From NCBI GenBank assembly GCA_965237905.1, contig OZ250172.1, forward strand, positions 768,001 through 832,000: a DNA stretch of 64,000 nucleotides. Direction: 5' to 3'. The DNA comes from Nitrospinaceae bacterium (GTDB lineage: Bacteria; Nitrospinota; Nitrospinia; Nitrospinales; Nitrospinaceae). Below, piece by piece: positions 1 to 64,000 of this stretch (position 1 is the first letter of the stretch; every line of letters begins with the position of its first letter). A program made the position numbers and the translations under genes. The notes beneath the pieces are model-generated. The model saw only the letters and a list, made by a program, of their open reading frames with translations. It was not told where the DNA came from and did not search any database.

Positions 1-157
1 GCAGTTCGACGCTGTTGACCTTGGCCACTACTCCGGGAATATTCATGTCCTCGGTGAGGTCCTTGCCGCCCTGAGGTTCCGCCGCCCGAACGGGTGCGTT
101 CAAGATCAAGCTTGCAAGTAAGACGATTCCAAAAATCCAGCCTGAGGGTTTAAACAT
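1..157 (-). CDS. 5' part of an exported SurA/PrsA-like peptidyl-prolyl isomerase or chaperone (runs off the window edge)
   Basis: Manual translation from ATG at 157: MFKPSGWIFGIVLLASLILNAPVRAAEPQGGKDLTEDMNIPGVVAKVNSVEL; signal peptide plus VVAKVN motif typical of SurA N-terminal domains. Confidence 0.55.
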   Translation of the reverse strand, partial: MFKPSGWIFGIVLLASLILNAPVRAAEPQGGKDLTEDMNIPGVVAKVNSVEL

Positions 158-214
158 GCGTGTGACTCCAAATATATTGAGAATAGGAACGGCGCGATTT
201 CCGCCGGTGATTCC

Positions 215-619
215 TTACAGCTTCCACAAATAATCGATCAACGCCTCGATCTCTTCATCCGTCAACACGACCTTCTTACCGATAATCGTGGCCATGAAGC
301 TTTCCCGTGGTTTGGGTTTGCTTCCCCGGTAACGGAAGTAACGGGTGTTGATATCCTGCACGTTGGCATCATTCGTAGCCCAGACGGCGGCGGGATCCTT
401 CAACCATTTGCGGACCCAATCCTTGCTGTGCCGGTGCCGCACGCCCTGCAATCCGGGGCACACGGGAGCGAATACCGTTCCGGGATTGTGGATGTTGTGA
501 CACAACGCACAGTGCTTTTCCTTGAACAGCGCCGCACCCGGATCGGCAAACAGGGGCGAGGGTGCGGCCCATCCTAAAAATAAAAGCAGGGAACATACCA
601 CTCTTTGCGTCAATTTCAT
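215..619 (-). CDS. Monoheme class I cytochrome c, exported
   Basis: Signal peptide, CALCH heme motif, distal Met (SFMA), C-terminal LTDEEIEALIDYL helix. Confidence 0.9.
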   Translation of the reverse strand: MKLTQRVVCSLLLFLGWAAPSPLFADPGAALFKEKHCALCHNIHNPGTVFAPVCPGLQGVRHRHSKDWVRKWLKDPAAVWATNDANVQDINTRYFRYRGSKPKPRESFMATIIGKKVVLTDEEIEALIDYLWKL

Positions 620-634
620 AGTGGAAAATTAATC

Positions 635-699
635 TCCTGCCCGGAGAGGGAATTGGCTGACGCTCAACTGCAACCGATGATCCTGGGGCGCAAGCGGAG
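635..699 (+). repeat. Copy A of a dispersed ~65-nt structured element (GCTGAC-N24-GGGCGCAA)
   Basis: Aligns by eye with copies at 32084-32143, 32173-32233 and 57090-57155(-). Confidence 0.7.
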
Positions 700-884
700 A
701 ATCTCCCCCGAACTTTTGCTAACCGTTAACGGCGACCCATACCCTTGGAGGCAATTCATGGTTGTAAAGGCATTGCGAAAGTGCGTCAAGGCTACCATCG
801 TTTCAATCGGGTTGCAACCGGGCCAAGTTGACTCCCCTTCCGGCATGTGTGACAATCCCGGAAACCTTTTGCCGATTCTTCCCA

Positions 885-3503
885 ATGCCTTCCGTCCGCC
901 TATTTTCTTCCAAGTTCATTCCGCACTTTTGCCTGTTCCTTTCCGGACTGACCAGCCTGACGTATGAGCTGATCTGGATCAAGCAGTTGCGGCTGGTGTT
1001 TGGCGGGACCCTGTACGCCATCAGTGCCGTGTTGTGCGCGTTTATGGCGGGATTGGCGCTGGGGGCGTGGGGGATTTCGAAATACCTGCAGAAGCCGGGC
1101 CGGGAGAAGACCCACCTCGTCCGGCTGTACGGCATACTGGAAATCGGGATCGGCCTCTATGCCCTGCTATTCCCCTGGTTGCTGGAGGGATTGTCGGCCG
1201 TCTATCCCCACCTGATCGATCCGGCCACAGGATCGGGATTGCCCCGGCACTTCATCGAATTTAGTCTCAGCGCATTGCTGATGCTTCCCGCCACGTTCCT
1301 GATGGGCGCGACCCTGCCGGTGATCGGAAGCTGGTCCATCGGCGCCCAAAGCTCGAAAATATTTTCCAACCTGTCATTCCTCTATGCGCTCAACACCTTC
1401 GGCGCGGTGGCGGGAGTTTTGTACACCCAGTTTATTGGAACCGCCGTCCTTGGAATCCGGGGAACCAACCTGAGTGCGGTGGTTCTGAACGGCCTGGTGT
1501 TCGTGCTCTGTTGGTTCTGGAAACCGGGCGACGCCCAAGAACCGACACCGCCACGCCAACCAGAGACCCTGGTGGACGAAGAAAATGTTCCCTCACGCGG
1601 ACTTGGCTTGCTTCTGCTGGTCGTATTAGGTTTTTCCGGATTGGTGGCGCTGGCAAGTGAAATTCTGTGGACGCGCGTGTTGGTGTTTCCTTTGGGCAGT
1701 TCGCTGTATTCCTTTGCCATCATTCTCGCAACGTTTTTGTTCGGCAACGCACTGGGAAGCCTGATGGCGGGAAAACTACTGGGTCGATCGCGCTGGGTTC
1801 TCAAATTCCTCGCGGTGGAATTGAGCATCGGTCTGCTCTGCCTGTTGATGTTCCCGGCATTTGACAATCTTACGGAATGGACACTGAAAGCCGATCAATT
1901 GTTTTATTCTTTGGAGAATACCCCTGAACGCACTCTGATGATACGGTCGCTAGCCGCTTTCGCGCTGATGATTCTGCCGACGTTGGGATTTGGTCTGGTG
2001 TATCCTTTGGCCAATCATATTCATTTCAATTTTTTCGGCAGTGTGACCGGAACACTGGGTAACAGTTACGCCGTTAATACCATCGGCGGCATTCTGGGAA
2101 CTTTGCTCACTCCCTTCCTACTGTTGCCTTTGTGGGGAATACAAAAATCTCTCTTCATCTTATATGCCGTGCTGATCGCATTGAGCCTGGCGGGGCTGGC
2201 CTGGCACCGGGGCAACCGGTTCAGGCAATGGGCGGTTGCGCTGGCTGTGGGCGGACTGGTTATTTTCGGCAGTTACGCCGCCTTCACGCCTTCGTGGGCG
2301 GGACAAAAACTGGGCGAGAACAACCTGTCCCGCGTTGAAATCAATACGGCTCCTGAAAACTTAAAACTACTCGACTACAAAGAAGGCAATTTTTCGACCC
2401 TGAGCGTGGTGGAGGATCAGCAATCCGGCGCGCGGACTTTATATGTGGACGGGTTCAGCACGGCGACCGTGTCCAACTCCGTCGGCGGAAGCGCCTATAT
2501 GCAGGCGATGGGATTCGTGCCGATGATCCTGCATCCCGATCCGAAGCACGCGCTGGTCATGTGCTTCGGCACCGGCAACACGCTGGGTACGGTATCGCGT
2601 TTTCCGGGGGTGACGGTCGACGGGGTGGAGATCGACCGTAACGTCATTTCAATGGCACATTGGTTTTCCCGGTGGAATCACGACGCGATCAACCGGGGTA
2701 ACGTGCGCCTGACTTATCAGGACGCGCGCGGGTTCATCCGTTGGACGGATAAACTGTATGATGTCATCACACTGGAGCCGATGTCGCCGGTGCAGGCGGG
2801 AGTCAATAATCTGTATTCCAAGGAATTTTACGAGCAGTCCCGACAACGGTTGACTCCGGGAGGATTGATGATGCAGTGGCTTCCCCTGCATCTGGTGGGA
2901 CCGGAAGATGCGCGGGCCATTGTCAAAACGTTTCAATCGGTATTTCCCCACACCAGCGTGTGGAACAGTTATCTGACGCGTATTGTTCTACTGGTGGGAT
3001 CGGACGAACCGCAGGTGCTCGACAAATCCCGATTCGAAGACACCATGAAGCATGCTGAAGTGAGGGAGATGGCGGAACAAATCGGGATTTTCAATTTTTT
3101 GGATATGATGGATTTTTACCTGACCGATGGAAAATCATTGGCCCCGCTGGTGGGTCGCGCTTCGGTCATCACAGACGACCGCCCCTTACTGGAGCATTCC
3201 CCGGCGACTTTGGTCCCTCCGCTGAAGCGGGAGACCGATGAATCGTTTTTAAGTCTATTGCAATACCGGGTAGGACAGTTTCCCTCCACGAGAGGAATTA
3301 GACCGGAAGAGATTACCTATTTTCAAAGGAATTATGAAATGCGAACTGCGCAGAGAATTTCAATTTTTTCGCAGAGGTACCAGGGACCGGGAGCGGGGGC
3401 TTTTGCCCGGAAAAATTACCGGGCGGGACTCGAACAGGTACAAATCTTCCTCAAAACACACGAAGGACCTTTTATTCAACTATCCGGCTCAGGCTGGAAG
3501 TAG
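885..3503 (+). CDS. Fused multi-pass membrane / spermidine synthase-like SAM-dependent transferase
   Basis: N-terminal repeated TM blocks (SGLTSLTYELIW, LPATFLMGATLP) and C-terminal Rossmann domain (CFGTG, VEID, DARGF, YDVITLEP); start placed at ATG 885. Confidence 0.85.
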   Translation: MPSVRLFSSKFIPHFCLFLSGLTSLTYELIWIKQLRLVFGGTLYAISAVLCAFMAGLALGAWGISKYLQKPGREKTHLVRLYGILEIGIGLYALLFPWLLEGLSAVYPHLIDPATGSGLPRHFIEFSLSALLMLPATFLMGATLPVIGSWSIGAQSSKIFSNLSFLYALNTFGAVAGVLYTQFIGTAVLGIRGTNLSAVVLNGLVFVLCWFWKPGDAQEPTPPRQPETLVDEENVPSRGLGLLLLVVLGFSGLVALASEILWTRVLVFPLGSSLYSFAIILATFLFGNALGSLMAGKLLGRSRWVLKFLAVELSIGLLCLLMFPAFDNLTEWTLKADQLFYSLENTPERTLMIRSLAAFALMILPTLGFGLVYPLANHIHFNFFGSVTGTLGNSYAVNTIGGILGTLLTPFLLLPLWGIQKSLFILYAVLIALSLAGLAWHRGNRFRQWAVALAVGGLVIFGSYAAFTPSWAGQKLGENNLSRVEINTAPENLKLLDYKEGNFSTLSVVEDQQSGARTLYVDGFSTATVSNSVGGSAYMQAMGFVPMILHPDPKHALVMCFGTGNTLGTVSRFPGVTVDGVEIDRNVISMAHWFSRWNHDAINRGNVRLTYQDARGFIRWTDKLYDVITLEPMSPVQAGVNNLYSKEFYEQSRQRLTPGGLMMQWLPLHLVGPEDARAIVKTFQSVFPHTSVWNSYLTRIVLLVGSDEPQVLDKSRFEDTMKHAEVREMAEQIGIFNFLDMMDFYLTDGKSLAPLVGRASVITDDRPLLEHSPATLVPPLKRETDESFLSLLQYRVGQFPSTRGIRPEEITYFQRNYEMRTAQRISIFSQRYQGPGAGAFARKNYRAGLEQVQIFLKTHEGPFIQLSGSGWK

Positions 3504-3544
3504 ACACTCCCTGCCCTGCATTCAACCCATGGTAAAGCAGGGCT

Positions 3545-3949
3545 TTATTTTTTCCGGAAAGAAGGCTTTTCGTATCTTTCATCAACTTTTCCGTTTACCA
3601 CACTACTGAAAATATTGAAGATCATTTTACCGCCGAATAAAACGCCAACGACGAGAAGCAGATAAAAAACTCCGTTCACCACCATCGCTACTCCACTGCC
3701 ATTTTCCATACCCCACATTTTATTGACCGCGTCGGTGACACTTTTGATCCAGTTCGTAATACCGCTGAAAAAACTACCCGTACTATCAGCCGCGCCGGAC
3801 AACTTCTCTTTGGCCTCCTCGGACGCTTCCGAAGTTTCAGCCCAAACGGTGGCAGGATTAAAAACCACATTAGTGGTTAATGTAAATATAAAGATCGAGA
3901 ATAGACTCATTACAAATACTGCGCCTTTATTGCTCCATTTATTAAACAA
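3545..3949 (-). CDS. Hypothetical membrane protein
   Basis: TTG start with AGGAGG ribosome-binding site; N-terminal signal-like helix and a second TM helix. Confidence 0.7.
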   Translation of the reverse strand: MFNKWSNKGAVFVMSLFSIFIFTLTTNVVFNPATVWAETSEASEEAKEKLSGAADSTGSFFSGITNWIKSVTDAVNKMWGMENGSGVAMVVNGVFYLLLVVGVLFGGKMIFNIFSSVVNGKVDERYEKPSFRKK

Positions 3950-3983
3950 GGTAATTTCCTCCTAAAAATTAATATTTTGAAGG

Positions 3984-4556
3984 TCAGGTCAGGATCATAT
4001 CCTGAACTTTGCCCAACCCTTCAGCGTTCTTCAATAATTCCTGACCTTCTGCACTGATACCGTTACCGAAAACATCCAGATATTTCAGATCGGAAAGGGT
4101 CATCGATTCCGACAAGGCCTTAGCCCCTTCATCACCTACATTATTCTGCGCTATATCCAACCTCACCAGACGGGACAGGTACAACGACTGAGCGAGAGCC
4201 TTCGCTCCATCTGATCCCACCTTGGTTTTCCATAAGTTCAGATATTTCAAGTTGGAGAAATTAGAAGATTCCGCGACGACACGCGTCCCTTCATCTCCCA
4301 GGTCGTTCCGTTCCAGGTGAAGCTCGACCAGCCCGGTAATGACTTGGGATTCTGCCAAAGCGCGAATGCCTTCCGGACCGATATCGTTGCGCTCCAGATT
4401 CAGCACCTCCAAACCCCGGAGGGCGTCGGTCCCAGCCACGATTTTCAAGCCATCATCCCCGATATACTTGAGCCTGAGATCCAGCGATTTGCCATCCTCG
4501 GACAGCAATTTGGGGATCAACTGCTCTACCGGTTCATCATTAAAAGGCTTGCTCAT
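3984..4556 (-). CDS. Leucine-rich repeat protein (ribonuclease-inhibitor-like, ~28-aa repeats)
   Basis: Repeated LxxLxLxxNxIGxEGxxALA units. Confidence 0.9.
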   Translation of the reverse strand: MSKPFNDEPVEQLIPKLLSEDGKSLDLRLKYIGDDGLKIVAGTDALRGLEVLNLERNDIGPEGIRALAESQVITGLVELHLERNDLGDEGTRVVAESSNFSNLKYLNLWKTKVGSDGAKALAQSLYLSRLVRLDIAQNNVGDEGAKALSESMTLSDLKYLDVFGNGISAEGQELLKNAEGLGKVQDMILT

Positions 4557-4851
4557 AGACGATTCTAATCCCCTTCCAAATTCTTCTCAAATACCTCTTA
4601 TTGAGTGGATTTTTAGTGTAACATGAAAGATTACAAACTGGATATACCTGATTCATTTGGCACATAAAATCAAATAGTTATGGTAGGCCAGAATACCTAA
4701 TAAGAGGAAAGAAAAAACATACCTGCCCCGATCTCAGTGCGTTTGGGTCCCTACCCGTCCCTTCCGGTGCGGTCCTCCAACTCCTGGGTTGATGTGCGGA
4801 CCGGAAAACAACATAATGTTCCCAAGGTCGAATGATCGACCGGAGACCCCA

Positions 4852-5769
4852 ATGGCGGAAAACACACAATTCAGTTACGGACCGGAAACCCTATCGGAGA
4901 TTTCCTCCCTCAGCATCCGGGCCATCCAATTGGTCGAAGGCCTGCTGTCGGGTCACCACCGGAGCCCTCATAAAGGCTCCAGCGTTGAATTCGCGGAATA
5001 CAAGGACTACTCGCCAGGCGACGATATCCGCCATATCGACTGGAAAGTGGTGGGCAAAACGGACAAATACCACGTCAAGCAGTTCGAACAATCCACCAAT
5101 CTGAAATGCACAATTCTGCTCGACGCCAGCGGGTCCATGGCCTACCGCTCACCCGACTCTAAATCCCCCGGCATGGACAAAAGGGATTATGCGCGCACGC
5201 TGGTGGCGGCCATGGGATACCTCCTCTTAAAACAATTTGACGCTGTGGGACTGACCCTGTTCAACGACGAAGTGGTGTCGCATCTTCCTCCCCGGTCCAA
5301 ACCCTCGCATTTCCAGAATATTCTGAATGGGTTGCAGGATATGGAGTTCAAGGGAGTCACCCGGGTGGAAGAAGTGGTGGGAGATTTGATCGAACGCCTG
5401 CCGGGGCGTGGCATGCTGATTTTGGTCTCCGACCTGTTAACGCGGGAAGACGATGTATTCAAAACGCTCAAAATGCTCAAGTCCCGCGGGCTGGAGGTCA
5501 TTCTGTTTCACGTCCTCCACCCGGACGAAGTAACCCTGCCGTTTGAAGGCGACCTTGTTTTTGAATCGCTGGAGGACGATCCGCCTTTGGGACTGGACCC
5601 ATTCGACGTGCGCCAACAATATCAGAAAGCCATTCAAGATCAGATCGGGTTCTACACAAAGAACTGCCCGACTTTGGGTATCGATTATCTGTTTTTGGAA
5701 ACCACCACGCCGCTGGAACAGGCGTTACGGTATTATCTTCTCCGCCGAAAAAGTTTGCGAAAAATATGA
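4852..5769 (+). CDS. DUF58 family protein (MoxR-associated)
   Basis: GHHRSPHKGSSVEFAEYKDYSPGDDIRHIDWK motif, DASGSM, ILVSD; start at ATG 4852. Confidence 0.9.
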   Translation: MAENTQFSYGPETLSEISSLSIRAIQLVEGLLSGHHRSPHKGSSVEFAEYKDYSPGDDIRHIDWKVVGKTDKYHVKQFEQSTNLKCTILLDASGSMAYRSPDSKSPGMDKRDYARTLVAAMGYLLLKQFDAVGLTLFNDEVVSHLPPRSKPSHFQNILNGLQDMEFKGVTRVEEVVGDLIERLPGRGMLILVSDLLTREDDVFKTLKMLKSRGLEVILFHVLHPDEVTLPFEGDLVFESLEDDPPLGLDPFDVRQQYQKAIQDQIGFYTKNCPTLGIDYLFLETTTPLEQALRYYLLRRKSLRKI

Positions 5770-7919
5770 ATTTCAGTTTCACATCCCCGTGGTACCTGCT
5801 GGGACTGTTAGGCCTGGCGCTACCGATCCTGATCCATTTACTGACCCGCCGCCAGCAGACCCGGCTCAAATTTTCAGCGGTCTACCTGTTGCAACAGGCG
5901 CAGAAGCGGACGGTGCGCAAATCCCGGCCCAACAAGCTCCTCCTCCTGCTCTTGCGTTGTCTGGCGATCGGTTTTCTGTGCCTGGCGCTGGCCAATCCCA
6001 TTCTTTCGTCCGGCGGCCTGGAGAATGTTCTGGCGTCACGTCCTTCCGCCCATGTGTTTATTCTGGATGATTCCTACAGCATGTCCGCGACGAGCGATCA
6101 GGGAACTTTGTTCGACCGGGCGACGAAGACACTGACGGAACTGATCGAGAAACTTCCCAGCAACCATTCCTTCAGTCTTGTGCTCGCATCCGATCCCGCC
6201 CGCATGGTGCAGGACTGGACGGAAGACCCAGGCAAAACCCTGAAATGGTTAAAGGCGGCCCAACCCACACATCGCACCACCAGCATCGGCAAAGCCGTGA
6301 CTGCGGCGGCCGATCTCCTAAATACCGCGCCACAGGAAAACAAACGGGTTTTTATCCTGACCGATATGGATCAGAACGGCTGGGACCGGGATGAATTCTC
6401 CACGGCGTTTGCAGAAGATTCACGAACCCAGATCAAAATCATCGACTTTTCAGAATCACAAAAAGGACTCAACCGGGCGCTCGTGCAGAAGGTCAAACTG
6501 AATCAGGAATTCCTCACCAACCGCCGGGTCATCCGGGTGCAGGCCACGATCGTCAACCTGCTACCGGACCGGGCCATCAAGCAACTCCCCGTCACCCTGT
6601 TCGTCAACGGCAAGCGGCAGAGCGAAAGCACAATCGATCTGCCCGCCCAAGGCGAGGCGACTCATGAATTTTCGTTCCCTTTATTGAATAGTGATCCGAT
6701 TTTGGGCCATGTTGAAATTCAGGAAGACGCTCTGACGGCGGACAATCGGCGTCTGTTCGTCTATCAACCCGACCGCAAAATCAAAGCACTGGTGGTGGAT
6801 GGCGACCCGCGCGGTGTAGCACATCAGCACGACTCGTTTTATGTCGAGAAAGCCCTCAATCCGTTTTCTTCCCCCATGGCCGATATCGAGCCCACTGTAT
6901 CCACTCTCTCGGAATTTTCGGAACGGGATTTGAAACAGTATTCCGTGATCATTTTGTGCAACGTCCGGGACCTGGCGATCGGCCTCGAACAAGAACTGGA
7001 AAAATTCGTACTGCGGGGCGGCTCTTTGTTCATCGGTCTGGGAGATCAGGTCGACCCCAAATACTACAATGAAAAATTGGGGTTGCTTCTGCCGGTTACT
7101 TTGAAATCCATCAATCAGGTGAGAACCAAGGACAAGCCGTTCTACCTTAGGGCGCAACCCAGTGATCATCCGGCCTTGAAGGTGTTTACCGGAAGCATGT
7201 TAAAGGAGATGGCGCGTATTCCTTTTCGGACCCTCTACAGTATCGAACCCCGGCGCGGCAGAGCGTTTCAGGAGCCGATGCATTTCACCAACCAATTCCC
7301 CGCAGTGATCGAATCGGAGTTCGGCGAGGGCAAGGTTATCCTGTATGTCTCTTCTCTGGATCGGGACTGGAACAATTTCCCCATTCACCCCACGTTTCTT
7401 CCCTGGATCCAACGCTGGGTGAAATACACCGCGCAGGGCCTCGAAAATATTTCCCGCCACGACGTAACCGTGGGCGCACCGCTGGTGCTGGAGGAAATGG
7501 AACAACCGCCGTTGGTGGTCGCGCCCGGCGGCAAAATTTCCATCGCCCGGAAAAATCCCCAGTCGCCCCCGGTGTTTGAAGACACCCATCGCCCGGGAGT
7601 TTATGAATTGTATCAATGGGCAGGGCCGCCCGTTTCCGGTTCGGCGGATTCTCCACCCCCTGCGCCTAAACAGTTGCCCTCTGATGCCAAACGGTTGGGA
7701 AATTTTACCGTCAATTTCGATCCGGCAGAATCCGCCCCTGGCAAAGTTCCTGAAAAGGAATTGTCGCAATATTTTCCCGGAGCGCAGGTGGACTATTCCC
7801 CGGCCGATCAGGCGCTGAACGCGGCCTCGGTCGGCGCTGGCGTGCCTCTGACCACCCTGTTGTTCCTGATGCTGGCAGTCATGATGTTCTGGGAGGGTTG
7901 GGTCGTCCGTAAAGAATGA
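5766..7919 (+). CDS. BatA N-terminal domain plus vWA domain membrane protein
   Basis: LPILIHL...F...LLLLLRCL BatA motif, MIDAS DDSYS, C-terminal TM; ATGA overlap with the DUF58 gene. Confidence 0.88.
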   Translation: MNFSFTSPWYLLGLLGLALPILIHLLTRRQQTRLKFSAVYLLQQAQKRTVRKSRPNKLLLLLLRCLAIGFLCLALANPILSSGGLENVLASRPSAHVFILDDSYSMSATSDQGTLFDRATKTLTELIEKLPSNHSFSLVLASDPARMVQDWTEDPGKTLKWLKAAQPTHRTTSIGKAVTAAADLLNTAPQENKRVFILTDMDQNGWDRDEFSTAFAEDSRTQIKIIDFSESQKGLNRALVQKVKLNQEFLTNRRVIRVQATIVNLLPDRAIKQLPVTLFVNGKRQSESTIDLPAQGEATHEFSFPLLNSDPILGHVEIQEDALTADNRRLFVYQPDRKIKALVVDGDPRGVAHQHDSFYVEKALNPFSSPMADIEPTVSTLSEFSERDLKQYSVIILCNVRDLAIGLEQELEKFVLRGGSLFIGLGDQVDPKYYNEKLGLLLPVTLKSINQVRTKDKPFYLRAQPSDHPALKVFTGSMLKEMARIPFRTLYSIEPRRGRAFQEPMHFTNQFPAVIESEFGEGKVILYVSSLDRDWNNFPIHPTFLPWIQRWVKYTAQGLENISRHDVTVGAPLVLEEMEQPPLVVAPGGKISIARKNPQSPPVFEDTHRPGVYELYQWAGPPVSGSADSPPPAPKQLPSDAKRLGNFTVNFDPAESAPGKVPEKELSQYFPGAQVDYSPADQALNAASVGAGVPLTTLLFLMLAVMMFWEGWVVRKE

Positions 7920-8009
7920 CCCGGATTCCCCCCGTATGTTTGCGAAACTCATTCTGCTATAATAATTTAAGCCCATGCAGTATCAATTCGTATAACTGTT
8001 GAGTTTTCT

Positions 8010-10526
8010 ATGAATTTCCGAGCACACCCCACTGCCAAATTGATCGGGACTCTGGCTCTCTGTCTGACTTTGACCGGAGCGATGCCCTCCCAAGCCGCGA
8101 CCCAGATCTCGGTAACGGAAGAACTGGTCGCCACCCTGGCCCTTCCGGAAAACAAGATCGATCTGGCCGAAACGCTCCTTTTGATCTCGCGTCATTGGGA
8201 CCCCCGGCTGGACACGGCCCCTCTCAAGAAAACGCTGGGCCGGTTGACCGAATCGGCCCGCAGTCAACTCAAGGGCAATCCCTCCCCGAAGCAAACCGTT
8301 GAAATTCTGCGCAAGGTCATTCATGAGGAGGGGAAATACCGTTACACCGAGGCGCTGGACCCGGCGGGCATGCCGGTCAATCCGGCTGAATTGTTTCTGC
8401 ACGGGCTGTTACAGACCCACCGGGGTTATTGCATGAACCTGTCCCTGCTGTATCTCATCCTCGCCGAGCGATTGAACCTGCCGTTGGTCGGGGTGCCTCT
8501 GCCGAATCATTTTTTCGTGCGTTACGACTCGTCGGAGTACCGGGTGAATATCGAAGCGACGGAAGGGGGAACAGCGTTTCCCGATTCGTTTTACGAACAA
8601 CGGTTTGGTGTGGCTAAGGGTTCGAAATACTTCCTGACCAATCTGGGTAAGAAACAAACGCTGGGGGCCTACTTCTCGAATGTCGGGCTGGTCATGTACC
8701 GCGCGGCCAAACCTCAGATCGCTATTTTTTATCTGGAGCAGTCAGCCAGCATCAATCCGCAATCCATTGACGCGCTCAACAACCTGGGTAACATCTACTC
8801 GGAATTAAAACAACACGACAAATCCATCCACGCATACGAGCGGGCCTTGAAGGCCGACCCTGGAAATTTTTCCACATTGTCCAACCTGGGACTGGCCTAT
8901 ATGGAAACGAATGCTCTGGAAAAAGCCGAAGAGACATTCCTGCAGGCAACGCAGATCAATCCTCGGTATCATCTGGCACATGAAATGCTGACGCGGATTT
9001 ACATGCAACGGAAAAAGTTTGCGAGCGCACTTCTCCATTTGAAAATCATGAAACGCCTGCAACCGGGACGGCTCCTCACCGAATTGAACATCGGAACCGT
9101 GCTCCTGGAAATGGGTCAGGCGGAACTGGCCCTGAAATACTTCGAAGACCTGCAAAGCCGCTACCCGCAGGCCATCGAGGTCAACCAACGTATAGCGGAG
9201 ACGCACTACCGGCAGAAGGAGTACCCAAAAGCGATCGTTCAATATGAGTTCATCATCGAGCGCGCTCCCCGGTTCATTGAAAATTACATTCAACTGGGGT
9301 GGATTCATTACCAAATGGGAAGCATCGCGAAGGCTATCGAAGTCACCCGGCAGGGCCTTCGGTCCAGCCCACAGGCGAACCGGCTCACCACTCTGGCCCA
9401 CATGAACCTGGGGTTTTATCATGTGCTTGAAAAAAAATTCGGTGCCGCCGAGAAGTGGTACCAGAAAGCACTCAACGCCGAAGACCCGAAAGCGGTCGAT
9501 GCGATGATCGAGGATTTGAGCGGTGCCTTCAAAAATTATCCCGGTATTCCTGAAATGAATTATTTCGGCGGGTGGATTTTATTCCAAGGCGGCCAGAAGG
9601 ATAAAGCCCGACAATGGCTCGACCGTTACCTGGCCCAAAGTCCCAAAGGCCCTTTTGCCGGAAAAGCGCGGAGCTTTCTGAAAAAAGTTGCGCTTTCGGT
9701 GCCGGAAGACATGATTCTGGTTCCCAAGGGATTTTTCATCATGGGAGCCAACGGGCACGGCGATGACGAAGCTCCGGAACACAAGGTTTACCTGGACTCC
9801 TACTTTATCGATAAATATGAAGTGACGGCAGCTCAGTTCGCCACGTTTTTAAACGATGTCAAAACCTTCAAGGAATTTTATAAGGACAGCAAATTCGGCA
9901 TGCTGATACTGGAAAAGGATTTCAGGCCCCGTAAAGGTTTGGAATCCTATCCTATCAACAACGTGACCTGGTTCGGAGCGGCGGCCTTCTGCAAATGGAA
10001 GAACAAGCGCCTGCCCACCGAAGCGGAATGGGAAAAAGCGGCGCGTGGAACCGGGGGAAACTTCTTCCCATGGGGAAACGATCCGATCGCCCCGCAAAAA
10101 GCCCGGTATCTACAGGACTGGACCGAAGAGATCGCCCACCGCGTGATGGTCCCGGTCAATTCCATGCCGGAGGGAAAAAGCTCATTTGGGCTGTTTCACA
10201 TGCTGGGTAACGTCAAAGAATGGGTGGACGACTGGTATGATCGGGAGTATTATAAGGAACAAAATCACAAGTTAAATCCAAAGGGACAGATCGGGGGGGA
10301 GTTCAAAGTCCTCAAAGGCGGGTCGTGGAGAGACCTCAGGTCCTTTGTTTACGCCTCCTTCCGGAACAACAGCTACCCGAATACGGCACTGGACGATTAT
10401 GGGTTCCGGTGCACTCAGGATGGGCTGGAAAGTTCCGCCCCCAAGCGGCTGACTTCTCTGGAACATTTATTCATTCCAGCACGGCTGGAACATACGCCTC
10501 AGGGAGGCTCAGGACACAATCCATGA
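8010..10526 (+). CDS. Exported transglutaminase-like (SirB1/Transglut_core2) + TPR + FGE-sulfatase (SUMF1-like) fusion
   Basis: RGYCMNLS...PNHFFVRY...NIEAT; multiple TPRs; RLPTEAEWEKAARG, GNVKEW, VLKGGSW, GFRC. Confidence 0.85.
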   Translation: MNFRAHPTAKLIGTLALCLTLTGAMPSQAATQISVTEELVATLALPENKIDLAETLLLISRHWDPRLDTAPLKKTLGRLTESARSQLKGNPSPKQTVEILRKVIHEEGKYRYTEALDPAGMPVNPAELFLHGLLQTHRGYCMNLSLLYLILAERLNLPLVGVPLPNHFFVRYDSSEYRVNIEATEGGTAFPDSFYEQRFGVAKGSKYFLTNLGKKQTLGAYFSNVGLVMYRAAKPQIAIFYLEQSASINPQSIDALNNLGNIYSELKQHDKSIHAYERALKADPGNFSTLSNLGLAYMETNALEKAEETFLQATQINPRYHLAHEMLTRIYMQRKKFASALLHLKIMKRLQPGRLLTELNIGTVLLEMGQAELALKYFEDLQSRYPQAIEVNQRIAETHYRQKEYPKAIVQYEFIIERAPRFIENYIQLGWIHYQMGSIAKAIEVTRQGLRSSPQANRLTTLAHMNLGFYHVLEKKFGAAEKWYQKALNAEDPKAVDAMIEDLSGAFKNYPGIPEMNYFGGWILFQGGQKDKARQWLDRYLAQSPKGPFAGKARSFLKKVALSVPEDMILVPKGFFIMGANGHGDDEAPEHKVYLDSYFIDKYEVTAAQFATFLNDVKTFKEFYKDSKFGMLILEKDFRPRKGLESYPINNVTWFGAAAFCKWKNKRLPTEAEWEKAARGTGGNFFPWGNDPIAPQKARYLQDWTEEIAHRVMVPVNSMPEGKSSFGLFHMLGNVKEWVDDWYDREYYKEQNHKLNPKGQIGGEFKVLKGGSWRDLRSFVYASFRNNSYPNTALDDYGFRCTQDGLESSAPKRLTSLEHLFIPARLEHTPQGGSGHNP

Positions 10527-10789
10527 TCGGCGCTATCGAAATACTGATCATTGCAATTATCTTCGGCATCATCTACGGCCGGGACGCCATTGACAAAACG
10601 TTCAAGAAACACGCGGACGAAGGCGTGGTGGAAAGTTTTGGGGTGGACGTCAAGGAGTTCTACAAGAAAGACCCGAAGCGGCTAATCCTCCTGGTGGCCG
10701 GAGGCTTGGGCGGTTTCATTTTCGTAGGGCTGGGGATCTATTGGGCGCTGACCCGGACTGACCTTCTGAAAATGATCGGACTGGAATAA
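10523..10789 (+). CDS. Small two-TM membrane protein (88 aa)
   Basis: ATG at 10523 overlaps the upstream stop (ATGA); MIGAIEILIIAIIFGIIYG plus a second hydrophobic helix. Confidence 0.7.
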   Translation: MIGAIEILIIAIIFGIIYGRDAIDKTFKKHADEGVVESFGVDVKEFYKKDPKRLILLVAGGLGGFIFVGLGIYWALTRTDLLKMIGLE

Positions 10790-10802
10790 CCCACCTCCCC
10801 TA

Positions 10803-11279
10803 TCAATAATTGAATCCGTTATCGCGGACGTGAAAGTAAGGGTCTCCCCCCTTCAACATTTTGCCGCTGACGATTTCTCCGACATACACCACATGGTCTC
10901 CGAATGCAGTCTGCTCGCGCAGTTCGCATTCCATATAGGCCACAGCATCGCTCAGCACTTTGATATCGTGAAACCCCTTGCTCACTTTTAATCCGTCAAA
11001 CACCGAAACGCCGGGCACCGGAGCTTTGAAGAAATGCTTCATCAAGTCGTTCGAATTCTTGCCCAACACGTTCACGATGAACGCTTGGGACGCCTCGACC
11101 AGAAGCCGCCCCTGACGTGCCACCCCCAGTGCCACGGTCAGTGCGGGCGGGTCGAACGAACACTGGTTGACCCAGCTGGCCAACACCGCGTCCTCTTTAT
11201 CTTTATGTTTTGCCGTCACCACAAACAGGCCGCTCGGAACGCGGCCCAAGGCTTTGCCTACCTCTTTTTTATGTTTCAA
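10803..11279 (-). CDS. Flavin reductase-like protein
   Basis: ALGRVPSGLFVVT, SWVNQCSFDPP and GDHVVYVGE motifs. Confidence 0.9.
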   Translation of the reverse strand: MKHKKEVGKALGRVPSGLFVVTAKHKDKEDAVLASWVNQCSFDPPALTVALGVARQGRLLVEASQAFIVNVLGKNSNDLMKHFFKAPVPGVSVFDGLKVSKGFHDIKVLSDAVAYMECELREQTAFGDHVVYVGEIVSGKMLKGGDPYFHVRDNGFNY

Positions 11280-11379
11280 TGTCCACTCCTCAAAAAAAAA
11301 CCCATGAATCCAGATAATTTAAAAGGGCTCATTATACCCAAAACCGGCCTGGGAAACCCCGTCTCCTCCACACCAGAAC

Positions 11380-11748
11380 TTATTCTTTTTTGTTTTGCGA
11401 CCGGAATTTTTTCAAGGCCTTGATCAATTCCATCTGGGACACCCAGCCCTGTGACACCAGAATCTCCCCCAACAGGCGGTTGGTGTGCGTTTGCCGCTCC
11501 AGTAACGCCTCCACCTGTTCCTGACTCAGGTACTCCATCTCAACGGCCAGTTTTCCGAAGTTTTTAGATTTTTCTTCCGGTTTCCTCTGACGGGACAGAA
11601 TCCGAAACAACTGCTTGTTGTCGATCAATCCTTTTTGCAGAGCCAACTGTCCCAGCGGCACCCGGTCGGTTTTCTGGATTTCCAGTGCACGGGCCAGGTC
11701 CTTTTCCTGAATGATACTCTGCGCTACAAGATATTCTCCAAAAATCAC
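11380..11748 (-). CDS. Stand-alone MshEN-like (T2SSE_N) four-repeat protein
   Basis: Four 24-aa xLGxxLxxxGxIxxxxLxxxLxxQ-like repeats; GTG start 15 nt after the cyclase stop. Confidence 0.75.
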   Translation of the reverse strand: MIFGEYLVAQSIIQEKDLARALEIQKTDRVPLGQLALQKGLIDNKQLFRILSRQRKPEEKSKNFGKLAVEMEYLSQEQVEALLERQTHTNRLLGEILVSQGWVSQMELIKALKKFRSQNKKE

Positions 11749-11763
11749 AGACAGAAGTCCTTT

Positions 11764-13995
11764 CTACTTGGTCCGCATGGCAAAAACACCGTCCCAATCC
11801 GGGGGCGGCGGATGATACTGAAACGTGATACACCGTTCGAAATAAGTCAGCGACGGGCCGTCGTCTTCGTACAGATTCAACGCGTTTTCAAAACAGGTGA
11901 TGCCCTCCTCCCACCGCTGGTTTTTATAATGGTCCAGACCCTCCTGGAAATGAGGAAGAATGAGGCGGATGTGGTCTTCCATCTCCCCCTTACGCCCGAG
12001 CAGTTCGTAAATCTTGATAGGCTCTTTTTTACCGACCACACGGATGGAGTCCAACTCGCGCGCTTCGATATCGTTCTTCGCCAACTCGTAGGTGAATTCG
12101 CTGAGCATGGTGTACGTCTGGTATTGCTTGTTAGCGCCCTCGAGCCGTGCCGCCACGTTCACCGGATCGCCTATCATGGTGTAATCGAACCGGTTCTCGG
12201 AACCCATGTTGCCCACCGTCACCTGCCCGGTATTGATACCGATGCGCATGAATAATTCATGCCGGCCCTTTCTTTTCCAGATGTTCCGCAACTCAGCCAG
12301 CCGTTTCTGCATATCCAGCGCGGCGTAGCAGGTTCGGGTGGCATGATCTTTAAAATCGATGGGCGCGCCGAAAAACGCAATGATGGCGTCGCCTTCGAAC
12401 TTGTCAACCGTCCCTTCGTATTGCATGACAATGTCGGTCATCTCCGTTAAATACTCATTCAATAAAATCACCAGTTCGCTCGCGGTCAACTGTTCTGAAA
12501 TCGAGGAGAAATTCGCCGCGTCCGAGAAAAAAGCCGTCAATACTTTGTCTTCTCCTCCCAGGTTCAAGAGCTTGGGATTTTCCACCAACTGATCCACCAC
12601 CGCCGGAGCCAGGTACTGGCTGAATGCGCTTTTGATAAACCGTTTTTCCCGTTCTTCAAATGTGAAGCGGTATAACGTAATTCCAAAATAAACCAGGAAT
12701 TGGGAAAACAAGGGGGATACCGTATGAACCCACAATCCCTGCCGGGTAAATAATATATAATCGCAGACTAGGTATCCCCCCACTCCCACCACCAGCAAGA
12801 TGGCGGTGCCAACGGCTTTGAAATAAAGGGCGACCAAACCCAACAAAATACCGGTCACCAGAATCATCGTCATATCCAGAACGGGGACCCAGGATGGGCG
12901 CTTGAGAAAATCCTGTTGAAGGATGTTTTCAATCATATTGGCGTGTACCTCCACCCCAGGATAAAGAGGACCATAAGGGGTGGTATGCAAGTCATGCAGG
13001 GCGGGGGCGGTACCGCCGACCAGGACAATTTTATCTTTCAACTGGATCGACCCCACAGTGCCATCGATGACGTCGGATGCGGACAAATAGCTAAACGTCT
13101 GTTTTGGTCCGTAATAATTCACCAGAAAATTCCCTTCCTCCGTAACGGGAATCGGGGAATCCCCCAACCGTATTTCCCCCACGCGGTGAGGAAAAATACG
13201 AACGACGGCACTCAGCTTGGTGGCTTCCCGCAACAATTGCAGACTGAATGGCGGAAATACCGCCTCCTTATGCATGCGCACCATGGGCATAAAGCGAATA
13301 ACCCCGTCGCGCCCCGGCCAAAACGACACGTAACCCGTGCTGTTGGCGGCATCCATCAACGAAGGCAGACTGAGGCCTACCGCATAAATGGGTCGCAGAA
13401 AATCGGGGGTAATCAATTGGTCGCTGAACTGCACCATTGAGTACTGGGAAAAATCCAGCAGTTCGAACTCCTTGGGTCCCATCATCGCCGCAGAATCTTC
13501 AGCCGCCTGCTCTGCTGTGGCGTACACAAAATAACCCAGTACCGTCCGCTCCGACCGGCGGATCGCATCGGCAAACCTGGAATCTGAATCACTTATTTCT
13601 TCCAGCAAATTCACCAGTTTCTTCCGGCTCATGCCAGACACGACTTTCTTCGCAATTTCATTTTTAACTTTATCGAGAGGAATGTAGGCTTCCTTTTCGG
13701 GGAAAAAAAAGTCGAAACCGATCACCGCCGCACCGGATTCAGTCAACTTGTCCACCAGCGTCGCCAGTCGGGTACGCGGCCAGGGCCAGCGTCCTTCCCG
13801 TTTCAAGCTGTGCTCATCAATGGCGACGATCACCACCTGGCCGGAAACCGGCCGCGTGCCCCGCAGGGACATTTTAAAATCGTAAGCCTTGGATTCCAGT
13901 AGCTCAAAAAGGGGAAGATTGAGGGAATAAATGAAAAGGGAAAACAGGGTGATCAACACAGAGACTGTAAAGGCGTTCAGCCAGCGAATTTTCAT
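11764..13995 (-). CDS. CHASE2-domain class III adenylate cyclase with C-terminal TPR-like tail
   Basis: CHASE2 motifs (IVAIDE, GRWPWPR, PGVEVHA), three TMs, FSDAANFS, DKFEGDA, YTMIGDPVNVAARLE (Lys and Thr indicate ATP specificity). Confidence 0.92.
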   Translation of the reverse strand: MKIRWLNAFTVSVLITLFSLFIYSLNLPLFELLESKAYDFKMSLRGTRPVSGQVVIVAIDEHSLKREGRWPWPRTRLATLVDKLTESGAAVIGFDFFFPEKEAYIPLDKVKNEIAKKVVSGMSRKKLVNLLEEISDSDSRFADAIRRSERTVLGYFVYATAEQAAEDSAAMMGPKEFELLDFSQYSMVQFSDQLITPDFLRPIYAVGLSLPSLMDAANSTGYVSFWPGRDGVIRFMPMVRMHKEAVFPPFSLQLLREATKLSAVVRIFPHRVGEIRLGDSPIPVTEEGNFLVNYYGPKQTFSYLSASDVIDGTVGSIQLKDKIVLVGGTAPALHDLHTTPYGPLYPGVEVHANMIENILQQDFLKRPSWVPVLDMTMILVTGILLGLVALYFKAVGTAILLVVGVGGYLVCDYILFTRQGLWVHTVSPLFSQFLVYFGITLYRFTFEEREKRFIKSAFSQYLAPAVVDQLVENPKLLNLGGEDKVLTAFFSDAANFSSISEQLTASELVILLNEYLTEMTDIVMQYEGTVDKFEGDAIIAFFGAPIDFKDHATRTCYAALDMQKRLAELRNIWKRKGRHELFMRIGINTGQVTVGNMGSENRFDYTMIGDPVNVAARLEGANKQYQTYTMLSEFTYELAKNDIEARELDSIRVVGKKEPIKIYELLGRKGEMEDHIRLILPHFQEGLDHYKNQRWEEGITCFENALNLYEDDGPSLTYFERCITFQYHPPPPDWDGVFAMRTK

Positions 13996-14080
13996 GGGAG
14001 AATTTTAACACAAGGGGAATTGACAAGGAAAAAGTCAGGTGAAGAAAAACCACCGGTCAAGCGGATTCGATTGCCCTGAA

Positions 14081-15676
14081 TCAACAGCCGCCTGAACCAC
14101 CGTTCTGGAAAAAATCGGTGAGAAAGGAGCTCAAGGACCCCTGCTGGACGGAATTGGTGTCGATGGAAGGCAAAGGCTGGGACCTGCCGCCTCCGCCGGT
14201 TCCGTTACCATTCAGTATCAAATCACGGGTTTCACCGAACGACGACTCATCGGCATTGATATTGACTGCACTTATATCGATATCGCGTGCTGAAACGATG
14301 GCCACGTCGGGAGCCACGTTGAAATCGCCTTTGCCATTCCCTTCGCTGTCTGCCACCGCAATAAAATCGGTCTTGGTGGTGGTGACGTCGGCATTCACGT
14401 TGATATCGTTGACAGCCAATAACTTCAAAGTCGGGAAGGCAGAAGCCATTTCTACAAAATTAATGTTCGCGCCGGACTCTAAGATCACAGAGTCTGTAAT
14501 GCCGTCTGTATCGTTCTCGGTTATGCCTTTTACGTTGATGTCGCCGTCCGTTTTCAGTATCAGATTCTCTGCGACGATATGGCGAATATCGTTGCTACCC
14601 ACACTTCCATGGGGATTATTGCCGGACTCGATATTCAGATCGCCACCGTCCGCGAGAGTGAAGAGGACGTCGCCGGTGCCGCTGTTCAGATAGCCCTTCA
14701 GGTCCAGATGATTGGCTACGATATCGATGTCCCCATTGTTGGTCGACAGGGAATTGTTTGCTGATACTGCCACCGCCTCCGCTGTGATAAAGACCTCGGA
14801 GGCATCCAGCGTTCCGGAAACCTCAACATTGCCGCCTCCGCCGGACAAAATGATCTTGCCGTCTTTCTGCTTGACTGTTTGGGCTTCGATGATTCCGGAA
14901 TGATTGATTACGTTGCTGATCACGTCGCCGGCAGATCTCGCTGTCAGTAAAACCTGTCCACCGTTGGCGCGAATGAGTCCGGAATTGTTGATTTGATCAT
15001 AGAGCACATTGCCCTTTGCGTCGGCCACCACGAAACTGATCAGGCTGTCGCCATTGAAATCCAGGGTCGCCGCCGTGCCGGAGGCCAGGACCACGGATCC
15101 CAGGTCCGCCACGATAATGGAACCGTTATTTTCCACCGCCGGAGCGGCCAGGCCGACATAACGGGCGGCATTTATGGTTCCGTTATTGATGACAGCGACC
15201 AGGCGGTTCGGGTCTTGTGAAAACTGATAATTGCCTTTCAGAAAATCGTCGTTGGAGATGTTAAGCGTGGTCGCCAGCAGGCCATGGACATCCACCTTGG
15301 CGTTCTGTCCGAATACCACTCCGGAGGGATTGCTCAGAAACACCTGACCGTTGGCAGAAAGTTTGCCGAGAATGATGCTGGGGTCCACGCCGATCACCCG
15401 ATTGAGCGCCACCGAGTTGATGTCGGGTTGCTTGAACGTGACCGATTCCTTCGAACCGATGCTGAATCCCTGCCAGTTGGTGATCAACTGTTGGGTATTC
15501 TGCTGAATCACCATATCCTGCTTTGAGGGTTGTTCGATACTGCCGGTTCCGGAGACAATCTCCCCGCCATTGGGCAGGGCATTCACCCATCCGGGTGTTA
15601 CCGCCCACAGGCCCACCAAAAGGCTGATGGCCAGCCGGTTCAATCTGCGGGTTTGTTTCGGTTCCAATTTGCGCAT
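14081..15676 (-). CDS. Short TpsA exoprotein with filamentous-haemagglutinin N-terminal (TPS) domain
   Basis: Signal peptide, NWQGFSIG, LNRV...GKLSANGQVFLSNPSGVVFG, beta-helix-like repeats; 531 aa, ends GGSGGC. Confidence 0.9.
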   Translation of the reverse strand: MRKLEPKQTRRLNRLAISLLVGLWAVTPGWVNALPNGGEIVSGTGSIEQPSKQDMVIQQNTQQLITNWQGFSIGSKESVTFKQPDINSVALNRVIGVDPSIILGKLSANGQVFLSNPSGVVFGQNAKVDVHGLLATTLNISNDDFLKGNYQFSQDPNRLVAVINNGTINAARYVGLAAPAVENNGSIIVADLGSVVLASGTAATLDFNGDSLISFVVADAKGNVLYDQINNSGLIRANGGQVLLTARSAGDVISNVINHSGIIEAQTVKQKDGKIILSGGGGNVEVSGTLDASEVFITAEAVAVSANNSLSTNNGDIDIVANHLDLKGYLNSGTGDVLFTLADGGDLNIESGNNPHGSVGSNDIRHIVAENLILKTDGDINVKGITENDTDGITDSVILESGANINFVEMASAFPTLKLLAVNDINVNADVTTTKTDFIAVADSEGNGKGDFNVAPDVAIVSARDIDISAVNINADESSFGETRDLILNGNGTGGGGRSQPLPSIDTNSVQQGSLSSFLTDFFQNGGSGGC

Positions 15677-15701
15677 GATGCACTATCCTCTGGATCCTGC
15701 C

Positions 15702-16505
15702 TCAGCCTGAGCACGAATCCGATTCATCTTCCTCGAATAAATCATATTCTTCCTTTAAGGCATCCGTCACAATGGAGCCTTGCCGGGGTTTTTCACGGTA
15801 ACGCGAACCCACCGCACCCATGACCACCTGCTGGATCAGGCTCTGCTCGGAACCCGTCAAAGCTTCCGGTTGCGTCGGCGGTTTGCCTTCTTCAACGACC
15901 GTTTTCATCATCTGCCCGACCATCACGTCCCCAATAACGGTGGGGTCGGCATTGAGAACCCGGATAGCGCCCGCTTGATTGGCAACCAGCGTTTTGAGTT
16001 GCGAAACGCTTAAATACCCCTGGGTACCGCGCGCCGCCACATTGGCGGTGGGGGAAAGGATTTTGAAATGGGATTTGGGATGCTTCTGTTCCTTATTGAC
16101 AATATACATGGAAATGCCGTGGCCGATGCTGATCACACCCTGACGAAGCTTCTCCTTGGCATCAAACAGATAGGACGAAATCTTCATCCGGGAGTTGGGG
16201 CCGAGGGCCATCAGGCTGGAATCTTCAAACAAAATACGCAGGCGGCTCTTGCGGCCGGTCCGAAACTCATCGCTGGCATACACCATCTGCTTGGGTTGCA
16301 ACTTCTGCCAGGGGGTCAATGACACTGGAACCACCTGGCCGGGTTGGGCATTGGCTACCGATTCCTCACCACCCGGCAGATATTCCGCGCTTCCAATAAT
16401 GGCGATAATCTTGCCCACCGGTTTTTTCTCCGCCCAGGCATTCGCCGGAAGAATCAAAATCACCACCGCCAGCAAGGCCAATCCTTTTCCTAAAAGCTTG
16501 ATCAT
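15702..16505 (-). CDS. Periplasmic FecR-domain protein
   Basis: Signal peptide (ANAWA), FRTGRKSRLRILFEDSSLMALGPNS, SPTANVAARGT. Confidence 0.85.
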   Translation of the reverse strand: MIKLLGKGLALLAVVILILPANAWAEKKPVGKIIAIIGSAEYLPGGEESVANAQPGQVVPVSLTPWQKLQPKQMVYASDEFRTGRKSRLRILFEDSSLMALGPNSRMKISSYLFDAKEKLRQGVISIGHGISMYIVNKEQKHPKSHFKILSPTANVAARGTQGYLSVSQLKTLVANQAGAIRVLNADPTVIGDVMVGQMMKTVVEEGKPPTQPEALTGSEQSLIQQVVMGAVGSRYREKPRQGSIVTDALKEEYDLFEEDESDSCSG

Positions 16506-16726
16506 CCCTTTACTCCTGCAAATTTCAATATTCCTGCATTGATGGAAACATTATATGCGTAAATGTAAATAAATGGAGGAGAAATATAGGAAATCCACAA
16601 AAATACCCCAAAAGGGGTTGTTTTTTATGTCTTTAGAACAATAAAAACTTTAGTCTTTTTTAGATATTTCGGGCAAATCCAGGAAAAGCTTGAACTCAAA
16701 TTTACAAAGAGAGTCTGAAATCAGGG

Positions 16727-18478
16727 CTAGAAGGAAATCATGCCATTGAGATAGAGCGTGTTAGAGGATCCATCCGAGGGCTCTGGACCCCCAAATGCGG
16801 GGAATCCGTAGGCGAGGGAAAAGCTGACGGCAGGGTAGTTTTCCCCCAAGGGAGGTATATTCAATCGCACTCCAAGGCCCACACCATTTAACTCCCGGTC
16901 ACTCTCACCGGCTTGCCGGTTTTTGATAAACACCTGGCCGTGGTCCAGAAAAGCAAAAAAGGATAGCACCTGGTCCAGTTGTATTGTCCGGGGATTCTTG
17001 AGCACTGTCACTTTGAAGGGAAAGGGAATCACCAACTCCGTGGATATGTAATACCCGTTGTCCCCTGCCGCTTCCGCCAGCGGGTATCCCCGCACCGATC
17101 CGAACCCACCGATCGCGAACTGATCCGGAGAAAGCACCCTTTTGGAAGCGACTTGGCCTTTAGCCTTCACCGTCAAATAGGTTTTCCCAATGAAAGCGGA
17201 CTGGTATCGTGTGACATCGAAACTGGAAAGCAAGGCATCGCCGCGCCCCTGAAACCGTGAATTCAGCGGATCGGAAACGTCACGTTCGCTGAAGCCCTGT
17301 TGCAGGCGCAGGGTATAAAACGTGCGAGCGCGTAGCGGGTCCTTGAAGAAACCCCCAACCGCAAAATAGACATCGCGCAATTTGTCGTCACTGGAGGAGG
17401 ATCCTGCAAGATCGTTTTCAAAGTTGCGAATCTCCCCACCCAGGCTCAAATAAAATTCAGAGCTACGAGTCCGGATCAGGGAATGACTTATATCCATGGT
17501 GAATATGTTGGCCTTACCGCCGGCGTTCAACACCGCCAGATCACCGCCCAAATTGAATTCGGTAAAAATGTACGACAGAGTGGCGGTAGTGCCATAGGGA
17601 CCAATGGGGATCGAATAGGAGGGATTGATGAAATCCTGATCCTCGTTGGACTTGACCCCGCGTATGGACAAGCGGTCACCCAACAATAACAGGCTTCCGG
17701 CTTCTGCCGTCAAACCGTACCGTTGCTCTCCGGTAAACCGGGAACCGAAATTGTCCGCGTCGAAAGCAATGCGGTAAGGTCGGGATTCCTCCGTCTGTAA
17801 CGTCAAGTCCGATGTGCCGAACACCTCCCCCGGTTTCAGGACGGCTTTTACATTCAATCCCTGTATGGCGTTCAATCCCAGAAGATATTTTTCCAGGGTG
17901 CTTTCCTTGAGAGCCGGGTCATCCTGCAGCGGTTTCAACCGTGCCAGGATTTCCTCCCGCTTGAATTTCTCGTTCCCCTCCACTTCAATTTTACCCAACT
18001 TGCCCTCAACCACTTGAATGGTTACGGTCCCGTTATCAATTTCCTGCTCCGGAACATAGACGCGGGTTAAGATATATCCCTTCGTGGTGTACTCAAGATT
18101 GATTTCCTGTGCGATGAGGTGGAGGATGCCGAGAGTCACTTCCAACCCGTCGCCCACCTCCAGAATAGGCGCCAGAGTGGCGTCATCGATCAACGTGTTG
18201 CCAGTCACTTCGATCTTTTTGACGATGAATTTAGGACCCGCCCCCGGGTCGACCACGGTACGGCTGTCCTTGATGGAAAGAGGCGGGAGTTCTTCTTCGG
18301 GAGGTTGGAGCTGGGGCTGGGACTGCTCCAGCGCTTTTTGGCCCACGCCGGATTCTCCCGCAGGGGGTACCGAAACCTGAGCCTGCAGGAGCGAAGGAAA
18401 CACCACCGCACTCCCAAAAGAACTAAGAGCAATGAATAGCAGACAGAGTTTGAGCGTGGTCCTGTTCGATTGGATTAT
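16727..18478 (-). CDS. TpsB (ShlB/FhaC/HecB) outer-membrane transporter; start uncertain
   Basis: Two POTRA domains, DNFGSRFTG, GGFGSVRGY motif, C-terminal Phe; frame stays open to 18478 and encodes a signal peptide upstream of the first GTG (18406). Confidence 0.9.
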   Translation of the reverse strand: MIQSNRTTLKLCLLFIALSSFGSAVVFPSLLQAQVSVPPAGESGVGQKALEQSQPQLQPPEEELPPLSIKDSRTVVDPGAGPKFIVKKIEVTGNTLIDDATLAPILEVGDGLEVTLGILHLIAQEINLEYTTKGYILTRVYVPEQEIDNGTVTIQVVEGKLGKIEVEGNEKFKREEILARLKPLQDDPALKESTLEKYLLGLNAIQGLNVKAVLKPGEVFGTSDLTLQTEESRPYRIAFDADNFGSRFTGEQRYGLTAEAGSLLLLGDRLSIRGVKSNEDQDFINPSYSIPIGPYGTTATLSYIFTEFNLGGDLAVLNAGGKANIFTMDISHSLIRTRSSEFYLSLGGEIRNFENDLAGSSSSDDKLRDVYFAVGGFFKDPLRARTFYTLRLQQGFSERDVSDPLNSRFQGRGDALLSSFDVTRYQSAFIGKTYLTVKAKGQVASKRVLSPDQFAIGGFGSVRGYPLAEAAGDNGYYISTELVIPFPFKVTVLKNPRTIQLDQVLSFFAFLDHGQVFIKNRQAGESDRELNGVGLGVRLNIPPLGENYPAVSFSLAYGFPAFGGPEPSDGSSNTLYLNGMISF

Positions 18479-18699
18479 TCAACGTCCGGTCTAGTCGGCG
18501 CTTACATCGCCGGTTGGATCATCCGCCGAACCCTCCCCCAAACGTCATCACTTGTTCGGCAATTCCATATTAAGTGGATAAGTCATTATATATCATTTAG
18601 ATAGAGGAAGCCATCCGAGACTTGGTTTTTCCGGGGAAGAGGCCTTTGTTAAAGCCCACCTTATGCACCGGAAAGATAACCGGAATGGAGTGATTTCTC

Positions 18700-19794
18700 T
18701 TATTCGATAGGCGAGTTGTTGCTAACTTTACAGGTTCCGTTGGCCGCCCATTTTCCGGGGATGGGTTCCCGGCAATCGGGGCAGGACCCGTTTTCGAGGG
18801 CGTTGGCGAGAACCTGAAATCCGTAACGTTCGATCAGGGTTTTTCCGCATTGCGGACACATCGTGTTTTCGGTATCGCCCACATGGCCGGGGCGGTTGCC
18901 GGAATAAACGAATTTGAGACCCGCCTTCACTCCTATTGTTCGGGCACGCAGGAGGGTTGCCACCGGGGTGCTGTCCCGGTCGGTCATCTTGTAAAGCGGA
19001 TGAAAGCCGGTGACGTGCCACGGGATGTCCTCGGAAACGGAGGCGACAAACTCGGCCATCTGAGTCAATTCTTCATCGGAATCATTGTAATCGGGAATCA
19101 CCAGCGTTACGATCTCCGTCCAGAATCCCATGGCATACACCTGCCGAATGGTTTCCAGAACCTCTTCAAAGTTCCCGCCCAGCTTCAAATACTTTTTCCG
19201 GTCGAAACATTTGAGGTCGATCTTAAACAGATCCAGCCACGGTTGCACGTACTCCAGCACTTCCGGTGTACCGTGGCCGTTGGAGACATAACCGGTGACC
19301 AATCCTCTGCTCTTGGCTTCCTTGAACACCTCGACCGCCCATTCGGAGGTGATCAACGGTTCGTTATACGTGGAAACTACGGTTCGGGAACCCTGCTGTT
19401 CGGCGAGGTCGCATAGGCCTTGAGCAGTTATGGCGTCAAAATCAAGCGTGGCGGCATCATCGCGAAGCGTCTGGGAGGTGAACCAGTTCTGGCAGTAGGC
19501 GCAACGGAAATCGCACCCCAGCATGCCGAAACTCATTGCCTGGGTTCCGGGCAGGGCATGAAAAAACGGTTTCTTTTCGATGGGATCGTTGTGAATGCCG
19601 GCGGCGTAGTTGAAAGGAACCTTCAACACGCCATCCGAATCGCTGTACCGGACCTTGCAGACTCCCCGTTGGCCGGGGCGCAATTGGCAACGGTGCCCAC
19701 AGGCCGTACAAATCAGCGAACCTTTTTCAAGAGGAATGAACAGTTCGCCGGGGCGGGTGTTTTCATCCAGTAAAGTTTGAGTTGTGGGTGTCAT
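18700..19794 (-). CDS. amrS: AmmeMemoRadiSam system radical SAM enzyme
   Basis: CTACGHRC, DPIEKKPFFH, GCDFRCAYCQN, C-terminal CPQC/CPDC. Confidence 0.88.
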   Translation of the reverse strand: MTPTTQTLLDENTRPGELFIPLEKGSLICTACGHRCQLRPGQRGVCKVRYSDSDGVLKVPFNYAAGIHNDPIEKKPFFHALPGTQAMSFGMLGCDFRCAYCQNWFTSQTLRDDAATLDFDAITAQGLCDLAEQQGSRTVVSTYNEPLITSEWAVEVFKEAKSRGLVTGYVSNGHGTPEVLEYVQPWLDLFKIDLKCFDRKKYLKLGGNFEEVLETIRQVYAMGFWTEIVTLVIPDYNDSDEELTQMAEFVASVSEDIPWHVTGFHPLYKMTDRDSTPVATLLRARTIGVKAGLKFVYSGNRPGHVGDTENTMCPQCGKTLIERYGFQVLANALENGSCPDCREPIPGKWAANGTCKVSNNSPIE

Positions 19795-19853
19795 AACCCA
19801 GCTCCTTGCCCTTTCCTGACTCACCGAGAACGGCAACTGTTTTCAAACCGAAT

Positions 19854-20306
19854 TTATTCGGTTGTTATATCTTTGTTCTTTTCCAGGGCACCAATCATGG
19901 AATGCCAGGACAAGCTTGCACATTTGATCCGCGAGGGGAATTCCCGGATTCCTTTGAACAAAGCCAGCTTGCCCAGATGATGCTCCTGCTCGTCCGGGTC
20001 CATTTCTCCCAGAACCATTTTATGAAACTCTTCGAAGATCTCTTTGGATTCGCCGACTTTCTTGCCTTTCAGAAAACCGGTCATCAGCGACGAACTGGCT
20101 TTAGAAATCGCACAACCCGAACCCATAAAGCTGACCTCTTCAATCACATCATCGGCATTGATCTTCAAATACACCGTATAATCGTCGCCGCACAACGGAT
20201 TGAACCCGTGACAAAAATGCGTGGCTTCCGGCATTTCACGGAAGTTTCGCGGCTTCTTGTTGTGATCCAGGATCACCTGTTGGTACAGCTCGTTATCGTA
20301 TGACAT
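19854..20306 (-). CDS. sufU: SUF system NifU-like sulfur-transfer protein
   Basis: LYQQVILDH, NPLCGD, GCAIS, RIKCA. Confidence 0.92.
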   Translation of the reverse strand: MSYDNELYQQVILDHNKKPRNFREMPEATHFCHGFNPLCGDDYTVYLKINADDVIEEVSFMGSGCAISKASSSLMTGFLKGKKVGESKEIFEEFHKMVLGEMDPDEQEHHLGKLALFKGIREFPSRIKCASLSWHSMIGALEKNKDITTE

Positions 20307-20394
20307 CCAAAAATTCTCTCTATAAATAATATAGTCCCGTGTTCGTCATTATAAAAGACAAAGGAGGGATATCCAACCTAATCGATACGGAGTG

Positions 20395-21648
20395 TCAGGA
20401 GAACAGCTTGATGGCCCGGCGAATACTGGCGGCCAAGGCATCCAGCTCTTCATATTTATTGTAAAACGAGGCCGAAGCGCGGGAAGTCGCGGGCACACCG
20501 AACCGTTTCATAGTCGGTTGCGCGCAATGATGTCCGCCCCGAACCGCGATGCCGTCCTGGTCCAGCAGAGTCACCACATCATGCGGATGAATAACGTCGA
20601 TATGGAAGGACAGGATACTGGCTTTGTGGGCGGCGGTGCCGATGATGTTCAACCCGTCGATTTCGGACAGTACGCGTGTGCCGTATTCCAACAGCGCGTG
20701 TTCGTATTCGGCAATTTTATCGAGGCCGATTTCTTGAAGATAATCGACTGCTTCGCCGAGACCCATCACTTGGGTAATTGCCGGCGTTCCCGCTTCGAAT
20801 CGGGCGGGCGGATCAGCATACAGGGTTTTCTCAATCGTCACTTGGCGAATCATGTCGCCGCCGGTAACGTAAGGCGGCATCTCCTGCAACACGTCGTATT
20901 TTCCGAATAAACCGCCGACGCCGCTGGGCCCATACATCTTGTGACCGGAGAAGGTGTAGAAATCGCAGTCGATATCCTGCACATCGATTTTTATATGCGG
21001 GGTGCTTTGCGCTCCGTCGATCAGCACCTTGGCGCCCGCCTCGTGCGCGAGCCGGGTGATCTCTTTTATGGGATTCACCGTCCCGAGAGCGTTGGACACA
21101 TGATTGACTGACACGATTCGCGTTTTGGGCGACAGGAGTTTTTCATATTCTTCCATAATGAGCTCACCGCGGTCGTTGACCGGAATAACTTTGAGGTGTG
21201 CCCCTCTGTCCTGGCACAACACTTGCCAGGGCACGGTATTGGCATGATGCTCGATATTGGAGATGATGATTTCATCCCCTTCTTTCACAAACGCCTTGCC
21301 GAAGCTGTACGCCACGAGGTTGATGGCCTGAGTGGTGCCGCTGGTGAAGATGATTTCCTTTTTGTCCGCCGCGTTGAACAACCCGGCGACTTTTTGCCGG
21401 ACGTCCTCGAACATCTGCGTGGCATGTTCGCTTAATTTGTACGCCCCCCGGCGGACGGTGCCGTATTCTTCCGAGTCGAACTGGCGGACCTTCTCGATGA
21501 CGCGCCGCGGCTTCTGCGTGGTGGCGGCATTATCCAGATACACCAGCGGTTTGCCGTGAACCTTTTGCGACAACACAGGGAAATCGGCGCGAATTTTATC
21601 GACATCGAAAGGAGGTTTGGCAGTGGTCAGGGTATCGGACTCAGGCAT
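20395..21648 (-). CDS. sufS: Cysteine desulfurase
   Basis: YLDNAATTQKP, FSGHKMYGP, RGGHHCAQP. Confidence 0.95.
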   Translation of the reverse strand: MPESDTLTTAKPPFDVDKIRADFPVLSQKVHGKPLVYLDNAATTQKPRRVIEKVRQFDSEEYGTVRRGAYKLSEHATQMFEDVRQKVAGLFNAADKKEIIFTSGTTQAINLVAYSFGKAFVKEGDEIIISNIEHHANTVPWQVLCQDRGAHLKVIPVNDRGELIMEEYEKLLSPKTRIVSVNHVSNALGTVNPIKEITRLAHEAGAKVLIDGAQSTPHIKIDVQDIDCDFYTFSGHKMYGPSGVGGLFGKYDVLQEMPPYVTGGDMIRQVTIEKTLYADPPARFEAGTPAITQVMGLGEAVDYLQEIGLDKIAEYEHALLEYGTRVLSEIDGLNIIGTAAHKASILSFHIDVIHPHDVVTLLDQDGIAVRGGHHCAQPTMKRFGVPATSRASASFYNKYEELDALAASIRRAIKLFS

Positions 21649-22966
21649 GTTTCGCCTCCAATTTTTTTAAAAGTACTTCATTCAGATCCGTTACCACGTC
21701 CGGAAACGGAATCGTCTGAATCAGGCTGTCCACAAAACTGGTGGTGAGCAGGGATTTGGCCAATTCCTTGGACAAGCCGCGGGTCTTCAGATAAAACAAC
21801 TGGTCTTCGTCAATTTGCCCGACGGTCGTCCCGTGGGTGCATTTGACGTCGTCCGCGAAAATCATCAGGTTCGGCTTGTTGTCCGCATGCGCCTCGTCCG
21901 ACAGCATGAGGTTGTTGATCAACTGATCCGAGTTGGTCAATTGCGCCCCCTTATCAACAATGACGGTGCCGTCGACACTGGACCGTCCTTTATCGTTGAT
22001 GACGTTTTTGAACAACTGGTTGCTGGAGCAATGCGGCGCTTCGTGATGAATCCGGATGAAATTATGCACCTGTTCCTGATTCACCAAAACAGAGGCTCCA
22101 CTCAGGTGCAATTCCGCGCCTTCCTCTTTCAGGCGCACTTCGTAATGGTGCCGCGTCAGCCGGTTTCCCGAAGAACCATTTCTGCCGAAGAAGCGTGCGT
22201 CGCGATGCAACTGCACCCGCGTCTTTGAACAATGCCAGGACTCGGGGTCATCTTTCTGCACCTGGGTGTAGGTGACACCCGCGCCATCCTTTACAATGAA
22301 GTCATTGACCGCGTTGATGAAATAATTTTCCCGCGTTCCGGCATAGGTGACGATCATCTTGAGCTCCGCCGTTTCCCCCAATCGTATTACCAAACGAGGA
22401 TGGGAGGTCACCGGGGCCGATGCGGAACCGGTCGAAACATAAAGAAACTGCACGGGACTCTCAAACGTGGCCTTGGCGGGAATATCAATCCATACGCCAT
22501 GATGCACAAACGCGCTATTGATCGCGGCGAACACATCGTTTTCATTCTCCAGCGAGTCCAGCAGAGTTTGTTTGATTGCATCGTCGGCCACGGCTTCGGA
22601 CAGGCATTGTATTTTAAATGAATCACCGAGACCAGACAGATCCGAAAGATTTTCCTGAAACGCGCCATTCACGAATACCATCACGCTGTTTTTGCAGGCG
22701 GGATAAACTTTGCTTTGTATCCAAGCGGTATCCACCGGACCGTCGACAGCCAGTTCAAACGAGGTGCCAGCCAACTCGTGCGTATTGACGAAGGTATACA
22801 TCTCATGTTTTTTGTGGGGAAACTTCAACAACTCGAACCGCTCGATACCCGCCTGGTTGACGGGACGCAGGGAGGCCTTGGCTCGGTCTGCTTCCAGAAA
22901 CTTCTTATGGAGCGCGAGCACCGCTGTTTCCGGAGCTTCCGTTTTTTTGACTGCGGATTCGGACAT
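21641..22966 (-). CDS. sufD: Fe-S cluster assembly protein SufD
   Basis: KPNLMIFADDVKCTHG, FYLKTRGL; operon position. Confidence 0.93.
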   Translation of the reverse strand: MSESAVKKTEAPETAVLALHKKFLEADRAKASLRPVNQAGIERFELLKFPHKKHEMYTFVNTHELAGTSFELAVDGPVDTAWIQSKVYPACKNSVMVFVNGAFQENLSDLSGLGDSFKIQCLSEAVADDAIKQTLLDSLENENDVFAAINSAFVHHGVWIDIPAKATFESPVQFLYVSTGSASAPVTSHPRLVIRLGETAELKMIVTYAGTRENYFINAVNDFIVKDGAGVTYTQVQKDDPESWHCSKTRVQLHRDARFFGRNGSSGNRLTRHHYEVRLKEEGAELHLSGASVLVNQEQVHNFIRIHHEAPHCSSNQLFKNVINDKGRSSVDGTVIVDKGAQLTNSDQLINNLMLSDEAHADNKPNLMIFADDVKCTHGTTVGQIDEDQLFYLKTRGLSKELAKSLLTTSFVDSLIQTIPFPDVVTDLNEVLLKKLEAKHA

Positions 22967-22975
22967 AATATTCTC

Positions 22976-23731
22976 TTACTTCGCCGGAGCGGTGACCCAG
23001 TCGTAACCCTGCGCCTCCAACTCGAGGGCCAGATCCTTGCCGCCGGACTTGACAATGGCGCCGCCGCTGAACACATGCACGAAATGCGGCTCGATATAAT
23101 TGAGCAGTCGCTGGTAATGGGTGATCAGGATTAACGCGTTGTTCTTGTTGCTGAGCTTGTTGACGCCTTCCGCGACCACTTTCAGCGCGTCGATGTCCAG
23201 ACCGGAGTCGGTTTCATCCAGAACAGATAATTTGGGACTGAGCACCGCCATCTGCAAAATTTCATTCTTCTTTTTCTCGCCGCCGGAGAAGCCCTCGTTC
23301 AAAAACCGGTCCTTGTATTTTTTATCCATGCCGACCAACTTCATTTTTTCGTCGAGGATTTCATCGAAGTCCAGAGGATCAACCTCTTCTTCCCCTTTGT
23401 GTACCAGTTTAGCGTTGTACGCCATGCGCAGAAACTCGGCGTTGTTAACGCCGGGAATTTCCACGGGATATTGGAACCCCATAAAGATGCCGGCCAGGGC
23501 TCGGTCCTCCGCGTCCATCTCCAGCAGATCTTTTCCGTTGTAGGTGATGCTTCCCTGCGTTACGACGTAGGACGGGTGACCCACCAGCACTTTCGCCAGC
23601 GTACTTTTACCAGAACCGTTGGGTCCCATGATGGCGTGAACTTCTCCAGCGTTCACCGTTAACGAAACGCCCGTGACGATTTCGGTCCCTTCGAACCCCG
23701 CGTGCAAATCTTTGATTTCGAGTAATGACAT
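22976..23731 (-). CDS. sufC: Fe-S assembly ABC ATPase
   Basis: GPNGSGKST, FQYPVEIPG, GFSGGEKK, LDETDSGLDIDA; start at ATG 23731. Confidence 0.95.
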   Translation of the reverse strand: MSLLEIKDLHAGFEGTEIVTGVSLTVNAGEVHAIMGPNGSGKSTLAKVLVGHPSYVVTQGSITYNGKDLLEMDAEDRALAGIFMGFQYPVEIPGVNNAEFLRMAYNAKLVHKGEEEVDPLDFDEILDEKMKLVGMDKKYKDRFLNEGFSGGEKKKNEILQMAVLSPKLSVLDETDSGLDIDALKVVAEGVNKLSNKNNALILITHYQRLLNYIEPHFVHVFSGGAIVKSGGKDLALELEAQGYDWVTAPAK

Positions 23732-23805
23732 AATTTTATTCAGCCTATGAATTGTTATGTAGTTGCTCGATTTATCGAGCTCTTTATACCACCCCAAGCT
23801 ATAAC

Positions 23806-23827
23806 AAAAACGCCCCATGAATGGGGC
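23806..23827 (-). terminator. Terminator-like hairpin between sufB and sufC
   Basis: GCCCCA-TTCA-TGGGGC followed by GTTTTT on the minus strand. Confidence 0.45.
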
Positions 23828-23887
23828 AACTACTTTTTTCAGGTGGGATTTATCCTGTTATCCTGTCTAACTTTGTTTTGCTTTTAT

Positions 23888-25351
23888 CTATCCGACGCTG
23901 TTTTCGAGCTTGAGCGTCAACAGCTTCTGCGCTTCCACCGCGAACTCCATGGGAAGCTGCTTGAACACTTCCTTACAGAATCCGTTGATGACGGCGGTAA
24001 TCGCATTCTCCCTCGAGATGCCCCTCTGCTCAAAATAGAACAACTGTTCCTCGCTGATCTTGGAAGTCGACGCCTCGTGTTCCAGATGAGCGGAACTGTT
24101 GGCCGTTTCGATATAGGGGAACGTATGGGCACTGCTCTGATCGCCCACCAGCATGCTGTCGCACTGCGTATAGTTGCGGGCATTGGACGCGCCCTTGCTC
24201 ACCTTGACCTGCCCGCGGTAGCTGTTACTGGAGTGATCGGCGCAAATTCCCTTGGAGATGATACTGGATTTGGTGTTTTTACCGATGTGGATCATCTTGG
24301 TGCCGGTATCGGCCTGCATGTATCCGTTGGTCAGCGCCACCGAGTAAAACTCGCCCTGGGTATTGTCGCCCTGAAGGATACAGCTGGGATATTTCCAGGT
24401 GATGGCGGAACCGGTTTCCACCTGCGTCCATGAAATTTTGGAGTTGTCCCCGGCACACTTGCCGCGCTTGGTGACGAAATTATAGATACCGCCCTTGCCC
24501 GTTTCCGGATCACCGGCGTACCAGTTCTGCACGGTGCTGTATTTGATCTCGGCGTTGTCGAGCGTCACCAGTTCCACGACTGCAGCGTGCAATTGATTGG
24601 TATCGAACTGCGGCGCAGTACAGCCTTCAAGATAGGACACATAACTGTTTTCGGCACATATAATCAGGGTACGCTCGAACTGTCCGGTTTCTTCCGTATT
24701 GATGCGGAAGTAGGTGGACAACTCCATCGGTGAAATCGTGTCCGGCGGAATGTAAACGAATGAACCGTCGGTGAACACGGCGCTGTTGAGCGCGGCGTAA
24801 TAATTGTCCCCGATCGGAACGACGGTACCCAGATACTCTTCGACCAGCTCGGGATATTCCTGCAATGCCTCGGAAATGGGACAAAAGATAATGCCCACCT
24901 CCATCAGTTTCTTCTTGTGGGTGGTGGCGACACTGACGCTGTCGAACACCGCGTCAACGGCAACATTGGACAGGCGCTTCTGTTCATCCAGCGGAATGCC
25001 CAGCTTCTCGAAGGTGCGGAGCAGTTCCGGGTCGACCTCGTCGAGGCTTTCAATTGTTTTCTTTTTCTTCGGCGCGGAGTAGTAGGAGATATCCTGGAAA
25101 TCGATCTTCGGGTAACGCACGTTCGGCCAGGCCGGTTCCTTCATGGTCAACCATTTCCGGTAAGCCTTGAGCCGGAAATCGAGCATGAACTGCGGCTCTT
25201 TTTTCTTCAGGGAAATGGCGCGGACCACATCTTCGTTCAGGCCTTTGGGCAGGGTATCAGTTTCAATATCCGTCGTGAACCCGTACTTGTATTCATTTTT
25301 CTCCAACACCTCGTCAAGGCTGGTGGTTTTGGAGCTCGTTTCATTCGTCAT
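23888..25351 (-). CDS. sufB: Fe-S cluster assembly protein SufB
   Basis: [43 protein letters not shown]. Confidence 0.97.
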
Positions 25352-25380
25352 TATAAGTACTCCTTAATTCCTTAGAGGAA

Positions 25381-26139
25381 TCAGAATGTCGTATCCATAT
25401 TGGGCGTCACCTGGAGGTCTTTGTAAATCTCCTTCCGGAGGGTCTGCTCGATAAACGACAGAGTGCCGCCTATGGAAGACCCGCAACTGCCGCAGGCGCC
25501 CTGGTATTGAATGATAATCTTCTCACCATCCACCACTTCCTGTACCTGCACGTTGCCGCCGTCGTTCATGAGCGCCGGACGGATTTTCTCGTCCAGCACG
25601 ATATTGATCTGTTGAATCTGTTCTTCCTCGCTCAGCCCCATCCAGGCCTGTTCCTGCAGGTTCAGTTCCTTGATCCCGGCAGGCTTGCCTTCTTCCTTAT
25701 TGATCCCCGCGGCCGCCAGGGCGACTGCTTTGGCGGAGGGATAATTTTCTTTAACAAGTTTTAACAGCTCCGGCACGTTGCCGAACGCCAGTTTTTTCGA
25801 TTCCGGAACAGCGGGCGCATCGGGATCATCCCTCAAGGCGCGCTCGATATCCGCCCCCAAAAGAGAACAGGCCTCGTCCACCGTAAGGTTCTGAGCCATG
25901 GCCGACAACGTTTCGCCGATGGCCACGGACACCTTGCCGCCATAAGCAAAAAACTTGGCACTGTAGACCCGGTCTTCTTCGGTATCCACCAGCCAATAGA
26001 GTTTCATATCCTTGAACTTGGCCTCGACCAGAGCCATACCTTTTTCGGTGGCTTCTTCCTGGTAATAGGCGCCCCGGTTCTTCGGACTCTTAGCGGCGGC
26101 TTCGAATTTTTCGGAAAATTTTTCTTCGGTTACAGACAT
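25381..26139 (-). CDS. NifU-like protein: degenerate IscU-like N-terminal domain plus Nfu C-terminal domain
   Basis: LYWLVD...AKF...ALRDDPDAPAVP N-domain; IRPALMNDGGNV...YQGACGSC C-domain. Confidence 0.85.
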   Translation of the reverse strand: MSVTEEKFSEKFEAAAKSPKNRGAYYQEEATEKGMALVEAKFKDMKLYWLVDTEEDRVYSAKFFAYGGKVSVAIGETLSAMAQNLTVDEACSLLGADIERALRDDPDAPAVPESKKLAFGNVPELLKLVKENYPSAKAVALAAAGINKEEGKPAGIKELNLQEQAWMGLSEEEQIQQINIVLDEKIRPALMNDGGNVQVQEVVDGEKIIIQYQGACGSCGSSIGGTLSFIEQTLRKEIYKDLQVTPNMDTTF

Positions 26140-26242
26140 TTATATCACACACTGGGAAGGCGCCTAAATGACCAGAAAAAAGGACCTTATCCCAGACCGT
26201 TACAGGTTCAAACTCCATTTTATATCAAAATTCCGAGAATTG

Positions 26243-26300
26243 CGGGAATAATTAAACCAATTTCAACTGACAACGGGAATAATAAACCAATTATCAGTCG
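26243..26300. promoter_or_regulatory. Two ~20-bp direct repeats upstream of the nifU-suf operon (candidate operator)
   Basis: CGGGAATAATTAAACCAATT at 26243 and CGGGAATAATAAACCAATT at 26274. Confidence 0.5.
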
Positions 26301-26713
26301 ATATCAATCGAACATTAGATGCGGCCTAGAGGCGAAAGGTCTTATAAATTCAAGGAAAATGGCGTTTTTCAGCCCGGCGCGCCTTTCCGGTGACACCATT
26401 TGTACAAGGGGAAACCCAATAAAAAGAGGAAATTATCTCATTTTTAAAGGACCGGACGACGGACCCAAAGAAAAACGGTTTACGCCATATCAACGTAAGT
26501 ATTTGTATTAATTGATAAAATAAACTCTATTCCTTTCCAGATTTAACCTAACTGCTCCTTCTATCGTTCTATTGCTTTCACATCAGGTATGAATATTGGA
26601 TATGGGACATTGCTTTTTTCTGTAATTAAGATACAATATTTGTAGCTTCAAAATTTGTAATTTTAAATATTGCCTGTTTATCCGTACCGCCATCAATAAT
26701 TCGGAGCCCATTA

Positions 26714-27229
26714 ATGCCAAGCGTAACAATCACACGCGAGAAATTTCTCGAAGACCTGCAAGGCCGAACGTTTTCCGATGTACTGAAGGACCCTGAGCAA
26801 CCTTTCGATGCCGTTCTTGAGTTCTTTAATGATGACAACAGGCAACGCCGGATGGAGGAGTCTGAGATACACCACGACAGACCCCCCTTGGCTGGCGTCG
26901 TCCGCGAGCTGGAGTCACACCCAGCTATCGATCAGTCTCTGGCAGAAACACAGACTCAGAGGAGCAAGCGATTACGGCAGGCCGTTGGCGTGGTGGTGCG
27001 CATAATCATGGAATCACGCGGTTGGCGGAAAGCGGGTCGCAAAGGATCGCTGGGTGTCCGGGCTGGTAGGAACCCGTCGGAACCCCCCCACAACACGGGC
27101 GGGCTGGCATTCTGGTTCATTCGGGCCGAGCGCTACTTGCGTGCCGAAGGTATGCCGTTCCAGTCCGTACGAGAGCGTTACCAAAAACTTGAATCCGCGG
27201 TGTCACAACAATCGCATAGTGAAGGTTGA
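26714..27229 (+). CDS. Hypothetical protein
   Basis: 171-aa ORF with GGAG RBS, first gene of an apparent operon. Confidence 0.7.
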   Translation: MPSVTITREKFLEDLQGRTFSDVLKDPEQPFDAVLEFFNDDNRQRRMEESEIHHDRPPLAGVVRELESHPAIDQSLAETQTQRSKRLRQAVGVVVRIIMESRGWRKAGRKGSLGVRAGRNPSEPPHNTGGLAFWFIRAERYLRAEGMPFQSVRERYQKLESAVSQQSHSEG

Positions 27230-27256
27230 AAGCGAATTCAGCAAAGAAAGGTAAAG

Positions 27257-28456
27257 ATGATCAGATATGAAACTACGTTTGCCAAACGGCAAAAGAAAGC
27301 ACAAAGGGAGAACAAACCTGATCCCAAAAAGACAGCCCTGGTCTACTGTGAAAATGAATTCGGCTTAGTGGACGGAAAAACCGCCTCAGCGTTAATTCGG
27401 CACTCTGAAACCTATACCGTCGTTGGGATTATTGACAGTTCATTAGCGGGCAAGGATGCAGGAGAAGAATTAGGAGAAGAAAAGAATGGTATCCCTATTT
27501 TTTCAAATTTAAAAGACGCTTTGAGTAAAATTCCAAAGGTTCCGGATTGCTACATTTACGGAAAGGCTCCCTTAGATACTTATATATCAGTCGAAGAAAG
27601 GCTTCTACTCCTAGAGGCCATGAAAAAAGGAATGGACATCATTAGCGGTCTTCATCAGTTCTTCTCCGAAGACCCCGAGTTCATCCATATGGCCGCTCAG
27701 AGCAATATCCAAATTAGAGACATCAGAAAACCTCCGCTATTAAAAGATCTGCATATCTTTACGGGTCAAATATCCAAAGTAAATGTTCCTGTAATCGCCG
27801 TATTAGGTACCGATTGCGCCTGCGGAAAAATGACTACCGCAGTGGAGCTCAACAAAACCTTAAACAATCTCGGCATAAAGTCGGTACTGATCGCAACAGG
27901 TCAAACCAGCTTGATGCAGGGAGCAAGGTATGGCGTATCGACCGATGCTCTTATCAACCAGTTTGTGGTCGGTGAAATAGAAAACTCCGTTATGCGAGCA
28001 TTTGACAAGGAAAGCCCTGACATCATTTTAGTTGAAGGGCAGAGCGCCGTCAGTCATCCTGCTTTTATGAGTTCTCTCGGCATTTTGAAAGGAAGCATGC
28101 CCGATGGCATTATCCTTCAACATCCACCTGCCAGAACATTCCGGTGTGATTTCCCTCTTTTGGCAATGCCCACGGTTGAGAGCGAAATCAAACTGATTGA
28201 AGCGATTTCTCAAGCTAAGGTGATGGCTATTGCATTGAGCCATGAAAACCTGACAGACGAAGAAATCCTGGAAATCGTGGAGGACTATGAGCAGCGGTTT
28301 CAATTACCGACAACAGATGTGCTGAGTCATGGATGCCGGAAACTTGTCGAAACCCTGGGTAAGCATTTTCCGAAACTAAATCAGAAAACCGATCGAGAGG
28401 ATTTAGCCATAGTTCCTGTATTGGCAACGAGATGGGCAAACCGCCTGGAAAAATAA
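27257..28456 (+). CDS. DUF1611 family P-loop protein (DgcN-like)
   Basis: GKTASALIR, SGLHQF, GTDCACGKMTT, ATGQT, VEGQSAVSHPA. Confidence 0.88.
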   Translation: MIRYETTFAKRQKKAQRENKPDPKKTALVYCENEFGLVDGKTASALIRHSETYTVVGIIDSSLAGKDAGEELGEEKNGIPIFSNLKDALSKIPKVPDCYIYGKAPLDTYISVEERLLLLEAMKKGMDIISGLHQFFSEDPEFIHMAAQSNIQIRDIRKPPLLKDLHIFTGQISKVNVPVIAVLGTDCACGKMTTAVELNKTLNNLGIKSVLIATGQTSLMQGARYGVSTDALINQFVVGEIENSVMRAFDKESPDIILVEGQSAVSHPAFMSSLGILKGSMPDGIILQHPPARTFRCDFPLLAMPTVESEIKLIEAISQAKVMAIALSHENLTDEEILEIVEDYEQRFQLPTTDVLSHGCRKLVETLGKHFPKLNQKTDREDLAIVPVLATRWANRLEK

Positions 28457-29542
28457 ATGAAATTGCCCATGCCAAGAATAGAAATTTCCCTAACCCAAAT
28501 ACGAGATAACACACGAATGCTGTCCGAACTTTATGGGCAAAAAGGCATCTCCTTGATGGGAGTTTCTAAAGCGGTACTGGGAGAACCTTCCATTGTCGAA
28601 GCAATGATTCAAGGTGGAGTCCGATTCATTGCCGACTCTCGTATTGAAAACATTCAAAAAATGAAACAAGCCGGGATATCAACTCAGTTTGTTCTTCTCC
28701 GCACTCCTTTAAACCAGGCCGAGTCTGTTGTTCAAAATGCCGACATCAGTCTCAACACTGAGATCGAGACTCTCAAAAAACTTTCCCATTACGCAAAAGC
28801 ACATAATAAAATTCACCAGGTAATTATTATGGTGGAATTAGGTGATTTGCGTGAAGGGATCCTGCCTTGCGATCTTCCTCAATTCATCAGGAAAACTCTT
28901 TCTCTACCCCATATAAAGATTATTGGTATTGGCAGCAACTTGGCTTGTTATGGCGGAGTAAAGCCAGATGATAAAAATATGCACGAACTATCCACGCTGG
29001 CTGATCATATTGAAAAAGAATTTCAGATAAGTTTGGAAATAATTTCCGGCGGGAATTCGGCAAATTATGAGTGGTATAAATCCGCCCAGGATATCGGCAG
29101 GATCAATAATCTTCGCCTGGGCGAATCCATTCTTTTAGGTTGCGAAACTGTGAGCCGAAAAGCGATTCCAGGTTTGCACACGCAAGCATTCCAACTCATT
29201 GCCGAAGTGATCGAATCCAAGAAAAAGCCATCCCTCCCCTTTGGAGAGATCGGTCAAGATACTTTTGGGAATGTCCCCAGTTTCCAGGATCAGGGAATTC
29301 ACCAAAGAGCGATTGTTGCTTTAGGAAGGCAGGACATTGGGGCATCCAGCTTGAAACCTGATAGCGAGCTGGAAATCCTGGGATCCGGCAGTGATCATAT
29401 TATTCTCGACAGCAAGGACCACCATTTGCAGGTTGGAGATGAAGTGAAGTTCAACTTGGATTACCGTGGTCTTCTCGCCGCTATGACTTCTCCTTTTATT
29501 AAAAAACAGTTTATAAATTGCAAGAGTCACGCGGCAGCCTGA
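28457..29542 (+). CDS. PLP-dependent alanine/ornithine racemase-like enzyme
   Basis: GVSK PLP lysine, DSRIENI, MVELGDLREG, SGGNS, RLGESILLG, SDH. Confidence 0.88.
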   Translation: MKLPMPRIEISLTQIRDNTRMLSELYGQKGISLMGVSKAVLGEPSIVEAMIQGGVRFIADSRIENIQKMKQAGISTQFVLLRTPLNQAESVVQNADISLNTEIETLKKLSHYAKAHNKIHQVIIMVELGDLREGILPCDLPQFIRKTLSLPHIKIIGIGSNLACYGGVKPDDKNMHELSTLADHIEKEFQISLEIISGGNSANYEWYKSAQDIGRINNLRLGESILLGCETVSRKAIPGLHTQAFQLIAEVIESKKKPSLPFGEIGQDTFGNVPSFQDQGIHQRAIVALGRQDIGASSLKPDSELEILGSGSDHIILDSKDHHLQVGDEVKFNLDYRGLLAAMTSPFIKKQFINCKSHAAA

Positions 29543-29595
29543 CTCGCCAATAACTACAATCACTCAAGAAAAAGCTGAAATACAAAGAGGGCAAA

Positions 29596-29766
29596 ATGGA
29601 ATCTCACGCTTTTTATGTTCTAGTCACTTCAATGATTGCCAATTTTATCGTATTGGGAATTTCCCTGAACCGGCCGGATTCATTTATGCCTGTTAGCTTG
29701 TCAGCCATTTCAATTTCTCTCCAGGGATACGCCTTGCGGCTGATCGCTATCAACTCGGTCAGCTAA
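29596..29766 (+). CDS. Small hydrophobic protein (56 aa), below the ORF-track cutoff
   Basis: GAGG RBS; MESHAFYVLVTSMIANFIVLGISLNRPDSFMPVSLSAISISLQGYALRLIAINSVS. Confidence 0.5.
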   Translation: MESHAFYVLVTSMIANFIVLGISLNRPDSFMPVSLSAISISLQGYALRLIAINSVS

Positions 29767-30027
29767 GGAGCAACACCGGCCAGCCCAGCAGAAGATCGAA
29801 TCCCTGCCCTCTCGAACGCCATTCAAGCGCGTTCCACCATATCAATCCAATAAAAATATGGAAATATCGGGATTCGAAGGGTACTCGGGTAACACCACAC
29901 TATCTCTACAATCTGACACTCAACAAAGACAGGAGGACGCCCTGGGGGAAATCCGGTGAATGGGGTAAGGGGATTCAGAAAGCCCGGAAGGAGCCGGATC
30001 GCCCCTCCCGGATTCTATCTGAGGGGG

Positions 30028-30564
30028 TTAAGCCTTGGTACAGTGATCTTTTTTGCAATCTTCCACAATCATTTTCAAATCATCCATATAATCCTTCAGG
30101 ATTTTCTGGATGAATACCATATTTTTCTCTTTAAAATGATTTGTAAACTCCGCCAAGGCCTCTCCGCTGGATGTCACTTCTTTTTGACCGATATCGGAGG
30201 TATAAAAAGCGATGAGTTGGTCCAACTCGCCGTCGGTAAACTTTGCTCCATAATATTTAGCCCAAGTATCTGTGATTTCCTGGGCGGTCCAAGGGGTATT
30301 CGTGGCTTTTTCTAAAAACCGGTTGAACGCTACCTCGAGCCGGGACATGAACTCTTCATTCGGGTTCAACTGGTTTTTGAGCTGGGCAAACATTTGAGCG
30401 CCCATTTTTTTACAATCCTCTTTACTCTGATCGATTTGCTGCTGCCACATTTCCAGGACGCCTTGAGCCTTCATAAGAGCCTCAATTTTTTCCACTCGGG
30501 TATCGGCGAAAGCAAGACCGGGGACAAGCATCAATACCGTAAAAATAACAATACTCAACTTCAT
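30028..30564 (-). CDS. DUF2059 domain exported protein
   Basis: Signal peptide; YGAKFTDGELDQLIAFYTSDIGQK motif; AGGAGG RBS. Confidence 0.85.
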   Translation of the reverse strand: MKLSIVIFTVLMLVPGLAFADTRVEKIEALMKAQGVLEMWQQQIDQSKEDCKKMGAQMFAQLKNQLNPNEEFMSRLEVAFNRFLEKATNTPWTAQEITDTWAKYYGAKFTDGELDQLIAFYTSDIGQKEVTSSGEALAEFTNHFKEKNMVFIQKILKDYMDDLKMIVEDCKKDHCTKA

Positions 30565-30654
30565 AACAATATCCCTCCTTTGGGTTATTCATAATCGTGT
30601 CAAAAAACTGCCCCCTTCGAAATCCCACATCTTCAAGCTCTATCGACCGAGGTG

Positions 30655-30700
30655 ATTGCACTCCGGTGATACCCCAAATTGCACTCCGGTGATACCCCAA
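30655..30700. repeat. Perfect 23-bp tandem duplication
   Basis: ATTGCACTCCGGTGATACCCCAA x2. Confidence 0.95.
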
Positions 30701-31057
30701 GTGGCCTTCAGAATAACTATATGGGACTATTAATTAGTATAAGGGAAGTTATCCGCAATTATAGGGCCAGCCCAAAAAAGACCATCGAAGCGATCCCCAT
30801 TAAACCTTCGCCGCTCAGGACGAAGGAGTTGTTTGCAACCCGGGCTCTAATTAAGAGTGCAAAACTCAAGGGTTCTGCCCTATCTTTACCCTGAATGCCG
30901 AATCTGGATGGAACCCAGCCTTTTTCCACTATTTTGGTGCATCCGTCCGAAAAAAAAGGGTATAATTTCCTCAACTTTTCCGATAGGTTATCAAACACAC
31001 GATCGACCCCAGCGGGGTTCTTTCCGAGACAAATAAGAGCAAACGAGAGATAAGGCT

Positions 31058-32071
31058 ATGAGCGAGGCAACTCAAAAGGAACGACCCCTACTGATCGACG
31101 GAATGGGGCGGAAGATCGTCAATCTCCGCATTTCCGTTACCGATCGCTGTAATTTCCGCTGTACCTATTGCATGCCAGCCGACAACGTCGAGTTCATGGA
31201 CCGGGGCGAATTGCTGTCGTTTGAGGAAATAACGCAGGTTGCCCGCGTCGTCTCTAAAATGGGCATCTACCGCCTGCGCCTGACCGGCGGCGAACCACTA
31301 CTGAGAAAGGGCCTGCCCACTCTCGTCAAGATGCTGGACGAGCTGGAGGATATCGAGGATATTGCGCTGACCACCAACGCCTTTTTTCTGAAAGATCAGG
31401 CCGCGATTCTCAAGGAAGCGGGCTTGAAGCGCCTCAATATCAGTCTCGATGCTTTGGATAAGGACAAATTCACGCACGTCAACCGGCGCGATTGCCTGCA
31501 ACAGGTACTGGATGGCATTGCTGAATCCCGCAAAGTCGGGTTTGACTCTATTAAGATCAACGCCGTCGCCGTGAAAAATTTCTCGGAAGACGAAATCCTA
31601 AAACTGGTGGAAATGGGCCGGGAGCAGGATCTCGAAATCCGCTTCATCGAGTTTATGCCGCTGGACGCCGACAGGGTCTGGGAGCGTGACAAGGTTCTAT
31701 TCGGCCACGAAATTCTGGACATCATCAATCAGAAATACGAGCTGGTGCCCATCAAGGATTCGTTAGAGATCGGCCCCGCCAGTGAATATTCTTTTGCCGA
31801 CAGCAAGGGGAAAATCGGTATCATTACCGCCGTCAGCAATCCGTTTTGCGACTACTGCAATCGCATCCGCATGACCGCAGACGGCAAACTGCGCACCTGT
31901 CTGTTCTCCACCAACGAGCACAATCTTAAAGAACTGATCCGCTCCGGCGCTACCGACTCGGATATCGAGCAGAGAATCCGGGCCGCTCTGGTCACCAAGG
32001 AACCCGGCCACAAGATCAATCTCGACAGTTTCGAGCGGCCGGATCGCGCCATGCACGCCATCGGCGGTTAA
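31058..32071 (+). CDS. moaA: GTP 3',8-cyclase (molybdenum cofactor biosynthesis)
   Basis: LRISVTDRCNFRCTYCMP, FCDYCNRIRMTADGKLRTCLF, C-terminal IGG. Confidence 0.96.
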   Translation: MSEATQKERPLLIDGMGRKIVNLRISVTDRCNFRCTYCMPADNVEFMDRGELLSFEEITQVARVVSKMGIYRLRLTGGEPLLRKGLPTLVKMLDELEDIEDIALTTNAFFLKDQAAILKEAGLKRLNISLDALDKDKFTHVNRRDCLQQVLDGIAESRKVGFDSIKINAVAVKNFSEDEILKLVEMGREQDLEIRFIEFMPLDADRVWERDKVLFGHEILDIINQKYELVPIKDSLEIGPASEYSFADSKGKIGIITAVSNPFCDYCNRIRMTADGKLRTCLFSTNEHNLKELIRSGATDSDIEQRIRAALVTKEPGHKINLDSFERPDRAMHAIGG

Positions 32072-32083
32072 CCCGTCTAACGA

Positions 32084-32143
32084 CGGGGGGGAATCTGGCT
32101 GACCGTTAAGGGCAACCGATGAGTCTCTGGGCGCAATACGGAG
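32084..32143 (+). repeat. Copy B of the dispersed structured element
   Basis: GGCTGAC-CGTTAAGGG-CAACCGATGA-GTCTCT-GGGCGCAAT. Confidence 0.7.
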
Positions 32144-32172
32144 TTTAAAATTTGTTCCGGGCCTTGTCCGGC

Positions 32173-32233
32173 CCTACCGGGGAAGGGAGCTTGCTGACGG
32201 TTAACAGCCAGAGAAACTCCCCGGGCGCAATTC
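32173..32233 (+). repeat. Copy C of the dispersed structured element
   Basis: CCTACCGGGGA...GCTGAC-GGTTAACAG-CCAGAGAAAC-TCCCC-GGGCGCAAT. Confidence 0.65.
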
Positions 32234-32452
32234 AATGAACACTGGATCTTGCCCTTTCCTGCCCTCTTTTCTGCATTTTCTGCACCTTGATGACTTGACC
32301 ATTCCTTGGGAATATCCTGTTAACTAATTGATTTTAAAAGTCTTATTCGAATTCGCCTTGAAAGACATGAGAACCCGGTTTGAGGTAAATCTAACGAACC
32401 GCAGATTTACAGAAAATCTGGTTTTTTGGAAAAGTAGTGGTATACTGGTTTC

Positions 32453-32534
32453 AATAAATCGGTAGTTGTTATACCTTTTTACCTCCTCTTAAAGTGTCTG
32501 GGAGCAGACCCTCCTGCTCCCGGATATTTTTTTT
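32453..32534 (+). ncRNA. Candidate ~80-nt sRNA
   Basis: Extended -10 TGgTATACT (32438-32446), ACCTCCTC motif, strong terminator. Confidence 0.4.
32494..32534 (+). terminator. Rho-independent terminator
   Basis: GTGTCTGGGAGCAG-ACCCTC-CTGCTCCCGGATAT followed by a T-run. Confidence 0.8.
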
Positions 32535-32592
32535 GCTTCCCGGTTGTGTTAATTTGTTACCACTTTCAAAACGCTTGATCCCGAATTCCCTC

Positions 32593-33417
32593 ATGACGCT
32601 TCAAGAAAAATACGAAAAACTGAAGTCACTGTTCCGTGAGATGGGCAGTGTGGCCGTCGCCTATTCCGGAGGAGTCGACAGCGCCCTGGTACTGGCGGTG
32701 GCGCATTCAATTTTGAACGGAAACACGCTGGCGGTGACGGGAAACTCAGCCAGCCTGGCGCAACGGGAACGGATAGCGGCCACTGAGTTTGCGGCGACAC
32801 TCGGAGTCGAACATTGCGTTATCGATACGGGAGAAGTCTCCTCCCCCGACTACGCCGCGAACCCGATCAACCGATGTTATTACTGCAAATCGGAATTGTA
32901 TTCCAAACTGCGTGAAGTCGCCGATCAACACCACCTGAAACATATCGTCAACGGCACCAACGTGAACGACCTGGGGGATCATCGTCCCGGGCTGGTATCG
33001 GCACGCGAGGCGGGGGTCCGGAGTCCTTTATGCGAAGCGGGAATGACCAAACAGGATGTGCGCGACCTGGCCCGGCAATTGGGTTTACCCGTCTGGGACA
33101 AACCGGCCATGCCCTGCCTGTCCTCGCGCATTCCATACGAACAAGCCGTTACTCCAGAAAAACTGGCGATGATCGAGCAGGCGGAGGATTTTCTGATTGC
33201 TCTCGGCTTCAAACAATTACGGGTGCGGCATTATGGAGAGTCGGCCCGCATCGAACTGCCTCAAGAGGACCTGCCGCACTTTTATAAGGAAAACCTGTTC
33301 GAGCCGGTCCATAAGCGGTTTTTGGAAATCGGTTTCAAACAAGTGACGGTGGATCCCGAAGGCTTCCGTTCCGGCAGATTGAACGAAGCGGTGTCCTCCG
33401 AAATCGAAGGAAAATAA
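32593..33417 (+). CDS. larE: LarE family ATP-dependent sulfur transferase
   Basis: AYSGGVDS PP-loop, RCYYCK, DHRPG, PCLSSRIPY; start at ATG 32593. Confidence 0.9.
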   Translation: MTLQEKYEKLKSLFREMGSVAVAYSGGVDSALVLAVAHSILNGNTLAVTGNSASLAQRERIAATEFAATLGVEHCVIDTGEVSSPDYAANPINRCYYCKSELYSKLREVADQHHLKHIVNGTNVNDLGDHRPGLVSAREAGVRSPLCEAGMTKQDVRDLARQLGLPVWDKPAMPCLSSRIPYEQAVTPEKLAMIEQAEDFLIALGFKQLRVRHYGESARIELPQEDLPHFYKENLFEPVHKRFLEIGFKQVTVDPEGFRSGRLNEAVSSEIEGK

Positions 33418-33418
33418 A

Positions 33419-33661
33419 ATGTTTCAATATAAACTGAAACCCGAATTCCGCAAGGAGTTGAAAAACCCGGACCTGTTCGTTAAGGGAATGGAAAAAGTGT
33501 ACTGGGGGTTGATCATCGCCATGGCCGGTGTGGGGCTGATGCTGATCCTGTATTTCAACGACCCGGAAAAGGTACTGCATCCCACCTGGATTCTGTTCAT
33601 TGGGCTGGGCCTGGCCGGATGGGGGGAATGGCAGAAATACAAGGGCAAGGGGAGTTTGTGA
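33419..33661 (+). CDS. Small two-TM membrane protein
   Basis: 80-aa ORF starting 1 nt after the larE stop; two hydrophobic helices. Confidence 0.75.
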   Translation: MFQYKLKPEFRKELKNPDLFVKGMEKVYWGLIIAMAGVGLMLILYFNDPEKVLHPTWILFIGLGLAGWGEWQKYKGKGSL

Positions 33662-33776
33662 GACAGGATAAAAACTCCCCCTTCTTGAAGGGGGCTGGGG
33701 GGATTTGGAACCACAGATGAACACAAATAAACACTGATAAATCTGGAACAGGGAACACGGAGCATGGAGCATGGAG
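33661..33776. repeat. Mosaic of short dispersed repeats
   Basis: AGACAGGATAA; CCCCCTTC-TT-GAAGGGGG hairpin; 10-bp period ACCACAGATG/AACACAAATA/AACACTGATA; 7-bp period GGAACAG/GGAACAC/GGAGCAT/GGAGCAT. Confidence 0.75.
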
Positions 33777-33803
33777 AAAAAATTACCAGCGGAGGTACTC
33801 CGC

Positions 33804-33983
33804 CAAAAAAAGGACCCTTTCTTTTCGCGCACGCGATTCAGAAAAGATCCCCGGGGTTGCCCCCAACCCGTTGCCGCACATTTCGGAGGCAACCCCAACA
33901 ACCTTATAGCCGAATACACTTACTTTACTTCGATTCCACTACCCATCGGCTATAACAGGAGCCGGCTCCATTGCCTGCTCCCA
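33804..33983 (-). ncRNA. Candidate ~180-nt multi-hairpin ncRNA
   Basis: TTGACA-17-CATATT promoter (34017-33989), consecutive stems, terminator with T7. Confidence 0.5.
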
Positions 33984-34047
33984 CAATAAATATGGGCCGA
34001 CCCGCCACTCCTGTCAATATTTGAACCTATAAAATCGAACCGGGTGG

Positions 34048-34908
34048 TTATTTCCCTTTTTTAGGGAGATGGTTGTTTTCGGAGTTTTGGCCGAGCCACT
34101 GGGATCGCTTGGTGGCTTCCTCGACGGCGTTCATGAGGGTGGTGCGGAGTCCTCCCTTTTCCAGCATATGCAGGCCGGAGATGGTGGTGCCGCCGGGCGA
34201 GGTGACCTGATCCTTCAATTCGCCGGGATGCTTGCCGCTTTCCAGCGCCAGTTTGGCGGAGCCGAGGACGGTTTGCAGGGTGAGGATATTCGCCACGTCG
34301 CGCGACAGTCCCATCTTCACCCCTGCGTCGGACAACGCTTCGATGATCATGAATATGTAGGCCGGTCCACTGCCGCTCAACCCGGTCACCGCGTCGAGAT
34401 GCGATTCACTCACGTCGACAGTTTTTCCAACCGCTTCAAAAATCCGGTGCGCCACTTTGAGATCGGTGGCGGACACTTTGTGACTGGCTGCCAGCGCAGT
34501 TACGCTTTCATGCACCAGGGCCGGAGTATTGGGCATGGTGCGCACCACGCCCAGTTTTTTCTTGCCGTCCGGACTCAAATATTCCGCAATGGTTTTGATG
34601 GGAATGCCGGCGGCGATGGAGATCACCAGTTTTTTATCGTCGACCCACTCGGCGATGCCTTCCAACACGTCTTTCATGGACTGCGGTTTCACCGCCAGCA
34701 GGAGGATGTCGCTTTTCTTCGCCAGCTCGCAGTTGTCGTCGGTGGTTTTGACATGATATTCCTGATGCAACCATTCCCGGCGTACCGGACAGACATCGGC
34801 GACCATCAGGTTTTTGGCCTCGATGAATCCAGCAGACAAGAGACCCTTGATCATGGCCTCGGCCATATTGCCGCCTCCGATGAATCCTATTTTTTTACTC
34901 TTCAGCAC
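34048..34908 (-). CDS. proC: Pyrroline-5-carboxylate reductase
   Basis: IGFIGGGNMA, AVKP, RTMPNTP, TGLSGSGPAY, VTSPGGTT. Confidence 0.96.
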   Translation of the reverse strand: MLKSKKIGFIGGGNMAEAMIKGLLSAGFIEAKNLMVADVCPVRREWLHQEYHVKTTDDNCELAKKSDILLLAVKPQSMKDVLEGIAEWVDDKKLVISIAAGIPIKTIAEYLSPDGKKKLGVVRTMPNTPALVHESVTALAASHKVSATDLKVAHRIFEAVGKTVDVSESHLDAVTGLSGSGPAYIFMIIEALSDAGVKMGLSRDVANILTLQTVLGSAKLALESGKHPGELKDQVTSPGGTTISGLHMLEKGGLRTTLMNAVEEATKRSQWLGQNSENNHLPKKGK

Positions 34909-34935
34909 AACGTTATCTCCTGCATTAATATTATT

Positions 34936-35634
34936 TCAGTGGGCATCTCGCCCCCCGAAAATGGCCGTGCCCACCCGCACCCAGGTGGCGCCTTCTTCGA
35001 TGGCCACTTCAAAATCGTTCGACATGCCCATGGACAATTCGTCCATGGATATATTTTCGATATTCACCTTCTGCATCCGGTCCCGCAACCGCCGCAACGC
35101 GGCAAAATGCTTGCGTGACTTTTCAGGATCGGGATCGAAAGGCGGAATCGTCATCAACCCCCGGACCGAAATCCCATTCAGAGAAACCACCATGTCCAGT
35201 AATTCTTCCAAATCGTCGGGATTCACCCCGGACTTGCTGGTTTCTCCCGACACGTTGACCTGAATCAACACCGGTGTAACCAAATCATACTTCATACTGT
35301 GCCGATGAATTTCCTCGGCCAGCTCCGAATTATCGACCGAATGAATCAACTCGAACAGTCCGGGAATATACTTTACTTTATTCCTCTGCAAATGCCCAAT
35401 GAAATGCCAGTGAACCGATTCTGTCCCCAGGGTTTCAATTTTATCCTGGGCTTCCTGAACCTTGTTCTCCCCAAACACGCATCCGCCAATCTCACCCGCT
35501 TCGGCAATGCGTTCGACGGGAACGGTTTTGGTGACTGCAACCAGGCGAACCGCATTCGGCTCGCGTCCGGATTTACGGGCGGCCTCCGCCATGCGTTCTT
35601 TAACGGTAGCCAGGTTATCGGCAATCAAGGACAT
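34936..35634 (-). CDS. yggS: PLP homeostasis protein YggS
   Basis: LVAVTK, FGENKVQEA, WHFIGHLQRNK, LSMGMSNDF, VRVGTAIFG; start at ATG 35634. Confidence 0.95.
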   Translation of the reverse strand: MSLIADNLATVKERMAEAARKSGREPNAVRLVAVTKTVPVERIAEAGEIGGCVFGENKVQEAQDKIETLGTESVHWHFIGHLQRNKVKYIPGLFELIHSVDNSELAEEIHRHSMKYDLVTPVLIQVNVSGETSKSGVNPDDLEELLDMVVSLNGISVRGLMTIPPFDPDPEKSRKHFAALRRLRDRMQKVNIENISMDELSMGMSNDFEVAIEEGATWVRVGTAIFGGRDAH

Positions 35635-35704
35635 GAATAGGGACCGGTGTCGGGAATGGAAAGTTTGCAGGATTAAAACCAATAACTCCGATTCAGAATG
35701 AAGC

Positions 35705-36052
35705 TCAATATAAGGCCTGTGTGCCCTTCTCCCCGGTACGCACCCGGATGGCTTCCTCAACCGGCTGGACGAAAATTTTTCCGTCCCCCAGGTTGCCGGT
35801 GCGCAGGGTGGACACCATCGCCTCGACCACCTCATCGACACTTTCATCCTCCAGGACAATGGTAATTTCGATCCGGTGGTGAAATTGAGGAACCTTGCTC
35901 TTTTCGGGATCGGGATCGGATTGCATCTGGCTCAGGGGTTTGCCGATTCCTTTGACCTCGGACACGGACATACCGGGAACCCCCAGGGCAAACAGCTTTT
36001 CCCTGATCTCATCCAGCTTCTCGAACCGCATGTAACATCTGATCATTTTCAT
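35705..36052 (-). CDS. P-II family protein with a divergent T-loop
   Basis: SEVKG, RTGNLGDGKIFV, IRVRTGE; start at ATG 36052. Confidence 0.9.
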   Translation of the reverse strand: MKMIRCYMRFEKLDEIREKLFALGVPGMSVSEVKGIGKPLSQMQSDPDPEKSKVPQFHHRIEITIVLEDESVDEVVEAMVSTLRTGNLGDGKIFVQPVEEAIRVRTGEKGTQALY

Positions 36053-36073
36053 AAGGAAAGACCAATTTAGACG

Positions 36074-36113
36074 AAAAAAAAAGGCTTTGCAACCGTACAG
36101 ATTGCAAAGCCTT
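36074..36113 (-). terminator. Rho-independent terminator after the response regulator
   Basis: AAGGCTTTGCAA / TTGCAAAGCCTT 12-bp stem followed by a long T-run on the minus strand. Confidence 0.8.
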
Positions 36114-36142
36114 ATGTGACTCAACCCGGAGGTCGTTATCGA

Positions 36143-36538
36143 TTAAAAGTTAATTTCCTTCCCGGCGGCGATCAGGTCCCCCACCACCGCTAATAATTTT
36201 TCTTTTTCGACGGGTTTGACCAGGTAATCCTTGACCCCCTTTTTCAGCAAATCGGACGCTAGTTCCGTATCTGGATAACCGGTAATGACAACGATAGGAA
36301 TCCCCGGTGCTTGTTCTCTAATAAATTGAATGCACTCCACCCCGTTGACCTTGGGCATTCGAATATCACACAGAATCACCCCGCAATTCACCATATTATC
36401 CCCTGATTTGAGAATGTCGATGGCGTTCTGCCCGTCCACCGCTTCCAATACGTTGAGACCTTTCTGTTCTAATTGTAGTTTAATTACATCCCGAACGTCA
36501 TTTTCATCATCCACAACCAGAATTTTCCCCTTTGCCAT
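36143..36538 (-). CDS. Single-domain response regulator (CheY-like)
   Basis: ILVVDDE, DIRMPKVNG, ITG, YLVKP; start at ATG 36538. Confidence 0.92.
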   Translation of the reverse strand: MAKGKILVVDDENDVRDVIKLQLEQKGLNVLEAVDGQNAIDILKSGDNMVNCGVILCDIRMPKVNGVECIQFIREQAPGIPIVVITGYPDTELASDLLKKGVKDYLVKPVEKEKLLAVVGDLIAAGKEINF

Positions 36539-36791
36539 AGCAACCCCCTTCATAAAGGTTTCTAAAAGTATTAGAATTAGTGTAATAAGGTTGTTCACGC
36601 ATCAATCATGCCCGATGCCTATATTCGACCTTCCCGCTCCATGGAGGACTTGCTAATCTTATCATAAAAATAGGCCCTGGGCCGGAACCGGGCCACTTTT
36701 TTTGTAAAAAGCATGAAATTTAAAGGCCTTGGGCCTATATTGGCTGTGATGGGTATCGGAAAAATTCCAGCTCACTCTAAAAGGGTGGTCC

Positions 36792-39218
36792 GTGACCGTG
36801 AAACCAAAACCTGCGCGCAATTCTTTTTCTTTTTTGCGTATGGGATTAAAAAACAAATTGATTGCCATCGTGATCGGGGTCGGAACAGTGCCCTTGATCC
36901 TGGCCATGATCTTCTCCTACCTGCAGGGCAACAAATCACTGACCCAGGTGATCGGCGCCAGTTTCCAGGCCCTGGCCTACGAAACCTCCACTAAAATTGA
37001 CATCCTGCTGAAGGAGGAAATTCATAAAATCACCCACCTGGCCAGTCATCCCACGCTGGTGCTTTGGGTCACGCAACAAAACAAATATCTGAAACAGATC
37101 TCTTCTTCTAAAATCGACCAGGAAATCCGTCAACAATCCCAGGCGTGGAGCGATCGGAACCCTCAATCCCTCTCGCCCACCACCAATAGGGCCAGCAATG
37201 TATTGAAGGGTTTTTTGAAGACCGACCCCTATGCCTCCGAAAATACGTTGGCCTTGTTCATCACCGACGCCAAAGGATTGCTGGTTTCCAGTATCAATTT
37301 TCATCCCGGCTATGTGAATACCCATTTTCCTTCCTGGAAAAAAATCATGGCCGGGCAACTGGAAACCTTTTTCGGTGCCCTGGCACGGGACACTCAGACA
37401 GAGCGCTACACATTCGAGTTGGCGGTACCCATCAAAAACCATGAAGGCCAGGTCGCTGGCGTGCTGCACCGGGTGTATATTGCCAAAGATTTTTTTATCA
37501 ATGCCCTCGAAACCATCACCTTCGGTGAAACCGGCCACGTGATGGTGATCGATTCCAATGGAGTGGTACTGAATTGCCCGATTTTACCGACGGGACACCA
37601 ACTGGCCGACCCCGAACTGGTTAAAGCCGTCACCGGCCCGTCGAACGCCTGGGTTCAAACCCAGGGAGACGGGCATGGAAGCGAGGATACGTCCATCATC
37701 GGCTACTCTCCCCTTGAAAAAACGAGCCAATACACTTTAGCCTCCAGCGATCAGCGGTGGTTCACTTTTGCCTGGCAGGCTTCTGACGAACTGTTCGCTC
37801 CGACCGAAAGCCTACTGACCTGGGTCTCGGGCGCCGGATTGTTTTCCATTCTCTTGATCGTCATCATGGGTTCCCTGGCGGCCAACAAGATCGTGCGTCC
37901 CATCCGGCAGGTACAGCACGCGGCCGTGTCCATCGGACGTGGGGAAACGGTGGAACCGCTCGACATCAAAACCGGAGACGAAATCGAGTCCCTGGCGGAA
38001 GAAATCAATACCATGAGTGGACTGTTACAAAAAACGTTTTCCGGCCTGGAACACCAGGTGGAGGCCAAAACCCAGGAAGTGATTCATCTTAAAAAATATA
38101 CCGACAGTATCTTGATGAGCGTCCCAGAAATTATTTCGATTCTGGACCCCGATTTGAAAATTGAATACGCCAATGCGGCTTTTGAACAATTGACCGGCTG
38201 TCAACCCGACAGGTATCTGGAACATACGTTGTCTGAGATTTCTTTGGAACCTTCGAAAGAGTGGAACTTATTGAGTAAGGAGGTGGAGAAATATCAATGG
38301 GGAATCAAAAAGGATCGCCGCCCTCCTTCTCAGTCCGACGCTTCCTATAAAGCCAAAGATCCCCTGGCTCCTTGCGACGAAAGCCCGGACAAGGATTCGC
38401 GAAACACCGTCACTCTGGGTAACTGCATTTTTGCCTATAAGTTTTTCGATGTGGTGCTGGAAGAGGAAAAGGCACAGCGGATCGGCCTCATCATGAAAGA
38501 CATTACCGAAGAAAAAAGACTGCTGGATCAGTTGACCCAGGCCGACAAGCTTTCGGGGCTGGGAACCCTCGCGGCGGGGATCGCCCATGAAATGAACAAC
38601 CCGCTGTATTCCATCATGGGTTTCACCGAAGCCATCCTGGAGGAAAAACAGATTTCTAAAATCCAGCCTCTCGCCCAAAAAGTGCTCGCCCGGTCCAAAC
38701 ACATGGCGTCGGTTATCCTAAACCTGTCGGGCTACGCCCGGACCAATGAGCAGGATGCCTTAAAAGATGTTGATATCAACGACGCGCTCAAGGCGGCCAC
38801 GGAAATGGCCTTGATGGCTTCTTATACCGATGACATTGACTTGGAAAAAAATTTCGGTTCGGTTCCGAGCATACAAGCCAAGCCGGAGGAAATCCAACAG
38901 GTGTTCCTCAATATTATAAGCAATGCAGTCCAGGCGATGGAGGGCAAAGGCAAGCTGACTCTTTCCTCCCAACACGACCAGGAATTCATCGTCGTTCAAA
39001 TCCGGGATACCGGTCCAGGCATTTCTCCTGAATACATTTCCAAAGTGTTCGATCCATTCTTCACCACCAAGGAACAAGGCGAAGGCACGGGACTGGGACT
39101 CAACATCGTTCACCGGGTGGTGAACCAATATGGCGGAAATATAAAAATCGAATCTGAACCAGGGGAGGGAACGACGTTTGTGATCTCGTTTCCCGTCAAT
39201 GGGAAAGAAAATAAATGA
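36792..39218 (+). CDS. Sensor histidine kinase (Cache-HAMP-PAS-HisKA-HATPase)
   Basis: Two TMs, [42 protein letters not shown]. Confidence 0.92.
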
Positions 39219-39225
39219 ATGCGAA

Positions 39226-39990
39226 TTAAGAGGGTTGCTCGGGAGCGGGGGCCATCAATTTGATCCAGTGTTTTTTCTCCCACTGTATGGCTTCCCGGTA
39301 ATGGAGGTATTCTTTTTCCTTGGCCTTGAAATCCTTGTGGTGCATCTGCCATTGACCGTTGCGCCGTACTGGCGGCACTGCCTGGTGGCACATTTCATGG
39401 TAGACCGTCAACTCCAGTACGCTCACGGGAACAAAATCCTGCTTCAGCCGCTGGTGAATGCGAATCAATTTGTTTTTGGCGTCATAGTTTCCAAAACTAA
39501 AGGAACGGCGATTGGGGACTTTGACATTTTTTCCCCACTCCACCTGAGCCTCCACCTTGCCGTTAAAATATTCTTCATTCAAGCGGTCGAAAATCGCCTG
39601 CAGGTCCCGTTCACCGGCCGGTGGTGCTTCCACCCATTCCAATTCCTCCTGACGGGCCTGGGCCCGGCATTCCTTGAGAAAACTGCGCACCAGCGTGCGG
39701 TGCGACTCCGGCAAGTGCTCCAACTGCGCCACCTGGCCAAGCAGTCGGCTTTGGAGGGACTCCTGAACATCCGACGTCTCGCACGGAAACAAATCGTAAT
39801 ACCCTTCGTTGAACATCTCCCATTTCACCCGTTGAGCGCTGGAATCGACACTCACCTGCCCCAAAAACTCCAAACCTTTTTTGCGGCACCGGAATATGTT
39901 CTTGAATACATTTCCAGCCGTGGCGAAGGCACTGGGAACTCCCAAGGTAATCGTACCGGGGTTAACCGTTTGCTTTTTTAAAGCTGGCAT
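39226..39990 (-). CDS. SprT-like zinc metalloprotease domain protein
   Basis: DLQAIFDRLNEEYF, YHEMCH, HHKDF; start uncertain (GTG 40017 or ATG 39990). Confidence 0.75.
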   Translation of the reverse strand: MPALKKQTVNPGTITLGVPSAFATAGNVFKNIFRCRKKGLEFLGQVSVDSSAQRVKWEMFNEGYYDLFPCETSDVQESLQSRLLGQVAQLEHLPESHRTLVRSFLKECRAQARQEELEWVEAPPAGERDLQAIFDRLNEEYFNGKVEAQVEWGKNVKVPNRRSFSFGNYDAKNKLIRIHQRLKQDFVPVSVLELTVYHEMCHQAVPPVRRNGQWQMHHKDFKAKEKEYLHYREAIQWEKKHWIKLMAPAPEQPS

Positions 39991-40152
39991 GGAAGAACTC
40001 GCTTTCAGGAGGGCCACTGAGAAGATATCAAGAGGCGTTTAAACCTAACCCAATGAGTTTACACTCTGGCCCGGTGTAAATTCAATTCCTTTTTTCTTGC
40101 GCGGTTTCCCGGCTGTCTTTACTTGCCTGGCGATTCGTGTAATGATTAATCT

Positions 40153-41493
40153 ATGCAAAATTTAATATCCGCCTTTTTAATACTTTTACTGGCAAGCGCG
40201 TGCGCAGGGCCTCCTGCTACGGAAAATGCCTCGACCACCTACGATCCCGCCCCGGATATCGACCGGTTTTTGGCCACCCAAGATCCCGCCGAAGAATCCG
40301 AAATCCTGAAAAGGTTGAAAGAATCCGGGATTCCCCATGACGCGATCAAAACCCATTTACGCGCCAGTGCCGTCATTTATCGCGGACCAACTGGCTTGTA
40401 CTACGGCGTACCCGTCAAACACATGGGCAAGGAATTGACTTATTCCTTATATATCCCCGAATCGGCACAGGAGGGACAACCGTTGCCGATGGTCGTTATC
40501 CTGCACGGCATGGGTGGAACAGGCGATTTGACTCTCCAGAGTTGGCGGAAGCGGTTGAACGATGAATTCATCATCCTCTGCCCTTCGTATCCCATCGGCG
40601 CCTGGTGGACCCAGTCGGCGGAGGAGTTGGTTCTGCAACTGATCCGCGAAACCAAAATGCGGGTCCCGGTCGATCCCAACCGGATTTTTCTGGCGGGACT
40701 TTCCAATGGCGCGTTGGGGACTTACATGATAGGAGCGTTTCATCCCGATTATTTTGCAGGCATCATCCCCATTGCCGGTGCGATTTCGGAACCGCATTAT
40801 TTGCATTTCCTGATCAACCTCACCCACACTCCGGTCTACAGCATCCAGGGGCAATATGATCCCATCTTTCCCATCCAGTTCAGTCACCGTATCAATAAAA
40901 TCCTGACCGATATGAAATATCCTCTGACGTATCGCGAACACACCGAGAAAGGCACAGCGCATGGCGGACATTTTCTGCCCGCATCGGAAGTGCCCGTACT
41001 CTTGGAATGGTTGAAGGAACAACAACGGGAACCATATTCCACCATCATACGCATGGTACGGGAGGGCAATCATCTGGACCGTATTCAATGGGCTCGCGTG
41101 ACTCGCGGATTGAATATGGCCGCCTTGCAGATACCCGGTCCCCTGCCGGAATCCATGAACATCAAAGACGGCAAAGCCGCCACCTTGATCGCCGTTCACA
41201 AGGAATCCAACCTGTTCGAAACCATGGGGAAAAATCTGCTGGAAATGGAACTCTATTTAGATGCCAACCGGGTGGACTTTGAACAACCGGTCATGGTGAC
41301 GTTCCAGGAAATGAAAGAGTTGGAGGGCAAAATTATCGTCGGGCAGAAGCTGGTCAAGTACCAGGGAAAAGTAACCCGGGATACCGCCCTCCTGCTCCGG
41401 GAATTCAAATTGCGCCGGGACCCGGAACAACTGTACGATGCGAAAATCACCGTGGTTCTAGAAGAGGGTTCCCAATTTGCCATGAAACCATGA
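40153..41493 (+). CDS. Lipoprotein with an alpha/beta-hydrolase (esterase/peptidase) domain
   Basis: Lipobox LASAC, LHGMG, GLSNG nucleophile, DP, GGH. Confidence 0.8.
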   Translation: MQNLISAFLILLLASACAGPPATENASTTYDPAPDIDRFLATQDPAEESEILKRLKESGIPHDAIKTHLRASAVIYRGPTGLYYGVPVKHMGKELTYSLYIPESAQEGQPLPMVVILHGMGGTGDLTLQSWRKRLNDEFIILCPSYPIGAWWTQSAEELVLQLIRETKMRVPVDPNRIFLAGLSNGALGTYMIGAFHPDYFAGIIPIAGAISEPHYLHFLINLTHTPVYSIQGQYDPIFPIQFSHRINKILTDMKYPLTYREHTEKGTAHGGHFLPASEVPVLLEWLKEQQREPYSTIIRMVREGNHLDRIQWARVTRGLNMAALQIPGPLPESMNIKDGKAATLIAVHKESNLFETMGKNLLEMELYLDANRVDFEQPVMVTFQEMKELEGKIIVGQKLVKYQGKVTRDTALLLREFKLRRDPEQLYDAKITVVLEEGSQFAMKP

Positions 41494-43871
41494 ACCGCTC
41501 CGATCCTCCTTCCCCACAAAAAACGCAACAGAGCGGTATGGCGCATATCGGATGGCCCGCCATCCAAAACGCGCTGGCTGGGCTGGCCGAATCTGCTATC
41601 ACGCGTGAACTCTGCGTCACTTTGCATCCCGAATCCGGCTTTGAATCGGCCCAACGTCTATTGGAAGAAACCTCCGAGATGGTTCTCTCACTGGCAGGAG
41701 TCGAGCCCTGCCCTCTCCGGTCTTTTGACGATCTGACTCCGATCCTCCAAGAGGTAGTAGAAAATCTTTTTGTGGAACCCATTTCCTGTCTGCAGGCCGC
41801 GCATCACCTGCGACTGGCGCGCGATCTCAAAAAGTATTTTAAAAAGCAGAACGACGCACCACTCCTCAAGCAAATCAGCGAAACCCTGGACCCCATACCA
41901 CCATTGCTGAAAGAGATCGAACGGTGCCTGGATGCCGACGGTGAAATCAAAGAAAATGCATCGCCGGAACTGAAGCAGGCCATGCGTAATGCCGCCACGG
42001 CCCGGCAAAATCTGGAAACGGCTCTCAAGAAAATCATGGCTAAGACCGGATCGAAAGAAGCACTCCAGGATAGTTACTTCACCGAGCGGGAAGGCCGCTT
42101 GGTTCTGCCGGTCAAGGCAGAAGCTAAATCCCAACTGGGGGGCATCGTGCACGACAGTTCCGGCAGTGGTCAAACCTTATTCGTAGAACCCACCTCCATT
42201 ATTCCGCTGAACAATAAAGTCAAAATCGCGCGGATGGATGTCGAGCAGGAAAAAATAAAAATCCTGCAGGCGCTGGCACGCGGCCTGCGGGAACACCGGG
42301 AAATATTGCAAGCCAATCAGGATATTTTGACGACTCTGGACGCAATTTATGCCCGAGCCCGGCTGGCCGGAAAAATGGAAGCACGCCGGTTTCTGTTAAG
42401 GAACGACGGACTGGTGAACCTGCGCCGCGCACGCAATCCCGAACTGGTTTTGAACGGACAGGAAGTGATTCCCAACGATATTCAATGGGACGCGGCGACA
42501 CGGGTCATCATCATCTCCGGTCCCAATACCGGCGGCAAAACGGTGACGTTGAAAACCGTAGGGTTGATGTCCATGATGGCGCGGGCTGGATTGCTCCTGC
42601 CGGTCGCGGACAATTCGGAGATGGGGTTTTTCCCGGAAGTGTACGCCGACATCGGTGACGAGCAGAATATTCAACTGCAGTTGTCCACCTTCTCCGCGCA
42701 TCTCGCAAAAATTATTCATATATTCAATAACGCTTCCGAAGGCGCGTTGATTCTGCTGGACGAGCTGGGTATCGCCACCGACCCGCATGAGGGGGCGGCC
42801 CTGGCGGAATCGATCCTGATCGAAATGAAGCGGCGCGGTTTGATGGTGCTGGTCTCCACCCACTACCTGGCTCTCAAAACTCTGGCGCAAACCGAAGAAG
42901 GATTTTTAAACGCCTGCACCGAATTCGACGATCAGACACACCGGCCCACTTACCGCCTGATCTTCGGCGCACCAGGAGACAGCGCCGCGCTGGAAACGGC
43001 GGAACGTCTCGGGCTCGACGTCGTCACCCTCGACCGCGCCCGCGCTATCTATGAACAAAAAGACCACCGTGCCGAACAACTCCTGCAATCTCTGAGCCGT
43101 CAAAAACGGGAACTGGTTAAGGACCAGGAAGCACTCCAGCAAAAGATGGAAGAGACCAACCGATTGTTGGAAGAGCAGAAAACCATCACCGGAAATTTAA
43201 AGGAAGAGGAACGGGATTTTATCCAAACCAAAGCAAAAAAAGTGCAGGCCTTCGTCCGCGACGCCAAGCGGGAAATCAAAAAACTCATGGACAGTCTGCG
43301 CGAGACCCGCGACGTATCGCACTTGCGCAAGGCCGAGAAACAGATTCACCAACTGGGACAAGTCCCTTTATCCGCTCTGTCCCCGCAGGAAGCGGGTTGG
43401 GAAGTGCCCGCGGACCAACTGAAGTCCGGGGACCGGGTGCGGGTGGAAAATTACAATGCCTTCGGCACTCTTTTGGAGAATCCGGCGGGAAAAACCAAGG
43501 TGCGTATTCAATTGGGGAATCTCGAGACCACTGTGGACATCCAAACACTGAAAGGGAGCCGTGACCCTGCGCCACCGAAAAATACCAAGTCGGAACCGGA
43601 AATACGAATCCAGACGGAAGCCCAAACGTCTTCCCAAACCACATGCGACCTTCGGGGGAAAAGCGTGGACGAAGCGAAAGAGGAAATGGAGGTGTTTCTC
43701 AGTCGCGCCATCGTCAACAAACTGGGGAGAGTGCTTATCATTCACGGTCACGGCATGGGCAAACTGAAACAGATGGTGCGGGACACGCTGGATACCTCCG
43801 GCATCGGTAAAAACCATCATCCCGGCGAACGGCACGAAGGCGGCGACGGAGTGACGGTGGTAGAGCTCTGA
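41490..43871 (+). CDS. mutS2: Endonuclease MutS2
   Basis: SGSGQTLFVEP, GPNTGGKT, DIGDEQ, LSTFSAH, LDELG, C-terminal Smr (DLRG, IHGHGMG). Confidence 0.94.
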   Translation: MNRSDPPSPQKTQQSGMAHIGWPAIQNALAGLAESAITRELCVTLHPESGFESAQRLLEETSEMVLSLAGVEPCPLRSFDDLTPILQEVVENLFVEPISCLQAAHHLRLARDLKKYFKKQNDAPLLKQISETLDPIPPLLKEIERCLDADGEIKENASPELKQAMRNAATARQNLETALKKIMAKTGSKEALQDSYFTEREGRLVLPVKAEAKSQLGGIVHDSSGSGQTLFVEPTSIIPLNNKVKIARMDVEQEKIKILQALARGLREHREILQANQDILTTLDAIYARARLAGKMEARRFLLRNDGLVNLRRARNPELVLNGQEVIPNDIQWDAATRVIIISGPNTGGKTVTLKTVGLMSMMARAGLLLPVADNSEMGFFPEVYADIGDEQNIQLQLSTFSAHLAKIIHIFNNASEGALILLDELGIATDPHEGAALAESILIEMKRRGLMVLVSTHYLALKTLAQTEEGFLNACTEFDDQTHRPTYRLIFGAPGDSAALETAERLGLDVVTLDRARAIYEQKDHRAEQLLQSLSRQKRELVKDQEALQQKMEETNRLLEEQKTITGNLKEEERDFIQTKAKKVQAFVRDAKREIKKLMDSLRETRDVSHLRKAEKQIHQLGQVPLSALSPQEAGWEVPADQLKSGDRVRVENYNAFGTLLENPAGKTKVRIQLGNLETTVDIQTLKGSRDPAPPKNTKSEPEIRIQTEAQTSSQTTCDLRGKSVDEAKEEMEVFLSRAIVNKLGRVLIIHGHGMGKLKQMVRDTLDTSGIGKNHHPGERHEGGDGVTVVEL

Positions 43872-43924
43872 TGCGTCATTTCAATAACAATACTCTCAAA
43901 CCCTATTTATGTGAGGACTTTATA

Positions 43925-44512
43925 ATGAAACGCATGATTCCGATAGGCTACATCAGCCTGGCAATACTTTTTATGTTTATCAGTCTTTCCCATGCAGGTG
44001 GCGGGAGCGGGAGGGTGCAGGTTACACTTCACGGCAAACGATTGACTCTGATCGGTAATCCTTTGCAGAAAGGACAACTGTTCCCTGCGGTCACGATTCC
44101 CGACAGTGGATTGAAAATGACCGACCTGCAATCCTTCAAGGGCAAGGTGACGATCATCAGTATCGTGCCTTCCATTGACACCAAAGTGTGCGAGAAACAA
44201 ACGCATATTTTAAGCGAAGAGAACGGCGGACTGGACAAAACCGTGCGCCTGGTGACCGTCAGCCGGGACCTGCCGTTCGCGCAAAAGCGGTTCGCTGAAG
44301 AGGCGAAAATCCACAACGTGCTGTTTTTGTCCGATTACCAGCATGGCCAGTTCGGAACATCCACCGGACTCATGATTCAGGAGAACCGTCTGCTGGCCCG
44401 GGCGGTGGTCGTCGTGGATAAAAAAGGCGTGATCCGTTATCTGGAAATAGTGCCGGACCTCGGACAACTGCCGAACATGAAAAAAGCGTTTCAACTGGCG
44501 GAATCTTTATAA
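43925..44512 (+). CDS. tpx: Thiol peroxidase (Tpx family) with signal peptide
   Basis: SIVPSIDTKVC, VSRDLPFAQKRF, LLARAV; start at ATG 43925. Confidence 0.88.
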   Translation: MKRMIPIGYISLAILFMFISLSHAGGGSGRVQVTLHGKRLTLIGNPLQKGQLFPAVTIPDSGLKMTDLQSFKGKVTIISIVPSIDTKVCEKQTHILSEENGGLDKTVRLVTVSRDLPFAQKRFAEEAKIHNVLFLSDYQHGQFGTSTGLMIQENRLLARAVVVVDKKGVIRYLEIVPDLGQLPNMKKAFQLAESL

Positions 44513-44541
44513 GGACAAGGATCGGTTTTGGGGGAAATGTT

Positions 44542-45246
44542 TTATACCGCTTCGGCTTCTTTGTGAGATTGCAGGTCTTCCGGTTTGATTACGGGACGAG
44601 CGATGCACAACGTCCCAATAAAGTTTTTTTCCACACCGATCGTTTGCACGTGTTCGTCGCTCTCCTCCCACAGGCCGCAGGCATCCACCGCAAACTCGAG
44701 CGCTGGAATTTCACTGGATATCACGGAATTCGGGCTGGTCCTCAATTGAATCGAGAGGTGGTAGGTCGCCCGGTGCCCGACCCATTTGGTCATGATTTGG
44801 GGAAGCACTTCGTCCTTGTTATCCATGAACAAAAGATCGCCGACAAACTCCCCCACCATTTCCCCGTCTTCATATCCCAGCAATCGCACGGCAGGATTGG
44901 CGAAAACAACAATGCCATGGCTGTCCAGCTGAAATATCAGATCATTGGTGGATTCGACAATGGATCTGTACCTTCGTGCCGTTTTGCCTAATTCGGTGAC
45001 CGTTTTCTTGCCGGTTTCCTGAAGCCCTCCCATCAAACCGGGAAGGGTGAAGAGCATCGCCAGCAAAACAATGCTGATATGTACCCCGGTATCGAACCAG
45101 GGCATTTCACCTTGGGAAGACACTTGAAAGACCGGCTTGATCATGCCTTCCAACACGAACTCCCACACCAGGGACAACGCCAGGACCAAAAACAGAGTTG
45201 TTCCGAAGTGCTTCCAGATCTTTTTTTTAAAGTTTTCCGGACTCAT
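44542..45246 (-). CDS. Two-TM PAS-domain protein with no output domain
   Basis: RYRSIVESTNDLIFQLD...FANPA...LGY PAS signature. Confidence 0.8.
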   Translation of the reverse strand: MSPENFKKKIWKHFGTTLFLVLALSLVWEFVLEGMIKPVFQVSSQGEMPWFDTGVHISIVLLAMLFTLPGLMGGLQETGKKTVTELGKTARRYRSIVESTNDLIFQLDSHGIVVFANPAVRLLGYEDGEMVGEFVGDLLFMDNKDEVLPQIMTKWVGHRATYHLSIQLRTSPNSVISSEIPALEFAVDACGLWEESDEHVQTIGVEKNFIGTLCIARPVIKPEDLQSHKEAEAV

Positions 45247-45386
45247 AGGGCGCGTCTAGGAAAAAGCCTCAAAAGTATTGCAAATTTGAACATGACTAGA
45301 TAGTCATCAGATTACCATTTATCAGGTAAACATTCCAGTCTTTCTTGGGTGGAAAATGATGAAATCAGCCGTATTGCCTATAGGGA

Positions 45387-48314
45387 TTAATGGAACACCT
45401 TGACCAGGTTTTCGAAATGGGAGGAGGATTTTTTGATCTTGCCCTCGTTGCCCAAAGCACACACCGTTCCCTGATCGCGGACTATTTCAAACAGCCCGGC
45501 ATATTCCCGGATATCGCTCATCCGGGTGGACAACAATTCCTCCAGGCGCCGTTGCTTGAATTCATGGGTCAGGCCGGTCAAATGTTCAGTTTTAGCGATA
45601 TATCCTTTGCGATCCGGAGTCAGGGGAGGATTGATCTTACCGGCACAACCGATGACGATCTTCTCGAACTCCTCGTCAGGAATTTCCAGCTGGCTTAGAA
45701 ATTCGGGGATGTCATCGTACGCCTGCAGGGTTTCCACCAGATTGGGGTCGCGGTAGGAGACCAACGTAAGATCTCCTGTATACGGGTCAAAGCTCAAGCT
45801 GCTTCCATACGCACCTCCCTTGACGCGCACCCGGTCCCACAGGTAAACCGTGCTCAACAGAGCCCTGAGAACGTCGAACTTCCCGGAAAACTTAAATCCA
45901 TGATCGTAAAGGTTGGCGGCCTTCCCGACATATTGAACAGTGCTCGCCGTCATGAATGCTTCGTTGGAATCCACCGATCCAAACTCCAGCCCGGCGGTAG
46001 GGTGGGACACATCAGGCAACACGTCCGTAATCCCTTGCAGGCGTTTTTCCACCTTTTTATAATCCTTGCCCGTGCAGGTGATGTTGGCCAGCAGGTTGTC
46101 CCGGGTGAACATATACTTCGCCACCTCCTGAAAACGGTCCGCCACTTCCCGTGGATTGTTTTCCACACGCGTCAGCAGGTCTTCGAGAAAACGGAAATAA
46201 GTGATCCCTCCCAGCAATTCGTCATAACGACCGATGCGGGAGTTATAGGACTGGAGCCGCGACGCGACATAATGGTTGCCGTGCGGAACAATGGAAGCTT
46301 CCATGTTTGCCTTGGCGCTCCGGATAATTTCCGCAAGCCGCTTGTGATTATCGAAGTTGCGTTCGCCGAGCAATTCCTCGAACAGGTCGAACAGGTCGTC
46401 AACCTTTTCCACAAGTGCTGTGCCGTTGAAGTTGAGATAGGAAATGATCTGGTTCCGGTCCCGTAATAGGACGGTGGAAAAGTCGGACGAGGAAATTCCG
46501 CCGGTGCGAATACCGATCTGCTGGCCCATTTCCACATAGTCGCGTTTGTTGGTTCCCATGCCCAACACCAACCGGCCCAGCAATGGCAGGTATTGAATTT
46601 GATCCTGCGGTACTTTCTCCGCGGTGAAACACATTTGGGTGTAGGCGATCTTGTTGGTAAACAGATCGTGGAACAACGTCTTGGGCGCATGCTCCTTTTT
46701 AATCTCGCAAGGGTATTGCGGCGCTTCTTTGCCCACATCCCCCAGCGTCAGCCGGGGCAAGGTGGCCAGAGCTTCCGGCGAGTCCGGCTCCATCTGCCGT
46801 TCTTGAAGCGTTTGGGTGGTTTGTACCAGCTTCTCAATTTCCGGCTCGGCCAGGGAGGCTTTCATTTGCCGCAATTGTTTTCGGACTTTGGCTTCCTGCT
46901 TCTCTCCCAATCCCGGTTTGGGGACCAGCACCACCACACTGCGGTGTTTGTTCTCCAGTAAATATTTGCGGATAAGTTTTTCGAAATGGCCTTCTTTCGA
47001 CTTCTTTTTGACCTTTTTAATCAGCCGGTCGTATTTCAGATGGTTCAGCGGATTGGCGTCGTACAGCCAGGAACCGAGGGCCTGAATGTTGTAGACGATG
47101 CCTTTCGGGAACCCGCCGAAATTGGCCTCGCGCAGTTTGAAGTCAATGGTATTGACCGAAGCCAGCACTTGGTTTTCATCGATGCCGTTTTCAGCTAAAC
47201 CTTCCAGAGTGCTGAAAATGAGATCAACGATCTTCTGCGCATCTTTTTCTTCCGCGCCTTTCAGGCCCACGGCGAACATAGTCTCAATGCGGTTGTCGTC
47301 GAACCCGCCGCCGATGACTTCGGACCCCAGATTGGATTGCAACAGCGCCTTGCGCAGAGGCGAGCCGGAGGTGCCCAGCAGAATATGACTCAGAATATCC
47401 ATGAACAGGCAATGTTCGTAATCGGTCGACTTGCCGAGCTTGAGTCCTACGACGACAAATGTTTTTTTCTCCGGCGATTCGTCTTTGGAAATCGAGTAAG
47501 GAACTTCTTTCCATTTGGGTTTGCTGAACCGCCGCTGAAGCCCAACTTCAGAATCCACCTCCACGCGATCAAACCCGTTGAGATATTCCTCGTGCAGAAA
47601 CTTGAGCTGGTCCGCCGTGTTGCCGTCGCCGTACAAAAAGATGCGACTGTTGGAGGGATGGTAGTAGCGCCGGTGAAAGTCCTTGAACTCCTCATAAGTC
47701 AACTCGGGGATGACCAGCGGATCGCCGCCGGACTCGTAACCGTACGTGGTTTTCGGGAACAAGGAATGCGCCAGGTAACGATCGAGCACGCTTTCGGGAC
47801 TGGAGAAAACCCCCTTCATTTCATTGAACACAACGCCCTTGTAGGACACCGGACCGTCCGGGTCTTCCAGTTCGTAATGCCAGCCCTCCTGCATGAACGT
47901 CTCCTTGGTGATGCGCGGATGAAACACAGCATCGAGGTACACGTTCATGAGGTTGTACAAATCCTTCTGGTTTCTGCTGGCCACCGGGTACATGGTTTTG
48001 TCGGGAAACGTCATTGCATTGAGAAACGTCTGCAGACTGCCCTTCATGAGTTCCACAAACGGTTCCTTGACGGGAAATTTCCGGGAACCGCACAGTACGC
48101 TGTGCTCCAGAATGTGGGCCACACCGCGATCATTGGCGGGCGGGGTACGGAAGGTGACGCTGAACACCTTGTTGTCATCGTCGTTTTCCATCACCAACAG
48201 CTCGGCTCCTGTTTTCTCATGCTCAAACTGGAGCGCGACGGAGTTGAGCTCCTTGATGTTTTCCTGATGGATGCATTTAAAACCGTGATAGGTCTGGTGA
48301 GTTTCAAAACTCAT
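45387..48314 (-). CDS. M16C (PreP/presequence protease-like) metallopeptidase
   Basis: HILEHSVLCGS, FLNAMTFPDKTMYP, KGVVFNEMKG, RVKGGAYG, SYRDP; start at ATG 48314. Confidence 0.93.
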   Translation of the reverse strand: MSFETHQTYHGFKCIHQENIKELNSVALQFEHEKTGAELLVMENDDDNKVFSVTFRTPPANDRGVAHILEHSVLCGSRKFPVKEPFVELMKGSLQTFLNAMTFPDKTMYPVASRNQKDLYNLMNVYLDAVFHPRITKETFMQEGWHYELEDPDGPVSYKGVVFNEMKGVFSSPESVLDRYLAHSLFPKTTYGYESGGDPLVIPELTYEEFKDFHRRYYHPSNSRIFLYGDGNTADQLKFLHEEYLNGFDRVEVDSEVGLQRRFSKPKWKEVPYSISKDESPEKKTFVVVGLKLGKSTDYEHCLFMDILSHILLGTSGSPLRKALLQSNLGSEVIGGGFDDNRIETMFAVGLKGAEEKDAQKIVDLIFSTLEGLAENGIDENQVLASVNTIDFKLREANFGGFPKGIVYNIQALGSWLYDANPLNHLKYDRLIKKVKKKSKEGHFEKLIRKYLLENKHRSVVVLVPKPGLGEKQEAKVRKQLRQMKASLAEPEIEKLVQTTQTLQERQMEPDSPEALATLPRLTLGDVGKEAPQYPCEIKKEHAPKTLFHDLFTNKIAYTQMCFTAEKVPQDQIQYLPLLGRLVLGMGTNKRDYVEMGQQIGIRTGGISSSDFSTVLLRDRNQIISYLNFNGTALVEKVDDLFDLFEELLGERNFDNHKRLAEIIRSAKANMEASIVPHGNHYVASRLQSYNSRIGRYDELLGGITYFRFLEDLLTRVENNPREVADRFQEVAKYMFTRDNLLANITCTGKDYKKVEKRLQGITDVLPDVSHPTAGLEFGSVDSNEAFMTASTVQYVGKAANLYDHGFKFSGKFDVLRALLSTVYLWDRVRVKGGAYGSSLSFDPYTGDLTLVSYRDPNLVETLQAYDDIPEFLSQLEIPDEEFEKIVIGCAGKINPPLTPDRKGYIAKTEHLTGLTHEFKQRRLEELLSTRMSDIREYAGLFEIVRDQGTVCALGNEGKIKKSSSHFENLVKVFH

Positions 48315-48412
48315 GGACGTTCCTTTCCGGATATCGAAACCCACTAAGAGATACTTTGCGGGATGGGGGTTGAATTGAAGGGGGAAGAATACCACAGCAT
48401 GGGGGAAAATCC

Positions 48413-49177
48413 CTATCCCGTAATCTCGAGGCCCACGGGACAATGGTCGGAGCCCATCACCTCCGGCGTAATATACGAATTTTTAACGCGTTTCATGAGG
48501 CTCTCGGTGACGAAAAAGTAGTCTATCCGCCACCCGATGTTGCGTTCACGCGCATTGGCGCGATAGGTCCACCAGGAATATTGATCGGGCTTCTGGTTGA
48601 ATTGGCGGAAGGTGTCGACATAACCGTGGGCGACGAATTGGTCCATCCACTCACGTTCGATCGGCAGGAACCCGGAGTTTTTTTCATTGGGCTTGGGATT
48701 TTTCAGATCGATGGCCTTGTGTGCCGTATTGACATCCCCGCAGATAACCAGTTCTTTCCCTTCCGCCCGCAACGCTTCACAATGCTCGAGAAACGCGTCG
48801 TAAAAATCGAGCTTGTACTGAAGGCGCTCCTCCCCGCTGGTGCCATTGGGGAAATAAATATTGAGCAGATCAAATTTGGGGAACTCGAGGCGGATGTAAC
48901 GGCCCTCCACATCGAACCGGTCAATCCCCACTCCCAGGTGAACGCTCTTCGGTTTCTTTTTGGTGAACGTGACCACGCCGCTGTAGCCCTTGCGCTGGGC
49001 CGGGTTCCATGTCGCGTGGTAACCGTCCAGTTTCGCCACATGCGGCGGCACCTGGTCGGGATACGCCTTGGCCTCCTGCAGGCACAGCACGTCCGGCGAT
49101 ACCCGGTCCACCCATTCCAGAAATCCCTTTTTCACCGCGGCACGGATGCCATTGACGTTCCAGCTGACAATGTTCAT
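48413..49177 (-). CDS. xth: Exodeoxyribonuclease III
   Basis: SWNVNGIRA, CLQE, KGYSGV, GDVNTAH, GWRIDY, SDHCP. Confidence 0.95.
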   Translation of the reverse strand: MNIVSWNVNGIRAAVKKGFLEWVDRVSPDVLCLQEAKAYPDQVPPHVAKLDGYHATWNPAQRKGYSGVVTFTKKKPKSVHLGVGIDRFDVEGRYIRLEFPKFDLLNIYFPNGTSGEERLQYKLDFYDAFLEHCEALRAEGKELVICGDVNTAHKAIDLKNPKPNEKNSGFLPIEREWMDQFVAHGYVDTFRQFNQKPDQYSWWTYRANARERNIGWRIDYFFVTESLMKRVKNSYITPEVMGSDHCPVGLEITG

Positions 49178-49362
49178 GAAACCTCGTTATTACGGGAACC
49201 CGTCTCACGAAGACTCCCCTTTTAAAAGAGCGCAAAGCATAAGGGAAATGTCATATCAGTGCAAGCACCTTTGCGTTTTTCGGTTAAACTATAGGGAGGT
49301 TTTCATAGGAATCTATTTTCCTCTCCATCTATTCACCCGGATCAACACCCAAGGAGACATCT

Positions 49363-49899
49363 ATGTTGGATTTCACCCATATCCGCTATGGTATCGCCAT
49401 CGCTCTGGTGGCAATTTTATTCGGCGGTTTGCTCGGCCTGTCTTTCGGGTGTTGCGAAGACGACATCAAGGGCAACCTGAGGGCGAGTGCAGATGCCGTA
49501 CTTGATAAACATTATGGCGGCGATGCCAACAAGGCGGTCTCAACCGTGAGCAAGTCCTGGGTCTATTTCAAGCGTGCGCATCTGCATTCCCAGACCATGG
49601 GCGTCATGGCCATCGTGTTCGCCCTGCTGGCCGCCTGGCTCAACTTTCAACCGAAATTTCAACTGGGAATTTCTCTATTGAGCGGCCTGGGAAGCCTCGG
49701 GTATGGCCTGTTCTGGTTGCTGGCGGCAATTCTGGCGCCGGGGATGGGGTCGACCCATGCCTCCAAAGAATCGGTGGCACTGATCGCTCAACTATCGGGC
49801 GGAGCTTTTTTTGTATCCGGTGTCACGGTATTCGGCTTGATACTCTGGAAACTGTTTATACAGGGCAGGAAGACTTCCAGCCTTCCCGGCTCATCGTAG
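49363..49899 (+). CDS. Hypothetical four-TM membrane protein with a His-rich RAHLH motif
   Basis: AGGAG RBS; four hydrophobic helices. Confidence 0.75.
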   Translation: MLDFTHIRYGIAIALVAILFGGLLGLSFGCCEDDIKGNLRASADAVLDKHYGGDANKAVSTVSKSWVYFKRAHLHSQTMGVMAIVFALLAAWLNFQPKFQLGISLLSGLGSLGYGLFWLLAAILAPGMGSTHASKESVALIAQLSGGAFFVSGVTVFGLILWKLFIQGRKTSSLPGSS

Positions 49900-49902
49900 C
49901 TA

Positions 49903-50310
49903 TCAGGAAGTCTCTTCCGGGGTCACGGTGGGTAGCGCGGCGGCATGATGGAGAATCATTTCCCAGTCGCCTCCCACTTTCTGAAACAGGTTGGTGGCGT
50001 GCACCTTGGAGCTTTGGACACCGGTCATTTTGATGGAAAACAGGTTTTCCTGGCAACTCACCCAGGCAAAATCATCCTGGATCACCACATCCGCGTCGGA
50101 CACTTTGATTTCCATGTGCTGGTTGTGGTGAAAAATATCCTCCCAGCTTTGGATGATCTCTTCATATCCCTTGAGCACCGGCCAACCGGGATGAATACAA
50201 CGGGCGCAAGCATCGTCCTGCCACACGTCTTTCATCATGGCTAAATCCTGCTTGTTGAACGCGTCGTAAAACGATTGGTTGGAGGATAAAATTTGCTGGT
50301 CAGTTTGCAT
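49903..50310 (-). CDS. SnoaL/NTF2-like domain protein
   Basis: NQSFYDAF, CIHPGW, ATNLF, WEMILHHA. Confidence 0.85.
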   Translation of the reverse strand: MQTDQQILSSNQSFYDAFNKQDLAMMKDVWQDDACARCIHPGWPVLKGYEEIIQSWEDIFHHNQHMEIKVSDADVVIQDDFAWVSCQENLFSIKMTGVQSSKVHATNLFQKVGGDWEMILHHAAALPTVTPEETS

Positions 50311-50381
50311 TATAGGTTTCGTTTCCGTCTGAGGTTTGAGAATAAGTGCGTGAGCGGGGTCTACATTCCTATTAGAAGGCT

Positions 50382-50987
50382 TTACCCCGGAGCTTTCAAC
50401 AAATATTCGAGAGCCTTGAATGTTTCTTCCGATTCCCAGTTTTTAGCGCCATCGACTTCAGCCACCACCATACCCTTTTTATCGATCACGAAAGTGGTGG
50501 GAATGGTGAGGGTATGGTACCGGCTTTCCACCTCTCCGTCCGAGTCGAGCAATACCGGGAAGGACAATCGGTACTCGTCGGCAAATGTCTGAACCTTGTC
50601 GGAAGACCCCTTATCGAGACTGACCGCCAGTATTTCCAGGCCCTCGGACCGGTACCGGCGGTAAAGGTTTTCCATTCCGGGCATTTCCACCCGGCAGGGC
50701 CCGCACCAGGTGGCCCACAAATTGAGAATAACCACCTTCCCCTTATGGTCCGCCAGTTGCACGCGGTGGCCTTTCAGGTTGCGCACGGTAAAGGCCGGCG
50801 CCTTGAACCCCACCTCTGATTTTTCAATATCGACACCGGGCGGCAATTGGACATCCGCCAGGGTCATCGGCGTCTCATAGTAATGATCCACCATGATCAG
50901 AATCGCGGCGACAAACAACACCGCATAAATAGCCGCGTACTTTTTAGTGAGAGTAGAGCCGCTCTTTTTTGATACGGTCGATTTCAT
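50382..50987 (-). CDS. TlpA/CcmG-like membrane-anchored thiol-disulfide reductase
   Basis: NLWATWCGPCRVEMP, IPTTFVID; last gene of the ccm operon. Confidence 0.9.
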   Translation of the reverse strand: MKSTVSKKSGSTLTKKYAAIYAVLFVAAILIMVDHYYETPMTLADVQLPPGVDIEKSEVGFKAPAFTVRNLKGHRVQLADHKGKVVILNLWATWCGPCRVEMPGMENLYRRYRSEGLEILAVSLDKGSSDKVQTFADEYRLSFPVLLDSDGEVESRYHTLTIPTTFVIDKKGMVVAEVDGAKNWESEETFKALEYLLKAPG

Positions 50988-51654
50988 CTTTCATCCGTTC
51001 GAGCCGCACCCGCAGGCTCATCAAAAGAAAATAAAGCAGGGTGAACGCCGCCAGGGAAATCATCAAGGTTATAAACATTGGAGTTTCCAGACCCGTGCCG
51101 AGACCTTCGCCTGTCAAAACTTTAGGATCCGGGTGGAGGGTGTTCCACCATAATACGGAGAAATGGATCAAGGGTATGTCGAGAAACCCGACAATTCCTA
51201 TCACGGCGGCGTACTTGGCGCGGGTGGAACCGGGTTCGCTCTGCGCCCGGAGCATCAGGTAAGCGACATAGATCAGCCACAAAACAAGGGTGGAAGTCAA
51301 ACGTGCGTCCCACACCCACCAGACACCCCAGATCGGTTTACCCCACAGCGGACCGGTGATCAACACCAGGGAACAGAAGACAATACCGATTTCCGCCGAG
51401 GCATGGGCGTATATATCCCATTCCCGCTCTTTCTTCCAGAGATACAGAATACTGCACAGGAAGACTATGAAAAACGCGAAGAACGCGATCCACGCCGAAG
51501 GCACATGAAAATACATGACGCGTTGAACCGCCTGTTCCGTTTTTTCCGTCGGGACATAGATAAAAATTGCCCACAAGGCCGCCAGAATACTCACGCCCGT
51601 CAGACCCATCAGGCCGTAACCGGGGCTTTCATTTTCTTCAGAAGCGTCACTCAT
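50944..51654 (-). CDS. ccmC: Heme exporter / chaperone-loading protein CcmC
   Basis: YFHVPSAW, WGKPIWGVWWVWDARLT, WWNTLHP. Confidence 0.93.
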   Translation of the reverse strand: MSDASEENESPGYGLMGLTGVSILAALWAIFIYVPTEKTEQAVQRVMYFHVPSAWIAFFAFFIVFLCSILYLWKKEREWDIYAHASAEIGIVFCSLVLITGPLWGKPIWGVWWVWDARLTSTLVLWLIYVAYLMLRAQSEPGSTRAKYAAVIGIVGFLDIPLIHFSVLWWNTLHPDPKVLTGEGLGTGLETPMFITLMISLAAFTLLYFLLMSLRVRLERMKDEIDRIKKERLYSH

Positions 51655-51799
51655 GGTCCGAATCCTTTTTCAGAGTTTCCTTGAGCAGGTCCAGATCCTT
51701 TTTGAGGGAATGATTCCGCCGGACGAGGGAGAACACGTACACAAAAATCCCGCCCCAGACAAACACGTTGGCCGCAAACAAATACTCCATGTATTTCAT
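51647..51799 (-). CDS. ccmD: CcmD-like small membrane protein (50 aa), below the ORF-track cutoff
   Basis: MKYMEYLFAANVFVWGGIFVYVFSLVRRNHSLKKDLDLLKETLKKDSDHE, between ccmB and ccmC. Confidence 0.75.
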   Translation of the reverse strand: MKYMEYLFAANVFVWGGIFVYVFSLVRRNHSLKKDLDLLKETLKKDSDHE

Positions 51800-51803
51800 G
51801 CAA

Positions 51804-52484
51804 TCACTCCTCTAAAATATGATCGATCGTCATAATGGATGCGCTGATAAAGATAATGTCGAAACAGAGGATCAATCCCACCCAGTTCATCATATCCGCG
51901 AGGGATTTACCATCCAAAATCTGCCCGGTCAATTGGACCGATCCGATGGCTATCGGCACCATCAGCGGATACAGCAAAATCGGAAGCATGATCTCCCGCG
52001 TTTTCAAATTGGAAGACAGGGAGGACAACAGCGTCCCCAGAGCGCTGAAACCCAGCGTACCCATAAAAACAACCGCCAGCAAGGGTGCCAGATGAGACCC
52101 AATATCCACATTAAAAAATATCATGAACACCGGCAGAAGGAACGCTTCCATGATCAGTAGAAACGCCAGATTGCTCAGCATTTTTCCGAAGAAGATAGCC
52201 GAGCGGTCGACCGGTGCCAGCATCAAACCCTGCAGACAACCGTTTTCCTTTTCCAGCGTAAACGAACGGTTGAGCCCAAGCGTGCCCGCAAACAGGATAG
52301 CCACCCACAAAACTCCCGGCCCGACTTTGCTAGTTTTCACAAGACTCAGGTCAATGGAAAAAATAAAGATCAACATCACCAATACCGCGAACACAAACAT
52401 GGAACTGAACAGCTCGCGGGTTTTCAGCTCGGTGACGAAATCTTTCCAGATGATCGCCTTCACCTGTGACAGATAAGCGCTCAT
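51804..52484 (-). CDS. ccmB: Heme exporter permease CcmB
   Basis: WKDFVTELK, GVLWVAILFAG, EKENGCLQGL, LPILLYPL. Confidence 0.92.
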   Translation of the reverse strand: MSAYLSQVKAIIWKDFVTELKTRELFSSMFVFAVLVMLIFIFSIDLSLVKTSKVGPGVLWVAILFAGTLGLNRSFTLEKENGCLQGLMLAPVDRSAIFFGKMLSNLAFLLIMEAFLLPVFMIFFNVDIGSHLAPLLAVVFMGTLGFSALGTLLSSLSSNLKTREIMLPILLYPLMVPIAIGSVQLTGQILDGKSLADMMNWVGLILCFDIIFISASIMTIDHILEE

Positions 52485-53230
52485 CTCAACTCCTTTGTCT
52501 GTCCCACTTTTTCGAGATACAACCGTTCAAAGCCGGCGGGGTCGACCTGGTCCGCCGATTCCCACAGGGCCAGTTTTCCGCGGACCATGATCGCCACCCG
52601 GTCGCACATTTCCAGTCCGCGCGAAAAGTCGTGGGTGGTCATCAGAATCGTCCGTTGATCCGTGTGCAGGGCCTGCAACTGCTCCTTGAGAATTCCCGAC
52701 GCGTGCTGGTCCAGTCCCGTATACGGTTCATCCAGAAACAGGATCGATGGATTGTGCACAATCGCCCGCGCGATGGATAACCGTTGCAACATGCCCCGGC
52801 TGAACGTCCGCACACGGTCGTGCATTCTCGGCTTCAGCCCCACCTCGTCAATCACCTCGATGGCCCGTTCCTCCGCCCGTTCCACGCCGTACATCGTGGC
52901 GTAAAAACGAATATTCTCGAGCGGCGACAAATCGGCGTATAAAAAACTGGCGTGGGAAATCACCCCGATTGCACGCCGCATTTCCGGGTCCGCCTCCTCC
53001 ACATCATATCCCGCCACGGTGGCGGTGCCGGACGAGGGCCGGGTCAACGCCGACAGAATGCCGATCAACGTCGTTTTACCGGCACCGTTGGGACCGAACA
53101 AACTCAGGAATTCGCCTTTCTTCAACTCGAAGTCAACACCGCGCAATGCTTCCAAATGCCCAAAATGTTTTCGGATGCCTTGCACCTGAATGGCTTGGCT
53201 GGGATTCGGCGAAGGTTTGGATTCAGTCAT
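52481..53230 (-). CDS. ccmA: Heme exporter ATP-binding protein CcmA
   Basis: GPNGAGKTT, FSRGMLQRL, LDEPYTGLD. Confidence 0.9.
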   Translation of the reverse strand: MTESKPSPNPSQAIQVQGIRKHFGHLEALRGVDFELKKGEFLSLFGPNGAGKTTLIGILSALTRPSSGTATVAGYDVEEADPEMRRAIGVISHASFLYADLSPLENIRFYATMYGVERAEERAIEVIDEVGLKPRMHDRVRTFSRGMLQRLSIARAIVHNPSILFLDEPYTGLDQHASGILKEQLQALHTDQRTILMTTHDFSRGLEMCDRVAIMVRGKLALWESADQVDPAGFERLYLEKVGQTKELR

Positions 53231-53266
53231 GAGGGATAGGGAGGTTGGGGACGACTCATCGGCGAA

Positions 53267-53596
53267 TCAAGCCGCACCCGCGGTCTTTTTTTTCTGCTTC
53301 AACTGCTTTTCCAATGTGTCTATTTTTTCCAGGAGGTCCACCGCCTCCTCCTCCAGCTTGTGGTGGAGCGCTTCGAAATCCGGTTTGGATATTTTATCGG
53401 TCTTGAAATCGAATTCCAGTTCTTTAATGGCCAGCAGCACTTCCTCTTTGCGGACCAGAAGATGTTTGTACTCTTCCTCGGCAGGGTCCAGAGGCGCGAA
53501 CAACCGTCTGGGAGGGAGCTTCGAAAACAGGGGAATGCCGACGGCCACCAGAATCAAGACAACAAGAATCAACTGTAGGAAGTTCGCACCGGTCAT
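53267..53596 (-). CDS. CcmI N-terminal-like membrane protein
   Basis: TM followed by IKELEFDFKTDKIS motif; lies within the ccm operon. Confidence 0.7.
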   Translation of the reverse strand: MTGANFLQLILVVLILVAVGIPLFSKLPPRRLFAPLDPAEEEYKHLLVRKEEVLLAIKELEFDFKTDKISKPDFEALHHKLEEEAVDLLEKIDTLEKQLKQKKKTAGAA

Positions 53597-53600
53597 AGTG

Positions 53601-54095
53601 TCAGGATTCTAACCGGTCGAGTTCGTCTTTCAGCCTCTTGGAATACTTTCCGGAGGGAGCATCTGCCTCGGACGCCGATTCCTCTCCGCTTGCGTCGGCA
53701 TCCTTTTCGGTTTGGACCGGGCGTACCCAGGATTGGATCACCTTACGCACCCCGAAACCGCCGATCGCCAACGCCGCAAACGGCATGATCCAGGCCGAAA
53801 GGTTGAAGCCCGACTTGGTCGGGGCCGACAGCACCGTTTCGCCGTACTTGTCGACATACTGTTTAACGATCTGATCCACCGTCAATCCGGAATCCAGTTT
53901 CGCCGTCAGGGCTTTGCGCGTTTCCTTGGAGGTGTCGCAGGTGCAGTTGATCAGTACCTTGCCGCATTTGTCGTCGCATTTGCACATCAGCGCATTTTCC
54001 AGATCGGCCAATTGCGACGCGGCCCAAACGGTCGCCGGCCCTGCAAGCAGAACCAGTGCAGCTACCATCAACATATAGATTCGAATCGTTTTCAT
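53601..54095 (-). CDS. ccmH: CcmH family protein (Cys-rich variant)
   Basis: LMCKCDDKCG...CTC, YVDKYGETVLSAP, AWIMP; start at ATG 54095. Confidence 0.85.
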   Translation of the reverse strand: MKTIRIYMLMVAALVLLAGPATVWAASQLADLENALMCKCDDKCGKVLINCTCDTSKETRKALTAKLDSGLTVDQIVKQYVDKYGETVLSAPTKSGFNLSAWIMPFAALAIGGFGVRKVIQSWVRPVQTEKDADASGEESASEADAPSGKYSKRLKDELDRLES

Positions 54096-54100
54096 AGGTC

Positions 54101-56116
54101 TCACTCCTGCGCCGGCATGAAGATGGCTTCCTGACGTTTCAAACGTTCCGTCCTGCGGCGGATTTCCAATCGATCCGGCCACACGGCGATCATGGTCCCA
54201 AACGCGATGACCCAGCCGCCCAGCCATATCCATTTGACCATCGGTTTGACGTACACCTTGATGGTGGCGGAACTGTTATCTGGATTAAAATCCGCCAGGA
54301 CCATGTACACGTCTTCTTTTAATGTGGAGATCAAATCCACTTCCGTGACCGGCTGGTTCTGTCCCTTGTAAAACTCCTTCTCTGGCAAACCGGTCCATAT
54401 TCTTTTGCCATCTCGCTCGATTCCCAACTGGGCGATGACCCGGGTCTTGGTGCTATTCTGCTCCTTCACTAACAGCTTCTCGTAGATGAAATCATAACCG
54501 CGCAGTTGAAACCGGTCGCCGATGTTGAGCTGTTTCTCCACGTCAGTGCTGTACGACTGAGACCCGGCGATACCCGCAAATATCAGGACCACTCCCAGGT
54601 GAACGATATAACCTCCGTACCGGCCTTTATTTTTCCAGACCATGCCGGACAGCGCATTGACCGGGGACTCCCCATGCGCTTCCATGCGGGCGCCGGTACC
54701 TTTCCTGAATTCGATGAGCATGGACGTCATCACAAAGATGCACAGAATGAAGGTGATGTAGGTGAAGATTTCTGATTTGTCGGTGAGCGGAACGAACGGG
54801 AACAAAATAGCGGCACCCACCGCCGCCGTCAGGACCGGTTTCGTGAAATTCTTTTTCAGGTTCGACCAGCTTGACCGGCGCCACGCGATGACGGGTCCGA
54901 TACCGATCAACGCCAGCAGGACCATCCCGATAGGCACGTTCACCTGGTTGTAAAACGGCGGACCGACAGTGATCTTCACCCCGCGGAACGCTTCGGATAC
55001 GATCGGGAAAATGGTGCCCCAGAACGTAGCGAACGCGATTCCCAGAAGCACCAGGTTGTTGAGCAGAAAACTGCTCTCGCGGGATAAGAACGAGTCGAGT
55101 TCATTTTTACTTTGCAACAGTGGCAGACGCAGTAAAATCATCGTTACCGCAAACGCGATGATCACCCCGAGGAATCCCAGGAAGTAATAACCGAGTGTTG
55201 CTTCGTCAAACGTATGCACCGACTGGATCAACCCGCTCCGGGTGATAAAGGTGCCGAAGATGGTCATCACGAACGTCAACAGAACCAGCGACATGTTCCA
55301 GACCTTCATCATGTCCTTCTTCTCCTGGATCTGCACCGAATGCAGATAAGCGGTAGCGACGATCAACGGCATAAACGCCGCGTTCTCCACCGGGTCCCAC
55401 GCCCAGTAACCGCCCCAACCCAGTTCGACATACGCCCATTGCGCGCCGAACAGATTTCCCATACACAGGAAGAACCACGACACCAGCGTCCATTTCCGGG
55501 TCAGGCGAATCCAGCCGTCGTCCAGATTTTTGGTGAGCAGTGCGGCGGTAGCAAAAGCAAAGGGTACGGTAAACCCGACATACCCGAGGTATAAGGTCGG
55601 CGGGTGAATCACCATCCAGTAATTCTGAAGGAGCGGGTTCAGGCCCCGTCCATCGGCCGGTGGTATGGGAAGACGCTCAAACGGATTGGTCGAAAAGTTG
55701 AGGAGCACCAGGAAAAACAGGGTGATGACCATCATCACCGCCAGCGCAATGGGCACCAGCCGGACGTTCTGTTTCCGGTTCTGGACGTGGACCACCATCA
55801 TGTAGGTGGTGAGAATCAGAGTCCAGAAAAGTAGCGACCCCTTCTGCCCGCCCCAGAACGAGGAAAATTTGTAGAAGAAATCGAGGTCGATGTTGGAATA
55901 GGCGGCGACGTATTGCAGGCTGAAATCGTTGGTCAGAAAAGCCTTCCACAGCGCGACGGAGGAGACCATGATACAGGCCCAGACAATGATGGGGGTTTTG
56001 TCGGCGCTCATGTAGACGTCGACCCGGTTACTCCGGAAGGCCATCACATAGGAAACAACCCCGTAAAGGGCTGTCGCCAAGGCCAGCAATAATGCAAATT
56101 CTCCGATATCATTCAT
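54101..56116 (-). CDS. ccmF: Heme lyase CcmF
   Basis: WGGQKGSLLFW, GLNPLLQ, IHPPTLYLGY, WGGYWAWDPVEN, TRSGLIQSVH. Confidence 0.96.
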   Translation of the reverse strand: MNDIGEFALLLALATALYGVVSYVMAFRSNRVDVYMSADKTPIIVWACIMVSSVALWKAFLTNDFSLQYVAAYSNIDLDFFYKFSSFWGGQKGSLLFWTLILTTYMMVVHVQNRKQNVRLVPIALAVMMVITLFFLVLLNFSTNPFERLPIPPADGRGLNPLLQNYWMVIHPPTLYLGYVGFTVPFAFATAALLTKNLDDGWIRLTRKWTLVSWFFLCMGNLFGAQWAYVELGWGGYWAWDPVENAAFMPLIVATAYLHSVQIQEKKDMMKVWNMSLVLLTFVMTIFGTFITRSGLIQSVHTFDEATLGYYFLGFLGVIIAFAVTMILLRLPLLQSKNELDSFLSRESSFLLNNLVLLGIAFATFWGTIFPIVSEAFRGVKITVGPPFYNQVNVPIGMVLLALIGIGPVIAWRRSSWSNLKKNFTKPVLTAAVGAAILFPFVPLTDKSEIFTYITFILCIFVMTSMLIEFRKGTGARMEAHGESPVNALSGMVWKNKGRYGGYIVHLGVVLIFAGIAGSQSYSTDVEKQLNIGDRFQLRGYDFIYEKLLVKEQNSTKTRVIAQLGIERDGKRIWTGLPEKEFYKGQNQPVTEVDLISTLKEDVYMVLADFNPDNSSATIKVYVKPMVKWIWLGGWVIAFGTMIAVWPDRLEIRRRTERLKRQEAIFMPAQE

Positions 56117-56203
56117 ATGATAATGATCCTGTTGCCTCCGGCTCGGTGGAATCCACTCGGGGTGAAGTCAGCACCGCATGGCCTCAATGACTCGATTTGG
56201 GAA

Positions 56204-56698
56204 TTAGATCGTAGTTTTTCCGGGCTGGATTTTGGGCGATTCCAAAGCGGGTTGTTTGTCCTTGCCATAAGGGATGTTTCCCGGATGGGTTTTTCCCGCT
56301 TCCTTTTCCGCTTCATATTTGGAAGGACAACTGGTCATCAACGTATTTGCATGGAAAACCCCGTCCCTTCCCAAAGTGCCTTCCACTACCACTTCCCGGC
56401 CATCTTCAAACATGTCGGGAGTAATCCCTTTATAGGTAACGGGTAACGTCGACTTGTTCTCTTCAATCCGGAACGAAACATCGAGCGTGTCGTTCGGGTT
56501 CCGGTTGATCGACCCGTTGACCACGGTGCCCTTCACCTTGAGTCCGGCCCCATGATACTGGGTGGTCCCGGCGGCCTGCAACTCGTCCACCGTAAAGAAA
56601 AACTTGGAGGTGGTGCTGATGCTGGTGGTAATCAGGTAACCCACCGCCAGAACAATCAAAACGCTGCCAATCACAAATTTGATCTGCTTGTGTTTCAT
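56204..56698 (-). CDS. ccmE: Heme chaperone CcmE (CxxxY variant)
   Basis: YKGITPDMF, VVVEG, TSCPSKY. Confidence 0.92.
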   Translation of the reverse strand: MKHKQIKFVIGSVLIVLAVGYLITTSISTTSKFFFTVDELQAAGTTQYHGAGLKVKGTVVNGSINRNPNDTLDVSFRIEENKSTLPVTYKGITPDMFEDGREVVVEGTLGRDGVFHANTLMTSCPSKYEAEKEAGKTHPGNIPYGKDKQPALESPKIQPGKTTI

Positions 56699-56835
56699 CT
56701 TATATACGCTCTGCCCCGAAACCGGGTTAAAGGGTTTAAAAACATGCTATTTCCCCGCTTTTAGCCTCATAGTATCACTCACAAAATGCCCCTGTCAAAG
56801 CAAATCCCCACGGGATGCACAGAGAAAACCAATGG

Positions 56836-56865
56836 ACCACAGATGAACACAGATAAACACGGATG
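56836..56865 (+). repeat. Triple repeat with 10-bp period
   Basis: ACCACAGATG AACACAGATA AACACGGATG; near-identical to 33710-33739. Confidence 0.8.
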
Positions 56866-56924
56866 GGGAGAACAATATCGAAGGGGTAATGGAAAGCCTG
56901 GAGCCATTTTTTGAAGGAAAAGTA

Positions 56925-56981
56925 TAAGGTAGAAGCCCCCCAACCCCCTTCTCCGAAGGGGGTTGGGGGGCTTCTACCTTA
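56925..56981. repeat. Perfect inverted repeat, 27-bp arms and 3-nt loop
   Basis: TAAGGTAGAAGCCCCCCAACCCCCTTC-TCC-GAAGGGGGTTGGGGGGCTTCTACCTTA. Confidence 0.95.
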
Positions 56982-57089
56982 ATTTGTTCATCCCGTTATC
57001 CTGTCTATTTTTTGGCTTTCTCTGCGATTCCCGCGTTCTCCGCAGCCGGGCCTTGCCCGGGTGGCGAACCGCCACGAGTAAATTGATAT

Positions 57090-57155
57090 CCGTGAATTGC
57101 GCCCAAGGATCATCGCTTTCCGTGAACTGTCAGCCCACTCCCCCTCCGGGTAGGA
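57090..57155 (-). repeat. Copy D of the dispersed structured element
   Basis: Minus strand: CCTACCCGGAG...GCTGAC-AGTTCACGG-AAAGCGATGA-TCCTT-GGGCGCAAT. Confidence 0.7.
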
Positions 57156-57179
57156 GGTGTATATTTTTCACTTTTTTTG

Positions 57180-57238
57180 TTGACAGAATGTCGCACTGTG
57201 TTAGCATAGTGTCTTAATGTGTTACAAAGTGTTACAAA
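57180..57238 (+). promoter_or_regulatory. dcw promoter overlapped by ~10-bp-spaced MraZ-type boxes
   Basis: TTGACA at 57180, TGnTAGCAT -10; RTGTY at 57188, 57198, 57209, 57219 and 57229. Confidence 0.65.
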
Positions 57239-57272
57239 CCGATTATACAGACACCATCTCCTGGCAGAGAAA

Positions 57273-57656
57273 ATGAACGGTTTTTTAGGGACTTACAGCG
57301 TAAATATGGACGAAAAGGGCCGCCTCAATGTGCCCTCCAAGTTCAAGGCCATTATGGAGAAGTTTTACGATCCTAATTTGGTGGTGGCTGTCATGGATAA
57401 TTTTCTGATCGCCTTTCCCCAGAAGGAATGGCAGATCAACGAGGAAAGATTAAATAGTTTGTCCGGGCTGGAACGGGAAGATCGGCAAAAGATGAGGGAG
57501 TTTTATTCCCAGGCCAGCGAGTGTGAGTTGAAATCCGGAAAGCTTTTGGTTCCCCAGTTTCAGCGGGAAATCGCCGGATTGAGCAAGGAGGTCGTACTAG
57601 TCGGGATGTCTAAAACGTTTGAAATTTGGGCGGGGGACCGGTGGAACAAATCCTGA
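57273..57656 (+). CDS. mraZ: Transcriptional regulator MraZ
   Basis: DEKGRLNVPSKF, FEIW; first gene of the dcw cluster. Confidence 0.93.
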   Translation: MNGFLGTYSVNMDEKGRLNVPSKFKAIMEKFYDPNLVVAVMDNFLIAFPQKEWQINEERLNSLSGLEREDRQKMREFYSQASECELKSGKLLVPQFQREIAGLSKEVVLVGMSKTFEIWAGDRWNKS

Positions 57657-57684
57657 CCGCTCAAACCATGGGAGGGCAACCGCC

Positions 57685-58623
57685 ATGGTGGACTATCACA
57701 TACCCGTACTGAGAGAGGAGGTCCTCCATTATTTAAACGCCGGGGACAAACATCTCATCGTCGATGGAACATTAGGCGATGGGGGGCATGCCGAAGCGAT
57801 ATTGCAGAATTCCGGGCCACAATGCCGGGTTCTGGGAATCGACCGGGATGCCGAGGCCCTGGCCCGAGCCCGCAAGCGTTTGGCTCCTTTTGGAGAGAGG
57901 ATCATTTTGGTGCACGGGAATTACAGTGAAATCCAAAGCATCCTGGCTCAAAGGAACATCCAGGAAATCGACGGCTTGCTTTTGGACCTCGGGGTTTCGT
58001 CCCGACAGTTGGACACCCCGGAGCGCGGGTTCAGCTTCACACACGACGGACCTCTCGACATGCGAATGGATCGGGAGGATACAGCGACAGCGGCGGATTT
58101 ACTTGAAACGCTGTCCGATAAAGAATTAGAAGACATTATTAAAAATTACGGAGAAGAACGGCACTACAAAAAGATCGTACGGTTTATCCGCAAAGCGCAG
58201 GGCAAAGGCCCCCTAAGTACAACTGCCTCACTTTCTAAAATCCTCTCCAGCGCGGCTAGAACTCCGCGTCCTACAAGGATTCATCCCTCCACACGAACCT
58301 TCCAAGCCCTGCGCATTGCGGTCAACCGTGAACTCGATCATCTCCGAACCTCTCTTACCGACTCCCTGCAAATTTTGAACGCCACCGCCCGAATGGTGGT
58401 GATCTCCTTTCACTCCCTGGAAGACCGTATTGTGAAGCAGTTCTTCCGCGATGAAGAGCAAGCATGCGTCTGCCCTCCGAAAATGCCGATCTGCATTTGC
58501 GGCAAAAAGAGCAGGCTGAAGGTCATCACCCGCCGCGTGGTCACACCGTCTGTGGACGAGGTGCGTGCCAATCCCCGCGCTTCCAGCTCCAAGCTGAGAG
58601 CGGCTGAAAGAATTTATGCTTAA
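57685..58623 (+). CDS. rsmH: 16S rRNA m4C1402 methyltransferase
   Basis: HIPVL, DGTLGDGGH, DLGVSS, LDMRMD, FQALRIAVN, SFHSLEDRIVK. Confidence 0.96.
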   Translation: MVDYHIPVLREEVLHYLNAGDKHLIVDGTLGDGGHAEAILQNSGPQCRVLGIDRDAEALARARKRLAPFGERIILVHGNYSEIQSILAQRNIQEIDGLLLDLGVSSRQLDTPERGFSFTHDGPLDMRMDREDTATAADLLETLSDKELEDIIKNYGEERHYKKIVRFIRKAQGKGPLSTTASLSKILSSAARTPRPTRIHPSTRTFQALRIAVNRELDHLRTSLTDSLQILNATARMVVISFHSLEDRIVKQFFRDEEQACVCPPKMPICICGKKSRLKVITRRVVTPSVDEVRANPRASSSKLRAAERIYA

Positions 58624-58933
58624 GATCGCCCGCAAACTGGTGGCCGAATGGTTTCACGTCTCGCCCCGGGAGTTTGGGGTGGTGGTTCTGGTGGGCTTTT
58701 TGTTTCTCGTGTGTGCCCTGGTTTATGTCTGGCCCAACGTCAAGATGGTGAACCTGGCTTATGAATTCCAGGAACAGAAACGCCTGCACCAGGAGCTGAT
58801 TCAGGAAAACAGCCTGCTGAAACTTGAGCGGGATAGTTTGATGTCGCTGGACCGCATCCAGTATCTGGCGGAAACCCAGATCGGTATGAAAGAGCCGCAA
58901 CCCGGGCAAGTGGTCACTATTCTGTTGAAATAA
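58616..58933 (+). CDS. ftsL: Cell division protein FtsL
   Basis: Single TM plus coiled coil, LDRIQYLA...GM; lies between rsmH and ftsI. Confidence 0.85.
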   Translation: MLKIARKLVAEWFHVSPREFGVVVLVGFLFLVCALVYVWPNVKMVNLAYEFQEQKRLHQELIQENSLLKLERDSLMSLDRIQYLAETQIGMKEPQPGQVVTILLK

Positions 58934-58937
58934 CATC

Positions 58938-60683
58938 ATGCGAAATCACAAATCAAAATCCAATCACACCTCCGCGTCGGCCGTCAAGGGCAGGCTGGCG
59001 ATGGTTTCCCTTGTCCTGTCGGTTTTTGGTCTCGTATTGGTAGGGCGGCTGGTTCAACTCCAAATCATCCAGCACGATCGCCTCGCGGCCCAATCGGATA
59101 AGCAGTATCTGCGAACCGTGGAAATCACTTCCGGCCGGGGCAATATCTATGACCGCAACCGCAACCAACTGGCCACCAACATCCAGGTCGAATCAGTTTA
59201 CGCCGACCCCATAAGCGTCATCGACAAAGACAACACCGCCCGCATACTCGCCAGCGCACTGGCGCTGAACCCGAGGGAGGTTCTGAAGAAATTGAAGTCC
59301 AACCGGCATTTTGTTTGGATCAAACGCAAAAGCGAAATGAATGCCGTCGAAAAACTCAAACAGTTGGATCTCGCCGGCATTGGATTCATCGCCGAAGCCA
59401 AGCGGTATTACCCGAAACGCAAACTCGCCGCCAGCACCCTCGGTTTCGTAGGATTGGACAATCAGGGCCTGGCCGGAGTCGAACATTTTCATCACGCCGT
59501 CTTAAAAGGAAATCCGCAACGATCCGTACTGGAAAAAGATGCGCGCGGGCGCTTTTTGTGGACTACCGCCTATGCTCAAGAAATCAATAAGGGAAAACGG
59601 GATGTCGTGCTGGCCTTGGACGAAGTCATTCAGTTTATCGCCGAGCGTGAACTCAAAAAACAGGTCCAGGAATACCAGGCCAAAAGCGGGCTGGCGATTG
59701 TCATGGACCCCTATACCGGCGCCATCTACGCCCTCGCCTCCGCTCCCGAGTTCAACCCGAACAACTATTCGGCCTACCCCAGGCACTTCTGGCGGAACGA
59801 CTCCGTGGCCAGCGCCTACGAGCCGGGGTCGATTTTCAAGCCGATTGTAGCCGCGGCCACTCTGGAAGAAGGCCTGGCGGGACCGGACGATATTTTTTTC
59901 TGTGAAAACGGATCGTTCAAGGTGGGCAAGTCGCGCATCGGCGAAGCGTCCAACCACCAGTTCGGATGGCTGACCCTGCGCAACATCATCGCCAAATCGA
60001 GCAATATCGGCGCTATCAAAATCGCTCAGGAACTGGGTAAAACCCGTTTCTTTGACTACATGCAAAAGTTCGGGTTCGGCGGCAAGTTGGGGGTCGATCT
60101 CCCCGGAGAAGCTTCGGGATCTTTGCAAAGCCTCTCCCAGTGGTCGGGGTTGTCTTTGGCTTCCATGTCCTTCGGCCATGAAATTGCCGTGACCCCCATC
60201 CAGATGGTTTCCGCCGTTGCCGCCATCGCCAATGGCGGGGTGCTTATCCGCCCGCGAATGACCCAAGCCATTCTCAAAAACGGAACCATTGAAAAAACAT
60301 TCGAGCCCGAGGTCATCCAGACGGTGCTCTCGGAAGAAACCAGCCGCCAGATGATCAACATTCTCAAATCGGTGGTGAAAACCGGGACCGGGGCCAAGGC
60401 CGCAATTCCAGGTTTTGAGGTGGCCGGCAAAACCGGCACCGCCCAGAAGATCGATCCGGCGACTCAAAGTTATTCGAAAACCAAATTTCTCGCGTCGTTC
60501 ATCGGATTCGTTCCGGCGGACGCGCCCCGGCTGGTCATCCTGGTGATGATCGACGAGCCGCAAAAATCGTATTGGGGAGGCGACGTGGCCGCCCCGGTGT
60601 TTCAAAAAATCGCCCGGAAAACGTTGCGGTACCTGCACATCCCTTCCAGTTTGGATCGGGTGTTTGTGCTCGACCGGGTGTAA
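58938..60683 (+). CDS. ftsI: Penicillin-binding protein 3
   Basis: RGNIYDRN, EPGSIFK (SxxK), SSN (SxN), KTGT. Confidence 0.93.
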   Translation: MRNHKSKSNHTSASAVKGRLAMVSLVLSVFGLVLVGRLVQLQIIQHDRLAAQSDKQYLRTVEITSGRGNIYDRNRNQLATNIQVESVYADPISVIDKDNTARILASALALNPREVLKKLKSNRHFVWIKRKSEMNAVEKLKQLDLAGIGFIAEAKRYYPKRKLAASTLGFVGLDNQGLAGVEHFHHAVLKGNPQRSVLEKDARGRFLWTTAYAQEINKGKRDVVLALDEVIQFIAERELKKQVQEYQAKSGLAIVMDPYTGAIYALASAPEFNPNNYSAYPRHFWRNDSVASAYEPGSIFKPIVAAATLEEGLAGPDDIFFCENGSFKVGKSRIGEASNHQFGWLTLRNIIAKSSNIGAIKIAQELGKTRFFDYMQKFGFGGKLGVDLPGEASGSLQSLSQWSGLSLASMSFGHEIAVTPIQMVSAVAAIANGGVLIRPRMTQAILKNGTIEKTFEPEVIQTVLSEETSRQMINILKSVVKTGTGAKAAIPGFEVAGKTGTAQKIDPATQSYSKTKFLASFIGFVPADAPRLVILVMIDEPQKSYWGGDVAAPVFQKIARKTLRYLHIPSSLDRVFVLDRV

Positions 60684-60747
60684 CGCAAGTCCCGAAGGTG
60701 AAGCCGGTGGTTTTCGAACCGCCCGTCGCGCCTTCATTCGAGTGTTT

Positions 60748-62250
60748 ATGGGTCAAAAACTTTTAGACCTGATCGATGGTTATCCCATGGCTGACGTAAC
60801 AGGAACACTGGACCGCGATATTTCATCCATCGCCTACGACTCCCGCAAGGTGGAGCCTGAGGGGTTGTTCGTCGCCATGTCCGGCCACCATCACGACGGC
60901 GGCCGATTTATCGGGCAGGCCATCGAAAAACAGGCCGGGGCATTCGTCACGGAAATGCCTCAAAAACAGATTGCGGAAGCGGGTTTTCAGAACCCCGGCG
61001 TCACTGCCATTCACGTGGATGACTCACGTCATGCGCTGGCCTGGGTGTCGGACCGGTTTTACGGGCGCCCCTCGGACCAACTGGATTTGATCGGCATCAC
61101 GGGAACCAATGGCAAAACCACGTTGACCTATCTGCTGGAACGGATTTTTGAAACCGCGGGGCACTCCTGCGGCGTCATCGGTTCCATCAATTACCGCTAC
61201 GGCGGGACGGAATATCCCGCTCCCATGACCACGCCGGAGGCGCTGGAGATCAACCGCATGCTTTCGGAAATGACCGGCCAGGGAATCGAGAAATGTTGCA
61301 TCGAGGTGTCTTCCCATTCGCTGGCACTTAAGCGGGCGCGGGAGTTGCGGTTTGCGGTTGGAGTGTTCACCAACCTCACGCGGGACCATCTCGATTATCA
61401 CAAAACGTTCGAACACTATAAGGACAGCAAGAAGATTTTGTTCCGGGATTGCAAAATTCAAAAACAGGTCATCAATGTCGATGATCCAGTGGGACGGGAA
61501 ATTGTGCAGGAAAGCTCCCTTGAAACCCTGACCACCGGGTTGGACTCGCATGCAGACGTGACGGCGGAGGATTGTGTTTTGTCCGAAAGCGGCATCCGGT
61601 TCACACTCAAAACCCCTTCAGGCACCCAGGCCATTCGGTCCCCTTTGCTTGGGCGACACAATGTCTACAACCTGCTCTCTGCCTCTGCCGTCGCGTTGGC
61701 GCAGGGAGTTTCCCTGGCCCACATCGGACAGGGGATTCAATCGCTGGAGCGTGTTCCGGGGCGATTCGAAAAAGTACAGCAGGGTCAGGATTTCATTGTC
61801 GCGGTCGATTACGCGCATACCGACGACGCGTTGGCCAACGCCCTGAAAGCCGCCCGGACCCTCTCCGAAAAGCGCGTGATTGTCGTGTTCGGATGCGGTG
61901 GCGACCGGGACCCGGGCAAGCGCAAGGAAATGGGGCGCGTTGCGTTGGAGATGAGCGATTTCACCGTCATCACCTCCGACAACCCCCGCACGGAAGACCC
62001 GGAACAGATCATCCGTAATATTTGCGAAGGTATTCCCGCGAACCGGAAACAGAATGAACATTACACGATCCTTCCCAATCGCAGGGAAGCCATCGATTTT
62101 GCCATTCACCGGGCGCAAACAGGCGACCTTGTGTTGATCGCCGGCAAAGGCCATGAGGACTACCAGATTCTCAATACCGGGAAAATTCATTTTGACGACC
62201 GTGAAGAAGCGGAACGAGCCCTTAAAGAAAGACGCAGTGTTAATGGATAG
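60748..62250 (+). CDS. murE: UDP-MurNAc-tripeptide synthetase (meso-DAP type)
   Basis: [41 protein letters not shown]; start at ATG 60748. Confidence 0.96.
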   Translation: MGQKLLDLIDGYPMADVTGTLDRDISSIAYDSRKVEPEGLFVAMSGHHHDGGRFIGQAIEKQAGAFVTEMPQKQIAEAGFQNPGVTAIHVDDSRHALAWVSDRFYGRPSDQLDLIGITGTNGKTTLTYLLERIFETAGHSCGVIGSINYRYGGTEYPAPMTTPEALEINRMLSEMTGQGIEKCCIEVSSHSLALKRARELRFAVGVFTNLTRDHLDYHKTFEHYKDSKKILFRDCKIQKQVINVDDPVGREIVQESSLETLTTGLDSHADVTAEDCVLSESGIRFTLKTPSGTQAIRSPLLGRHNVYNLLSASAVALAQGVSLAHIGQGIQSLERVPGRFEKVQQGQDFIVAVDYAHTDDALANALKAARTLSEKRVIVVFGCGGDRDPGKRKEMGRVALEMSDFTVITSDNPRTEDPEQIIRNICEGIPANRKQNEHYTILPNRREAIDFAIHRAQTGDLVLIAGKGHEDYQILNTGKIHFDDREEAERALKERRSVNG

Positions 62251-63637
62251 CGACTTGAAGACTTTGGTAGCCGCCGTTCAAGGAGAACGTTTGATGGGAG
62301 AACCTTCCCAAAAATTTCAAGGAGTTTCAATCAACACACGAACCCTGAAGCCCGGCGAGTTGTTCTTTTGCATCCAGGGAGACCAGTTCGACGGTCATGA
62401 ATTTTTAAACGATGCGGTCGAAAAAAAGGCGGCAGGCGTGGTGATCTCCGACCGCGCAAAGCTTAAAGAGTCTTTGGTTCAACAAGCAGGCCTCTTTGCG
62501 GTGGCGGTGCCAGACACCATTCATGGTCTCCAGGAACTGGCGGGCTACCACAGAGACCGGTTTTCGGTCCACATGATCGGCATCACCGGCACCAATGGTA
62601 AATCGACCACCAAGGAAATGATCGCGAGTGTATTGAAAATGCGATACCCGACTCTCAAAACAGAAGGCAACTTGAACAACCACATCGGTTTGCCGCTCAC
62701 TTTGCTGGAGCTGAAACCCTCCCATGAAGCGGCGGTGGTGGAAATGGGCATGAGCGGCGCGGGAGAAATCGCACGCCTGGCGGAAATCGCCAAACCCAAG
62801 ATCGGTGTCATCACCAATATTTCCCAGGCCCACATGATCCAATTGAAAACCTTGAAAGACATCCAGGCCGCGAAGAACGAATTGTTTCAGTCCTTGAGTG
62901 AAGAAAGCACTGCCATCGTCAATGCCGACGATCCGCTGGTCTATGAACTGACCAAAAAATTGCGGGCTGGGGTCATTACCTTTGGAATCGACAACCCGGC
63001 TGACGTGCGCGCCACCGATATCCGCCCCAGTGAGGATTCCGGGTATGACTTTACCTTAAACGTTTTGGACAAAGCGATTGCCGTCCACCTGCCCTTTCTC
63101 GGCCGATTCAATATTTATAACGCGCTCGCTGCCGCCGCTGTCGGTCATGCTCTGGACATATCTCCGGGACTGATCAAAACCGGGTTGGGCGTTAAGCACA
63201 AGCTCTCCCAGCGGGGCGAAGCGATCCATTATGGGGACATAGAAGTTCTCAACGACACCTACAACGCCAACCCACAATCCATGCGAGAGGCCATGCAAAC
63301 CCTGAAAGAGCACACCACCGAGGGCAGGAAGTTCCTGGTGATCGGCGACATGCTGGAGTTGGGCGAGAACGAACAGTCCGCCCATCAGCAATTGGGCAAC
63401 GAGGCCGCCGGACATGGGTTCGACTTTTTGGTCACGGTCGGGGAACTGGCAGGGCTGGCTGGAGATGCCGCCGTTGAATCGGGTATGGCGAAAGACCGGG
63501 TGCATAGTTTTAACACCCATCGGGCGGCAGCAGAATTCTTGAAGGCGACCACCCAACCCGGCGATTGCCTGTTGTTCAAGGGATCGCGCGGGTCGCATAT
63601 GGAAACCGTATTAGAAGGTTTAATGCAACAGGAATAG
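62243..63637 (+). CDS. murF: UDP-MurNAc-tripeptide D-Ala-D-Ala ligase
   Basis: [41 protein letters not shown]; start at ATG 62243. Confidence 0.95.
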
Positions 63638-63645
63638 AGGAAACG

Positions 63646-64000
63646 ATGTTTTATCACTTTTTTTATCCACTCAGCTCGGAATACTCGTTCTTGAACGTGT
63701 TCCGTTACATCACGTTCCGCTCGGCGTGGGCCGGGATTACCGCGCTGGTGCTGTGCCTGCTGCTCGCTCCACACCTGATCCGCTTTTTGCAAAAACTGGA
63801 GATTGGAGAAAAAATCCGGGATGACGGACCGGAACGCCACTTGAGCAAAGCGGGAACACCGACCATGGGCGGGCTGCTGATTCTGTTTGCATTCGTCGTG
63901 TCCACCCTGTTGTGGGCGAACCTCAGCAATATCTATATTTGGGTGGTGGTGTTTGTCGCCGTCGGGTTCGGATTGATCGGGCTGTACGACGATACTTTGA
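63646..64000 (+). CDS. mraY: Phospho-MurNAc-pentapeptide transferase (5' part)
   Basis: MFYHFF...NVFRYITFR...[20 protein letters not shown]...IGLYDD. Confidence 0.93.

Follow-up and report, generated by a model that had tools for sequence, protein, structure and literature searches.

A block of five genes in a Nitrospinaceae genome, contained in a 64,000-nucleotide stretch of contig OZ250172.1 that was analysed as a whole (the window; coordinates below are counted from its first nucleotide), is proposed to encode a surface-sensing path in which a TpsB/TpsA filament of the two-partner secretion (TPS) type would be disulfide-linked to a FecR-like plug, which would pass the state of the filament to a CHASE2 adenylate cyclase. 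We give this proposal about an even chance of being right; it builds on gene content, domains, catalytic residues, a cysteine pattern and co-occurrences, all observed directly. An earlier, sequence-only reading of the same DNA had arrived at a relay from the TPS pair through FecR and CHASE2 to cAMP. Block conservation, the cross-phylum tie between FecR-like and CHASE2 genes and the NsrA-CyaK precedent speak for that outline; what it missed is the probable link between two terminal cysteines.

Organization of the block

All five ORFs lie on the minus strand in the order tpsB, FecR-like gene, tpsA, cyclase gene and MshEN-like gene, separated by 221, 25, 85 and 15 nt, and the ORF coordinates thus bear out the close, co-oriented arrangement read earlier, with its short gaps among the last four genes. 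The first gene, tpsB (16727..18478), encodes a TPS outer-membrane transporter of 583 aa whose Pfam domains, POTRA_2 followed by the ShlB barrel, are those of a type Vb transporter. It starts with ATA at 18478, and since six close relatives have ATG at the same place, the start taken in the sequence-only reading is correct. The 221-nt gap that follows (16506..16726) is AT-rich, has a small hairpin at 16605-16618 and may contain an internal promoter that would drive the four genes after it. Scans for promoters (5 vs 5.6 expected from shuffles) and terminators (10 vs 10.1) stayed at shuffle level.

The FecR-like gene (15702..16505, minus strand) encodes 267 aa with a predicted signal peptide, a PF04773 core (E 2e-10), an acidic linker and a single cysteine, C265 (codon 15711..15713), in its tail. 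Its N-terminus resembles a cleavable signal peptide, there is no cytoplasmic anti-sigma part, and NF007296 is not matched. The domain recognized earlier stands but the implied class does not: the protein is no anti-sigma FecR and falls into a PF04773 group of its own, related to the N-terminal part of NsrA-like proteins. In keeping with the earlier reading, no ECF sigma factor or TonB receptor is evident on inspection of the ORFs in 5-25 kb. The protein is predicted to serve as a periplasmic plug and CHASE2 partner. It has no match in the plasmid collection at E 1e-3, and the Nitrospinota FecR profile has none in the PDB; an atlas search with the homologue P0009 returned FecR-labelled clusters only, and no viral-contig locus was found for P0138, a distant FecR whose tail also holds a cysteine.

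Downstream, tpsA (14081..15676, minus strand) encodes 531 aa that begin with a TPS domain (E 1e-37), as in type Vb TpsA proteins, closest among solved structures to EtpA, HxuA and HMW1. This is followed by an acidic predicted beta-helix of ~200 aa, a Gly/Pro linker, an amphipathic tail helix and, as last residue and only cysteine, C531 (codon 14084..14086). The amphipathic segment of the tail (residues 513-525; 14102..14140) is conserved and is predicted, from the topology of HMW1, HxuA and CdrA, to sit inside the TpsB pore or below it. TPS is the sole domain matched among Pfam and NCBIfam models, and no C-terminal toxin or pore domain of the CDI or cytolysin TpsA kind was found; the lack of a toxin domain had been noted before.

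The cyclase gene (11764..13995, minus strand) encodes 743 aa arranged as TM, CHASE2 (E 1e-65), TM bundle, catalytic Guanylate_cyc domain and TPR; the CHASE2 part has no PDB match. Its class III catalytic residues D492, K532, D536, T606, N613, R617 and K656 align with those of CyaB and are at least 90% conserved among 78 homologues, so the earlier call of an intact catalytic site was sound. The last gene (11380..11748, minus strand) encodes a stand-alone MshEN-repeat protein of 122 aa that is predicted to bind c-di-GMP, as it matches the MshE-type motif model NF053729 with 91.7 bits against a cut-off of 38. The gene is accessory to the block rather than the system member it was first taken for, being absent from several intact blocks (L040-L042, L045, L052).

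FecR-like genes accompany CHASE2 genes

The association of FecR-like with CHASE2 genes is not confined to one phylum. A FecR-like gene flanks CHASE2 in all eight plasmid loci examined, from 50 records, and in 8 of 20 Planctomycetota loci, and 32 of 39 distant Nitrospinota FecR-like paralogues have CHASE2 within 10 kb, where chance would give about 1%. Close FecR matches have CHASE2 within that distance in 16 of 39 cases, or in 16 of 24 outside genus g9, with 6 of the non-g9 misses lying at contig ends; when counted from the cyclase side, 60 of the 104 Nitrospinota CHASE2 matches lack a FecR-like match (window-family query) within 10 kb. Two plasmid loci picked by TpsB carry neither gene. We consider it very probable that the FecR-like protein is a protein partner of CHASE2.

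It is conceivable, though in our judgement unlikely, that the disulfide-linked FecR-like protein does nothing but hold the adhesin, and that the cyclase responds to another cue and has only its regulation in common with it, with cAMP, for example, switching the adhesin on. The neighborhood survey that had been suggested earlier lends some weight to this, for although the block is conserved in Nitrospinota, FecR-TpsA clusters often lack a neighboring cyclase: CHASE2 is missing within 10 kb of all 15 close FecR matches in g9 and of that in G052, and locus L091 is of the same kind. The S. meliloti FecR-domain gene smc02177 is also described as dispensable for plant signal perception in the portion of the source covered (PMC5498481). 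Furthermore, distant kin of the FecR-like protein match a known retention plug. A profile of 58 such proteins matches PDB 5IX9 (E 6.6e-9), which is the part of the MpIBP adhesin that anchors it in the periplasm (PMC5550230), and 28 of the 58 match the LapA retention model NF033682 at E<=0.01, below its curated level. This kinship is indirect, because the window protein itself matches neither 5IX9 nor NF033682 and a mixed profile reaches only E 0.067; a genome search for a LapG-type protease gave no PF06035 match. What argues against a mere anchor is that FecR-like genes, some of them bare domains of 150-275 aa, flank CHASE2 where adhesin and TPS genes are absent, that cyclases of one subfamily are found with this block in some cases and with an NsrA-like fusion in others (in G001 a cyclase 73% identical to ours adjoins a fused FecR-TPR-(barrel) protein, and such fusions occur at other Nitrospinota loci), and that the g9 genomes retain 4-6 CHASE2 genes elsewhere.

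TpsA varies in length while its tail is conserved

The short TpsA of the window was at first taken for a feature of the system, which no longer holds, as the TpsA partners of the FecR-like protein run from 530 to 3785 aa. Conservation is seen in the tail and its terminal cysteine, whereas the exposed part ranges from ~500 to 3785 aa, a pattern that would also suit a monitor of assembly or redox state, in which the tail of TpsA is caught in the periplasm by the FecR-like protein, which reports to CHASE2 whether export and disulfide formation have succeeded, no outside contact being sensed. Such a monitor could likewise account for blocks that persist without tpsA (L099, with tpsB, fecR, cyclase and MshEN genes only) or after deletion of tpsB and most of tpsA (L050, where fecR and cyclase are intact). 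We nevertheless hold it to be distinctly unlikely, given that NsrA-CyaK responds to an external protein, according to the part of that work consulted (PMC7529298), and that at L049, where TpsA is reduced to a mini form, the cyclase has suffered the same kind of deletion. For the latter reason the idea that the mini-TpsAs of L049 and L050 are retained signalling stubs was dropped; short forms look like products of decay or misassembly.

Paired occurrence of lone terminal cysteines

TpsA and the FecR-like protein are probably joined covalently, via two lone cysteines near the ends of the two chains. C265 is invariant in 21/21 aligned FecR-like homologues, and 81 of 86 homologues have a cysteine within their last 12 residues, compared with 9 of 105 among distant FecR-like representatives and 9.8% among the long ORFs of the window genome. 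A lone terminal cysteine is found in 30/30 complete Nitrospinota TpsAs that have a cluster FecR-like gene vs 0/17 that have none, a contrast that overstates independence because the combined label of FecR and cysteine changes only 2-3 times on the Nitrospinota TPS tree; the groups were assigned by hand, L126 without its upstream DNA, and a Fisher P of 4e-13 was set aside as it treats related sequences as independent. Wherever else TpsAs contain cysteines, these come in close pairs, and in L054, a TpsA of this clade that has no FecR, a two-cysteine hook takes the place of the lone residue. The block's mature TpsB, that is, the protein after its signal region, and the CHASE2 domain contain no cysteine, and the window genome has two DsbA-like genes.

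A second lineage, in another phylum, bears on the same point. Only 2 of 40 TpsB regions there have FecR-like and CHASE2 genes, both of these FecRs bear the tail cysteine, and in the remaining regions none of 21 complete TpsA ORFs ends in a lone cysteine. In the corresponding family the tail cysteine occurs in 29/30 FecR-like proteins, CHASE2 lies within 1.5 kb of 17/30 of their genes, and four of seven complete TpsAs encoded in cis end in a lone cysteine, the other three retaining a two-cysteine hook. Three of seven TpsAs in G288 end in a lone cysteine, as does one of nine in second-phylum genomes without a FecR match; at L240 the gene order is tpsA-cyclase-fecR. As far as sequence goes, the family repeats the cysteine pattern, less cleanly than Nitrospinota do.

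That the lone cysteines instead serve homodimerization, metal binding or some other modification, and co-occur by shared ancestry, seems improbable to us. The few independent gains and losses in Nitrospinota would allow it, as would clusters with two TpsAs per FecR gene (L116, L121, L123) and exceptions in both directions, namely the second-phylum TpsAs mentioned above and L153, a FecR-like protein from Planctomycetota whose tail bears a cysteine although no TPS domain was found in its genome. On the other hand, the pattern recurs in the second phylum with different motifs flanking the cysteine and with lone- and two-cysteine tails alternating, and none of seven Nitrospinota FecR-like paralogues away from TPS genes (six TPS-less CHASE2 loci) has the lone tail cysteine. 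In G074, whose FecR carries a tail cysteine, the TpsA that we had predicted was not found.

Conservation of the block

FecR, CHASE2, ShlB and TpsA have one match each in the window genome (one contig, 96% complete), and that these sole copies sit together makes the block more than a chance grouping. A chance neighborhood of unrelated genes, for which one could cite the blocks lacking MshEN and the variable gene order, is contradicted by this gathering, by conservation across four families of the order and by the rebuilding of the block in another phylum, and is hardly credible.

Proposed signalling chain and its implications

The model would operate as follows. TpsB would export TpsA as a surface filament, N-terminus first, with the C-terminus kept in the periplasm and the tail in the pore, as in HMW1, HxuA and CdrA. 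The two lone cysteines, C531 and C265, would then pair, forming an inter-chain hook in place of the usual two-cysteine hook, a step that we regard as probable on the pattern described above. The folded FecR-like domain, too bulky for the barrel, would act as a retention plug and, at the same time, as the protein partner of CHASE2, such that binding, pulling, completed export or loss of the filament could alter FecR-CHASE2 contact and with it cAMP output. For the chain from filament to cAMP as a whole, belief and doubt are in our view evenly balanced. What lies beyond is more doubtful: cAMP might act on cNMP-PAS-GGDEF-EAL enzymes, and the MshEN protein might read the resulting c-di-GMP. The window genome has two cNMP-PAS-GGDEF-EAL genes, and at L270 and L271 genes of this type have a FecR-like gene on one side and a CHASE2 gene on the other; among the five cNMP proteins of the window genome that were scanned there is no Crp/Clr-type regulator.

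Only tentatively do we suggest that the FecR-like domain is a general CHASE2 ligand and a relative of adhesin plugs, hung under varied outer-membrane parts, with the cyclases reporting force or occupancy. These parts might include NsrA-type barrels, Slam/TbpB-like cargo, OmpA/LysM proteins and, via an inter-chain disulfide, TpsA. If that were so, the block would represent a two-partner secretion system that has become a touch sensor with covalent wiring. CHASE2 is widespread and has no established ligand in the literature covered, which for the period since 2022 included no report of a periplasmic protein ligand; the block supplies a candidate protein partner, with C265 and C531 as two single-codon handles on the proposed partnership. 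An inter-chain cysteine hook, if real, would be a new anchoring mode for TPS adhesins and would make a TPS system a signalling input. The block further gives a concrete model for NsrA signalling across the periplasm and is a first candidate for a surface-sensing path in Nitrospinota, which are major marine nitrite oxidizers.

Comparison with known systems

In the literature covered, main texts mostly from open sources, no TPS involvement was found with CHASE2 and FecR, only work on PlpD surfaced for an intermolecular TpsA disulfide in two-partner secretion, and no earlier mention of the NsrA FecR domain or of the block was found. Searches for literature tying a FecR domain and adenylate cyclase to filamentous hemagglutinin, or joining a retention module with FecR, found none.

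With FecI-FecR-FecA the block has PF04773 in common, but it has neither an ECF sigma factor nor a TonB receptor nearby and its FecR-like protein is without an anti-sigma part. FecR-domain genes adjoining a CHASE2 sensor, again with no ECF sigma factor, are known from the LysM-FecR and CHASE2 kinase operon BiofilmReg of Burkholderia (PMC5192318) and from the CHASE2 cyclase, FecR and TPR clusters of Campylobacterota (PMC9239204); in the sections of these reports that were covered, neither a TPS pair nor a cysteine tether is described. A plug under an outer-membrane pore, the role proposed here for the FecR-like protein, is filled in the T1SS adhesins MpIBP and LapA by a periplasmic retention module (PMC5550230, bioRxiv 10.1101/198937, both in part). 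That module, however, is fused to the adhesin N-terminus, whereas the block's FecR-like protein is separate, would attach to the C-terminus of TpsA by the predicted disulfide, and is tied to a cyclase. The TpsA adhesins HMW1, HxuA and CdrA share with ours a related TPS domain and a cysteine-based C-terminal tail, in the block predicted to be held in TpsB. Their hook, as described in the covered parts of PMC5422565, PMC7616799 and bioRxiv 10.1101/198937, is intramolecular and made of two cysteines, whereas the block's TpsA tail has one and the second would come from the neighboring, predicted-periplasmic FecR-like protein.

The closest precedent is NsrA-CyaK of S. meliloti, a surface-to-cAMP path via an outer-membrane barrel and CHASE2 cyclases in the published account, consulted in part. 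On pSymB of S. meliloti 1021, a 1219-aa protein encoded before a CHASE2 cyclase, presumably NsrA itself, contains Pfam FecR and TPR domains, and its N-terminus aligns with the FecR-like family (probability 93.7%, E 1.8e-7). In both systems an outer-membrane barrel, a PF04773 domain and a CHASE2 class III cyclase, in the block with an intact catalytic site, are encoded together. NsrA, however, is a single-chain FecR-TPR-barrel receptor, whereas the block has TpsB and a separate 267-aa FecR-like protein with a tail cysteine, and exposes a secreted beta-helical TpsA. Judged by these sequence features, the block is best viewed as a variant of NsrA-CyaK-type signalling.

The block and its conservation

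The sequence-only reading had proposed that five co-oriented minus-strand genes (window 11380-18478), encoding TpsB, a FecR-like protein, TpsA, a CHASE2 class III adenylate cyclase and an MshEN-repeat protein, form a trans-envelope surface sensor controlling cAMP. Re-reading the ORFs of the window reproduced the gaps of 25, 85 and 15 nt among the last four (a longer gap of 221 nt separates tpsB from the FecR-like gene), domain searches confirmed the assignments of all five proteins, and the cyclase catalytic site is intact as stated: D492, K532, D536, T606, N613, R617 and K656, residues of established role in class III cyclases, complete the adenylate set. FecR, CHASE2, ShlB and TpsA have one match each in this one-contig, 96% complete genome, all inside the block. 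The tpsB start codon at 18478 is ATA (window 18476-18478, minus strand) and ATG in six close relatives, a difference explained by a weak alternative start, by a mutation that reduces TpsB or by an error in the assembly.

TpsA was matched in 42 of the 61 genomes of the order, and the neighbourhood survey that had been suggested, in which 40 regions around such matches were read, found the order tpsB-fecR-tpsA-cyclase again in three families, often with the same genes on either side. The block is real and conserved. It also varies: genus g9, in a fourth family, has fecR-tpsA clusters without the cyclase, TpsA beside a block-type FecR ranges from 530 to 3785 aa, and the MshEN gene, present 3' of the cyclase in many Nitrospinota blocks, is absent from five loci (L040-L042, L045, L052). 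At locus L099 tpsA is missing between fecR and the cyclase, and at L055 and L091 the cyclase is not adjacent.

Several neighbouring features deserve mention. A convergent gene for an 838-aa transglutaminase-like, TPR and FGE-sulfatase protein (window 8010-10526, plus strand) is kept just downstream in several families, and a radical SAM gene, presumably AmmeMemoRadiSam-like, with a suf Fe-S cluster operon (window 18700-25351, minus strand) keeps its upstream position in many relatives. The genome encodes two further class III cyclases (L264:528-2612 and L265:868-2895, in G000); both are fused to TPR and HD (HD_5) domains and may be bifunctional cyclase-phosphohydrolases. Elsewhere, internal deletions retaining both tpsA ends (122 and 142 aa; L049:651-1350, L050:1117-2802) have near-identical breakpoints in two lineages; the L049 cyclase is also internally deleted and tpsB is damaged in L050 and L066, by either decay or misassembly. 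Giant g9 TpsAs of 3500-8800 aa (L110-L115, L126) share a cysteine-free tail, ..(T/K)SF, while a 21,643-codon TpsA frame (G603:C1:311492 onward) ends in a two-cysteine hook. Nitrospinota-type fecR-tpsA contigs in bins titled Rhodopirellula and Ca. Ruthturnera (L106 in G061, L104 in G062) are likely misbinned.

Lone tail cysteines

The FecR-like protein and TpsA each contain a single cysteine, in the former C265, which follows an acidic linker and lies three residues from the C-terminus, and in the latter C531, the last residue, after an amphipathic segment. C265 is conserved in 21 of 21 aligned proteins despite a linker varying by 200 residues, and a cysteine lies within the last 12 residues of 81 of 86 FecR-like homologues versus 9 of 105 distant FecR-like representatives (genome background, 150 of 1535 long ORFs). 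None of seven Nitrospinota FecR-like paralogues taken as a control, from six TPS-less CHASE2 loci, has a lone tail cysteine.

Fifty complete TpsA C-termini, excluding those cut by contig ends and same-genome duplicates, were sorted by hand (in four cases the tail was read from a second ORF lying beyond a break; L126 is without upstream DNA and L106 is convergent). A lone C-terminal cysteine occurs in 30 of 30 with a block-type FecR in the cluster, in 0 of 17 without one and in 3 of 3 of unknown context, the remaining TpsA cysteines being close pairs; L054, a FecR-less member of the same clade, carries the two-cysteine hook. On the TPS-domain tree the FecR/cysteine label switches just two to three times, and the pattern therefore represents few independent events rather than 47. 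One 303-aa protein (P0117) joins a partial FecR-like core to a TpsA-like tail with a lone terminal cysteine, and is either a natural fusion or a chimera.

The pattern recurs in a second phylum with different motifs, yet with exceptions. The 300 genomes of the phylum of G062, where TpsB identities are at most 34%, gave 160 TpsB matches; in the 40 regions read around the best of these, FecR-like genes occur together with CHASE2 genes twice, each time with a cysteine in the FecR tail. In the other regions a lone terminal cysteine occurs in 0 of 21 complete TpsA ORFs and a two-cysteine hook in three. The family of genome G288 has the FecR-like gene in 49 of 61 genomes; at its best 30 loci a cysteine lies in the last 20 residues in 29 (26 as F/I/L-C-I/V/M) and CHASE2 lies within 1.5 kb in 17. 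Of the seven complete TpsAs that lie no further than about 7 kb from fecR in this family, four carry a lone cysteine and three the hook, three additional ones being unreadable; among TpsAs from genomes without a FecR match, one of nine has a lone cysteine. In G288 itself three of seven TpsAs have a lone cysteine, all far from its single fecR, and locus L240 has the order tpsA-cyclase-fecR. The two lineages may share ancestry. A separate prediction did not hold: a TpsA was expected in genome G074, whose FecR-like protein has a tail cysteine, and no TPS match was found there.

FecR-like domains beside CHASE2

Eight of 50 plasmid records matching CHASE2 were read, picked for taxonomic spread, and all eight have a Pfam FecR gene at most two genes away, in forms ranging from bare, through an OmpA-containing one and a TbpB-like barrel fusion behind a TPR gene, to a 1221-aa FecR-TPR protein. 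The homologue of the latter on pSymB of S. meliloti 1021 (1219 aa, Pfam FecR and TPR) lies directly 5' of a CHASE2 cyclase, and its N-domain aligns with the FecR-like family of the block; from its size, its place and the barrel range in the available text of PMC7529298, we infer that it is NsrA, the record itself carrying no annotation. Planctomycetota have a FecR-like gene at 8 of 20 CHASE2 loci, none of these with TPS. Within Nitrospinota, a FecR-like match lies close to 44 of 104 CHASE2 matches; CHASE2 is present no more than 10 kb away from 32 of 39 distant FecR-like paralogues (chance about 1%) and from 16 of 39 members of the TpsA-linked FecR clade (16 of 24 outside g9, 0 of 15 in g9). 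Finally, in genome G001 a cyclase 73% identical to that of the window adjoins a FecR-TPR fusion in place of the TPS block. Given these surveys and this swap, the FecR-like domain is the partner that stays with the cyclase, and the component in the outer membrane can be exchanged; a FecR-CHASE2 partnership appears well supported by gene context.

Other FecR-like architectures were also seen. Nitrospinota NsrA-like FecR-TPR-barrel proteins (L267:7193-10597, L268:11327-14902) adjoin close paralogues of the window cyclase, a Planctomycetota FecR-like protein (L143:10514-11551) adjoining a CHASE2 cyclase has a cysteine-rich tail (16 Cys), and FecR-like domains are fused to a TbpB/fHbp-like barrel, a Slam-type cargo preceded in L132 by a TPR gene, or else to multiheme cytochrome c domains (fusion proteins P0129, P0185, L132:5835-7802; P0152, P0164, P0193, P0196).

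A proposed mechanism

According to the available texts, TpsAs such as HMW1, HxuA and CdrA have a C-terminus that stays in the periplasm, where a disulfide within the chain locks it (PMC5422565, PMC7616799, bioRxiv 10.1101/198937). A TpsA is exported N-terminus first and therefore cannot have its plug at that end, a problem that disulfide bonding to another protein in the periplasm would solve. In the model we propose, a C531-C265 disulfide would hold TpsA in TpsB, the FecR-like core would contact CHASE2, and cAMP output would change with the filament's state. The cysteine tether appears well supported by sequence logic; touch sensing is a candidate role. CyaD1 without CHASE2 is constitutive in what is available of PMC5498481, which by analogy suggests that signalling may proceed by release of inhibition. 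Further downstream, cAMP may feed c-di-GMP and then the MshEN protein, a route that is plausible but weak and is drawn from the two cNMP-PAS-GGDEF-EAL proteins of the window genome (alongside three stand-alone cNMP domains, five of six cNMP proteins having been scanned) and from the gene for such a protein between the fecR-like and cyclase genes at loci L270 and L271.

That the tether serves as an anchor only, with no signal to the cyclase, seems unlikely beside the gene context of FecR and CHASE2, and we give still less credence to a monitor of assembly or redox state. Least probable of the three is that the lone cysteines are not paired with each other, each being the only evident partner of the other since other TpsA cysteines are paired and no cysteine is present in the block's mature TpsB or CHASE2 domain.

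The FecR-like domain may itself be related to retention plugs. A profile of 58 distant kin matches PDB 5IX9 (E 6.6e-9), a periplasmic domain that, according to the available text of PMC5550230, prevents the MpIBP adhesin from slipping out of its pore, and the LapA retention model has weak matches in 28 of the 58 versus 6 of 58 for anti-sigma FecR. Because the window protein matches neither 5IX9 nor the LapA model (mixed profile, E 0.067), this kinship is a lead. A Pro-rich linker and a motif resembling a beta-strand, T-P-V-x-(I/V)-x-(I/V/L)-x-F-(P), form the C-terminus of many distant FecR-like proteins (P0121, P0132, P0142, P0149, P0176, P0178, P0184, P0200, P0203-P0205, P0225) and may be a different way of hooking into a barrel of the outer membrane.

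Relation to known systems

Among main texts, mostly without subscription papers or the NsrA paper, we found no report that connects TPS with FecR/CHASE2 or describes a TpsA hook formed between two chains. As far as the available texts go, FecR and CHASE2 gene clusters have been noted previously (PMC5192318, PMC9239204), and cAMP signalling from an outer-membrane barrel to CHASE2 is already published for NsrA-CyaK (PMC7529298, PMC13001267). The block would be a variant of known signalling, with an NsrA-CyaK-like working plus a tether like the cysteine hook: it would work like both combined, while being a member of neither.
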